Below are positions 1 through 64,000 of a stretch of 64,000 bases of DNA, one piece after another (within the stretch, counting starts at the first letter, position 1; each line of letters begins with the position of its first letter). The notes under the pieces are model-generated. The model did no database searches. It saw only the letters and a list, made by a program, of their open reading frames with translations, and had not been told where the DNA came from. Source of the stretch: Escherichia coli (lineage in GTDB: Bacteria > Pseudomonadota > Gammaproteobacteria > Enterobacterales > Enterobacteriaceae); assembly GCF_001677475.2 (NCBI RefSeq), contig NZ_CP015229.1; one strand, 5' to 3'. The translations under genes were made by a program, and so were the position numbers.

Positions 1-1321
1 TATACATGTTGGCAGTTGGCCCACCGAGATCGGAAATTACGCCCGTAAAACCTGGAACGGTGTCGCGGATCGCTTCGATCTCATTGATGATCGAATCTTC
101 CGAACGGCTCTGAATAATGCGCCCTTCATGCTCGGTAATAGAACAGAAAGAACAGCCACCAAAGCAGCCACGCATAATGTTGACCGAGAAACGGATCATT
201 TCGTAAGCCGGAATACGAGCATTGCCATAGGCCGGATGCGGCACGCGCTTGTACGGCAGCGCAAAAACGCTGTCCATCTCTTCGGTAGAAAGCGGGATAG
301 CAGGCGGGTTGATCCACACATAGCGGTCGCCATGTTTTTGCATCAATGCGCGGGCGCAGCCTGGGTTAGTTTCGTGGTGCAGAATACGCGAAGCATGGGC
401 GTACAGCACTTTATCGCCCTTCACTTTCTCGAAAGAAGGCAGCAACACGTAGGTTTTTTCCCATGGTTTCGGGCGCGGCGGCTGCACAGTTACAGCTTTA
501 GCTTCCTGCTTTTTCGGGGCCACCGGTTTGTTATCCGCGCACGGCAGATCTTCGCCATACGGATGCGGGATTGGGTCGATTTTCCCTGGGGTATCAAGAC
601 GGGTGGAATCCACACCGCTCCAGCCAGGCAGCGCCTCTTTTACGATAATTGCGGTATTACGCACATCGCGGATTTCACTAATCGGCTCACCCATCGCCAG
701 ACGATGCGCCACCTCCACCAACGGACGCTCACCGTTACCGAACATCAGCATGTCGGCTTTCGAATCCACCAGCACGGAACGGCGCACGGTATCGGACCAG
801 TAATCATAATGCGCGGTACGGCGCAGACTAGCCTCAATACCGCCGAGGATCACCGGCACATCTTTCCACGCCTCTTTACAACGCTGGGTATAAACCAGTG
901 TGGCGCGATCCGGTCGCTTACCCGCGACGTTATCCGGCGTGTAGGCATCGTCATGACGTAAACGGCGATCGGCAGTGTAACGGTTGATCATCGAATCCAT
1001 GTTGCCAGCAGTAACACCAAAAAACAGATTCGGTTTACCCAGACGCATAAAGTCGTCTTTGCTGCTCCAGTCCGGCTGGGCGATGATCCCGACGCGAAAG
1101 CCCTGCGCTTCCAGCATACGACCGCAAATCGCCATCCCAAAGCTTGGGTGATCGACATACGCGTCGCCAGTAACCAAAATGATGTCGCAGCTATCCCAGC
1201 CAAGTTGATCCATCTCTTCACGAGACATCGGCAAAAACGGTGCCGGTCCAAAACAGGCGGCCCAGTACTGCGGCCAGGAGAACAGGTCGCGATCCGGTTG
1301 GATCAGGGAGATAGAGCTCAT
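1..1321 (-). CDS. ygiQ: Radical SAM protein YgiQ (UPF0313), N-terminal ~440 codons; the 3' end lies beyond the window start
   Basis: My own translation of the minus strand from the ATG at 1321-1319 gives [20 protein letters not shown]..., and the frame stays open to position 1. It is missing from the ORF track because no stop codon lies in the window. Synteny with ftsP supports the call. Confidence 0.85.
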
Positions 1322-1431
1322 TTTGCTTCCAGAAATGATAAAAAAATAATCAAAGGCCGGGGATTATAAGCCGGAACGAAAGAGAAATCGAAAGGTATTC
1401 CATACTCGCCCTCCTCGGGCGAGTATGAAGA

Positions 1432-2844
1432 TTACGGTACCGGATTGACCAACAGTTGCCCAATCGAGCCACGGTCCGCCATTTCCAGCGTCTGACTGTT
1501 GAAGTAGAACGGGAAGTGCGCCCAGGAAGGCTGACCAAAATAAACAAGCAGCTCCACTTGTCCGTCAACCCAAACGGTATCTTTCCAGCCTCTGTCTTCC
1601 GGGAACGGCATCGCGCCATTCACGTTACGGATCTGGAACATCACGCCTTCAATATGGAACGCTTGCGGCTCGTCCGCGCGTACCGTCCAGCGTTCCCATG
1701 TTCCTTGCTGCGCGGTGACATCAATACGGTTGACGTCCCACAGCTGTCCATTAATACCCGGGTCATCACCCAGACTGATATCGCGACTGCGAATTGGCGA
1801 ACCAGCCATGATTTCAGTTGGCAGCAAGCGCATCGGAAGACTGTCTGTGACCAGCGGCAGAAGGCCGGTTGGGCGCAGCGTTAGCACCAGGGTAGAAACC
1901 AGAATGCTGGATGGCTCAAAGAAGCCACGAATACGATCAACAATGCTCGCCGCTTCGCCACAGGTGATCGACACTTCATCACCGTTGCTCATATCCACCA
2001 GAATCTCGCGGCGCTCGCCCGGTGCCAGCGAAAGTTGCTTCACCGATACAGGAGCAGGCAGGAATCCCTGATCGCCAGAAATCACATGTAACGGGCGACC
2101 ATCGCTCATCTGTAGTTGATAGCGACGAGAGTTCGACGCGTTCAGCAGTCGCAAGCGCACCCAGCCGCGCGAGACTTCAACGTACGGGCTTTGTACACCG
2201 TTAACCAGCAGCGTATCACCAACAAAGCCGCCGCTTCCCGGTTCGTTGTATTCTGGCGTACCAAAGTTATCCAGCCGTTTATCCTGGATAATGACCGGAA
2301 AATCATCCACACCATAATGGTTGGGGATAGGCAGCGACTTGCTGACTTCATCTTCCACCAGCCACATTCCGGCAAGGCCGTTATAGACCTGCTGAGCCGT
2401 GCGGTTGGGAGTATTGGCGTGATACCACAGAGTAGCTGCGTTCTGGCGAATAGGCAGTACGGGTGCCCAGTCAGCGTTTGGCGACATCATCCGTGCCGGA
2501 CCGCCCATCAGCGGGCCTGGTACCTGTAGCCCGGACACCGTCATTGAGACATTTTCTGTCAGGCGGTTGCTGTAAATAAGCTTAACATCGTCGCCTTTCC
2601 AGACGCGGATAGTCGGCCCCAGGTAACGACCATTGATTCCCCAAACCGACGCGCGTGTCCCTGGCGTAAATGACCAGTGCGCACGTTGTACAGTCATAAA
2701 CAGCGGTTGCCCACGGCGAGATTCAAGCAGCGGCGGAACGGGTAGCGGTTGCTGTTGCCCGGCTGCGCTGGCCTTCAGGGGAACAGCGCCTGCACAAAGT
2801 GCAATCCCCGATGCCTGAATGAACTGACGCCGACTGAGTGACAT
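1432..2844 (-). CDS. ftsP: Cell division protein FtsP (SufI), multicopper-oxidase fold, Tat-exported
   Basis: 470 aa. Twin-arginine signal MSLSRRQFIQASGIALCAGAVPLKASA. Synteny. Confidence 0.95.
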   Translation of the reverse strand: MSLSRRQFIQASGIALCAGAVPLKASAAGQQQPLPVPPLLESRRGQPLFMTVQRAHWSFTPGTRASVWGINGRYLGPTIRVWKGDDVKLIYSNRLTENVSMTVSGLQVPGPLMGGPARMMSPNADWAPVLPIRQNAATLWYHANTPNRTAQQVYNGLAGMWLVEDEVSKSLPIPNHYGVDDFPVIIQDKRLDNFGTPEYNEPGSGGFVGDTLLVNGVQSPYVEVSRGWVRLRLLNASNSRRYQLQMSDGRPLHVISGDQGFLPAPVSVKQLSLAPGERREILVDMSNGDEVSITCGEAASIVDRIRGFFEPSSILVSTLVLTLRPTGLLPLVTDSLPMRLLPTEIMAGSPIRSRDISLGDDPGINGQLWDVNRIDVTAQQGTWERWTVRADEPQAFHIEGVMFQIRNVNGAMPFPEDRGWKDTVWVDGQVELLVYFGQPSWAHFPFYFNSQTLEMADRGSIGQLLVNPVP

Positions 2845-2918
2845 ATTTGCTCCATGTAAAACTGGCTAAAGTAATACCGTGCAGGAAAGTGTTCCCCGCA
2901 AAAATACAGATTGCCGAC

Positions 2919-3656
2919 TTAAACTTTTCCGGCGGCTTCGCGCTCTGCGACTTCTTTATCGAGCTCGGCGATTTTTTGTTCCATTATCGAACGACAATGG
3001 GCAGCCAGCTCACGAACCTGATCTTTGCCATACTGACTGACGTCAATTGGCGGCAGCATTTCGACAATCACCAGACCGTTGTGCAGTCGATTAAGATTAA
3101 TCTTATTCGAAGTTGTAGAGACACACACGGGAATAATCGGGACGCCCGCCGCAATTGCCGCGTGAAATGCCCCGGTCTTGAACGGTAGCAGGCCGCGACC
3201 ACGGCTGCGGGTACCTTCCGGGAACATCCAGATGGAAATACGGCGTTTTTTGAAGTGATTCACTACTTCCGCAATAGTGCCGTGAGCTTTAGTGCGATTA
3301 TTTCTGTCGATCAATAAGTTGCCGGTTAACCAGTACAACTGCCCGAAGAAGGGGATCCACAGCAAGCTCTTTTTACCTACCGTCACCGTCGGCGGTTGCA
3401 CAATGTTCGATGCTGTCACCATGTCATAGTTGTTCTGGTGGTTAGCGATATAGATAGCATTGCCGTAGCTTTCAGCGTCTGCAGGTTTGCGGCACTCAAC
3501 TTTCAGGCCGAACAGCGGCGCAAGACGGCCAAACATATGCCCAAAGGTGGCCACATGTTTCGGGTTACGCGGGCTGAAAAGGCAGTAAATGGAGCCGAAT
3601 ACACAGACTAAGATGCTGTAAATCACGGTAATAATAAGACGAAAGATATATAGCAT
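2919..3656 (-). CDS. plsC: 1-acyl-sn-glycerol-3-phosphate acyltransferase
   Basis: 245 aa with the acyltransferase HX4D motif (NHQNNYD). Synteny. Confidence 0.95.
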   Translation of the reverse strand: MLYIFRLIITVIYSILVCVFGSIYCLFSPRNPKHVATFGHMFGRLAPLFGLKVECRKPADAESYGNAIYIANHQNNYDMVTASNIVQPPTVTVGKKSLLWIPFFGQLYWLTGNLLIDRNNRTKAHGTIAEVVNHFKKRRISIWMFPEGTRSRGRGLLPFKTGAFHAAIAAGVPIIPVCVSTTSNKINLNRLHNGLVIVEMLPPIDVSQYGKDQVRELAAHCRSIMEQKIAELDKEVAEREAAGKV

Positions 3657-3818
3657 AACACCCTCTGAAGGTCTGAGAGACTGGCATTGTACGTCACCTG
3701 AAATCAGGTTAGGGCATTGTTAAAAGCCGCTCTCTGGAAAAGCGTATTGTTAATCGCAACGCATGAATAAACAACGGTTTCAAGGGAATTTTTATCGTTT
3801 CCGGGGGTTGAATACGCT

Positions 3819-3848
3819 GCCGGATGACGACTTAACGTTTCATCCGGC
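3819..3848. repeat. REP-like palindromic unit
   Basis: gccggatgacgacttaacgtttcatccggc, the GCCGGATG...CATCCGGC inverted repeat typical of enterobacterial REP. Confidence 0.6.
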
Positions 3849-3888
3849 GTTCCTTGCAAGCGGGAGGAAACAGGCCCTCCCCGGCATA

Positions 3889-6147
3889 TTACTCTTCGCT
3901 ATCACCACTGCTGGCACGGCGAGGAGAGTCGATCTCAACACGATCGATACGCTGCAAACCGCGCATCAACGTACCGCGGCGTCCACGTTCGCCAGTGACT
4001 TTCTGTAGCTCTTCCGGACGCAGTTTAATTTTGCGTTTCCCAACATGAATGGTCAGCGTGCTTTGCGGCGGCAGAACGTACAGTTGCGCAAGACCATCTT
4101 CTCCACGCGCGGCTTCTGCCGATGGAATGTTGATAATCTTGTTGCCTTTGCCCTTCGACAGCTGCGGCAGATCGCTTACCGGGAACATCAACATACGGCC
4201 TGCCTGAGTGATTGCCAGCAGCATATCGGAAGCATCTTCAATCACCACCGGCGGCATAACATGGGCATTTTCCGGTAAGGTGATCAAAGCTTTACCTGCA
4301 CGGTTACGCGCCACCAGATCGTTAAAGGTGCAGACGAAACCGTAACCCGCATCGGAAGCCATCAGCAGTTTCTGATCGTCGCTTTCCATCAGCATATGGT
4401 CAACGGTCGCCCCAGGCGGCAACGTTAATTTGCCGGTGAGCGGTTCGCCCTGACCACGCGCCGACGGCAGCGTAATCGGGTCAATGGCATAGCTACGACC
4501 GGTGGAATCAACAAACACTACCGGTTGGTTGCTCTTACCTTTCACCGCCGCTTTGAAGCTATCACCCGCTTTATAATTCAGGCCCGGCGCGTCGATATCA
4601 TGGCCTTTAGCGCTGCGTACCCAGCCCATCTGCGACAGCACAATAGTGACAGGTTCAGACGGCAGCATGTCGTGCTCGCTCATCGCTTTCGCTTCTTCGC
4701 GTTCCTGCAACGGCGAACGACGATCGTCACCGTAGGCTTGCGCGTCTGCCTGCAGTTCTTTCTTCAGCAGGTTATTCATTTTACGCTCGGAAGCCAAAAT
4801 GCCCTGCAACTGGTCGCGCTCTTTTTCCAGCTCACTCTGCTCACCGCGAATCTTCATCTCTTCCAGTTTGGCAAGATGACGCAGTTTCAGTTCGAGGATC
4901 GCTTCCGCCTGGGTTTCCGTAAGGCCAAACCGCGACATCAGCGCCGGTTTCGGTTCATCTTCATTACGAATGATCTCAATCACTTCGTCGATATTGAGAA
5001 ACGCCACCAGCAAACCTTCGAGGATATGCAGGCGCTTGAGGACTTTCTCCAGACGATAGTTCAGTCGGCGGCGCACGGTATCGCGGCGGAACACCAGCCA
5101 TTCAGAGAGGATTTCCAGCAGGTTTTTCACCGCCGGACGACCATCCAGACCGATCATATTGAGATTAATGCGATAGCTCTTTTCCAGATCGGTGGTAGCG
5201 AAGAGGTGGTTCATCACCTGATCCATATCCACGCGGTTGGAACGCGGCACAATCACCAGACGGGTCGGGTTCTCGTGGTCAGATTCATCGCGCAGATCGT
5301 CAACCATCGGCAGCTTTTTGTTGCGCATTTGCGCAGCAATTTGCTCCAGTACGCGCGCACCTGAAACCTGATGCGGCAATGCGCTGATAACCACCGCACC
5401 ATCTTCTTTCTTCCACACCGCGCGCATACGCACTGAACCACGTCCGTTCTCGTAGATTTTACGGATCTCGGCGCGCGAAGTGATAATTTCCGCTTCAGTC
5501 GGATAATCCGGCCCCTGCACGATATCCAGCAGCTGATCGAGCGTGGTTTTCGGCTGGTCGATTAATGCGATTGCCGCCTGAGCCACTTCACGCAGGTTAT
5601 GCGGTGGAATATCGGTCGCCATGCCGACGGCAATACCGGTGGTACCGTTAAGCAAAATGTTTGGCAGACGGGCAGGTAGCATTTTCGGCTCCTGCAAAGT
5701 GCCGTCGAAGTTTGGTACCCAGTCAGCCGTCCCCTGCCCCAGCTCGCTCAATAGCAGCTCGGAATATTTCGACAACCGGGATTCGGTGTAACGCATTGCC
5801 GCGAACGATTTCGGATCGTCCGGCGCGCCCCAGTTCCCCTGACCATCAACCAGCGGATAACGGTAAGAGAACGGCTGCGCCATCAGGACCATCGCTTCAT
5901 AACAGGCGCTATCGCCGTGCGGATGGTATTTACCCAGTACGTCACCGACTGTACGGGCCGATTTTTTAAATTTGGCGCTGGCATTCAGGCCCAGCTCAGA
6001 CATCGCATACACAATGCGGCGCTGAACAGGTTTCAGACCATCACCAATAAACGGCAACGCACGGTCCATGATCACGTACATGGAGTAGTTTAAGTAGGCG
6101 TTTTCCGTAAATTCATGTAGCGCAAGGCGCTCTGCCATATCGCTCAT
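3889..6147 (-). CDS. parC: DNA topoisomerase IV subunit A
   Basis: 752 aa, N-terminus [32 protein letters not shown], GyrA/ParC family. Confidence 0.97.
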
Positions 6148-6284
6148 TAATTCTGATTCCTCAACTTATTCGCCAGCCTTCAAAGGGGCAATATTGCCGG
6201 AGATACTACATTATCTGCCGCGTCGAGTCACAGGAGATCAGCGTGAATAGCGCCGCCGGACGTGCTCCGACGGCGATAAAGGCA

Positions 6285-7892
6285 TCAATGTGCCTTGATA
6301 TACAACTCTTTGCTGTAGACATAATCCTGGGGATTATGCAGCGGAAAACCGCCAACGTAGGGTTTAAGCAGTTTGATTAACGGCTGATAGTAGATAGGAA
6401 TCAGCGGTGCCTGTTGGTTGATGATCACTTCTGCCTGCTGATACAACGCATTACGCTTTGTCGCATCAGTGATCTGCGTGGCCTGGTTTAGTAAGGCGTC
6501 ATACTGCGCATTTTTCCAGTGACCGACGTTTTCTTCACTATCGCTTTTGAGCGTGTTCAGGAAGCTGGAAGCATCATTGTACGTCGTATCCCACGACTGC
6601 CGAGACAGCATGAAATCACCGGCTCGTCGGGCATCAAGATAGGTTTTCCACTCCATTGTACGCAGCGTCACCTGTGCACCCAGCCATTTTTTCCATTCGG
6701 AAGACAACGCTATCGCGGTCTTTTCATGCAGATCGTACTTGTTGTAGAACAGCTCAAAGCGTAGCGGATGAGAGGCGTCGTATCCCGCCTGTTTCAGCAA
6801 GGCTTTTGCCATCGCGACGCGCTCACTCATTGGCTTTTGCAGTTCATCGAACGTCGTCGTGCTAAAGCCTTTTACCTCTGGCGGCGTCAGCGTGGTTGCG
6901 GGCGTTCTCAACCCCAGTACCTTTTGCGCAATAAGCTGTCGATCAACCGTAAGATATAGCGCCCGACGCACTCGCACATCGTTAAATGGCGGTTTCTCAA
7001 GGTTAAAGTTGTAATATTCGCTGTTCAGACGCGGGATAATTCGTAGCTCGCCAGGCAGTGATTTTTCAATGGCAGGAATTTGCTGCGCCGGAACCCAGGT
7101 GAGATCGACCTCTCCCGCGCGATAGCGGTTATAGCCGGTGACCGAATTATCCAGCGCCAGATACTCAACTTGTTGCAATACTGTATGTTGCGCATCGCGG
7201 TACTTTGGATTTTTGCGTGCAGTAATCTTTTCGTTAACTACCCACTGTTCAAGCACAAAGGCACCGTTGTAAACCATGTTCTCTGGCTTACTCCAGCTAT
7301 CGCCATGTTTAGCGATGACATGATGAGGAACCGGGAACAGCGTCGGCCAGGCGAGCATCGTCGTGAACCAAGGAACCGGCTGCTCAAGCGTAACTTCAAG
7401 AGTACGATCATCCGTCGCTTTGACACCCAGCGATGTAACATCTGCTTTACCCGCAACAATAGCCGCGGCATTGTTAATGTGCGCCTGTGCCAGATAGCCA
7501 GCAAAAGGGCTTGCCGTTTTCGGGTCAACCGCGCGCTGCCAGCCGAGGACAAAATCCTCTGCCGTCAAAGGCTGACCGTCTGACCACTGCAAACCGCTAC
7601 GCAGATGGAAAATATAGCGCTTGCCGCCGTCCAGTATCTCCCAGCGTTCAGCCTGAGCGGGCTGCACCTGGCCTTCACCGTCCATCCATACCAGACCTTC
7701 AAACAGATCCAGCACAATCTGCGCGGCAGTATTCTCCTCCACCTTTTGCGGGTCGAGCGTACCTGGGTCGCTATGATTGTTGTAACGAAAGACTTGTTGC
7801 GGGGCGAGCGGTGTGTTGGCGGGAACGTCAGCAGCGTAGAGAGGTGCCGCACTTACCAGGCTGACCAGCCATAATAAATTTCGCGTATACAT
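6285..7892 (-). CDS. ygiS: Periplasmic solute-binding protein, family 5 (oligopeptide/bile-salt binding type)
   Basis: The ORF runs 6285-7955. I place the start at the internal ATG at 7892 (MYTRNLLWLVSLVSAAPLYA signal peptide), which is preceded by AAGGA. Confidence 0.9.
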   Translation of the reverse strand: MYTRNLLWLVSLVSAAPLYAADVPANTPLAPQQVFRYNNHSDPGTLDPQKVEENTAAQIVLDLFEGLVWMDGEGQVQPAQAERWEILDGGKRYIFHLRSGLQWSDGQPLTAEDFVLGWQRAVDPKTASPFAGYLAQAHINNAAAIVAGKADVTSLGVKATDDRTLEVTLEQPVPWFTTMLAWPTLFPVPHHVIAKHGDSWSKPENMVYNGAFVLEQWVVNEKITARKNPKYRDAQHTVLQQVEYLALDNSVTGYNRYRAGEVDLTWVPAQQIPAIEKSLPGELRIIPRLNSEYYNFNLEKPPFNDVRVRRALYLTVDRQLIAQKVLGLRTPATTLTPPEVKGFSTTTFDELQKPMSERVAMAKALLKQAGYDASHPLRFELFYNKYDLHEKTAIALSSEWKKWLGAQVTLRTMEWKTYLDARRAGDFMLSRQSWDTTYNDASSFLNTLKSDSEENVGHWKNAQYDALLNQATQITDATKRNALYQQAEVIINQQAPLIPIYYQPLIKLLKPYVGGFPLHNPQDYVYSKELYIKAH

Positions 7893-8000
7893 GGTATTCC
7901 TTACCGGAGAAATTATAAGCCCAATAACAATACGCCTGTGGCATTGTTCGCTCAAACTTATCGCGAGTGATTTGGCTCACACTCCGGTAAAGATTCCCCA

Positions 8001-8483
8001 TCACGCTAACGGTACATAAACATCCGTTTCCAGTCGCTGCTCTGTCACCCCTTCGGCAAGATTGGTGTAGTGAAACAGAATCGGTGCTTTACGCATTTTC
8101 TCGCCGCTTGCAGGCAGCCAGTGGCGAATAATGCCCCATATCGTGTGTGAAATATCGTCCAGCTCGCCAACATGGCGGGTAACAGCATAACGCCCACCGG
8201 TAAGTTCGCCATTACTCACGCCATAACGATTATCGGGGATCGGTTCGCTAACGCTGCCGCAGATATCAAAGCGAAACGCTTCCGGTGCGGTGGTGGCAGG
8301 GTCGTCCCAGGCGACGCCAAAAGTCTGGCTTTGGTTAACAGGAGAAAGCCCCGTCTCTTTACGCCACATGATAAATTTCGCCACGCTGTAGTTGAGCAAC
8401 TCAGGGCTACAGCGGTGCGGCAACATCGCCACAGGGATTGATGGGAAATCGATAATATTTACATCCAGTGTCAGGTTTGTCAT
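8001..8483 (-). CDS. ygiV: GyrI-like (effector-binding) domain protein / transcriptional repressor YgiV
   Basis: 160 aa. Synteny next to ygiW-qseBC. Confidence 0.85.
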   Translation of the reverse strand: MTNLTLDVNIIDFPSIPVAMLPHRCSPELLNYSVAKFIMWRKETGLSPVNQSQTFGVAWDDPATTAPEAFRFDICGSVSEPIPDNRYGVSNGELTGGRYAVTRHVGELDDISHTIWGIIRHWLPASGEKMRKAPILFHYTNLAEGVTEQRLETDVYVPLA

Positions 8484-8535
8484 TTTGCCTCCCTGCGAAA
8501 TTATTCCCGGGAACGCGTCCCGGGAGCGGTAACAA

Positions 8536-8928
8536 TTACGGATTTACTTTGCGGATCTGTTTGACGTCAATTTCAACAGAATTCCAGTCTTTATCGACTT
8601 CCCCCTGAATCTCAACCGTATCTTTCGGCGTCACCGTCACGCCGTTCCAGCGTTTGTGGTCGATATCAACATTGATAGTACCGCTGGCATCTTTGAACAC
8701 GTAGAGATCGTCAGAGATGCGTTCAACGATATTGCCGCGCAGGGTTACCCAGGTGTCGTCACGCAGGGATTTTGCGCTTTCTACAGTCGTTACGCTGCCA
8801 TTCGGCCCCTGGAATCCTCCGGCCTGACTTTGCGTTGCCGATGGGCCAGAAAAACCGCCCTGCTCTGCTGCCATCACCGGTGCGCTGCACAGGGCCATTA
8901 CTGCGATTACTGCTGCGAATTTTTTCAT
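8536..8928 (-). CDS. ygiW: Periplasmic OB-fold (BOF family) stress protein
   Basis: Start at 8928 (MKKFAAVIAVMALCSAPVMA signal peptide) with a GGAG Shine-Dalgarno upstream. The longer track ORF extension lacks a Shine-Dalgarno. Confidence 0.9.
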   Translation of the reverse strand: MKKFAAVIAVMALCSAPVMAAEQGGFSGPSATQSQAGGFQGPNGSVTTVESAKSLRDDTWVTLRGNIVERISDDLYVFKDASGTINVDIDHKRWNGVTVTPKDTVEIQGEVDKDWNSVEIDVKQIRKVNP

Positions 8929-9079
8929 GTTTATTACTCCCTTTAATGTCTGTTTCCGAGCATTTAACAAGATAGTCCTTAACAACTTCTTAAGGGAAAA
9001 AAATAAAATTTAATGCTGTACAGAGCGCGTTACAACACGGTTTACTGGCAGCAAATACGGTTATCGCAGGGATGAAAAA

Positions 9080-9739
9080 ATGCGAATTTTACTGATAGAA
9101 GATGACATGCTGATTGGCGACGGCATCAAAACGGGCCTTAGTAAAATGGGTTTTAGCGTCGACTGGTTTACACAAGGTCGTCAGGGAAAAGAGGCGCTAT
9201 ACAGCGCACCTTATGATGCGGTGATCCTGGATTTAACCTTACCAGGCATGGATGGTCGCGATATTTTGCGCGAATGGCGAGAAAAAGGTCAGCGTGAGCC
9301 GGTATTGATCCTGACCGCGCGCGATGCGCTGGCGGAACGTGTAGAAGGGCTGCGTCTGGGAGCTGACGATTATCTGTGTAAACCTTTTGCGTTGATAGAA
9401 GTCGCCGCCAGGCTAGAAGCTCTGATGCGCCGAACCAACGGCCAGGCCAGCAACGAGCTGCGCCACGGCAACGTCATGCTCGACCCCGGCAAACGTATCG
9501 CCACACTGGCTGGCGAACCCTTAACGCTGAAACCAAAAGAATTTGCCCTGCTGGAATTACTGATGCGTAACGCTGGTCGGGTACTGCCGCGCAAACTGAT
9601 TGAAGAGAAACTGTATACCTGGGACGAAGAGGTCACCAGTAATGCCGTTGAAGTGCATGTGCATCATCTGCGACGCAAACTCGGCAGTGATTTTATTCGT
9701 ACCGTTCATGGTATTGGCTACACATTAGGTGAGAAATGA
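9080..9739 (+). CDS. qseB: Two-component response regulator QseB (OmpR family)
   Basis: 219 aa with a receiver domain plus winged-helix domain. Its stop overlaps the qseC start. Confidence 0.95.
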
Positions 9740-11085
9740 AATTTACCCAACGTCTTAGTCTGCGAGTCAGGCTGACGCTAATCTTTTTAATTCTGGCCTC
9801 GGTGACCTGGCTGCTTTCCAGCTTTGTCGCCTGGAAACAAACAACGGATAACGTCGATGAGTTGTTCGACACCCAACTGATGCTGTTTGCCAAACGGTTA
9901 AGTACGCTCGATCTCAACGAAATCAACGCGGCAGATCGCATGGCACAGACGCCAAATAAATTAAAACACGGTCATGTTGATGACGATGCGCTGACCTTTG
10001 CCATCTTTACCCACGACGGCAGAATGGTCCTTAACGATGGCGATAACGGAGAAGATATTCCCTATAGCTATCAGCGGGAAGGTTTTGCTGACGGGCAACT
10101 GGTCGGTGAAGACGATCCCTGGCGTTTTGTCTGGATGACCTCACCTGATGGCAAATATCGCATCGTTGTTGGTCAGGAATGGGAATACCGCGAAGACATG
10201 GCGCTGGCGATTGTTGCCGGGCAATTGATCCCGTGGCTGGTCGCACTGCCGATTATGTTAATCATCATGATGGTACTACTGGGTCGTGAACTCGCGCCGC
10301 TGAACAAACTGGCGCTGGCACTACGTATGCGTGACCCTGACTCGGAAAAACCACTAAACGCGACGGGCGTACCTAGCGAAGTGCGTCCACTGGTTGAGTC
10401 GTTGAATCAACTGTTCGCCCGCACACATGCGATGATGGTTCGTGAACGACGCTTTACCTCCGACGCAGCTCACGAACTACGTAGCCCGTTAACGGCGCTG
10501 AAAGTGCAAACCGAAGTTGCGCAGCTCTCTGACGATGATCCGCAGGCGCGGAAAAAAGCGCTGCTTCAATTACATTCCGGAATCGATCGCGCTACTCGTC
10601 TGGTTGATCAACTGCTCACGCTATCGCGGCTGGACTCACTGGATAACCTTCAGGACGTCGCGGAGATCCCGCTTGAAGATCTCCTGCAATCGTCGGTGAT
10701 GGATATTTACCACACGGCGCAGCAGGCGAAAATTGACGTGCGACTGACACTCAATGTCCAGGGCATCAAACGCACCGGACAACCGCTATTGCTAAGTTTG
10801 TTGGTGCGAAACCTTCTGGATAACGCCGTGCGTTACAGTCCACAGGGTAGCGTGGTAGACGTCACGCTGAATGCCGATAATTTCATCGTGAGGGATAACG
10901 GCCCCGGTGTGACGCCAGAGGCACTGGCGCGAATTGGCGAACGCTTCTATCGCCCACCCGGGCAAACCGCTACCGGCAGTGGACTTGGGCTATCGATTGT
11001 CCAGCGAATCGCCAAATTGCATGGCATGAATGTTGAGTTTGGGAATGCGGAACAAGGTGGATTTGAGGCGAAGGTAAGCTGGTAA
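9736..11085 (+). CDS. qseC: Sensor histidine kinase QseC
   Basis: 449 aa, H-box [12 protein letters not shown], HATPase region GSGLGLSIV. Confidence 0.95.
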
Positions 11086-11089
11086 GGGT

Positions 11090-11118
11090 AAGACTTTTGC
11101 TAAATTCGCAAAAGACTT
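11090..11118 (+). terminator. Hairpin after qseC
   Basis: aagacttttgc-taaattc-gcaaaagactt is a perfect 11-bp stem, but only a weak T tract follows it. Confidence 0.6.
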
Positions 11119-11194
11119 TGCACATTTTGCTAATTTCACCGTACCGCTCTGTGACGTACTATAGTCGACAAACGTCTCACCTTGAGGTTAAAAA

Positions 11195-11776
11195 ATGAGC
11201 AACATCCTGATTATCAACGGCGCGAAAAAATTCGCCCACTCCAATGGTCAACTGAACGACACCCTGACCGAAGTCGCGGATGGCACACTGCGCGACCTCG
11301 GGCATGATGTCCGCATCGTTCGCGCCGACAGCGACTACGATGTCAAAGCGGAAGTACAAAACTTTCTCTGGGCTGATGTGGTGATCTGGCAGATGCCAGG
11401 CTGGTGGATGGGCGCGCCGTGGACAGTGAAAAAATACATTGATGATGTATTCACCGAAGGTCACGGGACTCTGTATGCCAGCGATGGTCGTACCCGCAAA
11501 GATCCGTCGAAAAAATACGGCTCCGGCGGCCTGGTACAGGGCAAAAAATATATGCTTTCTCTGACCTGGAACGCACCAATGGAAGCCTTCACCGAAAAAG
11601 ATCAGTTCTTCCACGGCGTTGGCGTTGACGGTGTGTATCTGCCGTTCCATAAAGCAAACCAATTCCTCGGTATGGAACCGCTGCCGACATTTATCGCTAA
11701 TGACGTGATAAAAATGCCTGATGTTCCCCGCTATACTGAAGAATATCGCAAGCATCTTGTGGAAATTTTTGGTTAA
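11195..11776 (+). CDS. mdaB: NADPH:quinone oxidoreductase MdaB
   Basis: 193 aa, MSNILIINGAKKFAHSNGQLN, flavodoxin-like fold. Confidence 0.95.
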   Translation: MSNILIINGAKKFAHSNGQLNDTLTEVADGTLRDLGHDVRIVRADSDYDVKAEVQNFLWADVVIWQMPGWWMGAPWTVKKYIDDVFTEGHGTLYASDGRTRKDPSKKYGSGGLVQGKKYMLSLTWNAPMEAFTEKDQFFHGVGVDGVYLPFHKANQFLGMEPLPTFIANDVIKMPDVPRYTEEYRKHLVEIFG

Positions 11777-11806
11777 CTAGAGCTCAGGCTTTAGAAGGAG
11801 TTAACC

Positions 11807-12121
11807 ATGCTTACCGTAATCGCAGAAATCCGTACTCGTCCTGGTCAACATCACCGTCAGGCGGTATTGGATCAGTTTGCTAAAATCGTTCCAACCGTAC
11901 TGAAGGAAGAAGGTTGCCACGGCTATGCGCCGATGGTGGATTGCGCTGCTGGCGTGAGTTTCCAGTCTATGGCGCCGGACTCTATCGTGATGATTGAGCA
12001 GTGGGAAAGCATCGCGCATCTTGAAGCGCACTTGCAGACCCCGCACATGAAAGCGTACAGCGAGGCCGTAAAAGGCGATGTGCTGGAGATGAATATCCGC
12101 ATCCTGCAACCGGGGATTTAA
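11807..12121 (+). CDS. ygiN: Quinol monooxygenase YgiN (ABM domain)
   Basis: 104 aa. Synteny after mdaB. Confidence 0.93.
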   Translation: MLTVIAEIRTRPGQHHRQAVLDQFAKIVPTVLKEEGCHGYAPMVDCAAGVSFQSMAPDSIVMIEQWESIAHLEAHLQTPHMKAYSEAVKGDVLEMNIRILQPGI

Positions 12122-12133
12122 CATTCCTGAAAA

Positions 12134-12157
12134 GAGGCCGGTGTTGCTACCGGCCTC
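12134..12157. terminator. Hairpin between convergent ygiN and the RpiR-type regulator
   Basis: gaggccggt-gttgct-accggcctc, a 9-bp perfect stem. Confidence 0.6.
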
Positions 12158-12165
12158 AGGTCAGA

Positions 12166-13053
12166 TTAGCCATTCTTTCTTCCCGTTTTCAAACCCCGAT
12201 GGAAATCGTTAATTCGCTTAATGGTTTTAACCGCACGCTGCGGCATCGCGGAAGCCACCGACCAGACAATCATTTCCAGGCACAACAATACCGTACCATG
12301 TAGTGGCGTTTTCCCCTTTTCATCCCCGCGCGGAACATGAATCACGATACTGGCGTCTTTGCTAAAACGTGAATCCAGCGCGTTTGTCAGCAAAATAACA
12401 GGGATCCCCAGCCGCCTCGCCTCACGAAGCGTTGTCAGCCCTTCCCGGTGCGCAGATTTTTGCGCCATCATGATCAGAACATCGCCACGTTGAAGCGCGA
12501 TCAGTTGCTCGGCAAGGCCAATACCCGTACGGTTTAGTGCCGTGGCAGGCAAACCTATGCGGTTGAATAGTCGTGCGGTATAGTCCGCCAGAATACCCGA
12601 AGCGCCAATGCCAAAAATTGCGACTTGCCGTGCCTGCACCAACAACGCTACCGCTTGCGCAAGCGCGTGGCGGTTTTCAGGCTCTGACAGGACATTACAA
12701 GTATACAAATGCCCTTCAAGAACAAAGTCGATTGCGGTGTTAACATCGCTCGTCAAGTTACTCACCGTCGTAGACATCTTTTCGCTGGAACTAAGGGCTG
12801 GACCAAGCCACTGTTCCAGAGTGCGTCTCAGATCACGCAGCCCGGCAAACCCCAGAGCCTGTATAGCCCTGATAACTGTGGCATCGGAAGTGTTCAACGT
12901 GGCCGCAATTTCCATCGCCGTTTGCTCGAGTACCACTTCACGATGCTCATTAATGTAGCTTGCGACAGCTCTTAACCCAGGCGTTAACTGACTCGCGCGA
13001 GTGCGAAAACGCTCACCATAAATATCAACCCGCGTTTTGTCTTTCTGGATCAT
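12166..13053 (-). CDS. fitR: RpiR/MurR-family regulator (N-terminal HTH_6 plus C-terminal SIS sugar-phosphate-binding domain)
   Basis: 295 aa. Its ATG overlaps the stop of the upstream binding-protein gene (ATGA at 13053-13050). The gene name comes from my recollection of the fit locus. Confidence 0.8.
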   Translation of the reverse strand: MIQKDKTRVDIYGERFRTRASQLTPGLRAVASYINEHREVVLEQTAMEIAATLNTSDATVIRAIQALGFAGLRDLRRTLEQWLGPALSSSEKMSTTVSNLTSDVNTAIDFVLEGHLYTCNVLSEPENRHALAQAVALLVQARQVAIFGIGASGILADYTARLFNRIGLPATALNRTGIGLAEQLIALQRGDVLIMMAQKSAHREGLTTLREARRLGIPVILLTNALDSRFSKDASIVIHVPRGDEKGKTPLHGTVLLCLEMIVWSVASAMPQRAVKTIKRINDFHRGLKTGRKNG

Positions 13054-13997
13054 TTAGCCTCCGGTAGAGGTCGTCCCGCAATTTGTGATTGTATCTGCGC
13101 AGCCATCAGCCCCAGAGATGCAAAGGAGTTAGAAATCGCCTCTTCACGAGAAATCAGCACATAGCGCCCGGAACGACAGGCCGTCAGAAACTGACACCAT
13201 CCCGGCATGACTTTTTCCATTGCTGCCAGCTCATCCTGAGGTTTACCACCGGTGTCACCGCGCCAGGTTGCAAAAACAAAATCGGCATCCAGTTCAGGTA
13301 AACGCTCTGCGCTCACATCCATTCGCCCACCTTCAGGAATGCTCTCAATCAGCGGCGGAAAGCGAAAACCAGCATCGCGTAATACCCGCCCCAGCGAATG
13401 ATAGCTATGCATCACATTAATTTTTCCCTGATTTGCCTGAATCACCGATACCGTTATTTTTTGGCTGTCCAGCGTCGCCTTCAGCGCATTGATTTGTGCC
13501 TGATAGCGGCGTTCAAGTATCGCCAGCTGCGACTGCGTTCCTGTAAGTTCTGCCAGCTTGCGGTAGATTTCTGGCGCGCCTCCTTTGAGATGATCAATGC
13601 TCACCGTGGGCGCAATTTTTTCCAGTTGTTCAATGGGCGTATTACGGGTCGGTTCTGTGATGATCAGGTCAGGCTTTGCCGCCACAATCGCTTCAATATC
13701 AATATCAGCGGTGCCAATAAAAGCGATCGATGAATTATCAAAGTCGACACCTGTCAATAACGCGCCTGATCGAATGAAATGGCTACCGTCAGGCCGGGTT
13801 CGCCCGTGGCTGGCGACAGGAGGTACACCGAGCTCAATCAGAGGAATAGTGATATCAAGATCGTGTAAAGAGACAATTCTCTTTGGATGAGCAGGAACAG
13901 TGACTTTGCGCCCTAAATCATCAGTAAAGACCTGAACAGGTTCTGTCGCGCGGGCAAAGAATGACAACAGTATCAGCAGAGAAAAAAATAAACGCAT
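13050..13997 (-). CDS. fitE: Periplasmic iron-siderophore binding protein (FecB/FhuD-like)
   Basis: Start placed at 13997 (MRLFFSLLILLSFFARA signal peptide) with a GGGAG Shine-Dalgarno. The track ORF extends to 14060. Confidence 0.85.
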   Translation of the reverse strand: MRLFFSLLILLSFFARATEPVQVFTDDLGRKVTVPAHPKRIVSLHDLDITIPLIELGVPPVASHGRTRPDGSHFIRSGALLTGVDFDNSSIAFIGTADIDIEAIVAAKPDLIITEPTRNTPIEQLEKIAPTVSIDHLKGGAPEIYRKLAELTGTQSQLAILERRYQAQINALKATLDSQKITVSVIQANQGKINVMHSYHSLGRVLRDAGFRFPPLIESIPEGGRMDVSAERLPELDADFVFATWRGDTGGKPQDELAAMEKVMPGWCQFLTACRSGRYVLISREEAISNSFASLGLMAAQIQSQIAGRPLPEAK

Positions 13998-14007
13998 ATA
14001 ACTCCCA

Positions 14008-15057
14008 TTAAAAACTGTTCCTGCGCTGCCAGAGCAGTAGCAAAAAGAATGGTCCACCAATCAATGAAATAATGATTCCGGCAGGCAGTTGCAAAGGCAA
14101 AAAAGCCAAACGACCAATGCTATCCGCCAGGATGACTAACAACGCCCCCGATACGGCGCTCCCCAGCAGTAATGTCGTCTGCCCGCCACGTAGAATAAAA
14201 CGTGATATATGGGGTGCTATCAATCCGACAAAACCGATGTTACCAACACACGAAACGCAGACGGCTGTCAGGATTATTGGTGCGGCGACACGTAACAACG
14301 CCAGACGAGAACTATTCACCCCTAACCCGGTTGCAACCTGATGACCAAGCAGAGCGATATCCGCCGTCCTGGCGGTGAACAGCAATAAAAGAGCGGCTGG
14401 CAACATCCAACAGGCTGAAATACCGACTAACATCCAGTTAGCTGCATGCAGGCTTCCCGATAACCACATCAATGCAGTTTGTACATCTCGAACATCTGCA
14501 GTGGTCATAAATACACCGATACCGGCGGCGAAAAACCAGGAAACACCAATACCAATCAGAACAAATCGCGGGCGGGAAATATCGCGTGCACAAAAAATCA
14601 CGATTAAAGCCACCAACAAGCCACCAGCAAGACCAGCCACTGGACGCCAGAACATTCCCAGCATTGGAAACTGGAAGATCAGCCACAGCACCGCCACGCT
14701 ACATCCTTCTTTGACGCCGATTAAACCAGGATCGGCAAGGCCGTTACGCGCAATGGATTGCATCGCGGCCCCCGCCATACCTAACATGGCTCCGCATAGC
14801 AATGCCATGATGACTCTCGGCAAGCGAATATCCTGCACAATATAACGTGCGTCTGTGCTTACGTTTTCTGGAGCAAACAACGCTCGTCCTACTTCCGATG
14901 CCGGGACAGAAAAAGAACCATGCATCAGACCGAATATCAGTATTCCAACCGCAAACAGAAACAGCCCACCAAGCAACACCAGATTTTTAGGGCGTACCAG
15001 TGTCGAAAACTTACCAACACGTAGTGGACGTAGCCCGACGTTCATTATCCGACTCAT
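14008..15057 (-). CDS. fitD: Iron-siderophore ABC permease (FecCD family)
   Basis: 349 aa, polytopic membrane protein. ATGA overlap with the upstream permease gene. Confidence 0.9.
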   Translation of the reverse strand: MSRIMNVGLRPLRVGKFSTLVRPKNLVLLGGLFLFAVGILIFGLMHGSFSVPASEVGRALFAPENVSTDARYIVQDIRLPRVIMALLCGAMLGMAGAAMQSIARNGLADPGLIGVKEGCSVAVLWLIFQFPMLGMFWRPVAGLAGGLLVALIVIFCARDISRPRFVLIGIGVSWFFAAGIGVFMTTADVRDVQTALMWLSGSLHAANWMLVGISACWMLPAALLLLFTARTADIALLGHQVATGLGVNSSRLALLRVAAPIILTAVCVSCVGNIGFVGLIAPHISRFILRGGQTTLLLGSAVSGALLVILADSIGRLAFLPLQLPAGIIISLIGGPFFLLLLWQRRNSF

Positions 15058-16037
15058 TTGAACATCCTCGTCGCCATAATGACAAAAACAGGCGCACCAA
15101 CTAACGCCGTCATGACACCGGTCGCTAACTCATGGGGCGTGAAAAGCGTCCGAGCAATAATATCTGCCAGTAATAACAAAAGCGCGCCGACACAAGCTGA
15201 AAGAGGGAGCAGAACGCGCAGATCCGCTGATACCAGACGCCTGACAATCTGCGGTACTAGCAGGCCGACAAAACCAATGGGGCCAGCAATCGATACGGCT
15301 GCGCCACAGAGCAACGCGATCGCAAGCAGAGTGAATGTTCGCGTGCGGAGTACCGAGACGCCCAGCCCCTGCGCCATGCGATCACCCAGTGCCAACATGT
15401 TAAGAGAGGGCGCAAGGTAAATGGCTAACACAACCCCCCCCAGAGAAAACCAGGCGGACGTACCCAGCGTCGCCCAATCCTGCCCCGCTAAATCACCTGC
15501 TAGCCATGTCCGCATCGCCAGCAGTGTTTGTTCGTCAAGAATCAGGATTGCAGCCGTTATTGAGGACACGAACGCCGATAGCGCCACGCCGCATAAAGTA
15601 ACTTTCATTGGCGTTAACCCTGAACGCCCTGCGGAGGAAAGCAGCAATATCAACAGGAACAATAACGCGCCCCCCGTAGATGCCAGCAGTGGGCGTCCAA
15701 CCGGAAAGGCCAGTCCAAGCGCACTGGCGGCAACGACAGCAAGAGCGGCTCCGGCATTTAAGCCTAAAATATGTGGCTCCCCCAATGGGTTACGAATGAC
15801 AGCCTGCAACAAAGCACCAGCAACTCCAAGAGAAGCACCGGTAAGCAATGCTGCCGCTAAACGCGGCAAACGGAGTCTTACAATTACGTTGTGATCGAAG
15901 TTTTGCGGTTCAAAATGAAGAAATGCCTGCAACACCGTTTGTGGTGCAATAAATCGGGCACCAATCCCTGGATATACCACGCATCCCACCAGCAGTAAGG
16001 CGAGGAAAATTACAGTAACCAGCCCTGTGCGCATCAT
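15054..16037 (-). CDS. fitC: Iron-siderophore ABC permease (FecCD family)
   Basis: 327 aa, polytopic membrane protein. ATGA overlap with the ATPase gene. Confidence 0.9.
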   Translation of the reverse strand: MMRTGLVTVIFLALLLVGCVVYPGIGARFIAPQTVLQAFLHFEPQNFDHNVIVRLRLPRLAAALLTGASLGVAGALLQAVIRNPLGEPHILGLNAGAALAVVAASALGLAFPVGRPLLASTGGALLFLLILLLSSAGRSGLTPMKVTLCGVALSAFVSSITAAILILDEQTLLAMRTWLAGDLAGQDWATLGTSAWFSLGGVVLAIYLAPSLNMLALGDRMAQGLGVSVLRTRTFTLLAIALLCGAAVSIAGPIGFVGLLVPQIVRRLVSADLRVLLPLSACVGALLLLLADIIARTLFTPHELATGVMTALVGAPVFVIMATRMFK

Positions 16038-16843
16038 ACTTTTTCTACACCACGAAACGGCATGAAGAACGGCTTTCCCGTCAGAGGATTTATTGATGCG
16101 TGAACATCAACGTCAAAGACAGCTTTTACCAGCTCAGGCGTGCAATGCTCCCCCTCATTCAACACACGCACCACTTTCCCCTGGCGTAAAAATATCAACG
16201 TATCGCCATAATTGACGGCAAAATTCAGATCATGCAACACCACGACGACTGTACGCCCGTGATGACGCGTTAAGTCATGTAATAACTCAAGAATTTCAAC
16301 CTGATAACGTAAATCAAGCCAGGTTGTGGGTTCATCCAGCAGGATATAAGGCGTCTTTTGCGCCAACACCATCGCAATCCAGCAACGCTGGCGCTGCCCA
16401 CCAGAGAGTTTTTCAACCGGTAAATGTGCAAACTCCTGCGTACCGGTTAATTTCAGGGCCTCTTCTACCGCCTGCTCGTCGGCGTCGCTCCATTGACGTA
16501 TGAAATTTTGCCAGGGAAAACGCCCACGCGACACCAGTTCATAAACGGTTAAGCCCTCCGGCAATAATGGCGACTGCGGCAAGATCCCAAGTCTACGGGA
16601 TAACGCTTTCGTTGGTTGCTCGTGAATCGCTTTACCATCCAGCAATATAGAGCCGCCCATAGGCTGCAAGATACGTGCAATGGTGCTGAGCAACGTCGAC
16701 TTTCCACAGCCGTTTGCCCCAACCAGAACGGTCATTTTTTCTGTGGGAACGGAGAAAGAAACACCATCAACAATGATCTTCTTGTGATACCCGGCAGAAA
16801 CATTGTCGAGGATCAGCCCCTGCCCTTTTGCGTTATGTGCCAC
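16034..16843 (-). CDS. fitB: Iron-siderophore ABC transporter ATPase (FecE/FepC-like)
   Basis: 269 aa, Walker A GANGCGKST, signature LSGGQRQR, Walker B ILLDEPT. Confidence 0.92.
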   Translation of the reverse strand: MAHNAKGQGLILDNVSAGYHKKIIVDGVSFSVPTEKMTVLVGANGCGKSTLLSTIARILQPMGGSILLDGKAIHEQPTKALSRRLGILPQSPLLPEGLTVYELVSRGRFPWQNFIRQWSDADEQAVEEALKLTGTQEFAHLPVEKLSGGQRQRCWIAMVLAQKTPYILLDEPTTWLDLRYQVEILELLHDLTRHHGRTVVVVLHDLNFAVNYGDTLIFLRQGKVVRVLNEGEHCTPELVKAVFDVDVHASINPLTGKPFFMPFRGVEKV

Positions 16844-16981
16844 GTGTACGCCAACTTAATCAAAGACAAACAAAAATAAAACTCATTCTCTTTTGAGAGT
16901 TTGACGCCACAAAATGTAGTAGTCAAGAAGTTAAAATCCATACAAAAACAAGGTAAATAACAGGTGAAATATTTTTAAAGA

Positions 16982-17118
16982 TAAAAATAAAATCATTAAA
17001 TATTAATAAATTACCATCAATTAAATTGCATTAACCTCTCATAAAAACACATGTAGCAATTTTTTGTTATTTCTCATTTACTACTACATTACCGCATGGT
17101 TGAATGATTCTCAATTAC
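16982..17118. promoter_or_regulatory. Divergent AT-rich control region with two Fur-box-like sequences
   Basis: Hand alignment to GATAATGATAATCATTATC. 16982-17000 (taaaaataaaatcattaaa) matches 12/19 and 17100-17118 (ttgaatgattctcaattac) matches 11/19. Confidence 0.4.
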
Positions 17119-17216
17119 ATATCCGATGGTGAAATAACAAACGGATAGTGCTTAGTGAGCAACAAGAAACAATTTTCACTCACGACAATCCGTGAGTTTT
17201 TGGGATAACAGACTAA

Positions 17217-19358
17217 ATGGCTAAGTTCACACCTTCATTCTCAGGAATCAAAGGTCGGGCGCTCTTTTCACTGCTCTTTGCAGCACCGATGATTCATGCA
17301 ACCGACACTGCAACGACCAAAGATGGCGAAACAATCACTGTTACAGCGGATGCAAATACCGCAACTGAGGCGACCGATGGTTATCAACCTCTGAGCACCT
17401 CCACGGCGACATTAACCGATATGCCGATGCTGGATATCCCGCAAGTGGTCAATACGGTTAGCGATCAGGTTCTGGAAAATCAGAATGCGACGACGCTGGA
17501 TGAGGCACTTTATAACGTCAGTAACGTGGTACAGACCAATACATTAGGCGGAACTCAGGACGCCTTTGTACGTCGTGGGTTTGGTGCTAACCGGGATGGC
17601 TCCATCCTGACCAACGGTCTGCGAACCGTACTTCCTCGCAGCTTCAACGCTGCAACAGAACGTGTGGAAGTGCTAAAAGGCCCGGCCTCCACGCTGTATG
17701 GCATTCTTGATCCTGGCGGACTGATTAACGTCGTGACAAAGCGCCCGGAAAAAACATTCCATGGTTCTGTATCAGCCACGTCCTCCAGTTTTGGCGGAGG
17801 CACTGGGCAACTGGATATCACAGGTCCCATTGAAGGCACTCAGCTGGCATACCGCCTGACGGGGGAAGTGCAGGATGAAGATTACTGGCGGAATTTCGGT
17901 AAAGAGCGCAGCACATTTATTGCCCCATCACTCACCTGGTTTGGTGATAATGCAACAGTAACCATGCTCTATTCACATCGGGATTATAAAACGCCGTTCG
18001 ATCGTGGAACGATTTTCGACCTTACGACGAAACAGCCCGTAAACGTTGATCGAAAAATACGTTTCGACGAACCGTTTAATATTACAGATGGTCAGTCCGA
18101 TCTGGCGCAACTCAACGCAGAATATCATCTCAATAGCCAGTGGACAGCGCGCTTTGATTACAGCTACAGCCAGGATAAATACAGCGATAATCAGGCTCGT
18201 GTTACCGCGTATGATGCAACGACAGGAACGCTGACACGGCGTGTTGATGCAACTCAGGGATCTACCCAGCGTATGCATTCTACTCGTGCGGATCTACAAG
18301 GGAATGTTGATATTGCTGGATTCTATAATGAGATTCTGGGTGGGGTGTCATATGAATATTATGATCTTCTGCGGACAGATATGATCCGCTGTAAAAACGC
18401 TAAAGATTTCAATATCTACAACCCTGTTTATGGCAATACCAGCAAATGCACAACGGTCTCGGCGTCGGACAGCGATCAGACGATCAAACAAGAGAGCTAC
18501 TCAGCATATGCGCAAGATGCGCTCTATCTGACCGATAACTGGATTGCCGTCGCTGGGATCCGCTATCAGTATTACACGCAGTATGCGGGTAAAGGCCGTC
18601 CTTTTAATGTCAATACTGACAGCCGCGATGAACAATGGACGCCCAAACTGGGGTTGGTCTACAAACTGACGCCATCGGTATCCTTATTTGCCAATTATTC
18701 GCAAACATTTATGCCGCAATCGTCAATTGCCAGCTACATTGGCGATCTTCCACCGGAATCATCTAATGCTTACGAAGTCGGGGCAAAAGTCGAGCTGTTC
18801 GATGGTATAACCGCAGATATTGCGCTGTTTGATATCCATAAACGTAACGTGTTGTATACCGAAAGTATTGGTGATGAAACCATCGCCAAAACGGCAGGCC
18901 GCGTTCGTTCAAGAGGGGTAGAAGTCGACCTTGCGGGAGCATTAACTGAAAACATTAATATCATTGCCAGCTACGGCTATACCGATGCTAAGGTTCTGGA
19001 AGATCCTGATTATGCAGGGAAACCATTGCCGAATGTTCCTCGTCATACCGGTTCGCTATTCCTGACCTATAACATTCATAACATGCCAGGCAATAACACA
19101 CTGACGTTTGGCGGTGGTGGACATGGCGTAAGCCGTCGTTCGGCAACCAATGGGGCTGACTATTATCTGCCAGGCTATTTCGTTGCCGATGCCTTCGCCG
19201 CATACAAAATGAAATTGCAGTATCCGGTCACACTGCAATTAAACGTCAAAAACCTATTTGATAAAACGTATTACACCTCTTCCATCGCCACAAATAATCT
19301 GGGGAATCAGATTGGCGATCCGCGTGAAGTGCAATTCACGGTGAAAATGGAATTTTGA
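17217..19358 (+). CDS. fitA: TonB-dependent outer-membrane siderophore receptor
   Basis: 713 aa with a signal peptide, TonB box GETITVTA, plug plus 22-strand barrel length, and a C-terminal ...FTVKMEF. Confidence 0.92.
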   Translation: MAKFTPSFSGIKGRALFSLLFAAPMIHATDTATTKDGETITVTADANTATEATDGYQPLSTSTATLTDMPMLDIPQVVNTVSDQVLENQNATTLDEALYNVSNVVQTNTLGGTQDAFVRRGFGANRDGSILTNGLRTVLPRSFNAATERVEVLKGPASTLYGILDPGGLINVVTKRPEKTFHGSVSATSSSFGGGTGQLDITGPIEGTQLAYRLTGEVQDEDYWRNFGKERSTFIAPSLTWFGDNATVTMLYSHRDYKTPFDRGTIFDLTTKQPVNVDRKIRFDEPFNITDGQSDLAQLNAEYHLNSQWTARFDYSYSQDKYSDNQARVTAYDATTGTLTRRVDATQGSTQRMHSTRADLQGNVDIAGFYNEILGGVSYEYYDLLRTDMIRCKNAKDFNIYNPVYGNTSKCTTVSASDSDQTIKQESYSAYAQDALYLTDNWIAVAGIRYQYYTQYAGKGRPFNVNTDSRDEQWTPKLGLVYKLTPSVSLFANYSQTFMPQSSIASYIGDLPPESSNAYEVGAKVELFDGITADIALFDIHKRNVLYTESIGDETIAKTAGRVRSRGVEVDLAGALTENINIIASYGYTDAKVLEDPDYAGKPLPNVPRHTGSLFLTYNIHNMPGNNTLTFGGGGHGVSRRSATNGADYYLPGYFVADAFAAYKMKLQYPVTLQLNVKNLFDKTYYTSSIATNNLGNQIGDPREVQFTVKMEF

Positions 19359-19365
19359 TCAAAAA

Positions 19366-19393
19366 AGCCCGGTATACACTTGTATACCGGGCT
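19366..19393. terminator. Bidirectional intrinsic terminator between the receptor gene and parE
   Basis: agcccggtataca/tgtataccgggct stem, flanked by an A-run (5') and a T-rich tract (3'). Confidence 0.75.
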
Positions 19394-19421
19394 ATGTTTT
19401 ATTCTTCTGGCGGGAGGATTA

Positions 19422-21317
<1,896 letters not shown>

Positions 21318-21342
21318 TTAAGTTAGCAATTCGAGTTGATCG

Positions 21343-21924
21343 TCAGAGATGGTGCAGACCAAGAAAATCGACGATCGGGTTGAAATAATCTTCGAAGCCC
21401 GTGAATGCGTGGTTGCCGCCTTCTATGACAGTCTGGCGGCAGGAAGCGTAGTACGCCACCGCCTGGCGGTAATCCAGCACTTCATCTCCCGTCTGTTGCA
21501 GCAGCCAGATCAAATCCGGCGCTTCCAGCGGGTCAATCTGCATGACTTTGAGATCGTAAATATGGCGTGACTCTAGCACATATTGCTGCCCGGTGTAGGG
21601 GTTCTCGTTCTGACCGAGATAGTCCGTCAGCAGTTCAAACGGGCGTACCGCCGGGTTTACCACCACTGCGGGCAGCATAAAACATTGCGACAACCAGGTG
21701 GCGTAATATCCCCCCAGTGACGAACCGACAATACCCAGCGAATCGCCGCCATGTTCCAGGACAATGGATTCCAGCAGTTCTGCCGCGTCGGAAGGATACG
21801 GCGGCAACTGCGGAATGATCATCTCTACGTCAGGGTGATGTTCCGCCAACCAGTTTTTTAACAAGCTCGCTTTTGCAGAGCGCGGCGAGCTGTTGAAACC
21901 GTGTAAATAAAGAAGCGTAGACAT
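21343..21924 (-). CDS. yqiA: Esterase YqiA (alpha/beta hydrolase)
   Basis: 193 aa, GSSLGG nucleophile elbow. Synteny. Confidence 0.92.
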
Positions 21925-22751
21925 CAGTAGCCTTCTGAAGCGGTATCAGGTTGGAAACGTGTGTCCGCCAGGCGATGCACCTCGGTGGTCAGCGTGCCAT
22001 CAGCATGTAACTCGAGAGTACGCCAGCCGGGCGCGATGGTGTCCAGCGTAAAGTTGGAACAGTGCGGCTTAAACTGCACACAGGTCGACGGTGTTGCCAG
22101 CAGGCGGCGACCGTTCCAGTCGAGATCCAGCTCCTGATGAATATGACCGCACAGCAAGTATTTGACGTGCGGAAACTTCGCCAGCACGGTATCCAGTTCG
22201 CCCGCATTACGCAGGCTGTGTTGGTCAAGCCAACTACAACCCGCAGGTAGCGGATGATGATGCAGCAGCAGCAACGTATGGCGTTCTGGCGCATCGGCCA
22301 GTTTACGTTCCAGCCACTCAAGCTGAAACTCGCTCAGCTCACCGTGCGGCACGCCAAACACCTGGCTATCCAGCAACAGGATTTGCCATTGCTCACCAAT
22401 AAACACCCGCTTCGCCGGGGAGATACCCGCATCCTGTAACGCGCTGTACATCGCGGGCTGGAAATCGTGGTTGCCCGGCAGCCAGACGCAGGGCGCACGA
22501 AAACTTGCGATGCCTTCAGCGAAATGCTGATAGGCCGCAGAGGATTGATCCTGCGCTAAATCACCTGTCGCGACAATCAGGTCGAATTCGTGCTGGTGTG
22601 GCCGAATCGCCTCCAGCACCGCCTGGTAGCTTTCCCAGGTGTTTACCCCTAACAGGGCTTCGTGCTTTTGCGCAAACAGGTGAGTGTCGGTAATTTGTAA
22701 AATCCTGACTCTGGCCTCACCAGCCAGAGGAAGGGTTAACAGGCTTTCCAA
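21924..22751 (-). CDS. cpdA: 3',5'-cyclic AMP phosphodiesterase
   Basis: 275 aa, metallophosphoesterase motifs (DTH, GDL, GNHD, GHIH). Confidence 0.95.
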
Positions 22752-22775
22752 ATGGTGTCCTTAGGTTTCACGACG

Positions 22776-23198
22776 CTAGTAAACCGGAATCGCCATCGCT
22801 CCATGTGCTAAACAGTATCGCAACCAGTCCGCTAGAAACTGATTAATTTGATGCTTTTCGTCGCGTTGATGCAACTTTTTATTAGGATAATCATACCGCG
22901 CTTTGAAGCGAAAAATCTGCTGGCTTGAACACACTTCAGCCACCATCGCGTCATGATACAGACGCACCGTCATTGACGGAAGGCTCCAGTAACTGATAGC
23001 GGGCGCAGTCTGTTCTATTGTCACCAGGGTAGTGTATCGGGTCGATTCCACAATCGTTAGCCGATATTGTGCGTTTGCCACCTGATAGCTTACAGTTTCG
23101 CCGGGTGCGTCATTGCGCGGCAACAAACGGCGCAATTGTGAAAAGTTCATCTCGCACAGGCGCATCATTTCAGGAAAGTCAGGTGTGTAACGCTTCAT
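22776..23198 (-). CDS. yqiB: DUF1249 protein YqiB
   Basis: 140 aa. Conserved position in the nudF-yqiB-cpdA-yqiA operon. Confidence 0.9.
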
Positions 23199-23828
23199 TT
23201 ATGCCCACTCATTTTTTAACGCTTGATGATGCAGCTGCAGCCATTGCAAAGCGATGACCGACGCTGCGTTGTCGATTTTCCCCTCTTCTACCCACTGGTA
23301 TGCCTGTTCCCGGCTTACCACATGAACGCGAATATCTTCGTTTTCATCAGCCAGACCGTGAATACCGCTTGCGGTCGTGGCGTCCACTTCGCCCACCATA
23401 ATTGACGAACGCTCACTGGTGCCCCCCGGGCTTGCCAGGAAACTTAACACCGGTTTGGTCCGTTTGACTATCAGTCCCGCCTCTTCAATCGCTTCGCGAC
23501 GGGCAACATCTTCCACACTTTCACCCTCTTCAATCATCCCGGCAACCATCTCCAGTAGCCAGGGGGTTTCGCTGGTGTCGTACGCGGCAATCCGAATCTG
23601 CTCAATCAGCACAACTTCATCACGCACTGGGTCAAAGGGTAGCAAGACTGCGGCGTGACCGCGCTCAAAAATTTCCCGCCGTACCTCATGACTCATTTGC
23701 CCGTTGAATAGACGATGACGAAATCTATAAAGATCTAATGAAAAAAAGCCGCGATAAAGTGTTTCTCGTGCAATAATTTCTACATCGTTTTTGCCAAATG
23801 TAACGGGCAGGTTGTCTGGCTTAAGCAT
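23199..23828 (-). CDS. nudF: ADP-ribose pyrophosphatase (Nudix)
   Basis: 209 aa, Nudix box [22 protein letters not shown]. Confidence 0.95.
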
Positions 23829-24032
23829 TGTTAATGTCCTGGCACTAATAGTGAATTAAATGTGAATTTCAGCAACGTTTGACTGCCGTTTGAGCAGTCA
23901 TGTGTTAAATTGAGGCACATTAACGCCCTATGGCACGTAACGCCAACCTTTTGCGGTAGCGGCTTCTGCTAGAATCCGCAATAATTTTACAGTTTGATCG
24001 CGCTAAATACTGCTTCACCACAAGGAATGCAA

Positions 24033-25514
24033 ATGAAGAAATTGCTCCCCATTCTTATCGGCCTGAGCCTTTCTGGGTTCAGTTCGTTGAGCCAGGCCGA
24101 GAACCTGATGCAAGTTTATCAGCAAGCACGCCTTAGTAACCCGGAATTGCGTAAGTCTGCCGCCGATCGTGATGCTGCCTTTGAAAAAATTAATGAAGCG
24201 CGCAGTCCATTACTGCCACAGCTAGGTTTAGGTGCAGATTACACCTATAGCAACGGCTACCGCGACGCGAACGGCATCAACTCTAACGCGACCAGTGCGT
24301 CCCTGCAGTTAACTCAATCCATTTTTGATATGTCGAAATGGCGTGCGTTAACGCTGCAGGAAAAAGCAGCAGGGATTCAGGACGTCACGTATCAGACCGA
24401 TCAGCAAACCTTGATCCTCAACACCGCGACCGCTTATTTCAACGTGTTGAATGCTATTGACGTTCTTTCCTATACACAGGCGCAAAAAGAAGCGATCTAC
24501 CGTCAATTAGATCAAACCACCCAACGTTTTAACGTGGGCCTGGTAGCGATCACCGACGTGCAGAATGCCCGCGCACAGTACGATACCGTGCTGGCGAACG
24601 AAGTGACCGCACGTAATAACCTTGATAACGCGGTAGAGCAGCTGCGCCAGATCACCGGTAACTACTATCCGGAACTGGCGGCGCTGAATGTCGAAAACTT
24701 TAAAACCGACAAACCGCAGCCGGTTAACGCGCTGCTGAAAGAAGCCGAAAAACGCAACCTGTCGCTGTTACAGGCACGCTTGAGCCAGGACCTGGCGCGC
24801 GAGCAAATTCGCCAGGCGCAGGATGGTCACTTACCGACTCTGGATTTAACGGCTTCTACCGGGATTTCTGACACCTCTTATAGCGGTTCGAAAACCCGTG
24901 GTGCCGCTGGTACCCAGTATGACGATAGCAATATGGGCCAGAACAAAGTTGGCCTGAGCTTCTCGCTGCCGATTTATCAGGGCGGAATGGTTAACTCGCA
25001 GGTGAAACAGGCACAGTACAACTTTGTTGGTGCCAGCGAGCAACTGGAAAGCGCGCATCGTAGCGTCGTGCAAACCGTACGTTCCTCCTTCAACAACATT
25101 AATGCTTCTATCAGTAGTATTAACGCCTACAAACAAGCCGTAGTTTCCGCTCAAAGCTCATTAGACGCGATGGAAGCGGGCTACTCGGTCGGTACGCGTA
25201 CCATTGTTGATGTGTTGGATGCGACCACCACGCTGTACAACGCCAAGCAAGAGCTGGCGAATGCGCGTTATAACTACCTGATTAATCAGCTGAATATTAA
25301 GTCAGCCCTGGGTACGTTGAACGAGCAGGATCTGCTGGCACTGAACAATGCGCTGAGCAAACCGGTTTCCACTAACCCGGAAAACGTTGCCCCGCAAACG
25401 CCGGAACAGAATGCTATTGCTGATGGTTATGCACCTGATAGCCCGGCACCCGTCGTTCAGCAAACATCCGCACGCACTACCACCAGTAACGGTCATAACC
25501 CTTTCCGTAACTGA
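24033..25514 (+). CDS. tolC: Outer membrane channel TolC
   Basis: Start at 24033 (MKKLLPILIGLSLSGFSSLSQA), 493 aa. The track ORF begins 13 codons earlier. Confidence 0.97.
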   Translation: MKKLLPILIGLSLSGFSSLSQAENLMQVYQQARLSNPELRKSAADRDAAFEKINEARSPLLPQLGLGADYTYSNGYRDANGINSNATSASLQLTQSIFDMSKWRALTLQEKAAGIQDVTYQTDQQTLILNTATAYFNVLNAIDVLSYTQAQKEAIYRQLDQTTQRFNVGLVAITDVQNARAQYDTVLANEVTARNNLDNAVEQLRQITGNYYPELAALNVENFKTDKPQPVNALLKEAEKRNLSLLQARLSQDLAREQIRQAQDGHLPTLDLTASTGISDTSYSGSKTRGAAGTQYDDSNMGQNKVGLSFSLPIYQGGMVNSQVKQAQYNFVGASEQLESAHRSVVQTVRSSFNNINASISSINAYKQAVVSAQSSLDAMEAGYSVGTRTIVDVLDATTTLYNAKQELANARYNYLINQLNIKSALGTLNEQDLLALNNALSKPVSTNPENVAPQTPEQNAIADGYAPDSPAPVVQQTSARTTTSNGHNPFRN

Positions 25515-25521
25515 TGACGAT

Positions 25522-25541
25522 GACGGGGCTTCGGCCCCGTC
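25522..25541 (+). terminator. GC-rich hairpin after tolC (partial terminator/attenuator before ygiBC)
   Basis: gacggggc-ttcg-gccccgtc, with no T tract following. Confidence 0.45.
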
Positions 25542-25661
25542 TGAACGTAAGGCAACGTAAAGATACGGGTTATCTGCCGCATTCTTCCCCCTTCTCGCTT
25601 CAATTTCGACCAGCCATCCTCTATTCTGATGGGTATTTACCACTGGTCCCGGAAGACAAAA

Positions 25662-26333
25662 ATGAAACGGACAAAATCCATACGCCACGCATCGTTCCGC
25701 AAAAACTGGAGCGCACGCCATCTGACACCAGTCGCTCTCGCGGTTGCCACTGTTTTTATGCTGGCTGGCTGTGAAAAGAGTGATGAAACAGTGTCTCTCT
25801 ATCAAAATGCTGACGACTGTTCAGCTGCAAACCCAGGCAAAAGCGCCGAATGTACCACTGCGTACAACAATGCGCTGAAAGAAGCCGAACGTACTGCGCC
25901 GAAATACGCCACCCGTGAAGACTGTGTTGCTGAATTTGGTGAAGGTCAGTGCCAGCAGGCACCAGCCCAGGCTGGTATGGCACCAGAAAACCAGGCGCAG
26001 GCCCAGCAATCCAGCGGAAGTTTCTGGATGCCGCTGATGGCCGGTTACATGATGGGGCGTCTGATGGGCGGCGGCGCGGGATTTGCACAGCAGCCGCTGT
26101 TCTCCTCGAAAAACCCAGCCAGCCCGGCTTACGGTAAATATACCGACGCGACGGGTAAAAACTATGGCGCAGCGCAGCCAGGCCGCACCATGACCGTACC
26201 GAAGACGGCAATGGCACCAAAACCGGCGACCACCACCACCGTTACTCGTGGCGGTTTTGGTGAATCTGTTGCCAAACAAAGCACTATGCAGCGTAGCGCA
26301 ACCGGCACCTCTTCTCGTTCAATGGGTGGCTGA
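25662..26333 (+). CDS. ygiB: DUF1190 lipoprotein YgiB
   Basis: Start at 25662 (MKRTKSIRH...), lipobox LAGC. Confidence 0.9.
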
Positions 26334-26338
26334 TACCG

Positions 26339-27499
26339 ATGGAAAGAGTCAGTATTACCGAGCGCCCGGACTGGCGCGAAAAAGCCCACGAATACGGTTT
26401 CAATTTTCACACCATGTACGGCGAGCCGTACTGGTGTGAAGATGCTTACTACAAGTTGACCCTCGCCCAGGTTGAAAAGCTGGAAGAAGTCACCGCCGAA
26501 CTGCACCAGATGTGCCTGAAAGTGGTGGAAAAAGTGATCGCCAGCGATGAGCTGATGACCAAATTCCGCATTCCAAAACACACCTGGAGTTTTGTGCGCC
26601 AGTCATGGCTGACTCACCAGCCATCGCTTTATTCGCGTCTTGATCTGGCGTGGGATGGCACTGGCGAACCTAAACTTCTGGAAAATAACGCCGATACGCC
26701 AACGTCACTATACGAGGCGGCGTTCTTTCAGTGGATCTGGCTGGAAGATCAGCTTAACGCCGGTAACTTGCCGGAGGGCAGCGACCAGTTTAACAGTCTG
26801 CAAGAAAAACTGATCGATCGCTTCGTTGAGCTGCGTGAACAGTATGGCTTCCAGTTGCTGCATCTCACCTGCTGTCGCGACACGGTGGAAGATCGCGGAA
26901 CCATTCAGTATTTGCAGGACTGCGCGACAGAAGCTGAAATCGCTACTGAATTCCTCTACATCGACGATATCGGTTTAGGCGAAAAAGGTCAGTTCACGGA
27001 TTTACAGGACCAGGTGATTTCTAACCTGTTCAAGCTGTATCCGTGGGAATTTATGCTGCGTGAGATGTTCTCCACCAAGCTGGAGGATGCAGGCGTACGC
27101 TGGCTGGAACCGGCGTGGAAGAGCATTATCTCCAACAAAGCGCTTCTGCCGCTACTGTGGGAGATGTTCCCGAATCACCCGAATCTGCTGCCTGCTTATT
27201 TTGCGGAAGATGATCATCCGCAAATGGAAAAATATGTGGTTAAACCGATCTTCTCCCGTGAAGGCGCAAACGTGTCGATCATTGAGAACGGCAAAACCAT
27301 TGAAGCAGCGGAAGGTCCGTATGGCGAAGAAGGGATGATTGTTCAGCAATTCCACCCGTTACCGAAATTTGGCGACAGCTATATGCTGATTGGTAGCTGG
27401 CTGGTGAACGATCAACCTGCCGGAATTGGCATTCGTGAAGACCGTGCATTGATCACCCAGGATATGTCTCGGTTTTATCCACATATTTTTGTTGAATAA
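26339..27499 (+). CDS. ygiC: Glutathionylspermidine-synthase-like ATP-grasp protein YgiC
   Basis: 386 aa. Synteny tolC-ygiB-ygiC. Confidence 0.93.
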
Positions 27500-27507
27500 G
27501 CCATGAT

Positions 27508-27531
27508 ACCGGATGGCACTCGCCATCCGGT
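27508..27531. terminator. Bidirectional hairpin between convergent ygiC and ygiD
   Basis: accggatggc-actc-gccatccggt, a perfect 10-bp stem. Confidence 0.7.
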
Positions 27532-27536
27532 AATTA

Positions 27537-28352
27537 TTAGCCTATCAGCACCGACAACATACTTAAACTGCCCATTTCTATACCATCGACCGGAATGGTA
27601 ATTGGCTCCTGCCCATCCCACGCACCTAAGACATACAACAACGGCAGATAGTGCTCTGGCGTTGGGTTCGATAACGCGCCACCTTCATGGTCGAGATAAT
27701 TCACCAGAGGATGCTGCTCTACCGGCCCTTGCCACGTCAGATTCGCTTTCACATACTCATTAAACGACGTCGCCCACGGATACGGTGAACTATCACCGTG
27801 CCACTTCACTGTGCGCAGGTTATGCACCACGTTACCGCTGGCGACCAACATTATTCCTTCATCCCGCAGCGCTGCCAGTTTGCGCCCCATTTCGAAATGC
27901 CAGGCAGCAGGTTTGCTACTGTCGATACTCAACTGCACCATCGGGATATCGGCGTCAGGATACATCTTAATCAGCACGCCCCACGAGCCGTGGTCAAAGC
28001 CCCAGGCTTCTTTATCCAGCGTCACCGGGACCGGCGCTAACAGCTCAACCAGATGCTGTGCCAGCGCAGGCGAACCCGGAGCAGGATAATGCGTGTCGTA
28101 CAGCGCCTGCGGGAAGCCACCAAAGTCATGAATCGTGGGCGGCGTCTCCATCGCGGTCACTCCTGTTCCACGGGTAAACCAGTGAGCCGAAACCACCACA
28201 ATCGCTTGCGGGCGTGGCAATGTCATCCCCAACTTCTGCCAGCTGCGGGTATACAAATTATCTTCCAGCACGTTCATCGGACTACCGTGACCTAAAAACA
28301 ATGCTGGCATACGTGTTGAAGACATGATGATATCCTTAACTAAAGGTGTCAT
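27537..28352 (-). CDS. ygiD: 4,5-DOPA extradiol dioxygenase-like protein YgiD
   Basis: 271-aa ORF of the LigB/extradiol dioxygenase family (ALFLGHGSPMN). Confidence 0.9.
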   Translation of the reverse strand: MTPLVKDIIMSSTRMPALFLGHGSPMNVLEDNLYTRSWQKLGMTLPRPQAIVVVSAHWFTRGTGVTAMETPPTIHDFGGFPQALYDTHYPAPGSPALAQHLVELLAPVPVTLDKEAWGFDHGSWGVLIKMYPDADIPMVQLSIDSSKPAAWHFEMGRKLAALRDEGIMLVASGNVVHNLRTVKWHGDSSPYPWATSFNEYVKANLTWQGPVEQHPLVNYLDHEGGALSNPTPEHYLPLLYVLGAWDGQEPITIPVDGIEMGSLSMLSVLIG

Positions 28353-28467
28353 TTTGATATCCTCACAATACGCTTGTTTGGCGGAGTAAGAACCCGGATA
28401 ACAATGATGATGATCATCAGTTATTTTGACGATCTGCCTGAAGGTGAAGATTTATAAGGAGTTGTCG

Positions 28468-29241
28468 ATGTCAGTACCTCTCATTCTGACCATACTGGCG
28501 GGGGCAGCCACGTTTATTGGCGCGTTTCTCGGCGTTCTCGGGCAAAAACCCTCGAACCGCTTACTGGCGTTTTCGCTAGGATTTGCGGCGGGGATCATGT
28601 TGCTCATCTCATTAATGGAAATGCTTCCTGCCGCACTAGCAGCTGAAGGAATGTCGCCTGTGTTGGGTTATGGAATGTTTATCTTCGGTCTGCTTGGCTA
28701 TTTTGGCCTGGACCGCATGTTGCCACATGCGCATCCGCAGGATTTAATGCAAAAATCGGTGCAGCCGTTGCCAAAATCGATCAAGCGCACAGCCATTCTG
28801 CTCACTCTCGGCATCAGTCTGCATAACTTCCCGGAAGGGATTGCCACCTTTGTCACGGCGAGCAGCAACCTGGAGCTGGGCTTTGGCATCGCACTGGCCG
28901 TTGCGTTACACAATATTCCTGAAGGTCTGGCGGTTGCAGGCCCGGTTTACGCGGCAACGGGGTCTAAACGCACCGCGATTCTTTGGGCGGGGATTTCTGG
29001 ACTGGCAGAAATTCTTGGTGGTGTGCTGGCGTGGTTAATCCTCGGTAGCATGATTTCCCCGGTGGTCATGGCGGCAATCATGGCGGCGGTTGCAGGAATT
29101 ATGGTGGCGCTCTCGGTTGATGAATTAATGCCGCTCGCCAAAGAGATTGACCCTAATAATAACCCCAGCTATGGCGTACTATGTGGAATGTCAGTGATGG
29201 GATTCAGTTTAGTGCTGCTACAAACGGCGGGAATTGGTTAA
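28468..29241 (+). CDS. zupT: Zinc transporter ZupT (ZIP family)
   Basis: Start at 28468 ([16 protein letters not shown]) after an AAGGA Shine-Dalgarno, 257 aa. Confidence 0.95.
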
Positions 29242-29298
29242 AAGCAACATCAGAAGTTGTCCAGCGCATGGACAACTTCTGCCAGCTTCACTAAAGCC

Positions 29299-29469
29299 TT
29301 ATTCTACCTTTTCGGCTGTCTCTTCTCTCGTACTGTTTAAGTATTTGTTCCGCGCTTCAAGCAGTGCGTCTCTGTCCTGGCGAAACGCCCGACAATAACG
29401 TTTCAAATGCAGGAAATAACCCACAACAACAAGAGCAATCAATACAATCCAGTACCAGGCGATAAACAT
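29299..29469 (-). CDS. Small single-pass membrane protein (56 aa from the ATG at 29469; the ORF could start at 29493)
   Basis: MFIAWYWIVLIALVVVGYFLHLKRY... has a hydrophobic N-terminus and a charged tail. AAGGG lies 7 nt upstream of 29469, and a 13-bp hairpin (29251-29281) lies downstream. Confidence 0.4.
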   Translation of the reverse strand: MFIAWYWIVLIALVVVGYFLHLKRYCRAFRQDRDALLEARNKYLNSTREETAEKVE

Positions 29470-29663
29470 CCTTTTACCCTTAATATTTAACAATACTAAA
29501 CATTTAGCGCATAAATTTCACATATCCTTTTTCGGATATATTCATATGGTCGCATAATAACGGAACAATTATATGATTTTGATCATAATGAAAAAGAATG
29601 CCTGATATTAATGAAATTTTCTCATAGAAAGAGAAGCGGAATTAACATCTTGCATAGCAGGGA

Positions 29664-29698
29664 AAAATAAAAACCGAAGCCTGCTACAACTTCGGTTT
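29664..29698 (-). terminator. ribB intrinsic terminator
   Basis: Minus strand reads aaaccgaag-ttgtagcagg-cttcggttt followed by ttatttttc. Confidence 0.8.
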
Positions 29699-29730
29699 CT
29701 TGATTAAGGCAGTAAATTAAGCAGCGGTTT

Positions 29731-30384
29731 TCAGCTGGCTTTACGCTCATGTGCCTGACGATATGCCACCAGGTCTTCAATAGTCACGAGCGCCATATTG
29801 TGTTTATTGGCAAACTCAATGCACTCTGGTGCACGCGCCATCGTGCCATCGTCATTAGTCAGCTCACACAGCACACCAGCCGGTTTAAAGCCTGCCAGCG
29901 TCATTAGATCAATAGTTGCCTCAGTATGACCGCCACGCGTCAGTACACCACCAGCCTGAGCGCGGAGTGGGAAAACGTGGCCCGGGCGATTCAGATCAGA
30001 AGGTTTTGCGCCATCGGCAATCGCTGCGCGAACGGTCGTAATACGGTCAGCGGCAGAAACACCGGTAGTCACACCTTCAGCCGCTTCAATGGTCACGGTA
30101 AAACCGGTGCCATAGGCGCTGGTGTTATTTTCTACCATCATTGGCAGATCGAGTTGTTTACGGCGATCTTCAGTAATGCACAGGCAAACAATACCGCTAC
30201 CGTGGCGAATGGTCAGCGCCATCTGCTCAACGGTCATGGTTTCTGCCGGGAAGATCATATCACCTTCGTTTTCACGGTCTTCATCATCAAGCACCATCAC
30301 ACCGCGTCCTTCACGCAGTGCAGCCAGTGCATTTTCAACACGTTCGAAAGGCGTACCAAAAGAGGAAAGTAGCGTCTGATTCAT
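29731..30384 (-). CDS. ribB: 3,4-dihydroxy-2-butanone-4-phosphate synthase
   Basis: 217 aa, [42 protein letters not shown]. Confidence 0.97.
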
Positions 30385-30484
30385 GGTAAAAAAACCTCAC
30401 TAAAATTATGGTTACCAGAATCAGGGCAGTCTTAGGAGTGGCGGCATATAGCCAAAATAACGTGAGCGGGTCCATGCCCGACAG

Positions 30485-30640
30485 AATCGTTACTCTCTCC
30501 CATCCGGACTCTAACCGTCGGCCCCGGAATTACACCGGATCTGCTGTCCTTTGAGTTCGCACCCAAAGCGCTCGCGGGCTTTCAACTGAGTTGATTTACC
30601 GCCGGTGGGGAATTTCGCCCCGCCCTGAGAATAAGCGGAT
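30485..30640 (-). promoter_or_regulatory. FMN riboswitch (RFN element) in the ribB leader
   Basis: Minus strand reads ...ttctcagggcggggcgaaattccccaccggcggtaaatc...ccggtgtaattccggggccgacggttagagtccggatgggagagagtaacg, which are conserved RFN core segments. Confidence 0.88.
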
Positions 30641-30757
30641 TCACTATAACGCTAATGATTAGCGGCAGCAACGCATAGCTTCACATAATTCTGGTTTATG
30701 ACTTACCCTTATCGCACTACAATGGCACTCAACACCTATCAGTACAGGGAAACTACA

Positions 30758-31057
30758 ATGATTGACCCGAAAAAAATTGAGCAAATCGCTCGCCAGGTTC
30801 ACGAATCAATGCCTAAAGGAATCAGGGAGTTCGGGGAAGATGTGGAGAAAAAAATCCGCCAAACCCTACAAGCACAGCTGACGCGTCTCGATCTGGTGAG
30901 CCGCGAAGAATTCGACGTACAGACGCAAGTCCTGTTACGGACTCGTGAAAAACTAGCTTTACTGGAGCAGCGCATCAGTGAACTGGAAGCGCGCAATAAT
31001 TCGGTAGCAGATCTTCAATCTCCTCCGGCTATCCCGCCTATTGATAAAGCAGAATAA
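30758..31057 (+). CDS. ubiK: Ubiquinone biosynthesis accessory factor UbiK (YqiC, BMFP family)
   Basis: Start at 30758 ([19 protein letters not shown]) after an AGGGA Shine-Dalgarno. Coiled-coil protein. Confidence 0.9.
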
Positions 31058-31069
31058 AGCAACACAAAA

Positions 31070-31087
31070 ACGGGCCAGACGGCCCGT
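31070..31087. terminator. Hairpin between convergent ubiK and glgS
   Basis: acgggcc-agac-ggcccgt. Confidence 0.6.
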
Positions 31088-31091
31088 AATA

Positions 31092-31292
31092 TCAGTGTTC
31101 TAATTCAAGTTCTCTGGTTTGCATCATCTGTTGACAATACCAGGCATAACGTGCGCAAAACCAGGTTCTATGTTCTTCATCCATGTTACCAGTAACGGCC
31201 AAAATATCGACCGGGCGACCTTCTGCGTGCATTCTGGCAAAACTACGCGCGAGAAAATCGAAATTATTTAAAGAATTAAGACTATGATCCAT
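31092..31292 (-). CDS. glgS: Surface composition regulator GlgS
   Basis: [29 protein letters not shown], 66 aa. GGAGG lies 9 nt upstream of the ATG at 31292. Confidence 0.93.
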
Positions 31293-31560
31293 AAGCACAT
31301 CCTCCGGTTATTGCATACCTTTTAAGGCCATATGCTTTTTCTGATTTCAGTATTCCCCAATCAGTGTAGTGCCTTTAAACATAACGTGCGTAAATATATT
31401 GTCCCCGATCACACTTTTTAGTGAAAAATAAAAAACCATATTAAAAGACTTTCTCTTCCAGAACTTCTCTAACATGTGTTATTATTAACAAAGATAAATG
31501 TAAGCAAGGAAACTATCCCAAAGTAAATATTGCGTCACTAAATGGACATTGGAGTGACAT

Positions 31561-32190
31561 ATGATTTTATTCGCCGACTATAATACCCCTTATCTTTTCG
31601 CTATTTCCTTTGTACTGTTGATCGGCCTTTTAGAAATTTTAGCGCTTATCTGCGGTCACATGCTCTCCGGTGCTCTTGATGCACATCTTGACCATTATGA
31701 TTCCATAACCACAGGTCATATTAGCCAGGCACTTCATTATCTCAATATCGGAAGATTGCCAGCTCTCGTCGTTCTATGCTTGCTGGCTGGTTTTTTTGGT
31801 CTTATTGGCATCCTGTTGCAGCATGCCTGCATCATGTTCTGGCAATCACCACTGTCGAACCTGTTCGTGGTTCCTGTCAGTTTTCTGTTTACGATTATTG
31901 CGGTGCATTATACCGGTAAAATAGTTGCGCCCTGGATTCCACGCGACCATAGTTCAGCTATTACAGAAGAAGAATATATTGGTAGCATGGCGTTAATTAC
32001 CGGTCATCAGGCCACTTCAGGTAATCCCTGCGAAGGAAAACTCACCGATCAATTTGGCCAAATACATTATTTACTACTGGAGCCTGAAGAAGGAAAAATT
32101 TTCACTAAAGGAGACAAAGTGTTAATTATTTGCCGACTTTCTGCAACGCGATATTTGGCGGAAAACAATCCCTGGCCCCAAATATTGTAA
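31561..32190 (+). CDS. yqiJ: NfeD-like inner membrane protein YqiJ
   Basis: 209 aa. Membrane N-terminus plus a C-terminal OB-like NfeD domain. Paired with an SPFH gene. Confidence 0.9.
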
Positions 32191-32216
32191 TTTATTAATC
32201 AAAAGGAAATTTAATA

Positions 32217-33878
32217 ATGGATGATATTGTTAATTCTGTGCCCTCCTGGATGTTTACCGCAATTATTGCCGTATGCATTCTGTTTATTATTGGAATTATT
32301 TTCGCCAGGCTCTATCGTCGCGCTTCGGCAGAGCAAGCTTTTGTTCGTACTGGTTTAGGTGGGCAAAAAGTGGTAATGAGCGGTGGCGCAATCGTGATGC
32401 CGATCTTTCATGAAATAATCCCCATCAATATGAATACCCTGAAGCTGGAAGTCAGCCGCTCAACCATTGATAGCCTGATTACGAAAGATCGTATGCGCGT
32501 CGATGTAGTAGTCGCTTTCTTTGTGCGGGTAAAACCTTCAGTAGAAGGGATTGCCACCGCCGCCCAGACGCTGGGGCAACGCACCCTGTCGCCTGAAGAC
32601 TTACGTATGTTGGTTGAAGATAAATTTGTCGATGCCCTCCGTGCAACAGCTGCGCAAATGACCATGCATGAGTTACAGGATACCCGCGAGAACTTCGTGC
32701 AGGGAGTACAAAATACCGTAGCTGAAGATCTGTCGAAAAACGGCCTGGAACTGGAAAGCGTTTCACTTACCAACTTTAACCAGACGTCGAAAGAACATTT
32801 CAATCCTAACAACGCCTTTGACGCCGAAGGTTTAACCAAGCTGACGCAGGAGACGGAGCGCCGTCGTCGCGAACGTAACGAAGTTGAACAGGATGTAGAA
32901 GTTGCGGTGCGTGAGAAAAACCGTGATGCGCTTTCGCGGAAGCTGGAGATTGAACAACAAGAAGCGTTTATGACGCTTGAACAGGAGCAGCAGGTTAAAA
33001 CCCGTACCGCTGAGCAGAATGCGAAAATTGCAGCTTTTGAGGCCGAGCGTCGTCGGGAAGCAGAGCAGACGCGTATTCTGGCTGAACGACAGATTCAGGA
33101 AACAGAAATCGACCGCGAACAGGCCGTCCGCTCAAGAAAAGTTGAAGCTGAACGTGAAGTTCGCATTAAAGAGATCGAACAGCAGCAGGTCACCGAAATC
33201 GCTAACCAGACGAAATCGATCGCTATTGCCGCCAAATCGGAACAACAGTCCCAGGCAGAAGCGCGTGCTAATCTCGCACTTGCAGAAGCGGTAAGCGCCC
33301 AACAAAACGTAGAAACCACTCGCCAGACTGCCGAAGCCGATCGTGCTAAACAAGTTGCCCTAATCGCTGCCGCGCAGGATGCAGAAACCAAAGCGGTTGA
33401 ACTGACCGTGCGGGCGAAAGCAGAAAAAGAAGCCGCAGAGATGCAGGCGGCGGCTATCGTTGAGTTAGCCGAAGCTACACGTAAAAAGGGTCTGGCGGAA
33501 GCAGAAGCACAACGTGCGCTGAACGATGCTATCAACGTACTTTCTGATGAACAAACCAGCCTTAAATTCAAACTGGCCTTGTTGCAGGCGCTACCTGCGG
33601 TAATAGAGAAATCCGTTGAGCCGATGAAGTCTATCGACGGCATCAAGATTATTCAGGTCGATGGATTAAACCGAGGTGGTGCTGCGGGGAATGCGGCATC
33701 AGGCAGCGTTAGTGGCGGAAACCTGGCAGAACAGGCATTGTCTGCCGCCCTTTCTTACCGCACACAGGCACCACTGATTGACTCCTTGCTCAATGAAATC
33801 GGTGTTTCAGGCGGCTCACTGACGGCATTGACCTCACCCTTAACCTCAACAACTCCCGTCGAAGAAAAAGCAGAGTAA
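32217..33878 (+). CDS. yqiK: SPFH/flotillin-like membrane protein YqiK
   Basis: 553 aa. N-terminal transmembrane segment, SPFH domain and a long E/A/Q-rich coiled coil. Confidence 0.93.
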   Translation: MDDIVNSVPSWMFTAIIAVCILFIIGIIFARLYRRASAEQAFVRTGLGGQKVVMSGGAIVMPIFHEIIPINMNTLKLEVSRSTIDSLITKDRMRVDVVVAFFVRVKPSVEGIATAAQTLGQRTLSPEDLRMLVEDKFVDALRATAAQMTMHELQDTRENFVQGVQNTVAEDLSKNGLELESVSLTNFNQTSKEHFNPNNAFDAEGLTKLTQETERRRRERNEVEQDVEVAVREKNRDALSRKLEIEQQEAFMTLEQEQQVKTRTAEQNAKIAAFEAERRREAEQTRILAERQIQETEIDREQAVRSRKVEAEREVRIKEIEQQQVTEIANQTKSIAIAAKSEQQSQAEARANLALAEAVSAQQNVETTRQTAEADRAKQVALIAAAQDAETKAVELTVRAKAEKEAAEMQAAAIVELAEATRKKGLAEAEAQRALNDAINVLSDEQTSLKFKLALLQALPAVIEKSVEPMKSIDGIKIIQVDGLNRGGAAGNAASGSVSGGNLAEQALSAALSYRTQAPLIDSLLNEIGVSGGSLTALTSPLTSTTPVEEKAE

Positions 33879-33894
33879 ACCCTCTTCTAGGAAT

Positions 33895-33926
33895 AATCCC
33901 TGGCCCAAAAAGCCGGGGATTTTTTA
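33895..33926 (+). terminator. yqiK intrinsic terminator
   Basis: aatccctggc-ccaaaaa-gccggggatt followed by tttttat. Confidence 0.8.
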
Positions 33927-34069
33927 TATCTGCGTTCCGCTAAAAAGTGTAAATGATCAGGTTGTTGCAGCGTTTTGCGTGACTGCTCGGGGAAGGCAAA
34001 ACTGCATCAGAGAAAGCATTGCGCGGGGTCTGGCGCTCATCAACAATCGGGGAGTCAGTAAGGGGCTGA

Positions 34070-34213
34070 AACGGGAAAGCCCCTCCCGAAGAAGGGGCCT
34101 TATAGAAGGAAAGGGTTATGATGAAGTTCGTCATCATACTGATTGTGTTGTTACTGTTAAGTTTCCCGACTTACTAACAACTCATCAGAGGGGGGAGAAA
34201 TCCTCCCTTACCC
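34070..34213 (-). ncRNA. sib: Sib-type antisense antitoxin sRNA (QUAD repeat), ends approximate
   Basis: It is fully antisense to the ibs ORF. On the minus strand a TAAAGT -10-like box precedes aagggtaagggagg, and the terminator gcccct-tcttcggg-aggggc is followed by a T-rich tract near 34075. The location between yqiK and hldE matches K-12 sibD/sibE. Confidence 0.7.
34118..34177 (+). CDS. ibs: Ibs-family 19-aa hydrophobic type I toxin
   Basis: Hand translation gives MMKFVIILIVLLLLSFPTY*, preceded by aaggaaaggg. It closely resembles IbsD/IbsE as I recall them. Confidence 0.8.
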   Translation: MMKFVIILIVLLLLSFPTY

Positions 34214-34233
34214 TTGTTCCTTTACTTTAGGTT

Positions 34234-34289
34234 GAAAAAAAAACAGCGTCAATAGATCTGCCTGCTACGAAGCGAGATCTGTGAAGCGC
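34234..34289 (-). terminator. hldE terminator (long imperfect hairpin plus T9)
   Basis: Minus strand reads agcgcttcacagatct...agatctattgacgct followed by ttttttttt. Confidence 0.65.
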
Positions 34290-34296
34290 TTTCCGG

Positions 34297-35730
34297 TTAG
34301 CCTTTTTTATCCTGTTGGATCTTCTTGATAATATTAGTGGTCGAGCAACCGTCTTCAAAGTTGAGCACCAACACTTCGCCGCCGTTGGCCCAGACTTCTT
34401 TACTCCCGGCAATCTCTTCTGGTTTATAATCGCCGCCTTTCACCAGCAGGTCTGGCAGGATACCGGCGATCAAGCGCTGCGGCGTGTCTTCTTCAAACGA
34501 CACCACCCAGTCGACCGCTTCCAGTGCGCCCAGCACAATCATACGCTGTTCGAGCGGGTTAACGGGGCGGGAATCCCCTTTCAGCCGTTTGGTGGAGGCA
34601 TCGCTGTTGACGGCGACAATCAAACGGTCACCCAGTTTACGGGCATTTGCCAGATAAGAGACGTGTCCGGCGTGCAGGATGTCAAAGACGCCATTGGTCA
34701 TCACCACTTTTTCACCGCGTTTACGCGCTGCCGCTACAGCAAGCTTCAGTTCCTCTTCGGTCATCACGCCAAAGCCGGTATCTGCACGTCCACGTACTGC
34801 GTTTTCCAGCTCGATCGGCGAAACCGTGGATGTCCCCAGTTTGCCGACCACCACACCAGCCGCCGCATTGGCAAAGAAGCAGGCTTCTTCCAGCGAATTA
34901 CCCGCTGCCAGCGTTGCCGCCAGGACACCAATCACCGTGTCGCCCGCACCGGTAACGTCATACACTTCCTGCGCCTGAGTTGGCATATGCAGCGGTGCTT
35001 TACCCGGTTGCAGCAGCGACATACCCTGTTCGGAACGGGTCACTAACAGAGCCGAGAGTTCGTAATCGGCAATCAGTTTCATGCCGCGCTCAACAATCTC
35101 TTCTTCGGTCTTACATTTACCGACAACAGCTTCAAATTCCGAGAGATTCGGCGTTAACAGCGTAGCGCCGCGGTAGCGCTCAAAATCGGTACCTTTTGGA
35201 TCAATCAGCACCGGAACACCCGCTTTACGCGCCAGTTGGATCATCTGCTGTACGCTTGCCAGCGCACCTTTGGCGTAGTCAGAAAGCACCAGCGCGCCAA
35301 TCGAACTCAGTGCCTGATTAATCCGCTCGTGCAGCGGCTGCGGATCAACCCCTTCAAAACCTTCTTCGAAATCCAGGCGGATCAGCTGTTGGTTACGGGA
35401 AAGCACTCGCAGTTTGGTAATAGTCGGATGCGTCGGTACAGAAACGAAGTCGCATTTTACGTTGACGTCCGCCAGTGATTTACTCAGCGCACGCGCCGCA
35501 TCATCAATACCGGTCAACCCGACCAGGCGAGCGTTAGCACCAAGAGAAGCGATGTTCATCGCCACGTTGGCTGCGCCGCCCGGACGTTCTTCAATGGTAT
35601 TAACTTTAACCACGGGCACCGGCGCTTCCGGCGAGATACGGCTGGTGGGACCGTACCAGTAACGATCCAGCATCACATCACCAACCACCATCACTCCTGC
35701 ACGTTCAAACTCTGGCAGCGTTACTTTCAT
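34297..35730 (-). CDS. hldE: Bifunctional D-beta-D-heptose 7-phosphate kinase / heptose 1-phosphate adenylyltransferase
   Basis: 477 aa, [27 protein letters not shown]. Confidence 0.97.
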
Positions 35731-35777
35731 TCCTGTCTCCTGAGAGATTCAAAATTTGCGCGCGATAATATCACACT

Positions 35778-38618
35778 TCATTCTTCCACCAGCCACTTCT
35801 GCCAGCTTGCCCGCACCAGTTCACGCTCTGCGGTGAAGCAATCCTCCGACACATGGCCCGGCAATTCCTGTAATGCCAGATGATGAAGTTCATCGCGCAG
35901 CGTCGTGTAAGCACGGGTCAGCGCCATCGCTTCCTGCTCTTCCATAATGTCGTTTTGCGCCAGTAGTTCCAGAATGCGCACGTTGTCTGACCAGCGCGTT
36001 AACTTCGGTTTTTCATGAGCGTAGCGCAACACCAGATATTGAGTAATAAATTCGATATCGGTAATTCCGCCTTCATCGGCTTTGATATCAAAGCGATCGC
36101 GATGTTTATTGCCGAGATGGGCACGCATTTTCTCGCGCATTTCCCGCACTTCTGTTTGCAGGGTTTTGCCTTCGCGCGGCAGCATCATAATTTCCCGACG
36201 CACCGCGTCAAAGTGCGCAGTGAGCTGTGGATCGCCATACACTACCCGCGCACGCACCAGCGCCTGATGCTCCCACGTCCAGGCCTCGTTTTTCTGATAA
36301 TCAGCAAACGCTTCAGCGGATGTCACGAGCATTCCCGCCGCCCCGGACGGACGCAGCCGCGCATCCACTTCGTACAAAATGCCGGAAGAAGTACGCGTAC
36401 TGAACAGATGCATAATGCGTTGCGCCAGACGCAGATAAAATTGCCGCCCGTCGATTTCCCGCTCGCCGTCGGTCATCACATCCATCGGGCAATCATGGAG
36501 GAAGATCAGGTCAAGATCGGAACTGTAACCTAACTCCCAACCGCCCAGCTTGCCGTAGCCGACCACCGCAAAACCACGGCCTTCGCGTTCGTTCAGGTGA
36601 TTTGGCTTACCGTAGCGGGCAACCATTTGAACCCACGCCTGCTGAACGACGGCGTCAATCATGGCTTCCGCCAGCCAGGTTAAGTGATCGCTCACTTTCA
36701 TCACCGGTAGCGTACCGGCGATATCCGCTGCCGCAATACGTAACAGTTGCGCCTGTTTGAACTGACGCAGCGCCTCAAGCTGTTGTTCTTCGTCATCTTC
36801 CGGCACGCGCAGTAAATACTGGCGCAGTTCATCACGGTAGGCATCCGTCGCCGTCGGCTGGTAGAGAGTGTTTGGATCGAGCAGTTCATCCAGCAATAAC
36901 GGATAACGCGCCAGTTGGCTGGCAATCATCGGCGATGCGGCACACAGAGAAATCAAATGTTTAAGCGCCGCGGGGAATTCACTGAGCAATTCTAAATAGG
37001 TGGTGCGGGTAACAATCCCCACCAGCAAGGCGGTAATGCGCGACAGCGTAACGGCAGCGTCTTCACGCGCACAGACATCACTTAGCAAATGTGGCATCAG
37101 ATGGTCGAGCACCTGACGTCCTCGCGGCCCGATGGTGCGCTTATCCAGCTCTTTGCGGAAATCGGCAATCAGCGTTAGCACCTGTTTGCGATCATCCTCG
37201 CTAAGATGCGCCAGCACTGGCGTGGTGTCATCTTCCTGCAACGCATCCTGCCACAGCTCACGCCACTGTTCCGACAGCGACTCTTCCTGAGTTTCGCTTT
37301 CGTCGTCGCCAATCAATTCGTTAAACACCCGGCGCACATTGGTCATATGTCCGGTCAGCTTCCCTGTTAGTTGCGACCAGTCAGCGAAATCCATTGCCCA
37401 CGCCAGCCGCGCACGATTAAGCTCATCAGAAGGAAGCGTCTGGGTTTGTTCGTCGTTAATGCTTTGCAGCAGGTTTTCCAGACGCCGCAGGAACAGATAC
37501 GCCACTCGCAATTGTTCAGCATCGTTTTCAGAAAGCAGATGCAGCGCGGCAATAGCGCTGAGCGTTGGTAGTAAAGAGCGCGATTGCAGCGACGGTTCAC
37601 GCCCGCCGCGAATAAGCTGGAATACCTGGACGATAAATTCAATTTCTCGAATGCCACCCGCGCCAAGTTTGATGTTGTCGGTCAAACCACGTCGACGCAC
37701 TTCGCGGGCAATCATCCCTTTCATGTTGCGCAGCGACTGGATGACGCTGAAATCGATGTAACGACGGAAAACAAACGGGCGCAGCATCGCACGCAACTCG
37801 TTAGCATAGACGCCTTCGCTATCGCCCATAATCCGCGCCTTGACCATCGCGTAACGCTCCCAGTCGCGCCCCTGCTCCTGGTAATAATCTTCCAGTGCCG
37901 CAAAGCTCAGCACCAGCGGGCCACTTTCGCCAAACGGACGCAGTCGCATATCCACGCGATAGACGAAACCATCCTGCGTTGGTTGATCCAGCACTTTAAT
38001 CAGCCGCTGCCCCATGCGGGTAAAAAACTGCGCGTTATCCATTTCCCGGCGTCCGCCCTGGGTACAACCATGTTCCGGCCAGGCAAAAATCAGATCGATA
38101 TCAGAGGAGAAATTCAGTTCCCCGCCGCCCAGCTTACCCATGCCTAAAATCAGCAGCGGTTGCGCTTCGCCCTGCGCATTGCACGGCGTTCCCCATTCGC
38201 GGCAGCAGGCGTCATACAGCCAGTCACGCGCCGCAACAATCAGCGTCTCCGCCAGATGACTGAGCTGCTGCAAAATGCTCTCTTCAGTAACCAGTGCCAG
38301 CGTTTGCGCCCAGGCGATGCGCACCATAATGCGCCGCCGGAATAGCCGCAGCTCGCGCATTACCCCGGCTTCGTCACTCACATTACTGAGCGCCTCCTGC
38401 AACCAGGCAGCGTAATGCTGCCATTCGTCGGCCTGCGGCGGTTGGCTTTCCAGTTCCGTCAGCCACTCTGGATGCGCAATCACGCTGTCCTGCACAAAAT
38501 CACTGAAAGTAAGTACTGACTTCGCCTGTGCGCTAAGTGATTCCTCGGCTAAAGGCTCTGGCAGCCGCTCAACAACGGTCTGCCAGTACTGCTGTAACGG
38601 TGAAGAGAGCGGCTTCAT
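35778..38618 (-). CDS. glnE: Glutamine synthetase adenylyltransferase/adenylyl-removing enzyme
   Basis: Start placed at 38618 ([21 protein letters not shown], 946 aa). The 68-codon upstream extension in the track overlaps ygiF and is not credited. Confidence 0.95.
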
Positions 38619-38640
38619 TAGCGATTTTATCCTTGCCTGA

Positions 38641-39942
38641 TTAACGTTTTCCGCTGTGCAACCAGAACGGTTCCTGATTGTTTGCCTCATTACGGAAATG
38701 TTCAATTTCAATGCGTTGACCGGTCGCAATAGCGTGATGCAGCCCCTGCCAGTTCTCCAGCCAGGCTTGCGCGACGACAGGATTGTAGTAACCCGCCAGC
38801 AACAATATCGAATCAATATCACGCGTCAGGCGTGGCAACTGGTCATGGTAGCGATCGCCTAACGGCTGGCAGAAAACGCTTTTCAGTTCCGCGGCATGGC
38901 GGGAAAGATGGATATCGGCAAAGCGTTTGAAGGAATCGCTGATTTTGCCCTGCGCTTTGGCATCTAAAAACGGCTGCCAGGCTTTGCTTACCAGCCATTC
39001 GGTCAACGCCAGCTTCGCCATCGCCGTTTCGGTAGAGTAGACCGCCGTTACGGCAGACACCGCAGAAGCGATGGTCGCTTCGCATTGAGTCAGTAAATCA
39101 CGTAAGTGAGTGCTCGCTTTACGCGGCACAATGCCACCGAACAGCATCAGCGTATGGCGAACAAGGCCAATGGCTGCCAGCACCTGCTCTTTCGCCGCAT
39201 CGTTGCCGCGTACCCACAGTTCTTCATGATACTGCCATTGCGCTAACGCCAGCTCGAGCGCCGCTTCCAGCCCCTGTTCCACATCAGCTTTTGCCGCAAC
39301 ATGCAAAATGGTGGTCGGTTTGATTTCACGCGCGGGATTGCCCTGCGCCAGATGATAGCCACGCGCCGCTTTGCTCAGGCTGCCCTGGCGTAATCCGGTT
39401 TGCGATACCAGTTGGTTCGCCAGTTTCAGCACCGCGCGCGTGTCGCCGCTAAGCAGTTCCAGTTCCAGCTCGCAGATAGGTTCAGCAAATTCACCCGCTT
39501 TCACTTCCCCCTGGTCGAGGGCGATTTCAATTTGGCTACCATCAACCTCTACCAGCCACTTTTCGCGATAAAAATCGGTGCTGAACAGCGGTTGTACGCG
39601 GGAAGCAAGATCGGCAGGCAATTCGCCGTTCGGCCAGACTTCCGTCGGTAACTGCGCCAGGTCGAGCGTCGGTTCGCTCAACGCCACGTTATATTCCGGG
39701 CGCTGGTGTAAGCCGCCTGTCACTCTTCCTGCAACTTTCATGGTCATCTCATAGCGACCGTTTTCGCCACGAATACGCAAGCCCATGTCGTGCCCACGCA
39801 GCCAGTTATCCGGCGTTTCGTAGTAAATATTCAGCAACTGCACGGGGTCATGGTGCTCGCCGCCCAGCGTATTGAGATGGTCACGCAACGCCTCAACGGC
39901 ACTGTGATTAACAATAAACTTTAATTCGATTTCCTGAGCCAT
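38641..39942 (-). CDS. ygiF: Inorganic triphosphatase YgiF (CYTH plus CHAD domains)
   Basis: 433 aa, [11 protein letters not shown] (the EXEXK motif of CYTH). Confidence 0.93.
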
Positions 39943-40183
39943 AGCCTTTACTTATCGGTTATGTCACATAAGTGACGATGAACGGCGAACTTAATGCGAT
40001 CTTTTTTGTCAGTAGATAGTATTTTGCGCCAAATTGCCATGCAACGGGCAATTTGACGGGCGTAAAAGTTTGAAGCAGTGGCAAGACCTGACACAGAGGA
40101 TTCCGATTGATGTCGAATGCTTTGCGTAGCGACACTGATGCCACTACTATCGTTCCACTTTCCATGACAATAACGACAGCCTG

Positions 40184-40804
40184 ATGCCAAAATTACGCCT
40201 GATCGGATTAACTTTACTCGCACTTAGCGCCACTGCCGTCTCACACGCTGAAGAAACGCGCTATGTTTCTGATGAACTGAATACCTGGGTCCGTAGCGGT
40301 CCGGGAGATCATTATCGCCTCGTGGGCACGGTTAACGCCGGCGAGGAAGTGACCTTATTACAAACTGACGCCAACACCAATTATGCCCAGGTGAAAGACA
40401 GCTCTGGCCGTACCGCCTGGATCCCGTTGAAACAACTTAGCACAGAGCCAAGCCTGCGCTCCCGTGTGCCAGATCTGGAAAATCAGGTCAAAACCCTGAC
40501 CGATAAGCTCACCAATATCGATAACACCTGGAATCAGCGCACCGCAGAAATGCAGCAAAAAGTGGCGCAGAGCGACAGCGTGATCAACGGGTTAAAAGAA
40601 GAAAATCAGAAACTGAAAAACGAGCTGATTGTCGCGCAGAAAAAGGTCGATGCCGCCAGCGTACAGCTGGATGACAAACAGCGCACCATCATCATGCAGT
40701 GGTTTATGTATGGCGGCGGCGTGCTGGGGCTTGGCTTGCTGCTCGGTCTGGTACTGCCGCACCTGATCCCAAGCCGCAAACGCAAAGATCGCTGGATGAA
40801 CTAA
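40184..40804 (+). CDS. ygiM: SH3-domain membrane-anchored protein YgiM
   Basis: 206 aa with a signal peptide, SH3b region, coiled coil and C-terminal transmembrane segment. Confidence 0.9.
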   Translation: MPKLRLIGLTLLALSATAVSHAEETRYVSDELNTWVRSGPGDHYRLVGTVNAGEEVTLLQTDANTNYAQVKDSSGRTAWIPLKQLSTEPSLRSRVPDLENQVKTLTDKLTNIDNTWNQRTAEMQQKVAQSDSVINGLKEENQKLKNELIVAQKKVDAASVQLDDKQRTIIMQWFMYGGGVLGLGLLLGLVLPHLIPSRKRKDRWMN

Positions 40805-40867
40805 ATCGCCTTCTTCGTTGCACTGTCTTATTATTAGGAATTGTGTATTTGACGAAGGGATGATGGC

Positions 40868-42106
40868 GTGAAGATTTATCTGGTCGGTGGTGCTGTTCGG
40901 GATGCATTGTTAGGGCTACCGGTCAAAGACAGAGATTGGGTGGTGGTCGGCAGTACGCCACAGGAGATGCTCGACGCGGGCTACCAGCAGGTAGGCCGCG
41001 ATTTTCCTGTTTTTCTGCATCCGCAAACGCATGAAGAGTATGCGCTGGCACGTACTGAACGGAAATCCGGTTCCGGTTACACCGGTTTTACCTGCTATGC
41101 CGCACCGGATGTCACGCTGGAAGATGATCTTAAGCGTCGCGATCTGACCATTAATGCGCTGGCCCAGGACGATAACGGCGAGATTATCGACCCGTACAAC
41201 GGTCTGGGCGATCTGCAAAATCGTCTGTTGCGCCATGTTTCCCCCGCTTTTGGCGAAGATCCGTTACGCGTATTGCGCGTGGCGCGTTTTGCTGCGCGTT
41301 ATGCCCACCTCGGTTTTCGTATTGCCGATGAAACTCTGGCACTGATGCGCGAGATGACCCATGCGGGTGAACTGGAACACCTGACGCCTGAACGGGTATG
41401 GAAAGAGACGGAAAGCGCCCTCACCACCCGCAATCCCCAAGTCTTCTTCCAGGTACTGCGCGATTGTGGTGCACTGCGCGTTTTATTCCCGGAAATTGAC
41501 GCCCTGTTTGGCGTTCCGGCCCCTGCCAAGTGGCATCCGGAAATCGACACGGGTATTCATACCTTAATGACGCTCTCAATGGCGGCGATGCTGAGTCCGC
41601 AGGTCGATGTCCGTTTCGCAACGCTATGCCACGATCTCGGTAAAGGACTGACGCCGCCAGAACTTTGGCCGCGTCATCATGGTCATGGCCCGGCGGGTGT
41701 TAAGTTAGTGGAACAACTCTGCCAGCGTCTGCGTGTGCCAAATGAAATTCGCGATTTAGCCAGACTGGTGGCTGAGTTTCACGATCTCATCCACACCTTC
41801 CCAATGCTGAACCCAAAAACCATCGTCAAATTATTTGATTCCATCGATGCCTGGCGTAAACCGCAGCGTGTCGAGCAACTGGCGCTGACCAGCGAGGCTG
41901 ACGTGCGCGGCAGAACCGGTTTTGAATCGGCGGACTACCCGCAAGGCCGCTGGTTGCGCGAAGCCTGGGAAGTGGCACAGTCAGTGCCGACAAAAGCCGT
42001 CGTTGAAGCGGGATTTAAAGGTGTGGAGATTCGCGAAGAGCTGACCCGACGGAGGATTGCGGCGGTAGCCAGCTGGAAGGAACAACGTTGCCCAAAGCCT
42101 GATTAA
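40868..42106 (+). CDS. cca: tRNA CCA-adding enzyme / phosphohydrolase
   Basis: 412 aa with a GTG start, [18 protein letters not shown] domain. Confidence 0.96.
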
Positions 42107-42140
42107 CTTTTTAAATTCAGTATATTGCAGAAATCCTTTA

Positions 42141-42175
42141 GGTCGGATAAGACGCACAAGCGTCATATCCGACAC
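42141..42175. repeat. REP-like element between cca and uppP
   Basis: ggtcggataagacgcacaagcgtcatatccgacac, an imperfect palindrome of the REP type. Confidence 0.6.
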
Positions 42176-42185
42176 TATCTCTCAA

Positions 42186-43007
42186 TCAAAAGAACACAAC
42201 GTACACCGCAGCTGCCACAATAAAGCGATAAATGGCGAACGGGATAAACGAAATGCGCTTAATCAGTTGCAGGAAGGTTTTAATCGCTATCAGTGCCACC
42301 ACAAAAGCGGTGATAAACCCAACGGCAAACATCGGGATATCGCCGGTTGTCAGGAAGCCCCAGCTTTTGTAGAGATCGAGCGCCGTTGCGCCCATCATCA
42401 TCGGCACCGCCAGCAGGAACGAGAACTCGGAAGCAGCGTAACGGCTCACGCCCATCAGCATCCCACCTGAAATGGTCGCCCCGGAACGGGAGAAACCCGG
42501 CCACAGCGCCAGACACTGGAAACAGCCAATCATAAACGCCTGACGATAGGTCATATCATCAAGACCCGGCGCACGCGGCTCTTTCGGCTTCAGGCATTCG
42601 GCGGCAATCAGCAACAAACCGCCAACGACCAGTGCATACATCACATTTATCGGGTTAAACAATGACTTAATCGTGTCGTGGAACAACAGCCCCAGTACCA
42701 CCGCCGGAATCATCCCCAGCAAAATGTGGATCAGCGTTAAACGACCTTTGCTTTCTCCTTCGTGCTGCAACGGGCGGCCAAAGTGGATGCCAATCAGGCC
42801 AAACAGACGCCGCCAGAACATCACTACTACCGCCAGAATTGATCCTAACTGGATCACAACTTCAAAGGTTTTCGCCGTGTCGCCCTCAAACCCCAACAAG
42901 TGACCGACAATAATCATATGGCCCGTGCTGGATACCGGCAGAAATTCTGTCAATCCTTCGACCACACCCAATATTGCCGCTATCAGCAGCGAGTGCATAT
43001 CGCTCAT
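42186..43007 (-). CDS. uppP: Undecaprenyl-diphosphate phosphatase
   Basis: [30 protein letters not shown], 273 aa from the second ATG. Confidence 0.96.
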
Positions 43008-43097
43008 CAATAAACCCCTAAATTATTAAAATGTACCGCTTGTCCGAACTACTGCAGTATGACCAGGTTATAACCATTTGGTTTAACAGCTGTAAAA

Positions 43098-43466
43098 TTA
43101 ATTATTTTCTTTCAGATTATTGCCACGCTCAATGATTACGCCAACATTCGCCGCCCGCGCCACTGCGCCTGGCTTGCTGAGTTTGATACGCACCCACGGC
43201 GAGTTGAAGCGTGCTAACAGCAGCTCCGCCACCTCTTCAGCCACGCGCTCCACCAGCGCAAAACGCGCCCCCTCGACGTGGCTGACCACCGTTTCTGCAA
43301 TGTCAGCGTAACTGAGGCAATCCGCCACATCATCACTTTTCGCCGCTTTACGGTTATCCCATGCCATTTCGATATCGAACACTAACTTCTGTTCGATGGT
43401 CTGTTCCCAGTCGTAAACACCAATAGTGGTGATTACCGAAAGTTGCTCTATAAATACAATATCCAT
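43098..43466 (-). CDS. folB: Dihydroneopterin aldolase
   Basis: MDIVFIEQLSVITTIGVYDWEQ, 122 aa. Confidence 0.95.
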   Translation of the reverse strand: MDIVFIEQLSVITTIGVYDWEQTIEQKLVFDIEMAWDNRKAAKSDDVADCLSYADIAETVVSHVEGARFALVERVAEEVAELLLARFNSPWVRIKLSKPGAVARAANVGVIIERGNNLKENN

Positions 43467-43570
43467 CACGTCCTGCCTGCTTTTTGGCTAACCGGATACC
43501 ACTTCCGGCGAAATGTGCGTATTATCCACAGATTCATCGTTGAACACGAATTTTCAAAACGGAACAGCTT

Positions 43571-44188
43571 ATGAGTGCAATCGCGCCTGGAATGATCCTC
43601 ATCGCGTACCTCTGCGGCTCCATTTCCAGTGCCATTCTGGTTTGCCGCTTGTGTGGGCTGCCCGATCCGCGAACCAGCGGCTCCGGCAATCCAGGCGCAA
43701 CCAATGTGTTACGTATCGGTGGCAAGGGAGCAGCCGTAGCAGTACTGATTTTCGACGTTCTGAAAGGAATGTTGCCCGTCTGGGGCGCGTATGAATTAGG
43801 TGTCAGCCCCTTCTGGCTAGGCTTAATTGCCATCGCCGCCTGTCTTGGACACATCTGGCCCGTTTTCTTCGGATTTAAAGGAGGAAAAGGCGTTGCTACC
43901 GCTTTTGGTGCCATCGCACCAATTGGCTGGGATCTCACCGGAGTAATGGCGGGAACCTGGTTACTGACCGTGCTATTGAGCGGATACTCGTCGCTGGGAG
44001 CGATTGTCAGCGCACTGATTGCTCCGTTTTATGTCTGGTGGTTTAAGCCACAATTCACCTTCCCGGTTTCGATGCTCTCTTGCCTGATCCTGCTGCGTCA
44101 TCATGACAACATCCAGCGTCTGTGGCGTCGTCAGGAGACAAAAATCTGGACGAAATTCAAAAGAAAGCGCGAAAAGGATCCCGAGTGA
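43571..44188 (+). CDS. plsY: Glycerol-3-phosphate acyltransferase PlsY
   Basis: 205 aa, polytopic membrane protein, SGNPGATNV motif. Confidence 0.95.
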
Positions 44189-44200
44189 TTTCTGGTGGAT

Positions 44201-45133
44201 CTACATAACCTGATAGCCTTCGTCGGGCTTGCCCAGCCGTTGCTGGCACCATGCCGCCAGAAATTCCACGCAGACACGTAATTTCATGCTGCGATAGAGC
44301 GGCTCCCGGTAAACAGCCCAGATATTGGCGCTTTGTGCATACTCCGGCAATACTCGCACCAGTTTGCCACTCTCCAGAAACGGCAACACATCCCACTCGG
44401 AACGCAACATAATCCCTTTGCCCTCCAGCGCCCATTGCAACACTATCTCGCCGCTATTGGAGGAAAGATGCCCGCTTACCTTCACCGATTTTTTCTCCTG
44501 ACCGTTCCCCAACTCCCATATTCCGTGAGTCATATCGCGCTCTTTGGTCACCAGACAATCATGACGACTTAATTCCTGTAAGGATTGTGGCTGCGGATAT
44601 TTTTGCAGATACTCAGGTGCTGCGCATAATATTCTTTTATTTTTCGTTAACAGATGCGCAATATAATAATCAGGAATTTCGTCATTAATACGAATATCCA
44701 GATCAATATTATCCTGCACTAAATCAATTTGCCGATCGAACAATTCAAAATGCACCTGTAACTCAGGATAATTGCGCATCAGTTCGGTAATGGCTGGCGC
44801 AATATGGCTGCGCCCAAAACCAAAACTGCAACCAATACGAATCATCCCCTCCGGGCGCGTTTTGATTTGCGTGACGTCATCGACCAGTCGCTGATATTGG
44901 GTGAGGATTTCCAACGCATGTTCGTAACAACGTTGGCCACTTTCAGTCAGCGCCACGCCGCGAGCGGATCGGTTCAGCAGCGTTGTTGCCAGCGTATTTT
45001 CAAGGATTTGGATCCGCTTGGTGACAAATGCAGGCGTCTGCCCAAGCGTCGCCGCTGCGGCGCTAAAACTCTCGCTGTGGACGATTTCTACCAGTACCTG
45101 CAAATCTTTGGCTAAAGGCCAGCTATTCAGCAT
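44201..45133 (-). CDS. ttdR: LysR-type activator of the tartrate operon
   Basis: 310 aa LysR family protein, divergent from ttdAB. Confidence 0.93.
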
Positions 45134-45339
45134 CGTTAATTATCCGCAGTTGTGATAAGCGCAGTGTATTTCGCAAAACATTGCCATTCCCTGCTCTGGC
45201 GCAATATTCATTCTTATTTTCGCGTTGATTCACGAACTGTGAATTACATATTCACGGCGGCAAAAAATATAAAACCACATTTTTAGTGGTAGTTTGTGGC
45301 GGTGAATTTTTCCAGACAAATACATAAACTGGAGTTGCC

Positions 45340-46251
45340 ATGATGAGCGAAAGTAATAAGCAACAGGCAGTGAATAAGTTGACGGAGATTATCGCTAACT
45401 TTACCGCCATGATTTCTACCCGAATGCCCGATGACGTGGTGGACAAACTAAAACAGCTAAAGGATGCCGAAACGTCGTCGATGGGGAAAATCATCTACCA
45501 CACGATGTTCGACAACATGCAAAAAGCAATCGACCTGAATCGCCCGGCCTGCCAGGACACCGGCGAAATCATGTTTTTTGTTAAGGTCGGTTCCCGTTTC
45601 CCACTGCTTGGCGAGCTGCAAAGCATTCTTAAGCAAGCCGTGGAAGAGGCAACCGTCAAAGCGCCACTGCGTCACAATGCGGTAGAAATTTTTGACGAAG
45701 TGAACACCGGCAAAAATACCGGCAGCGGCGTACCGTGGGTCACCTGGGATATCGTCCCCGACGGTGACGATGCGGAAATCGAAGTTTACATGGCAGGCGG
45801 CGGCTGCACGTTGCCTGGTCGTTCGAAAGTGTTAATGCCGTCGGAAGGCTACGAAGGCGTAGTGAAATTCGTCTTCGAAAATATCTCCACCCTCGCCGTA
45901 AACGCCTGTCCACCGGTACTGGTAGGCGTGGGCATCGCCACCTCGGTGGAAACCGCCGCTGTGCTCTCACGTAAAGCCATTTTGCGCCCAATTGGCAGCC
46001 GCCACCCCAATCCGAAAGCGGCAGAGCTGGAGCTACGCCTGGAAGAAGGACTCAACCGTCTGGGGATTGGTCCACAAGGGCTGACTGGCAACAGTTCAGT
46101 GATGGGCGTACATATCGAATCTGCCGCCCGCCATCCGTCAACCATCGGCGTTGCTGTTTCTACAGGCTGCTGGGCGCATCGTCGCGGCACACTGCTGGTT
46201 CATGCCGATCTCACCTTTGAAAATCTGTCTCACACCCGGAGCGCGTTATGA
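45340..46251 (+). CDS. ttdA: L(+)-tartrate dehydratase alpha subunit
   Basis: 303 aa, Fe-S hydro-lyase alpha family. Confidence 0.95.
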
Positions 46252-46853
46252 AAAAGATCCTGACAACCCCGATCAAAGCTGAAGATCTGCAAGATATTCG
46301 CGTCGGCGATGTGATCTACCTGACCGGTACGCTGGTGACCTGTCGTGACGTTTGTCACCGTCGCTTGATCGAACTGAAACGTCCGATCCCTTACGATCTC
46401 AACGGCAAAGCGATTTTCCACGCTGGCCCCATCGTGCGCAAAAACGGCGACAAATGGGAGATGGTATCCGTCGGTCCGACAACCAGTATGCGTATGGAAA
46501 GTTTTGAACGTGAATTTATCGAACAGACCGGCGTGAAACTGGTGGTCGGCAAAGGCGGAATGGGGCCGCTGACCGAAGAAGGCTGCCAGAATTTCAAGGC
46601 GCTGCATGTGATTTTCCCGGCAGGCTGCGCAGTACTGGCGGCAACCCAGGTGGAAGAGATTGAAGAAGTGCACTGGACAGAACTCGGGATGCCGGAGTCG
46701 CTGTGGGTCTGCCGGGTCAAAGAGTTCGGTCCGCTGATTGTTTCTATTGATACCCACGGCAACAACCTGATAGCCGAAAACAAAAAGCTGTTCGCCGAAC
46801 GCCGCGATCCCATCGTGGAAGAGATTTGCGAGCACGTCCACTACATCAAATAA
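46248..46853 (+). CDS. ttdB: L(+)-tartrate dehydratase beta subunit
   Basis: 201 aa. ATGA overlap with ttdA. Confidence 0.95.
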
Positions 46854-46901
46854 CCCTCCCGGAGAGGCTCACCCCCTCTCCTTTTTCGCAGGCATAACAC
46901 G

Positions 46902-48365
46902 ATGAAACCTTCCACTGAATGGTGGCGATACCTTGCGCCGCTGGCGGTCATCGCCATTATTGCTCTAATTCCGGTTCCCGCAGGGCTGGAGAGTCATACC
47001 TGGCTCTACTTTGCCGTTTTTACTGGCGTGATCGTTGGGCTGATCCTCGAACCCGTGCCGGGTGCCGTGGTGGCGATGGTGGGTATCTCCATTATCGCCA
47101 TTCTCTCGCCGTGGCTGCTGTTTAGCCCCGATCAACTCGCCCAGCCAGGCTTTAAGTTCACCGCCAAATCCCTCTCCTGGGCAGTTTCTGGTTTTTCTAA
47201 TTCGGTTATCTGGCTGATTTTCGCCGCCTTTATGTTTGGCACAGGCTATGAAAAAACCGGGCTGGGGCGACGTATCGCGCTGATTCTGGTGAAAAAGATG
47301 GGGCATCGCACGCTGTTTCTCGGCTATGCGGTGATGTTCTCCGAGCTGATCCTGGCACCTGTAACACCGTCCAACTCGGCGCGTGGTGCGGGAATTATCT
47401 ATCCCATCATCCGTAACCTGCCACCGCTCTATCAATCACAACCAAATGACAGCAGTTCACGCAGCATTGGCTCGTACATCATGTGGATGGGGATTGTTGC
47501 CGACTGCGTGACCAGCGCCATTTTCCTGACGGCGATGGCACCAAACTTGCTGTTAATTGGACTGATGAAAAGTGCATCTCACGCCACGCTGAGTTGGGGC
47601 GACTGGTTCCTCGGGATGTTGCCGCTCAGTATTTTACTGGTGCTGCTGGTTCCCTGGCTGGCTTACGTGCTGTACCCGCCGGTACTGAAGTCTGGCGATC
47701 AGGTGCCGCGCTGGGCAGAGACGGAACTGCAGGCAATGGGCCCGCTCTGTTCGCGTGAAAAACGGATGCTGGGGCTGATGGTAGGCGCGCTGGTGCTGTG
47801 GATTTTCGGCGGTGATTATATCGATGCCGCGATGGTCGGTTACAGCGTGGTGGCGCTGATGCTGCTTCTGCGCATTATCAGTTGGGACGACATTGTCAGT
47901 AATAAAGCGGCGTGGAACGTTTTCTTCTGGCTGGCCTCGCTTATCACCCTCGCTACCGGACTCAACAACACCGGTTTTATTAGCTGGTTTGGCAAACTGT
48001 TAGCAGGCAGCTTAAGCGGTTATTCGCCGACGATGGTGATGGTGGCGTTGATTGTGGTCTTTTATCTGCTGCGCTACTTTTTTGCCAGCGCCACGGCGTA
48101 TACCTCCGCCCTCGCACCGATGATGATTGCCGCTGCGCTGGCGATGCCGGAAATCCCGCTGCCGGTGTTCTGCCTGATGGTTGGTGCGGCAATTGGTCTG
48201 GGGAGCATTCTTACACCATATGCCACCGGCCCCAGTCCGATTTACTACGGCAGTGATTATCTGCCAACGGCGGATTACTGGCGACTGGGGGCGATTTTTG
48301 GGCTGATATTCCTCGTATTGCTGGTGATTACCGGCTTACTGTGGATGCCCGTGGTGTTGCTTTAA
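46902..48365 (+). CDS. ttdT: Tartrate/succinate antiporter (DASS family)
   Basis: 487 aa, polytopic membrane protein. Confidence 0.94.
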   Translation: MKPSTEWWRYLAPLAVIAIIALIPVPAGLESHTWLYFAVFTGVIVGLILEPVPGAVVAMVGISIIAILSPWLLFSPDQLAQPGFKFTAKSLSWAVSGFSNSVIWLIFAAFMFGTGYEKTGLGRRIALILVKKMGHRTLFLGYAVMFSELILAPVTPSNSARGAGIIYPIIRNLPPLYQSQPNDSSSRSIGSYIMWMGIVADCVTSAIFLTAMAPNLLLIGLMKSASHATLSWGDWFLGMLPLSILLVLLVPWLAYVLYPPVLKSGDQVPRWAETELQAMGPLCSREKRMLGLMVGALVLWIFGGDYIDAAMVGYSVVALMLLLRIISWDDIVSNKAAWNVFFWLASLITLATGLNNTGFISWFGKLLAGSLSGYSPTMVMVALIVVFYLLRYFFASATAYTSALAPMMIAAALAMPEIPLPVFCLMVGAAIGLGSILTPYATGPSPIYYGSDYLPTADYWRLGAIFGLIFLVLLVITGLLWMPVVLL

Positions 48366-48373
48366 GTAAGGAC

Positions 48374-48399
48374 GGTGCCGGAAGTAACTCTCCGGCACC
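48374..48399. terminator. Hairpin between convergent ttdT and tsaD
   Basis: ggtgccgga-agtaactc-tccggcacc. Confidence 0.65.
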
Positions 48400-48407
48400 C
48401 GATAGTT

Positions 48408-49421
48408 TTACGCAGCCGGTAACTCCGCCAGCGGCCAGCGCGGACGCACGCTAACGCCGAGATCCGCCGTCGCGCCTGCTTTAAACCGCACCATTCCGGC
48501 ATAGGCGATCATCGCACCGTTATCGGTACAAAACTCCGGACGCGCGTAGAACACTTCGCCGCGGCGTTTTTTCATCATTTCAGCCAGCTTCGCCCGTAAC
48601 GTGCGGTTAGCACTCACGCCGCCTGCCATGACCAGTCGCTTAAAGCCAGTCTGATCCAGCGCTCGCTTACACTTAATCATCAACGTATCGACCACCGCAT
48701 CTTCAAAGGCACGGGCGATATCAGCACGCGTCTGGTCGTCGGTGCCGTTGTCACGAATGGTATTTGCCGCGAAGGTTTTCAGGCCGGAGAAGCTGAAATC
48801 CAGCCCCGGACGGTCGGTCATCGGACGCGGGAAGACAAAGCGCCCGGCAGTACCCTGAGCCGCCATTTTCGACAGCAGCGGCCCGCCTGGATAATCCAGC
48901 CCCAGCAGCTTCGCGGTTTTATCAAACGCTTCACCAGCGGCATCATCAATGGACTCGCCGAGCAGCTCATACTGACCAATGCCGGTAACGCTGATTAACT
49001 GCGTATGACCGCCGGAAACCAGCAGCGCGACAAACGGAAATTCCGGTGGGTTATCTTCCAGCATCGGCGCTAACAGATGCCCTTCCATATGGTGTACCGG
49101 GATTGCCGGAACGTCCCAGGCAAATGCCAGAGAACGCCCCACGGTCGCGCCAACCAACAGCGCGCCGACTAATCCAGGGCCTGCGGTATAGGTCACTGCG
49201 TCAATGTCTTTTGCCGTTAAACCAGACTCCTTTAGCGCCGCCTGGATCAACGGTACGGTTTTACGCACATGATCGCGGGAGGCCAGCTCAGGCACTACAC
49301 CGCCGTAGTCAGCGTGCAATTTCACCTGACTATACAATTGGTTGGCTAACAAACCTTTTTCATCGTCGTAAATGGCGATGCCGGTTTCATCGCAGGAAGT
49401 TTCAATACCCAGTACACGCAT
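48408..49421 (-). CDS. tsaD: tRNA N6-adenosine threonylcarbamoyltransferase
   Basis: 337 aa, [19 protein letters not shown]. Confidence 0.97.
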
Positions 49422-49619
49422 GACTTGTTTTACCTCGCTTTATTACCGCGCAGTGTAGGACCAATGCGGGTTGATGTAAAACTTTGTTCGCCCCTGGAGA
49501 AAGCCTCGTGTATACTCCTCACCCTTATAAAAGTCCCTTTCAAAAAAGGCCGCGGTGCTTTACAAAGCAGCAGCAATTGCAGTAAAATTCCGCACCATTT
49601 TGAAATAAGCTGGCGTTGA

Positions 49620-49874
<255 letters not shown>

Positions 49875-49918
49875 TTCCCCGAGAGCGTTGCTCTCCGATC
49901 AGACTGAGTTGTAGTTGT

Positions 49919-49960
49919 AAGGCCGTGCTTCCGAAAGGAATGCGCGGCTTATTTTCGTTT
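49919..49960 (+). terminator. Terminator/attenuator between rpsU and dnaG
   Basis: aaggccgtgc...gcgcggctt is a bulged stem followed by attttcgttt. It is consistent with the known partial terminator T1 of the macromolecular synthesis operon. Confidence 0.7.
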
Positions 49961-49984
49961 ATGAATTGCTAAAAATCGGGGCCT

Positions 49985-51730
49985 ATGGCTGGACGAATCC
50001 CACGCGTATTCATTAATGATCTGCTGGCACGCACCGACATCGTCGATCTGATCGATGCCCGTGTGAAGCTGAAAAAGCAGGGCAAGAATTTCCACGCGTG
50101 TTGTCCATTCCACAACGAGAAAACCCCATCATTCACCGTTAACGGTGAGAAACAGTTTTACCACTGCTTTGGATGTGGCGCGCACGGCAACGCGATCGAC
50201 TTCCTGATGAACTACGACAAGCTTGAGTTCGTCGAAACGGTCGAAGAGCTGGCAGCAATGCACAATCTTGAAGTGCCATTTGAAGCAGGTAGCGGCCCCA
50301 GCCAGATCGAGCGCCATCAGCGGCAAACGCTTTATCAGTTGATGGACGGTCTGAATACGTTTTACCAACAATCTTTACAGCAACCTGTTGCCACGTCTGC
50401 GCGCCAGTATCTGGAAAAACGCGGATTAAGCCACGAGGTTATCGCCCGCTTTGCGATTGGTTTTGCCCCCCCTGGCTGGGACAACGTCCTGAAGCGGTTT
50501 GGCGGCAATCCAGAAAATCGCCAGTCATTGATTGATGCGGGCATGTTGGTCACTAACGATCAGGGGCGCAGTTACGACCGTTTCCGCGAGCGGGTGATGT
50601 TCCCCATTCGCGATAAACGCGGTCGGGTGATTGGTTTTGGCGGGCGTGTGCTGGGCAACGATACCCCCAAATACCTGAACTCGCCGGAAACAGACATTTT
50701 CCATAAAGGCCGCCAGCTTTACGGTCTTTATGAAGCGCAGCAGGATAACGCTGAACCCAATCGTCTGCTTGTGGTCGAAGGCTATATGGACGTGGTGGCG
50801 CTGGCGCAATACGGCATTAATTACGCCGTTGCGTCGTTAGGTACGTCAACCACCGCCGATCACATACAACTGTTGTTCCGCGCGACCAACAATGTCATTT
50901 GCTGTTATGACGGCGACCGTGCAGGCCGCGATGCCGCCTGGCGAGCGCTGGAAACGGCGCTGCCTTACATGACAGACGGTCGTCAGCTACGTTTTATGTT
51001 TTTGCCTGATGGCGAAGACCCTGACACGCTGGTACGAAAAGAAGGTAAAGAAGCGTTTGAAGCGCGGATGGAGCAGGCGATGCCACTCTCCGCATTTCTG
51101 TTTAACAGTCTGATGCCGCAAGTTGATCTGAGTACCCCTGACGGGCGCGCACGTTTAAGTACGCTGGCACTGCCATTGATATCGCAAGTGCCGGGCGAAA
51201 CGCTGCGAATATATCTTCGTCAGGAATTAGGCAACAAATTAGGCATACTTGATGACAGCCAGCTTGAACGATTAATGCCAAAAGCGGCAGAGAGCGGCGT
51301 TTCTCGCCCTGTTCCGCAGCTAAAACGCACGACCATGCGTATACTTATAGGGTTGCTGGTGCAAAATCCAGAATTAGCGACGTTGGTCCCGCCGCTTGAG
51401 AATCTGGATGAAAATAAGCTCCCTGGACTTGGCTTATTCAGAGAACTGGTCAACACTTGTCTCTCCCAGCCAGGTCTGACCACCGGGCAACTTTTAGAGC
51501 ACTATCGTGGTACAAATAATGCTGCCACCCTTGAAAAACTGTCGATGTGGGACGATATAGCAGATAAGAATATTGCTGAGCAAACCTTCACCGACTCACT
51601 CAACCATATGTTTGATTCGCTGCTTGAACTGCGCCAGGAAGAGTTAATCGCTCGTGAGCGCACGCATGGTTTAAGCAACGAAGAACGCCTGGAGCTCTGG
51701 ACATTAAACCAGGAGCTGGCGAAAAAGTGA
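49985..51730 (+). CDS. dnaG: DNA primase
   Basis: 581 aa, zinc ribbon CPFHNEKTPSFTVNGEKQFYHCFGCGAHG, Toprim domain. Confidence 0.98.
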   Translation: MAGRIPRVFINDLLARTDIVDLIDARVKLKKQGKNFHACCPFHNEKTPSFTVNGEKQFYHCFGCGAHGNAIDFLMNYDKLEFVETVEELAAMHNLEVPFEAGSGPSQIERHQRQTLYQLMDGLNTFYQQSLQQPVATSARQYLEKRGLSHEVIARFAIGFAPPGWDNVLKRFGGNPENRQSLIDAGMLVTNDQGRSYDRFRERVMFPIRDKRGRVIGFGGRVLGNDTPKYLNSPETDIFHKGRQLYGLYEAQQDNAEPNRLLVVEGYMDVVALAQYGINYAVASLGTSTTADHIQLLFRATNNVICCYDGDRAGRDAAWRALETALPYMTDGRQLRFMFLPDGEDPDTLVRKEGKEAFEARMEQAMPLSAFLFNSLMPQVDLSTPDGRARLSTLALPLISQVPGETLRIYLRQELGNKLGILDDSQLERLMPKAAESGVSRPVPQLKRTTMRILIGLLVQNPELATLVPPLENLDENKLPGLGLFRELVNTCLSQPGLTTGQLLEHYRGTNNAATLEKLSMWDDIADKNIAEQTFTDSLNHMFDSLLELRQEELIARERTHGLSNEERLELWTLNQELAKK

Positions 51731-51924
51731 TTTAACGGCTTAAGTGCCGAAGAGCGATCGGGAAGCCCCCGACAGCCGCACTGAGAGGCAGCGGCAAATA
51801 TATAAGTACGCCCTCGTAATTATCGTTGGCGGTAAACAACCGTTGGATTTCAGCGTTAACGGCTGAAGGACATCGGGTCAATCGCCCAACACCAACCTCA
51901 TGAAATAAGTGTGGATACCGTCTT

Positions 51925-53766
<1,842 letters not shown>

Positions 53767-53772
53767 TCGGTA

Positions 53773-53803
53773 GGCCGGATCAGGTGTTACGCCGCACCCG
53801 GCA
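53773..53803. repeat. REP-like element downstream of rpoD
   Basis: ggccggatcaggtgttacgccgcacccggca. Confidence 0.55.
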
Positions 53804-53820
53804 CTAGTCCCTCCGCACAA

Positions 53821-53846
53821 ACGCTACCTTTTCGGTGGCGTTTTTT
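53821..53846 (+). terminator. rpoD intrinsic terminator (overlaps the mug stop codon)
   Basis: cgctacc-ttttc-ggtggcg followed by tttttt. Confidence 0.8.
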
Positions 53847-54351
53847 ATCGCCCACGCACTACCAGCGCCTGGTCCAGCTCGCGATACGCTTCAACCAGTT
53901 TCTCCAGTGAAACGCGACTTAAACCGCTGGGATTTGGCAGCACCCAAATCTGCGTCGAACCAATGGTGAGCGTTTGTTTCCCCCACTGTGCACCGCGCTG
54001 GCTGAATCCCTGTTCATATGCTTGTTTGCCCAGAATCGCCAACGCCTGCGGCTGATAATCTTCAATTTTTTCAATCAGCTTACGCCCGCCTGCGTGTAGT
54101 TCTTGCTTTGAAACTTCATTGGCTTGCACCGTTGGACGGTCTACCAGTTTGGTGACGCCACAACGATAATCCAGCAGATGCTGTGCCTCCTGCGGCTTCA
54201 ACTGACGGTCGGTAAACCCGGCCTGATATATCACCTTCCAGAAGCGATTTGCCGGATGAGCAAAGGGAAAACCAGTCCCGGCGGATGAAAGCCCAGGGTT
54301 GATACCGCAAAACACGACCCGTAACCCTGGAGCCAAAATATCCTCAACCAT
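53845..54351 (-). CDS. mug: G/U mismatch-specific DNA glycosylase
   Basis: 168 aa, [20 protein letters not shown]. Confidence 0.96.
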
Positions 54352-54475
54352 ATTTACTCCTTTCTAACATCACCAGGAAAAGTATAACGAATTGAAAATA
54401 CATTGTTTATAAAAACAGCAGGCGCGCGGTAATGGCTGGATTGCGACACGGAGTTACTTTATAATCCGCTACCAT

Positions 54476-54551
54476 GGCCCCTTAGCTCAGTGGTTAGAGC
54501 AGGCGACTCATAATCGCTTGGTCGCTGGTTCAAGTCCAGCAGGGGCCACCA
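54476..54551 (+). tRNA. ileX: tRNA-Ile2 (anticodon CAU, lysidine-modified)
   Basis: 76 nt, ggcccct...aggggcc acceptor stem, anticodon loop ctCATaa, T-arm ggttcaagtcc, encoded CCA. The position after mug matches ileX. Confidence 0.92.
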
Positions 54552-54765
54552 GATTTCAATGAATTACAGATGTATCCAAACTATCTTGCTTTACCAGGAT
54601 ACTTATAGGATACCTCTGAGAAGTATTAACAAGTAAGAATTGGCTCATGCCTACAGAACAGTTGGGTCGTAGCAGCCGTTCACCTGCGAACAAGAAAGTG
54701 CTACGGGTCTGAACTTTTGCCCCCAACTCTCCAAGAGACCGGCAAAAACCCTGACGGAGGTATCA

Positions 54766-54909
54766 ATGGATACTTTAAGAAAGGGCTCAGACCTGCTGTC
54801 TGCACGTGTGATTGCCGTTACAGGTTTAATCGCAGCACTTGGCAATTTAGGTCTATGCCCAATAGCCGTAGTGCTAGTATGTATAGCTTTAGTTATCATG
54901 CTGAAGTAA
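54766..54909 (+). CDS. 47-aa hydrophobic peptide (candidate type I toxin or small membrane protein)
   Basis: Hand translation gives MDTLRKGSDLLSARVIAVTGLIAALGNLGLCPIAVVLVCIALVIMLK*. A GGAGG Shine-Dalgarno lies 7 nt upstream and a hairpin lies downstream. It is too short for the ORF track. Confidence 0.55.
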   Translation: MDTLRKGSDLLSARVIAVTGLIAALGNLGLCPIAVVLVCIALVIMLK

Positions 54910-54927
54910 TGACAGCGTAACAAGCTC

Positions 54928-54947
54928 GGCCCAGCTTTCGCTGGGCC
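54928..54947 (+). terminator. Hairpin after the 47-codon ORF
   Basis: ggcccagc-tttc-gctgggcc followed by tcccatttct, a weak T tract. Confidence 0.5.
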
Positions 54948-55356
54948 TCCCATTTCTACCTCCCAAAATCTATTAGAAACAATAAGCCACTAAAGAAAGA
55001 GCTTTTGCTGGCTACAATACTCACATACAAACAATTTTTATTTTTCGCGGGCGTAAAAAAACGATGGGGCTGGCAGTCCGGAAGACGTCAGGGTACAGAG
55101 ATTTGTACCCGCCTCTCCCTGTGCATGAGCACAATAAGTAACCGAAGGCGGAATTCCGCCCTCGGTACTCACATATGAGAAACGATATTTCTTCCACCGA
55201 TACCCTTTATTTGGGTATCGCGAGTAAGCCCCAAAATCTGGGTGTTACTCTTACTACCCAAACTACGGGTAGTTTCCGTAGTTTCATGGTCGAGTTGCAG
55301 ATCTGCAACTCACCCACCAGCCAACGCAATTTTGCGTTATCGGGAATATCAGCAAG

Positions 55357-55641
55357 TTACCGCCGCAGTCGTTCCGGCTTCTTCCACTGGTAAGTATTTT
55401 TCGCGCTCTCCCTCCGTTGTTGAGAACGGCGACGGTATGCCAGCAACTCAAGGACTCTGATCCGTATGTCGCGCATATCCACGCCGTTAAGCTCGATACC
55501 GTCACGGCGCATCATCTCTGCCACCACACGCGCGTAATTTTCGGCTATCACGCTGTCCGGCTGCGTGGCCTCCTATTTGCTTGATGGTTGTTTGATTCCG
55601 GTAACGCGGCGGATTAATCCCAGCAATTCAGATTCTGTCAT
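55357..55641 (-). pseudogene. Unknown island ORF interrupted by an in-frame TAG
   Basis: The ATG at 55641 gives MTESELLGLIRRVTGIKQPSSK, then a TAG at 55575-55573. The same frame continues EATQPDSVIAENYARVVAEMMRRDGIELNGVDMRDIRIRVLELL..., which is the track ORF 55357-55551 (GTG start, no usable Shine-Dalgarno). Confidence 0.4.
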
Positions 55642-55652
55642 AGTGCGCTACG

Positions 55653-56055
55653 TTACTTGTCTTTATTCGGCTGCAACTTATCCGGCACATTTCCGGTAGT
55701 TTCCATCAGGTAATCAGCCAGTATCTGTGGGAGGTTGTCGGCAACTCTGGCACTGGCATTACAGGCTTTAACCACTTCCCTTTTAAGCCCATCCAGCATA
55801 GCGGGGGTAATGTGTGGGAAGCTCCTTTGCATAGTAAGCGGGAGGCTGTCCATGATTGATGAAATCTGACTCGCCAGTTTTGAAAGCGCGTACATGCAAA
55901 ACTCTGTATCAATCACGTCACCGCGATCGCGCTCGTTTTTAAGTTCCTGCGCCTCCGCCTGTGCTGTCAGTAATCTGATCCTGACTCGTAAGTATGAGAC
56001 GACAATAACTCAGTCCGCCTGGCGCCGATTATTCTGGCCGGTTTTGTAACCTGAG
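55653..56055 (-). pseudogene. Nu1-type terminase small subunit, C-terminal part (separated from its N-terminal part by the IS; extra frameshift near 55983)
   Basis: Minus-strand translation gives ...RIRLLTAQAEAQELKNERDRGDVIDTEFCMYALSKLASQISSIMDSLPLTMQRSFPHITPAMLDGLKREVVKACNASA.... This aligns by hand with lambda Nu1 ...HRLTRAQADAQELKNARDSAEVVETAFCTFVLSRIAGEIASILDGLPLSVQRRFPELENRHVDFLKRDIIKAMNKAA (recalled from memory). Confidence 0.8.
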
Positions 56056-56085
56056 TGTCATTTACATGATCCAACAGGAAATGGC

Positions 56086-57514
56086 GTGACGCTCAATACT
56101 TCTCAGGTCAGTTACTATATGACTCAGCGTAAGAAAGGTATAACTCAGCATATCTCGGCCATGAAGGCTGGTATCTCAGTCCGTTCTGGTCGTCGGATCG
56201 AAAAAGGAGAGTGGGCAAAAAACAGTGTTCGGCACTGGCGCACACGCAAAGATCCTCTGGAAGCTGTGTGGGACAGCATGCTTGTTCCTCTGTTGAAAGA
56301 GAGGCCGGCTCTGACACCAACAACTCTACTGGAGATGCTACAGGATAAATATCCCGGCCAGTACCCCAACAGCCTTCGAAGAACAATGCAACGGCGGGTT
56401 CGCGAATGGAAACTACAGTATGGTACAGAGCAGGAGGTCATGTTCCGCCAGCAACATCAGCCCGGCCTGCGAGGCCTGTCGGACTTTACTGAACTGAAAG
56501 GTGTAGTTGTCACCATCGCCGGTAAGTTGTTGGCGCATAAGTTGTATCACTTCCGTCTGGAATGGAGCCACTGGAGCTGGATGCGGGTTGTTCTGGGTGG
56601 TGAGAGCTTCTCTGCTCTGGCTGAAGGCCTGCAGGAAGCCCTCGGACAACTGGGCGGAGTGCCGGTAGAACATAAAACGGACAGCCTGAGGGCAGCATGG
56701 AAACAACAGGGCGAAGATGGACGCCGCGAGCTGACTGAGCGTTATGCTACTCTCTGTCAGCACTACGGAATGCAGGGCGTACACAATAATGCCGGTCGGG
56801 GCCACGAAAATGGCTCGGTTGAAAGTGCCCACGGACATCTGAAAAGGCGTATCTGTCAGGCGCTGATACTGCGGGGCAGTAACGACTTCAGCACCATAGA
56901 AGAATATCAGGCCTTCATCACTCAGCAGGTTATGCGGCACAACCGTAACAATCAGGATCTGGTCAAGGAAGAACGTCTTCATCTGAAACCGCTGCCGCTT
57001 CGTCGCAGTGCTGACTATGATGAGCTGACTGTGAGGGTTAGTCGCAGCAGTACCATCAATGTGAAGCACGTCGTCTACAGCGTACCTTCCCGGCTTGTAG
57101 GTCAACTGTTACGGGTCAGGTTATGGGACGATCGTCTGAGCTGTTACGTTGGCAGCAGCGAGGTCATGAGCTGCCCTCGCGTCAGACCAGAAAAAGGGAA
57201 GACGCGGGCCCGTCGTATCGACTTCCGACATGTGATCGACAGTCTGGCAAAAAAGCCCGGTGCGTTCTGCCATGCAACGCTGAGAAATGACATCCTGCCG
57301 GACGATGAATGGCGGAGGCTGTGGCGTCGCTTATGTAATCATCTGGAGCCCGATATGGCAGGAAGGCTGATGGTACATGCCGGGAAACGTGGATCTGCAC
57401 CGGCTGATGCGCTTCCTGGGTATAAAAGAAAAGGCGTTGCCGGTAGTCAATGTGATACAGCATAACCTGAGCAGTTATGAGCAACTACTGCGTGGCAAGG
57501 GAGGTTCGCAGTGA
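56086..57514 (+). pseudogene. istA: IS21-family transposase IstA with an apparent frame disruption near the 3' end
   Basis: The track ORF 56086-57465 (459 aa, HTH plus DDE region) ends in ...HAGKRGSAPADALPGYKRKGVAGSQCDTA. The +1 frame from 57371 reads WYMPGNVDLHRLMRFLGIKEKALPVVNVIQHNLSSYEQLLRGKGGSQ*, and its TGA overlaps the istB GTG (GTGA at 57511-57514). That overlap is the canonical istA/istB junction. Confidence 0.65.
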
Positions 57515-58266
57515 GCAATATCCATCACCTTGAACATAGCCTGCGTAAACTACGCCTGACACGAGTTGGAGCTGAATGGCACGCTCTGGAAAAACGAGCG
57601 CTGGCAGAAGGCTGGACACCATCGCGCTATCTTCTGACGCTATGCAATGAAGAACTCCTGTGGCGCGAGAGTGAAAAACTGCGTCGTTATAAAAAGGAGG
57701 CCCGGTTGCCAGTTGCCAAAACGCTGAGCGAATACGACTTCAGTCAGGTGCCGGAACTGAATGGAGCTCAGTTCCGGCAACTCTGTGAAACGACAGACTG
57801 GGTTGATGCAGGAGAAAACGTTCTGCTGTTCGGAGCCAGCGGGTTGGGGAAAAGCCATCTGGCGGCAGCGATCGTGGATGGCGTAGTAGGTCAGGGCTAC
57901 CGGGCCCGGTTCTACAGCGCAGGAGAGCTGTTGCAGGAACTACGTAAAGCCAGAGCTCAGTTGAAACTGAATGAGCTGCTACTGAAACTGGATCGCTACC
58001 GGGTGATAGTGGTGGATGATCTTGGCTATGTCAAACGCGATAGTGCCGAAACGGGTGTGCTGTTCGAGTTAATAGCGCATCGCTATGAACGTGGGAGCCT
58101 GGTGATAACCAGTAACCATCCGTTCAGCATGTGGGGCAGCATCTTCGTGGATGAGACTATGGCGGTGGCTGCGGCAGACAGGCTGATCCATCACGGATAT
58201 ATGTTCGAACTGAAAGGGGAAAGCTACAGGAAAAAGACAGCGAAGGCAGTAACAAGCGCGACTTGA
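57511..58266 (+). CDS. istB: IS21-family ATP-binding helper IstB
   Basis: 251 aa, Walker A GASGLGKSH, Walker B VIVVDDLG. A GGGAGG Shine-Dalgarno lies upstream of the GTG. Confidence 0.92.
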   Translation: MSNIHHLEHSLRKLRLTRVGAEWHALEKRALAEGWTPSRYLLTLCNEELLWRESEKLRRYKKEARLPVAKTLSEYDFSQVPELNGAQFRQLCETTDWVDAGENVLLFGASGLGKSHLAAAIVDGVVGQGYRARFYSAGELLQELRKARAQLKLNELLLKLDRYRVIVVDDLGYVKRDSAETGVLFELIAHRYERGSLVITSNHPFSMWGSIFVDETMAVAAADRLIHHGYMFELKGESYRKKTAKAVTSAT

Positions 58267-58325
58267 TGTCGCCCTGAAGGGTGCGGCCAGTATAGTTGGC
58301 GCGAGTCGGCAAAACTAGTTGACGT

Positions 58326-58541
58326 CTAATATCGTAAGAGTTCATCATCATCAATCTCGCCTTTGTCGTTTGTAAGCTGGCTAATTGCATTGTTAACCCT
58401 ATTGTCTATCACGCTGGCAACATCATAAAACGCCTCACGGCCTTTACGTTCAACGGGAGTCACTCCCCACTTGTCGAATGCTGTAGCACTTACCCGGCAG
58501 CTTTGCGCCATGGTTTTTTTGTTCATCAGGTGCGATTTCAT
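58326..58541 (-). pseudogene. Nu1-type terminase small subunit, N-terminal winged-HTH part (truncated at the IS junction)
   Basis: (MKSHL)MNKKTMAQSCRVSATAFDKWGVTPVERKGREAFYDVASVIDNRV... compared with lambda Nu1 MEVNKKQLADIFGASIRTIQNWQEQGMPVLRGGGKGNEVLYDSAAVIKWY (recalled). It lies about 150 nt downstream of cosN, as in lambda. The reading frame hits a TAG exactly at the IS end. Confidence 0.75.
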
Positions 58542-58559
58542 CAATATCCCAACTTGGTC

Positions 58560-58718
58560 AAGGTTTCAGGTTGGTGTGTTGGTGTTATCTTTCCCTTTTT
58601 ATTCATGGAGATAGAGCAAACAACAAAACCACCACCACCCCCCTGAAAAAGCTCATAAATAGCGAAAAACCGCGAGGTCGCCGCCCCGTAACGGGTCCAT
58701 ATGCCGGAAAGGACCCGT
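58560..58718 (-). other. Lambda-type cos site: cosQ-like and cosN core (58651-58718) plus a divergent cosB-side region (58560-58650)
   Basis: Minus strand reads ttACGGGTCCTTTCCGGcatatggacccGTTACG GGGCGGCGACCT CGCGGtTTTTCGCTATTTATGAgc.... Capitals match the lambda right end ...ACGGGTCCTTTCCGGTGATCCGACAGGTTACG and the left end GGGCGGCGACCTCGCGGGTTTTCGCTATTTATGAAAA as I recall them. The 12-nt cohesive-end sequence lies at 58675-58686. Confidence 0.85.
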
Positions 58719-58742
58719 AAAAAAAGCCGGATTTCTCCGGCC
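58719..58742 (-). terminator. Intrinsic terminator ending the capsid operon, immediately upstream of cos
   Basis: Minus strand reads gccgga-gaaa-tccggc followed by ttttttt. A near-identical hairpin recurs at 61002-61017. Confidence 0.85.
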
Positions 58743-58747
58743 TTGTC

Positions 58748-59161
58748 TCAGATGGTTTTCAGTATGCGATCGATGTCGCCATCATCGCCCGGGTTTCTGC
58801 CAGCGTATGCCATACCAGCTGATACGGCTTTCGGGCTGTGCATGTCCATAAAGTTTTCAAAGGCTGCGGTAAGCTCTGGTGCAACCTTCTGGCGTTCCTG
58901 CTCTATGGTCATGCTAAGGATGCTTTTAGCCGTACCAACATCGATACAAGGCACGTTTGCCATTGCACGTAACAGCGGCTGATAGTCGCCAGATTCATCA
59001 AGCGCCATAATCGCATCAGAGCGCGGCTTGTCCTTCTCTTCCAGGCTGTTAAGTTGATATACGGCCTCGTAGGTTGATAAACCTCTGTCAGCCATTGCCC
59101 GCGCTTCGGCCTTAAATTTACTCGCCAGCGGTAGCGTCATGATGCTTTCATTCGTTGCCAT
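58748..59161 (-). CDS. Hypothetical 137-aa protein, last gene of the capsid block
   Basis: The ORF has a GAGGGA Shine-Dalgarno 12 nt after the gpD-like stop. I recognise no family. It is acidic with helical character. Confidence 0.6.
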   Translation of the reverse strand: MATNESIMTLPLASKFKAEARAMADRGLSTYEAVYQLNSLEEKDKPRSDAIMALDESGDYQPLLRAMANVPCIDVGTAKSILSMTIEQERQKVAPELTAAFENFMDMHSPKAVSAGMAYAGRNPGDDGDIDRILKTI

Positions 59162-59173
59162 CGTTCCCTCTGC

Positions 59174-59509
59174 TTATCGGGCCAGTGGCTGAACGGATAC
59201 GCCAGAACCCGCAAAGGCGGCGCATTTTTTCGCATCGGTGTCGACGCTCTCAGGCCAGTTAACGGCGGCGATATTAAATATCCCCGTCTTATAGCACTGT
59301 GCTGATTTCTGCGTCGACGTGTCAACGGGGTACGAGGTCAGATAAACAGCCTTGCCAGATTCCTGACCATCCCACGGCTTAAACTCGCCATTTTCCGCCA
59401 GCATCAGCGGGGTAAATTCCTGAATAACTCCAGCATCAGCGGCAAAATGTACCAGCGTCGTGGATACCTGCTGACTGCCTGCAAATAACTCAATGTATGG
59501 AGTGTTCAT
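59174..59509 (-). CDS. Head decoration protein, lambda gpD-like
   Basis: 111 aa. Shared motifs with lambda gpD (recalled): TPLML, WDG, YK(S/T)G.F, WPE, AFAG..(I/V)S(I/V). GGGGGA Shine-Dalgarno. Confidence 0.8.
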   Translation of the reverse strand: MNTPYIELFAGSQQVSTTLVHFAADAGVIQEFTPLMLAENGEFKPWDGQESGKAVYLTSYPVDTSTQKSAQCYKTGIFNIAAVNWPESVDTDAKKCAAFAGSGVSVQPLAR

Positions 59510-59520
59510 AGAATCCCCCG

Positions 59521-60576
59521 TTAAGCAATTTTGACGGTAACAAATTTGCGAATATCTGCCGGTACCGGCTGCGGTGCGCTGTGCGTCTGCACGTACTCAA
59601 TCGCCGGATCGCCATCCTCAATCCAGTTTTTCGGGTAGTACATGTTTTGCGTTGCGCCAGTTCTTACCGCTTCCGGATCCATAATCGCACCATAGGCCAC
59701 CAGCCCTTTATTGTTAGTGTTGCCCAGGACAAGCAAATCAGGCTCAAGGAAATATTTTTCGGTGCCATCGCTGTCGGTGTATTTGCCGGAATAGACGATA
59801 AGGGCCAGATCACCCAGATAGCCTTTAAAGCTCACCACTTCGCCCAGGTTTTTACAGGCCAGCTCTGCGGCGGATTCTGAACCACGGGAAAGATCGTACA
59901 GTTCACGGAATTTTTTAAAGCTGCGTAACGTGCGCCATACCTCAGCGCCCATAATCATGACGTTGGCGGGGCAACCAGCCTGATCGGTGTATAGTTCGAT
60001 GTCATAGATTGGATCGTGTGTTTCCTTATCTGCCTCAGACCACTTTTTGCCCGATCCCTGCGTAATGATGTTTTTAGTCGGGATTTTCCAGTCGATTTCG
60101 TATCTATTTATTCCTTCGCCCTCAATGATGTTTTTTCCGGTCGTGACCGCATTCACCGCCAGCCATTCTATGCGAGCTTTAATAGCGTTTACCTGGCGGC
60201 GCATGTTGCCAGTAATCAGGCGCATACGGCGATAAGTTGGATCGTTAAGCTGTGCCGGATCTTCTCCAGCCATGCGCATGATGGTTTTTGATGGATCGAT
60301 TTCGTGTTTTGGTTTCATATAGCCAGGGCGGATAGTGCTTGTTTCGTACCCTTTATCGCGCTGAACCTGACTCCCCACCATAGGCGAACAAAAAGCCGAC
60401 ATGGTGACTTCTTCAATATCCAGGGTATCTAACATGATGTCCTGCGTGTTGAAGGTTGCCACGTTCGGGAAAAACAGCGACGTAAACAGCGGACTGAATT
60501 TAAATTCCGAAATATCCCCACGATTCAGGTACGCGAAAAGCTGGTTAGTGTTAAGTGCCGTTGCTTTGCCTGTCAT
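59521..60576 (-). CDS. Major capsid protein, lambda gpE family
   Basis: 351 aa. FKFSPLFTSLFF vs lambda FKFDPLFLRLFF; PGYMKPKHEIDP vs PGYVKPKHEVNP; DPTYRRMRLI vs DPAYRRRRII; YPKNWIEDGDPA vs YPKNWVTTGDPA (lambda recalled from memory). Confidence 0.9.
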   Translation of the reverse strand: MTGKATALNTNQLFAYLNRGDISEFKFSPLFTSLFFPNVATFNTQDIMLDTLDIEEVTMSAFCSPMVGSQVQRDKGYETSTIRPGYMKPKHEIDPSKTIMRMAGEDPAQLNDPTYRRMRLITGNMRRQVNAIKARIEWLAVNAVTTGKNIIEGEGINRYEIDWKIPTKNIITQGSGKKWSEADKETHDPIYDIELYTDQAGCPANVMIMGAEVWRTLRSFKKFRELYDLSRGSESAAELACKNLGEVVSFKGYLGDLALIVYSGKYTDSDGTEKYFLEPDLLVLGNTNNKGLVAYGAIMDPEAVRTGATQNMYYPKNWIEDGDPAIEYVQTHSAPQPVPADIRKFVTVKIA

Positions 60577-60782
60577 TATTCACCCCCATGAGTCTGATTC
60601 ATGCCCAGCGCCGCGCGTAAATAGGCGCGTACCTGCCAGCCTGTTGACGGCTCAACCATCGCCAGCGGCTCAAGTCCTGCCGCAATGCCTGCTTTTACGT
60701 TCTGCTGGTGGCGTTCCTTGAGCGCCTCCACGATGTCTGGGCTTATGTAAACTGTCACCCCGCCTTTTTTCTCTTCTGCCAT
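60576..60782 (-). CDS. Hypothetical 68-aa protein, first gene of the capsid block
   Basis: MAEEKKGGVTVYISPDIVEALKERHQQNVK... from the ATG at 60782 with a GAGGAA Shine-Dalgarno. Its stop overlaps the capsid ATG (TAATG). The track ORF starts 11 codons earlier. Confidence 0.55.
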   Translation of the reverse strand: MAEEKKGGVTVYISPDIVEALKERHQQNVKAGIAAGLEPLAMVEPSTGWQVRAYLRAALGMNQTHGGE

Positions 60783-60810
60783 AGTCGGAAATTCCTCTTT
60801 GACGTTAAAA

Positions 60811-60846
60811 ATCACAACTGGATGTTCATCCAGTTGTGATTATAAT
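60811..60846 (-). promoter_or_regulatory. 30-bp perfect palindrome (operator candidate) abutting a symmetric GATTATAATC -10 element
   Basis: atcacaactggatg-tt-catccagttgtgat (60811-60840), with TATAAT readable on both strands at 60839-60846. It lies about 30-60 nt upstream of the first capsid-block gene. Confidence 0.6.
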
Positions 60847-60950
60847 CATGATTTCATTTTACGCAATAATGTTGAGTTGTGTTGCAAATTGTGAAATGAT
60901 TTCCGGCAACAGTAGTCACCATACTGTTAGATAAAAGCCTCATATGCAAA

Positions 60951-60988
60951 AGCCCGATAAGACCCTCTGACCTTATCGGGCTTTTTTT
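60951..60988 (+). terminator. Strong hairpin plus T7, oriented for the plus strand
   Basis: agcccgataag-accctctgac-cttatcgggct followed by ttttttt. No annotated plus-strand gene lies upstream. Confidence 0.6.
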
Positions 60989-60995
60989 GGGGCAT

Positions 60996-61017
60996 AAAAA
61001 AGCCGGACTTCTCCGGC
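60996..61017 (-). terminator. Intrinsic terminator after ssb
   Basis: Minus strand reads gccgga-gaag-tccggc followed by tttttt. Confidence 0.8.
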
Positions 61018-61033
61018 TTCTGTTACTCGTTGC

Positions 61034-61456
61034 TTAAAACGGTATGTTATCCCCGTACGGATCATCGTTACCCGCCTGTTGTTTTGCCCTGTTCAGTGCG
61101 TCAGTAGCCTGCCCTTGCTGGCCTTTTTTGCCGCCCGGTCGCGCCGTTCTCGCACTGATTACGCTGTCTGCGATAACCTGCCAGCCCTGCCGCGTTTCGC
61201 CGTTCTGGCCTGTCCACTGGCTTACCTGCATGTTACCCGCCACGCTCACCAGTTCGCCTTTGTGGTGTTTTGCCAGTGCGTCGGCCTGTCTGCCAAACGC
61301 CAGGACGGATAACCACATCGTCGCCGTTCCGTCATCTGCCTGGCTGCACGGAAGGGGGACCGCCATACTAGCCATCGTCATTTGTGTACCCTTGCTGGTG
61401 GTCTTTAACTGCGGGTCAGCCACCAGCCGCCCGTAAGCCGCTATCTGTGCTGTCAT
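61034..61456 (-). CDS. ssb: Single-stranded DNA-binding protein
   Basis: 140 aa. OB-fold N-terminus, G/Q-rich linker and an acidic C-terminal tip DDPYGDNIPF (compare the E. coli SSB tip DDDIPF). Confidence 0.88.
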   Translation of the reverse strand: MTAQIAAYGRLVADPQLKTTSKGTQMTMASMAVPLPCSQADDGTATMWLSVLAFGRQADALAKHHKGELVSVAGNMQVSQWTGQNGETRQGWQVIADSVISARTARPGGKKGQQGQATDALNRAKQQAGNDDPYGDNIPF

Positions 61457-61698
61457 GCTGTCTGCTCTCCGGTTTTAACGTTGATGGTTGTCACCTGTTC
61501 CGCTTCGGCAATCTCCCGTTCTGTCAGCGTGGCAAAGTTTGCAGCTGCCGTTGTCATGAATGCGCTAATCAGTTCGGGATGTGCTTTCGCATATCCTTCC
61601 CCGGCGTTGCGGTCGATGATTTTTATCGACACCCTTAACCAGTGTTCCGTCAAATCAAGGGCGTGCGATTGTGATTTTTTTGTGTGCTTCGCTGTCAT
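61453..61698 (-). CDS. Hypothetical 81-aa protein between ori and ssb
   Basis: The ORF overlaps the ssb start by 4 nt. I recognise no family. Confidence 0.5.
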   Translation of the reverse strand: MTAKHTKKSQSHALDLTEHWLRVSIKIIDRNAGEGYAKAHPELISAFMTTAAANFATLTEREIAEAEQVTTINVKTGEQTA

Positions 61699-61743
61699 AG
61701 GCTTTATCTCACAGCAGTAAATTAAAATTTTTGCGTTTTAACC

Positions 61744-61972
61744 CTTCACCTGTTCACCTTTTGATATTTTCCATTTAAATTCATACTGTTAAGGGGTGAA
61801 CAGTTTCACAAAAACTATTCACCAACTGTTCACCACTGTTCACCCTTGAAGCTCAATAAACAACCAAAAAGGTGAACAGTGAATAGTTTGGTGAATAGTT
61901 CATAAATAACTGTTCACCCTATAATATACTGATATAAAAGATATTTATGACAGGGTGAACAGTGGTGAACAG
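61744..61972. repeat. Iteron field / candidate replication origin
   Basis: GGTGAACAG or its complement CTGTTCACC occurs at 61750, 61795, 61826, 61836, 61871, 61910, 61954 and 61964. The variant GGTGAATAG/CTATTCACC occurs at 61815, 61878 and 61890. AT-rich spacers lie at 61759-61790 and 61919-61950. The field sits directly 3' of the primase-helicase gene. Confidence 0.8.
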
Positions 61973-61985
61973 TTATTCCATAAGT

Positions 61986-63803
61986 TTAATTTTTGCTATC
62001 GTCATTAGTGACTGATACACATGATGGCATCCAGTCTTCTGATTCCTCCGTCAGTGTCACGTTTGAACGTAAACCGTGCTTCGTTTTCCGTTTTATATAC
62101 TCCCTGCCATATTCCGCCATTGCCCCAGGCATATCTTTACCGAAGCGCGTCAGTGTTACAGGTTTACCAAACCCATGAGCCCTCATATAAGCCAGATAGG
62201 CATGATAGAGATACCTGCGCGGGCTGAATGGCACAATTTCAGCATTACCCACTAACAGGCCATCACACATTACCGACGCCATGAGATAGCCGCAGAAGTC
62301 CACCAGCGAATCCCCCTCTCGCTTTATCGCCAGTGCTTCTTCAGATTTCTGCTGCTCATATAACAGGCGTCTGGCTTCGTCCTGGTCAGCAAACCTTGTA
62401 AGCAGATGGCGAATCACTACCGCCAGCTCACCTTCTATTTTTTCCGCCAGCATCGGATCGCGTTCGTTCTCCGGTACAACTTCCGAAAAATTGAATATCA
62501 CCCGACGACGTGAGATCCCCCCGCTGCGGTCACTGAATGACATGGCGTTATTGTTAACCGCCAGCACTACTGCCGGAATACGCGTTGAGTAGGGGGCTTT
62601 GTGTTTCGGGTCAATTGCCACCTTGTCACCGCCTGTAATGGCCTTAATTCCTGCCCCATCACCAGCGTAGCGGGTCATATCCGGCATGATAATCAGCGAA
62701 AAGCCAACCACTAACGCGCGTTCCCTTGCATCTTCCAGCGCCTTCATGCTTGCCGATACTGTGTTGGCCTTACCCGCCAGCATGGTGCAAATCTCCGCCA
62801 TCACGCTTTTACCACTTCCCCCTGGACCTGTTACCTCAATGAATAACTGCCAGTCGTACCGGTTCGCCAGCACCATGAATAATGCAGCCAGTACGCGATC
62901 CGCCTTGCGGTCATTCTCAGCCACCGAACGGCGTAACCACTTCCAGAAATTCGGCGCATGTGTTGCCAGCGTTTCCCCCTCTGCTGGTGGGCTGAAAGGT
63001 AATTCACTGGCAATTAACAACCAGTCGTTTTTGTTATGCTCCCGAAAATTACCTGTTCTGGTATCAAATACCCCGTTACTGAATCCAATCAGGTTACGGG
63101 CTGTATTCCCCATTACAGGCAAACTTAACTTCATGGTATCGACCGCCGATTTAATGGCGTTCTGCGAATAGCTGATCTCCGCATCAATGAAAATCTGCGC
63201 CATAGCACGCTGTAACTCTTTATCCTGAACCGGCTCCCATACAACGCCGTTGTAATGGTGAACAGTGTCAGAGTCAGCATGAATCGCCAGTTCACCGCCA
63301 TAATGTGCCAGGAGAACTTCGCCGCGTTGACTTGCTCCCATCTGGTTAAGCGCCAGTGATGAAGCGTTATCGTCTTTTACCCGCTCTTTTTTCTTTACAG
63401 GCAGTTCAACTACCTTTTTCTTTTCCGCCAGCTCTGCCCGTTCACGTTCCAGATATTCGCGCCAGTTCTCCCGTTTCTGGCTGTGCATTCCTTCAGGATA
63501 ATAATCAGCATCCCTGACACCTGCCGCTGCCAGTTTCTGCCCGATGGTATTAACAAGCCCCGGACGCAATAACCCCGCCTGGTAGAGACGCACACGATAG
63601 CGTCCGTCCGGTACGATTTGCAGGTTGTCCAGTTCGGCAAGTTGTTGCTCTCCAAGCCAGACAGGAGGCACGTTATCGCCAGCCAGTCGCCCGTCCTGTT
63701 CCTGCCACTGCTTCGCATGTGCCCACGCATCACTACCCGCAAAAATGATGACTTCCGTCATTTTGTCACGTGGCTGGTGTTTTAAATTTGGCGCTTTTTT
63801 CAT
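61986..63803 (-). CDS. P4/D5-type primase-helicase (N-terminal primase-like region, D5_N, SF3 helicase)
   Basis: About 605 aa from the ATG at 63803 (MKKAPNLKHQ...), Walker A GPGGSGKS, Walker B-like SLIIMPD. The ATGA overlap with the upstream small ORF supports this start. Confidence 0.88.
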   Translation of the reverse strand: MKKAPNLKHQPRDKMTEVIIFAGSDAWAHAKQWQEQDGRLAGDNVPPVWLGEQQLAELDNLQIVPDGRYRVRLYQAGLLRPGLVNTIGQKLAAAGVRDADYYPEGMHSQKRENWREYLERERAELAEKKKVVELPVKKKERVKDDNASSLALNQMGASQRGEVLLAHYGGELAIHADSDTVHHYNGVVWEPVQDKELQRAMAQIFIDAEISYSQNAIKSAVDTMKLSLPVMGNTARNLIGFSNGVFDTRTGNFREHNKNDWLLIASELPFSPPAEGETLATHAPNFWKWLRRSVAENDRKADRVLAALFMVLANRYDWQLFIEVTGPGGSGKSVMAEICTMLAGKANTVSASMKALEDARERALVVGFSLIIMPDMTRYAGDGAGIKAITGGDKVAIDPKHKAPYSTRIPAVVLAVNNNAMSFSDRSGGISRRRVIFNFSEVVPENERDPMLAEKIEGELAVVIRHLLTRFADQDEARRLLYEQQKSEEALAIKREGDSLVDFCGYLMASVMCDGLLVGNAEIVPFSPRRYLYHAYLAYMRAHGFGKPVTLTRFGKDMPGAMAEYGREYIKRKTKHGLRSNVTLTEESEDWMPSCVSVTNDDSKN

Positions 63804-63988
63804 TTCTGCTCTCTCCACGCGGCAATCATGTTTTTCAGTTCCTGTAGTTTTTTATCAACATCCATACATGACACATGGTTATTTCTGGAAGGCGGGATTT
63901 CCCGCCGGAATCTGCAAATAAAGATCTCCACGTTCAGCGAGCTATGAAATGAATAGCCATCACGAATAAAATACACACGGTCAAACAT
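63800..63988 (-). CDS. Hypothetical 62-aa protein translationally coupled to the primase-helicase
   Basis: ORF MFDRVYFIRDGYSFHSSLNVEIFI...KKLQELKNMIAAWREQK. Its stop overlaps the primase ATG. Confidence 0.45.
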   Translation of the reverse strand: MFDRVYFIRDGYSFHSSLNVEIFICRFRREIPPSRNNHVSCMDVDKKLQELKNMIAAWREQK

Positions 63989-64000
63989 TATCGATTTTAC

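Follow-up and report, generated by a model that had tools for sequence, protein, structure and literature searches.

A predicted LexA box over the start of the late promoter in a widespread family of Escherichia coli phage satellites

Introduction

In Staphylococcus aureus, operon I of the SaPIs, a packaging and interference module, is under the control of LexA (Ubeda et al. 2007, as cited in PMC5052747). Gram-negative PICIs comprise four zones read in a single direction, int-alpA-primase-ori followed by a late zone (PMC10111431). E. coli PICIs are switched on via AlpA, which is expressed in answer to a helper-phage cue and independently of SOS; for EcCICFT073, the early activator gene alpA is reported to respond to the helper phage and not to SOS (PMC6092414). 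A direct connection between a mobile element and host LexA has been described for the Gifsy prophages, in which dinI-like/antirepressor genes are LexA-regulated (PMC8072944, citing Lemire 2011). In the searchable literature on E. coli PICIs, LexA is mentioned only where the SaPI paper is cited, and the searchable PICI literature holds no account of late-module control in Gram-negative PICIs.

The LexA box has the consensus TACTGTATATATATACAGTA, and in Salmonella SOS boxes are found 0-236 nt from the ATG, with the tightly controlled ones overlapping the start site (PMC8072944). Published LexA sites include the ruvA box, CGCTGGATATCTATCCAGCA, and the cho box, CACTGGATAGATAACCAGCA (PMC3009722, Table 4).

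Here, we analyze a palindrome that precedes a capsid operon in E. coli. The window, by which we mean the whole stretch of DNA that was analyzed, is 64,000 nt long. The original prediction described a perfect 30-bp palindrome fused to a TATAAT that can be read in both directions, and proposed a gate on late expression that answers to a dimeric regulator, as is often keyed to a helper-phage factor in satellites. We find that the inner part of the palindrome resembles proven LexA boxes and is the part that has been conserved, which points to host LexA as a candidate regulator of the satellite's late genes.

Results

The palindrome lies between the replication genes and the late module of a PICI

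All genes around the palindrome are on the minus strand. The window contains a primase gene, iterons, ssb, and a late zone beside a tRNA gene, as follows.

61986-63818, minus strand: D5-type primase gene
61790-61980: iteron block, ACTGTTCACC
61034-61456, minus strand: small ORF and ssb
60576-60782, minus strand: orf68, first gene of the late operon; its stop overlaps the start of the capsid gene; product predicted to be beta-alpha-alpha, possibly ribbon-helix-helix (RHH)
59521-60576, minus strand: major capsid protein gene, lambda E-like (Pfam Phage_cap_E, E 3e-52)
59174-59509, minus strand: head decoration protein gene, lambda D-like (Pfam HDPD, E 5e-18)
58748-59161, minus strand: gene of a 137-aa Nu3-like protein that resembles the C-terminal (scaffold) part of head maturation proteases (phrog_1999; phrog_53, E 1e-8)
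58675-58686, minus strand: exact lambda cosN, GGGCGGCGACCT
58326-58544, minus strand: 5' remnant of a gene for a Nu1-like small terminase, interrupted by an IS21-family insertion (56086-58266)
54476-54551: tRNA(CAT) gene

An identical copy in E. coli A33 extends further upstream, with genes for a DUF4222 protein, an Icd-like protein, a 65-aa HTH protein, and an integrase. The genes of the window together with this continuation yield the four-zone layout of PMC10111431 and, judged by its gene content, the element is a PICI-type phage satellite of the Gram-negative kind. The pair of E-like and D-like genes fits the description of c1499/c1500 in EcCICFT073 (PMC6092414). An intact homologue of the interrupted Nu1-like gene is present in a related locus (L082), where its product matches Phage_Nu1 (E 2e-23). 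The Nu1-like protein was also considered as Rpp, and a search of the PDB gave no sequence match. We rejected the palindrome itself as a cos site, since cosN is located elsewhere, at 58675-58686.

The palindrome overlaps a predicted late promoter

Between ssb and orf68, the following features can be recognized. They are listed in the order in which they occur on the gene strand.

60996-61020, minus strand: terminator T1 after ssb, GCCGGAGAAGTCCGGC followed by T6
60948-60991, no strand assigned: terminator T2, a 14-bp stem between an A-run and a T-run; T7 forms the tail on the plus strand, and only T4 on the gene strand
60882-60896, no strand assigned: dyad O2, TTTCACAATTTGCAA (TTTCA-N5-TGCAA), exactly 30 bp upstream of O1
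60852-60866, no strand assigned: dyad O1 over the -35 region; family consensus TTGCA-N5-TGCAA, degenerate in the window (TTGCGTAAAATGAAA)
60861-60866, minus strand: predicted -35 hexamer TTGCGT, 16 nt upstream of the -10 hexamer, a 3/6 match; TTGCAC in most relatives
60839-60844, minus strand: predicted -10 hexamer TATAAT of the late promoter, within self-complementary TGATTATAATCA (60837-60848)
60810-60841, no strand assigned: full perfect palindrome, i.e. the predicted LexA box plus 6 extra bp on each side
60816-60835, no strand assigned: predicted LexA (SOS) box, AACTGGATGAACATCCAGTT in the minus-strand reading, CTG-N10-CAG, ruvAB/cho type
60807-60811, minus strand: T5 run directly after the hairpin; T6-T7 in relatives
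60793-60799, minus strand: Shine-Dalgarno sequence AAGAGGA of orf68, invariant in the family alignment

Reading of the sequence and a repeat finder both place the inverted-repeat arms at 60810-60824 (AATCACAACTGGATG) and 60827-60841 (CATCCAGTTGTGATT), 100% complementary and separated by a 2-nt centre. The arms had been described as perfect and 14 bp long; their perfection is confirmed, and each is in fact 15 nt, i.e. 1 bp longer. In the 64-kb window, only this palindrome and a nearby terminator combine perfect arms of at least 14 nt with a spacer of at most 10 nt, and no such repeat occurs in 100 shuffles of the window. The 6 complementary bp on either side of the predicted box reach into the -10 hexamer on one side and up to the T-run on the other.

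The palindrome is abutted by GATTATAATC (60838-60847), which is its own reverse complement and thus presents TATAAT on both strands, at 60841-60846 (plus) and 60844-60839 (minus), just as had been noted. The minus-strand TTGCGT is also found where it was reported, 16 nt upstream of TATAAT (60866-60861). We infer that a promoter fires from this pair of hexamers; a start 7-8 nt past the -10 hexamer would lie at about 60832/60831, within the palindrome, in agreement with the earlier prediction. Downstream on the same strand are orf68 and the Phage_cap_E capsid gene, so that the site does stand in front of the capsid operon. A simple promoter scan does not list the minus-strand promoter because TTGCGT matches the -35 element in only 3/6 positions. 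The double reading of TATAAT is less striking than the palindrome, since any ATTATAAT reads TATAAT in both directions and the plus strand lacks a usable -35 element (the best, TGGATG, matches at 3/6). Nothing supports a functional plus-strand promoter at this hexamer.

Over its inner 20 bp, the palindrome resembles a LexA box

The central 20 bp have the 20-bp dyad form of the E. coli LexA box, with CTG and CAG 10 bp apart and an A/T-rich centre. The core reads CTGGAT-N4-ATCCAG, with arms that are identical to those of the proven ruvA box and close to those of the cho box. To rate the match we used a heterology index (HI) based on a small matrix that we built from the 18 sites in Table 4 of PMC3009722 and that is not the original Lewis matrix. 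With this 18-site matrix the box in the window has an HI of 6.98/7.43, inside the range of the 18 published sites (0.3-9.3; 0.6-12.8 when each site is left out in turn) and similar to ruvAB (6.5) and cho (5.7), next to which it stands at 7.0. Twenty shuffles of the 64-kb window yield no 20-mer with an HI of 6.98 or less. Among 200,000 random perfect 32-nt palindromes, only 0.026% reach an HI of 7.0 or less, which argues that the LexA match is not a by-product of palindromicity. Positions 6 and 15 of the box are G and C (CTGG/CCAG), where most sites have T and A; the predicted affinity is therefore middling, like that of ruvAB.

The position of the box would also suit an operator. It starts 3 nt past the conserved TATAAT and ends 33 nt ahead of the ATG, a location typical of SOS promoters; if transcription starts 7 nt after the hexamer, as we assume for a promoter and a start that are predicted only, the box would cover about -3 to +17. 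Taken together with the conservation described below, score and position make it fairly probable that the inner 20 bp are a host LexA (SOS) box over the start of the satellite's late promoter. The dimeric repressor or activator gate on late expression that had been proposed thus survives in part: a repressor-type site that scores as a LexA box does lie over the predicted start of the capsid promoter, and what finds no support is an HTH protein of the helper phage or the island as the regulator. The gate would probably be opened by DNA damage and not by a helper-phage protein.

The predicted box, and not the perfect palindrome, is conserved

We gathered 80 IMG/VR loci via the capsid protein and added the complete islands of Nissle and O157, more distant loci from Salmonella, Pluralibacter, and others via orf68 homologues, and further IMG/VR loci via a pattern scan. 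Scans of species-representative genomes with the capsid protein and with an orf68 alignment gave no relative; the comparison is therefore based on IMG/VR, on E. coli genomes, and on contig look-ups. A 220-bp region around the palindrome finds a match in 598 of 5,426 complete E. coli genomes, O157:H7 and Nissle 1917 among them. In these two strains the late module is the same and the early regions are different, which indicates that promoter region and late module move together. Read on the gene strand, the conserved cassette runs T1, T2, ~40 variable nt, O2, O1 (over the -35 element), TGATTATAATCA, palindrome, T5-T7, AAGAGGA, and ATG.

CTG-N10-CAG is kept in 81 of 93 distinct family contexts, among them the Salmonella and Pluralibacter copies, with HI values of 5.2-9.2. 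In 80 of the 81 box-bearing contexts the box is located exactly 3 nt past the -10 hexamer. Pluralibacter retains only the inner palindrome, moved 12 nt downstream (15 nt past the -10 hexamer instead of 3), with CTG, CAG, and their spacing preserved. A 1-nt insertion that would spoil the spacing of the box occurs in one of the 93 contexts. Across 15 haplotypes, CTGGAT and AT.CAGT are invariant within the palindrome, and the centre and the outer arms vary. Within the core a single substitution is seen, from ATCCAG to ATACAG in 5 contexts; it disrupts a G-C pair of the stem and brings the site nearer to the LexA consensus (HI 5.5-6.0). The core is unchanged across the E. coli, Salmonella, and Pluralibacter copies despite flanks that differ by 10-30%. 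In the aligned copies, the conserved part is therefore the inner 20-mer and not the perfect palindrome. The perfect 30-bp symmetry that had been noted is present here and is not conserved among relatives; the trait that catches the eye in this sequence is not the trait that has been kept.

The box is absent from 11 of the 93 contexts, which form a lineage with TAAAAT, and the rest of the promoter is kept there; every lineage with the box has TATAAT as its -10 hexamer, and those without the box have TAAAAT. The distant loci L094 and L095 also lack the box and any comparable hairpin and retain the rest of the promoter. These cases indicate that LexA control, if it exists, is dispensable. They also bear on a further explanation, that the perfect symmetry has no function and represents a young inverted duplication or a quasi-palindrome tidied by template switching, next to a promoter that works without it. 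Some lineages without the palindrome do retain promoter, dyads, T-run, and operon, and the degree of perfection differs among haplotypes. However, an invariant core in E. coli, Salmonella, and Pluralibacter and a score in the range of LexA boxes would not be expected of a functionless symmetry, and we consider this explanation very improbable.

An RNA hairpin may account for the outer arms

Transcribed from the minus strand, the palindrome would form a 14-bp stem with a GAAC loop, and the 65-nt leader has a folding energy of -21.4 kcal/mol. The palindrome could therefore act chiefly as gene-strand RNA, either as an intrinsic terminator or insulator against read-through from the replication genes or as a leader attenuator, with the LexA likeness being secondary or irrelevant; a Rho-independent terminator had already been raised along with the original prediction. 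Several observations are in line with such a role. The stem is followed by T5-T7 in every E. coli-type copy, and a scan lists the hairpin and T-run of the Nissle 1917 copy as terminator-like. Across the 15 haplotypes, pairing is retained in 94% of the stem cells, two pairs have changed in both partners, and 498 of 500 shuffles have a lower covariation score; a further compensated pair changes from C-G to U-A. Eight G.U cells versus three C.A cells favour the gene strand. In Salmonella, the outer helix persists beyond a 1x2 internal loop of the hairpin, and in Pluralibacter a T6 run again comes right after the shortened hairpin.

Other observations argue against structure as the main function. 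The 5' arm of the hairpin begins in the -10 hexamer, ahead of the predicted start, so that transcripts from the late promoter would lack the complete hairpin; starting 7 nt past the hexamer, they would keep only 4-5 bp of it. The full hairpin would form only in read-through RNA that has already passed two terminators. Stem pairs 5-7 are variable, 8 of the 15 E. coli haplotypes have a G.A mismatch at pair 5, and the ATACAG variant gives up a G-C pair. The base of the stem is A/U-rich, and in this window the T-run is T5, with two of its bases paired in the stem, too short for the scan, which does not call the hairpin terminator-like here. Finally, structure by itself provides no reason for invariant CTG and CAG at a fixed spacing, nor for a LexA-box score. 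We thus regard an RNA element as the chief function of the palindrome as unlikely, and continue to favour the LexA box. Nevertheless, LexA gives no account of the outer arms with their compensated changes, or of the T-run. Template switching can yield compensated changes in quasi-palindromes without selection. The outer arms and the T-run may insulate further against transcripts that run on from the replication genes, or may have arisen by template-switch correction of a quasi-palindrome.

A search of Rfam found nothing at gathering score in the region, and at E values up to 10 it returned only weak, terminator-driven matches. Of the known small RNAs, Esr41 was discarded as a candidate, as it is located in SpLE1; the preprint on the Pas small RNA makes no mention of PICIs or satellites.

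Neither a helper-phage operator nor an antitermination site is apparent

If the palindrome answered to a factor of the helper phage, related sites might be expected in phage genomes. Lambda contains no related site, no TTGCA-N5-TGCAA dyad, and no similar promoter, and 50,697 phage records contain no match to the promoter or the palindrome. A scan of IMG/VR with the pattern of O1 plus the -10 hexamer recovered only the PICI late-module family and 43 chance matches in a coding region of unrelated phages. The suggested search for the half-site, ATCACAACTGGATG, was carried out: in the window it returns the two arms of the palindrome and nothing further beyond chance. With no shared site in lambda, in the phage records, or elsewhere in the window, the idea of a helper-keyed factor finds no backing. 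The same results weigh on a broader alternative, in which a dimeric regulator other than LexA, from the helper phage or from the satellite (orf68 being one candidate), would use the palindrome as its operator. Among three complete relatives, the half-site occurs once, inside a primase gene, and nothing similar is found in lambda or the phage collection. The predicted reading strand of the orf68 product is the same in lineages that have no palindrome, and its match to RHH proteins is not significant. An operator for such a regulator is improbable. AlpA was rejected as a binder, since the alpA promoter of the Nissle PICI has AAACGGT repeats and neither the palindrome nor TGCA dyads.

A hairpin and T-run that follow a consensus TATAAT at once also recall a Q-type (or P. 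aeruginosa AlpA-type) antitermination cassette, in which transcription from a constitutive promoter with a binding element would pause, in a sigma-dependent manner, at a -10-like sequence and then meet a promoter-proximal terminator that the late antiterminator of the helper overrides. The helpers are lambdoid phages with Q as late regulator (PMC11364771), and a weaker promoter-like site upstream, TTCACA-18-CATTAT, would place TATAAT within the transcribed region. Yet the -10 candidate of that site is the least conserved part of the region, and TATAAT would then be located at ~+16 to +21, beyond described pause elements (-1 to +5 for AlpA, PMC9371919). If TATAAT itself is the promoter element, the sequence past it is the variable part of the left arm, which has no conserved -10-like element. 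Nothing like the lambda PR' region was found, and the 65-aa AlpA of the satellite has no relationship with the Q-like AlpA of Pseudomonas. We consider an antitermination cassette extremely improbable.

The TGCA dyads point to a second regulator

All lineages keep O1, even where the LexA box is lacking, and the 30-bp offset between O1 and O2 is maintained even in the distant loci L094 and L095. The dyads, at -35 and -65, are thus better conserved than the box, and their conservation points to a second regulator. A candidate is the product of orf68. Its predicted DNA-reading strand, GGV[ST]VYISPD, is identical in all lineages, among them those that lack the palindrome; its operator should then likewise be an invariant motif, i.e. 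the O1/O2 dyads. The assignment to the RHH fold is a prediction for which Foldseek, hhalign, and Pfam returned no significant match.

The half-sites of O1 and O2 resemble CytR octamers (PMC3454398). CytR was set aside as their binder and is kept as a lead, since the orientation differs and there are no flanking CRP sites.

Discussion

Our analysis suggests how the late genes of this satellite could be controlled. In an undamaged cell, a LexA dimer on the box (about -3 to +17) would block RNA polymerase at the sigma-70 promoter TTGCGT-16-TATAAT on the minus strand. This promoter would drive the late module, i.e. orf68, the E-like capsid gene, the D-like decoration gene, the Nu3-like gene, cos, and the Nu1-like gene. 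Upon DNA damage, activated RecA would trigger self-cleavage of LexA and the late operon would open; the same damage event also induces lambdoid helper prophages. That LexA binds here and represses is what we infer from the match of the box and from its conservation. Since alpA is reported not to depend on SOS, only the late module would come under SOS control. A helper infection without SOS would then leave the gate closed, unless repression is leaky.

If this model is correct, the satellite follows a two-key logic, in which the helper signal leads to excision and replication, and host DNA damage leads to production of capsids and to packaging. A mobile capsid operon would join the E. coli SOS regulon, and a solution also reached by the unrelated staphylococcal SaPIs would have been arrived at here. 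The question is relevant to strains of medical and biotechnological use (O157:H7, Nissle 1917) and to delivery vehicles based on PICIs. A LexA-gated late module is undescribed for Gram-negative PICIs in the searchable literature.

The separate observations can be combined into a wider and more speculative reading. The late module of a widespread PICI family (~600 of 5,426 complete E. coli genomes) would be an unrecognized member of the SOS regulon; the palindrome would be dual, a LexA operator over +1 in DNA and a terminator in read-through RNA; O1 and O2 would be read by an Arc-like RHH product of orf68; and the palindromic -10 element together with T2, which is oriented to the plus strand, would allow for a divergent small RNA of ~140 nt under LexA control. 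As a whole, we hold this combination to be quite unlikely.

The promoter region shares features with several known systems. As in intrinsic terminators, a stable stem-loop predicted on the gene strand has a T-run behind it, and a simple scan lists this arrangement in a relative. In contrast to them, the hairpin here comes after a promoter -10 element and not after a gene, its 5' arm lies ahead of the predicted start, the base of its stem is A/U-rich, and its sequence is conserved and not its pairing alone. In the immI region of phage P22, the promoter Pant is controlled by the ribbon-helix-helix proteins Arc, encoded by the first gene of the operon, and Mnt. Here, too, a small first gene (predicted beta-alpha-alpha) stands behind a promoter with short dyad operators, which suggests a possible role for orf68 and O1/O2; unlike in P22, both the RHH fold of the orf68 product and its binding to the dyads are putative.

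The ruvAB and cho boxes share the CTGGAT...ATCCAG arms, the spacing, the A/T-rich centre, and a similar HI with the box described here. They differ in that the centre here is GAAC and not purely A/T, in the extension to a 32-bp perfect palindrome followed by a T-run, and in the location of this box in a mobile element and not at a repair gene. The Gifsy genes provide a case in which the promoter of a mobile element is wired directly to host LexA, as predicted here; however, they trigger prophage induction, whereas the target here would be the structural and packaging operon of a satellite.

The closest parallel is SaPI operon I, as described in the report cited above. In both cases a capsid or packaging module of a satellite, located downstream of the replication genes, is under the host SOS repressor, as demonstrated experimentally for the SaPIs according to that citation and as predicted from sequence here. 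In both, the early genes follow a helper-specific signal, with Stl in SaPIs and AlpA in Gram-negative PICIs. The hosts, the LexA motifs (CTG-N10-CAG of E. coli here), and the genes (homologues of lambda E, D, Nu3, and Nu1 here) are unrelated. The likeness to SaPI operon I, if real, is convergent.

TGCA dyads at the late promoter

Two copies of the dyad TT[G/T]CA-N5-TG[C/A]AA, spaced by exactly 30 bp, lie at the late promoter of the satellite, and the late operon, which starts with orf68, follows on the minus strand:

60882-60896, distal dyad
60852-60866, proximal dyad, covering the -35 of the predicted late promoter
60576-60782, minus strand, orf68, whose stop overlaps the start of the capsid gene

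Each dyad holds two TGCA boxes 9 bp apart, and both dyads are kept in every lineage, including those that lack the palindrome; the proximal dyad is degenerate in the window copy. Candidate binders of the dyads are Orf68 and CytR. Orf68 is a member of phrog_3255, a small family for which even a search of 1.8 billion proteins yielded few homologues, and its predicted model is a beta-alpha-alpha fold weakly similar to ribbon-helix-helix domains.

A possible divergent RNA

Two features bear on possible transcription away from the late genes:

60841-60846, plus strand, TATAAT within the palindromic -10 hexamer
60948-60991, T2, the second terminator upstream of the late promoter, with an A-run before the stem

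The stem of T2 is followed by T7 on the plus strand versus only T4 on the gene strand, an asymmetry seen in all lineages examined. T2 in this form and the palindromic -10 hexamer leave room for a divergent plus-strand RNA of ~140 nt, roughly 60853-60990. If the predicted LexA box in the palindrome (60816-60835) is real, LexA would also lie over the -35 region of this putative RNA. The middle of the region occurs in two unrelated sequence types, and Rfam gave no match. Within the window's chromosomal portion, Rfam identifies an FMN riboswitch (30488-30636, minus strand) and a Sib antitoxin RNA (34103-34252, minus strand), which are ordinary features with no relation to the late-promoter finding.

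Other LexA-like sequences

A second 20-mer with a low heterology index (HI; lower values indicate a better match to the 18-site LexA matrix) is present in the window: CATTGTTTATAAAAACAGCA (54401-54420, plus strand, HI 6.3), which lies upstream of the tRNA(CAT) gene adjoining the satellite, at a distance of 55 nt. Because its left half reads TTG, not CTG, its resemblance to a LexA site could be spurious, an artefact of the small matrix. Related islands have LexA-like 20-mers in their early regions too. In the Nissle 1917 island (L082), TACTGGTTTTCTGTACAGCT (17153-17172, HI 7.7) is flanked by int and the first early ORF; in the O157:H7 island (L083), TAGTGTATAAAAAACCAGTA (16771-16790, HI 5.0), in which GTG replaces CTG, is upstream of the alpA-like gene. 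In the Nissle island, AAACGGT repeats that form a dyad, AAAACGGTGTATACCGTTTAAAAACGGTGGG (within L082 16700-16800, gene strand), lie upstream of the alpA-like gene; they are a candidate AlpA autoregulatory site unrelated to the late-promoter motifs.

Copy number, packaging and replication features

E. coli A33 carries an identical copy of the satellite, which is present there in at least three tandem copies (NZ_CP028742.1 4256537-4281137), with five matching places in the genome. Many genes carry frameshift annotations, possibly a consequence of assembly quality. In the window, the satellite contains the following elements:

56086-58326 region, IS21-family element (istA 56086-57465, istB 57511-58266) that interrupts the Nu1-like small terminase gene
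58675-58686, minus strand, exact lambda cosN GGGCGGCGACCT, within 58640-58700 between the Nu3-like and Nu1-like genes
61790-61980, both orientations, at least eight copies of the iterons ACTGTTCACC / GGTGAACAGT

The insertion reduces the Nu1-like gene to a 72-codon stump, and this satellite copy is likely to have defective packaging functions. The flanks of cosN are lambda-like as well, which gives the satellite a cos site of the lambda type. The iteron block lies just downstream of the primase gene, the location described for PICI replication origins.

Follow-up and report, generated by a model that had tools for sequence, protein, structure and literature searches.

A mirrored field of P4-type iterons as the probable replication origin of a PICI in Escherichia coli

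The stretch of Escherichia coli DNA analysed here, referred to as the window and 64,000 nucleotides long, carries the chromosomal genes plsY, ttdR-ttdT, tsaD, rpsU-dnaG-rpoD and mug, and towards its right end an island that adjoins a tRNA gene at 54476-54551. The tRNA is called tRNA-Met (CAT) by ARAGORN and is annotated by RefSeq in TUM1886 as tRNA-Ile, of the ileX type with a modified CAT anticodon. Read from the right end of the window, with everything on the minus strand, the island consists of a helicase gene (pri), an intergenic field of short repeats, an 81-aa ORF, a gene for a single-strand DNA-binding protein (SSB), the genes for a gpE-like capsid and a gpD-like decoration protein, and a Nu1-like terS. 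The window shows the part from pri to terS beside the tRNA; int and alpA lie beyond position 64000 and are present in the island of TUM1886, which goes on with DUF4222, an Icd-like gene, an HTH regulator and an integrase. The Nu1-like terS is split by an element of the IS21 family at 55993-58331 (istA 56086-57465, istB 57511-58266). The TUM1886 island has no such insertion, and 58332-64000 of the window is 99.9% identical there. The copy in the window is probably defective for packaging, and as a whole it may no longer be able to complete its cycle. The features that matter for the following account are:

61986..63818, minus strand: P4-alpha-like initiator-helicase, 610 aa from GTG (Pfam and 1KA8 matches)
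61742..61972, minus strand: whole iteron field, putative origin; 12 sites of (C)TGTTCACC, arranged as two units of six that mirror each other about ~61856
61954..61972, plus strand: outer pair of the unit proximal to the helicase; both sites are GGTGAACAG, at a distance of 10 bp
61919..61953, no strand: AT-rich spacer 1, candidate unwinding element; 35 bp, 80% A+T
61871..61918, no single strand: inner quartet of the proximal unit; sites at 61910(-), 61890(+, T variant), 61878(+, degenerate) and 61871(+)
61845..61870, no strand: central spacer with the dyad centre at ~61856; 26 bp, 69% A+T
61795..61844, no single strand: inner quartet of the distal unit; sites at 61836(-), 61826(-), 61815(-, T variant) and 61795(+)
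61759..61794, no strand: AT-rich spacer 2, candidate unwinding element; 36 bp, 78% A+T
61742..61758, minus strand: outer pair of the distal unit; one exact site (61750) and one degenerate (GGTGAAGGG, 61742)
61453..61698, minus strand: 81-aa ORF directly after the putative origin, kept in relatives (WP_000125507)
61034..61456, minus strand: SSB (Pfam SSB, E=4e-16), two genes downstream of the putative origin
59521-60576 and 59174-59509, minus strand: capsid protein (lambda gpE-like) and decoration protein (gpD-like), with homologues c1499 and c1500 in EcCICFT073

The repeats between the helicase gene and the small ORF are far more numerous than chance would allow. GGTGAAYAG occurs 13 times in the 64-kb window against 0.53 copies expected, a number reached in none of 100 shuffles, and ten of the 13 copies fall inside 61750-61972. 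The three matches outside the field are taken as chance, since about 0.5 is expected per window; two of them (14312 and 14374) fall within an unrelated chromosomal gene, in an ORF of 349 aa, and the third (63257) within the helicase gene. An earlier note on this DNA had described eleven clustered iterons, eight of them copies of GGTGAACAG and three with one mismatch. The clustering and the eight copies, at 61750(-), 61795(+), 61826(-), 61836(-), 61871(+), 61910(-), 61954(+) and 61964(+), were confirmed on counting. Two of the three variants are indeed exact copies of GGTGAATAG, at 61815(-) and 61890(+), but the third, AGTGAATAG at 61878-61886, departs from GGTGAATAG by one further mismatch and is better described as a degenerate iteron. 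A twelfth copy, also degenerate, is GGTGAAGGG on the minus strand at 61742-61750, which brings the field to 12 sites (10 exact and 2 degenerate) instead of eleven. The helicase stop codon occupies 61986-61988 and the last iteron ends at 61972, so that the 14 bp given previously for this gap is essentially right, the exact figure being 13 nt. The two AT-rich spacers described at the same time are just as evident, with 78% and 80% A+T against 44-49% in the flanking genes.

The arrangement of these sites is highly ordered. Beginning at the helicase stop, the field reads > 10 > 43 < 21 ) 12 ) 7 >, then 34 across the centre, then < 10 < 11 ( 21 > 44 < 8 (, where ) and ( stand for degenerate sites. 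Sites 7-12 mirror sites 1-6, and the field is dyad-symmetric about ~61856: its ungapped identity to its own reverse complement is 48%, compared with a mean of 27%, a standard deviation of 4% and a maximum of 40% over 2000 shuffles. Satellite phage P4 (NC_001609) has exactly the same 8-bp core, TGTTCACC, annotated as 'ori type 1 repeat' at both ori and crr, and it also uses the variant TATTCACC, which is found in the field as well. The P4 alpha protein reportedly binds these type I iterons, a finding credited to Ziegelin et al. in 1993. Moreover, when the P4 ori is reverse-complemented it reads > 10 > 43 < 22 > 11 > 10 >, with a 35-bp spacer at the place that matches AT-rich spacer 1. As in the P4 ori, each half of the field is made of an outer pair, an AT-rich spacer of 35-36 bp, one inverted site and three phased sites. 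Since the sites of each half follow one another as in the P4 ori, with matching orientations and distances, the field can be described as two P4-ori-like units set as an inverted pair. A search of the field for DnaA boxes (with up to one mismatch), the IHF consensus and GATC found none, and there is no sign of the involvement of a host initiator.

The protein encoded next to the field has the domains of an initiator. Its 610 residues are counted from a GTG, and its RefSeq relatives begin at M6, giving 605 aa. Pfam places D5_N at residues 167-296, DUF5906, which is the SF3 helicase core, at 330-438, and Pox_D5; the Walker A motif in the SF3 core is GPGGSGKS, and the residues of Walker A, Walker B and motif C are invariant in a MAFFT alignment with P4 alpha. 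Residues 150-600 are 50.7% identical to P4 alpha, and residues 502-598 match 1KA8, the solved winged-helix origin-binding domain of P4 alpha, with E=2.5e-24. The N-terminal part is a different matter. While P4 alpha matches Zn_Ribbon_Prim and Toprim_3 in Pfam, no Zn-ribbon or Toprim domain is detectable in the island protein, and its first 170 residues have no Pfam match at E<=1. The N-terminal motifs that the MAFFT alignment appeared to place in common with P4 alpha were not confirmed by profile-profile comparison, in which the N-termini of alpha proteins aligned at residues 147-170 only. The position of the catalytic Toprim glutamate is an alanine ('IIFAGSDAW'), and both the DxD motif after the third strand and the zinc ribbon are absent. 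Judged from sequence, the N-terminal ~130 aa look like a catalytically degenerate Toprim-like domain, a remnant, and the name primase-helicase, used for the gene in the earlier note, goes too far. Because the helicase contains no recognisable active primase, priming by host DnaG appears to be the more likely route.

A system in which such a field has been put to experiment is EcCICFT073, the prototype of the Gram-negative PICIs (phage-inducible chromosomal islands), for which a pri-rep/ori module has been described (Fillol-Salom et al. 2018, ISME J, PMC6092414). Its gene order is that of the island, namely icd-like, DUF4222, pri, intergenic field, small ORF, ssb, gpE-like capsid and gpD-like decoration. 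The 288-bp intergenic region after its pri carries the same mirrored scaffold of 12 sites with AT-rich spacers, beginning ~13-15 nt past the stop codon as it does in the island and built on the iteron TGTCTACC where the island has TGTTCACC; the two fields align column by column. A pKO3-blue plasmid bearing pri and ori of EcCICFT073 was maintained at the restrictive temperature, while pri-delta-ori and delta-pri-ori plasmids were not (PMC6092414). When the primers given in the supplement of that paper were mapped, the delta-ori construct was found to end 4 bp past the pri stop and the pri-ori construct just within the next ORF; the 'ori' tested in EcCICFT073 is therefore exactly the field homologous to that of the window. 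Deletion of c1499 and c1500 in EcCICFT073 gave no phenotype (PMC6092414). The iteron of the island is absent from the supplements of that paper, and a literature search by TGTTCACC returned unrelated primer matches only, or nothing when the word 'iteron' was added.

A scan for relatives, with one genome taken per species, gave 80 loci, 60-84% identical, from Escherichia, Klebsiella, Raoultella, Kluyvera, Pectobacterium, Serratia, Yersinia, Erwinia, Xenorhabdus, Photorhabdus and other Enterobacterales, and an iteron cluster lies directly 3' of the gene in almost all of them. Together with the window, CFT073, P4, vB_KppS-Ant and SMS-3-5, these loci provide 85 origins, which are distributed over the iteron classes as follows:

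TGTTCACC: 64 of 85 origins
TGTCTACC: 7 of 85 origins
TCTCCACC: 5 of 85 origins
CTGTCCRC: 4 of 85 origins
class unclear: 5 of 85 origins

Site order, orientation and spacing are kept across the four classes, and ten origins drawn from all four align in register. The four classes occupy one conserved 12-site scaffold (L007-L086, and 12001-12284 of L006). A change of class has affected every site of an origin at once, and with them a short stretch of the binding domain. Within the TGTTCACC class, pairwise identity over 12 distinct origins is 0.90 in iteron columns and 0.62 in spacer columns (p=4e-15), in an alignment that is anchored on the iterons and favours them.

The iteron class tracks the binding domain and not the helicase core. 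Three relatives (L010, L015 and L018) have helicase cores that are 89-93% identical to that of the window, combined with binding domains that are 62-65% identical and the iteron TGTCTACC. L010 has 90-94% DNA identity to the window over the core, 59% in the 3' stretch of the binding domain and 41% in the origin; relatives of the same class hold ~70% DNA identity through the junction of binding domain and origin. Class-specific residues are concentrated at 576-588 of the binding domain. The TGTTCACC class is marked there by G582 and R584, and a 5-aa insertion is found at this place in the TGTCTACC and CTGTCCRC classes; further differences between classes occur at S515, D519 and position 548. From homology to 1KA8 and the description given in PMC2777425, this segment is presumed to form the beta-hairpin wing that follows the recognition helix. 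The earlier note had proposed a comparison of the iterons with the DNA-binding region among homologous islands, and the expected co-variation was indeed found, although it is partly confounded because the codons of the binding domain and the origin are 13 nt apart and are inherited together. The classes also partly follow clades. The co-variation is to be read as support for binding of the protein to the iterons and not as independent proof.

Overall, the field very probably, at roughly 0.85, serves a PICI of the EcCICFT073 family as its one compact origin of replication. Like an origin of the EcCICFT073 type, the field lies immediately 3' of pri-rep, as it does in the large majority of the 80 loci, and it has 12 sites and two spacers of 78-80% A+T. 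The origin reading put forward in the earlier note is supported by the P4 type I iteron core, the 1KA8-type domain, the tested homologue in EcCICFT073 and the co-variation over 80 loci. The likeness to the rep-ori arrangement of P4, also claimed there, holds for the iteron core, the binding domain and the layout of ori; it does not hold for the pair of ori and crr, as the island has a single cluster. By analogy with EcCICFT073, the island would be expected to replicate autonomously after induction.

Other functions of the repeats have to be considered. The cluster that P4 carries directly 3' of alpha is crr and not the start site, and it is general knowledge that plasmid iteron arrays commonly double as negative-control sites; the field could by the same token be a crr-like cis element that binds the alpha-like protein and acts as an enhancer or in copy-number control (handcuffing) and not as the place where replication starts. 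However, the complete island L001 contains no second iteron cluster resembling the P4 ori, only isolated single sites. The two half-fields moreover follow the layout of the P4 ori and not that of the 120-bp crr unit, and pri plus the field of EcCICFT073 alone are enough for plasmid maintenance (PMC6092414). This explanation is considered unlikely.

The genes on either side of the field run in the same direction and transcription has to pass across it, with no terminator found in 61300-62300, and initiators often autoregulate via their own iterons. Such a setting would suit operator sites through which the alpha-like protein or another regulator would control how ssb, the capsid gene and terS downstream are transcribed. 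Yet no sigma-70-like promoter is seen in 61300-62300 against 1.9 expected, a P4-ori layout of 12 sites and AT-rich spacers goes far beyond what an operator needs, and the sites co-vary with the binding domain of the helicase itself, all of which leaves this alternative very unlikely; an operator role beside the origin function could exist. A packaging signal (pac or cosB-like) for the Nu1-like small terminase might be thought of too, as the island encodes a TerS of the Nu1 family and small-terminase sites are often repeated. It is hardly credible when the same origin module precedes three unrelated packaging modules (lambda-like, HK97/P27-type and ClpP-MCP), the iteron tracks the binding domain of the helicase and not the terminase, and P4 uses the same repeat for replication.

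If the field is taken as the origin, the following course of events may be envisaged. A helper phage would turn on the operon of the island, leading to production of the 610-aa P4-alpha-like protein, whose C-terminal winged-helix domain would bind the 8-9 bp iterons (C)TGTTCACC. Cooperative binding would gather the SF3 helicase domains, so that hexamers could assemble and the AT-rich spacers melt. The mirror symmetry of the field could serve to load two opposed helicases, a double hexamer suggested by the dyad, leading to bidirectional unwinding. Host DnaG would probably prime, and the SSB of the island would coat the unwound DNA. This SSB is probably an accessory replication factor; the position of its gene is conserved in EcCICFT073 and SMS-3-5.

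The module is widespread. Of 5426 complete E. coli genomes, 593 contain the field at 89-100% identity, and a single genome may hold as many as six copies; no annotated feature lies under the field match among the matches listed. Some genomes carry five to six copies of the same origin allele, for example NZ_CP028742.1 (strain A33), and common iterons are evidently no bar to the co-residence of integrated elements. The rep-ori module is joined to three unrelated morphogenesis modules: a lambda gpE/gpD-like one in the window and CFT073, a full head set of the HK97 cfPICI type in SMS-3-5 (L002) and vB_KppS-Ant (L004), and a ClpP-MCP capsid fusion in L087. Such sharing agrees with the gene flow of primase-replicase genes reported between PICIs and cfPICIs (PMC10085698). 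The last of these, L087, is NZ_CP148328.1 (pZ1323HEC0475-3), a circular record of 10,790 bp deposited as a non-mobilizable E. coli plasmid. It is a complete PICI with int, alpA, icd-like, DUF4222, pri, an origin at 97.3% identity and the ClpP-capsid fusion, and possibly a satellite in episomal or excised form. The record is consistent with an extrachromosomal existence and, without being proof, with replication from this origin by its cognate Pri-Rep. The vB_KppS-Ant sequence, with the same rep-ori module, is a 16.5-kb record of an 'induced prophage'.

The current picture of PICI replication is unchanged by this field, to which it contributes small additions: the identity with the P4 iteron, the mirrored double-unit layout, four specificity classes that co-vary with the binding domain, and the apparent loss of the primase. 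The field would mark the replication origin of a very common satellite module of E. coli, and four classes on one scaffold offer a system for the study of initiator-origin specificity and of possible cross-talk between co-resident satellites. The iteron class of the island is that of P4. A broader proposal, which is tentative and on present evidence rather doubtful, would have P4-like satellites, classical PICIs and capsid-forming PICIs all drawing on one exchangeable cassette of 'binding-domain wing plus origin' with at least four specificity classes, P4 alpha and the island initiator firing or contending for one another's origins, and the P4 ori unit having been duplicated in inverted form in the PICI lineage, giving a compact palindromic origin that replaced ori-crr looping and is served by an initiator whose primase was lost. 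If true, this would mean replication cross-talk or parasitism between satellite families that share a cell.

It is instructive to set the island beside the systems it resembles. Of the marks of a P4-type replicon, it has the TGTTCACC iterons and an alpha-type winged-helix origin-binding domain with an SF3 helicase, both homologous to those of P4 alpha; it lacks the N-terminal Zn-ribbon and Toprim primase that alpha possesses, and the bipartite organisation of an ori with a distant crr. P4, with the same iteron and type of binding domain, needs two clusters, ori and crr, which are separated by ~4.7 kb, crr being built of direct 120-bp repeats; the single cluster of the island adjoins the 3' end of the gene and combines two ori-like units in inverted orientation. 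The SaPIs, as Gram-positive PICIs, have a Rep/ori whose iteron sequences differ from those of the island, and their Pri and Rep are usually separate proteins. Papillomavirus E1 and SV40 large T antigen also fuse an SF3 helicase to an origin-binding domain, and their origins have inverted sites beside AT-rich DNA on which two opposed hexamers are loaded. This likeness is one of analogy only, as these are eukaryotic viruses and both the fold of the binding domain and the sites are unrelated to those of the island. EcCICFT073 remains the closest counterpart. Its protein is 49% identical to that of the island over the full length and only 34% in the binding domain, where its class carries the 5-aa insertion in the presumed wing that the class of the island does not have, and it is without terS while the island has the Nu1-like one interrupted by the IS. 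The field is thus best seen as a further example, with P4-type iterons, of an origin type that has already been described and tested.
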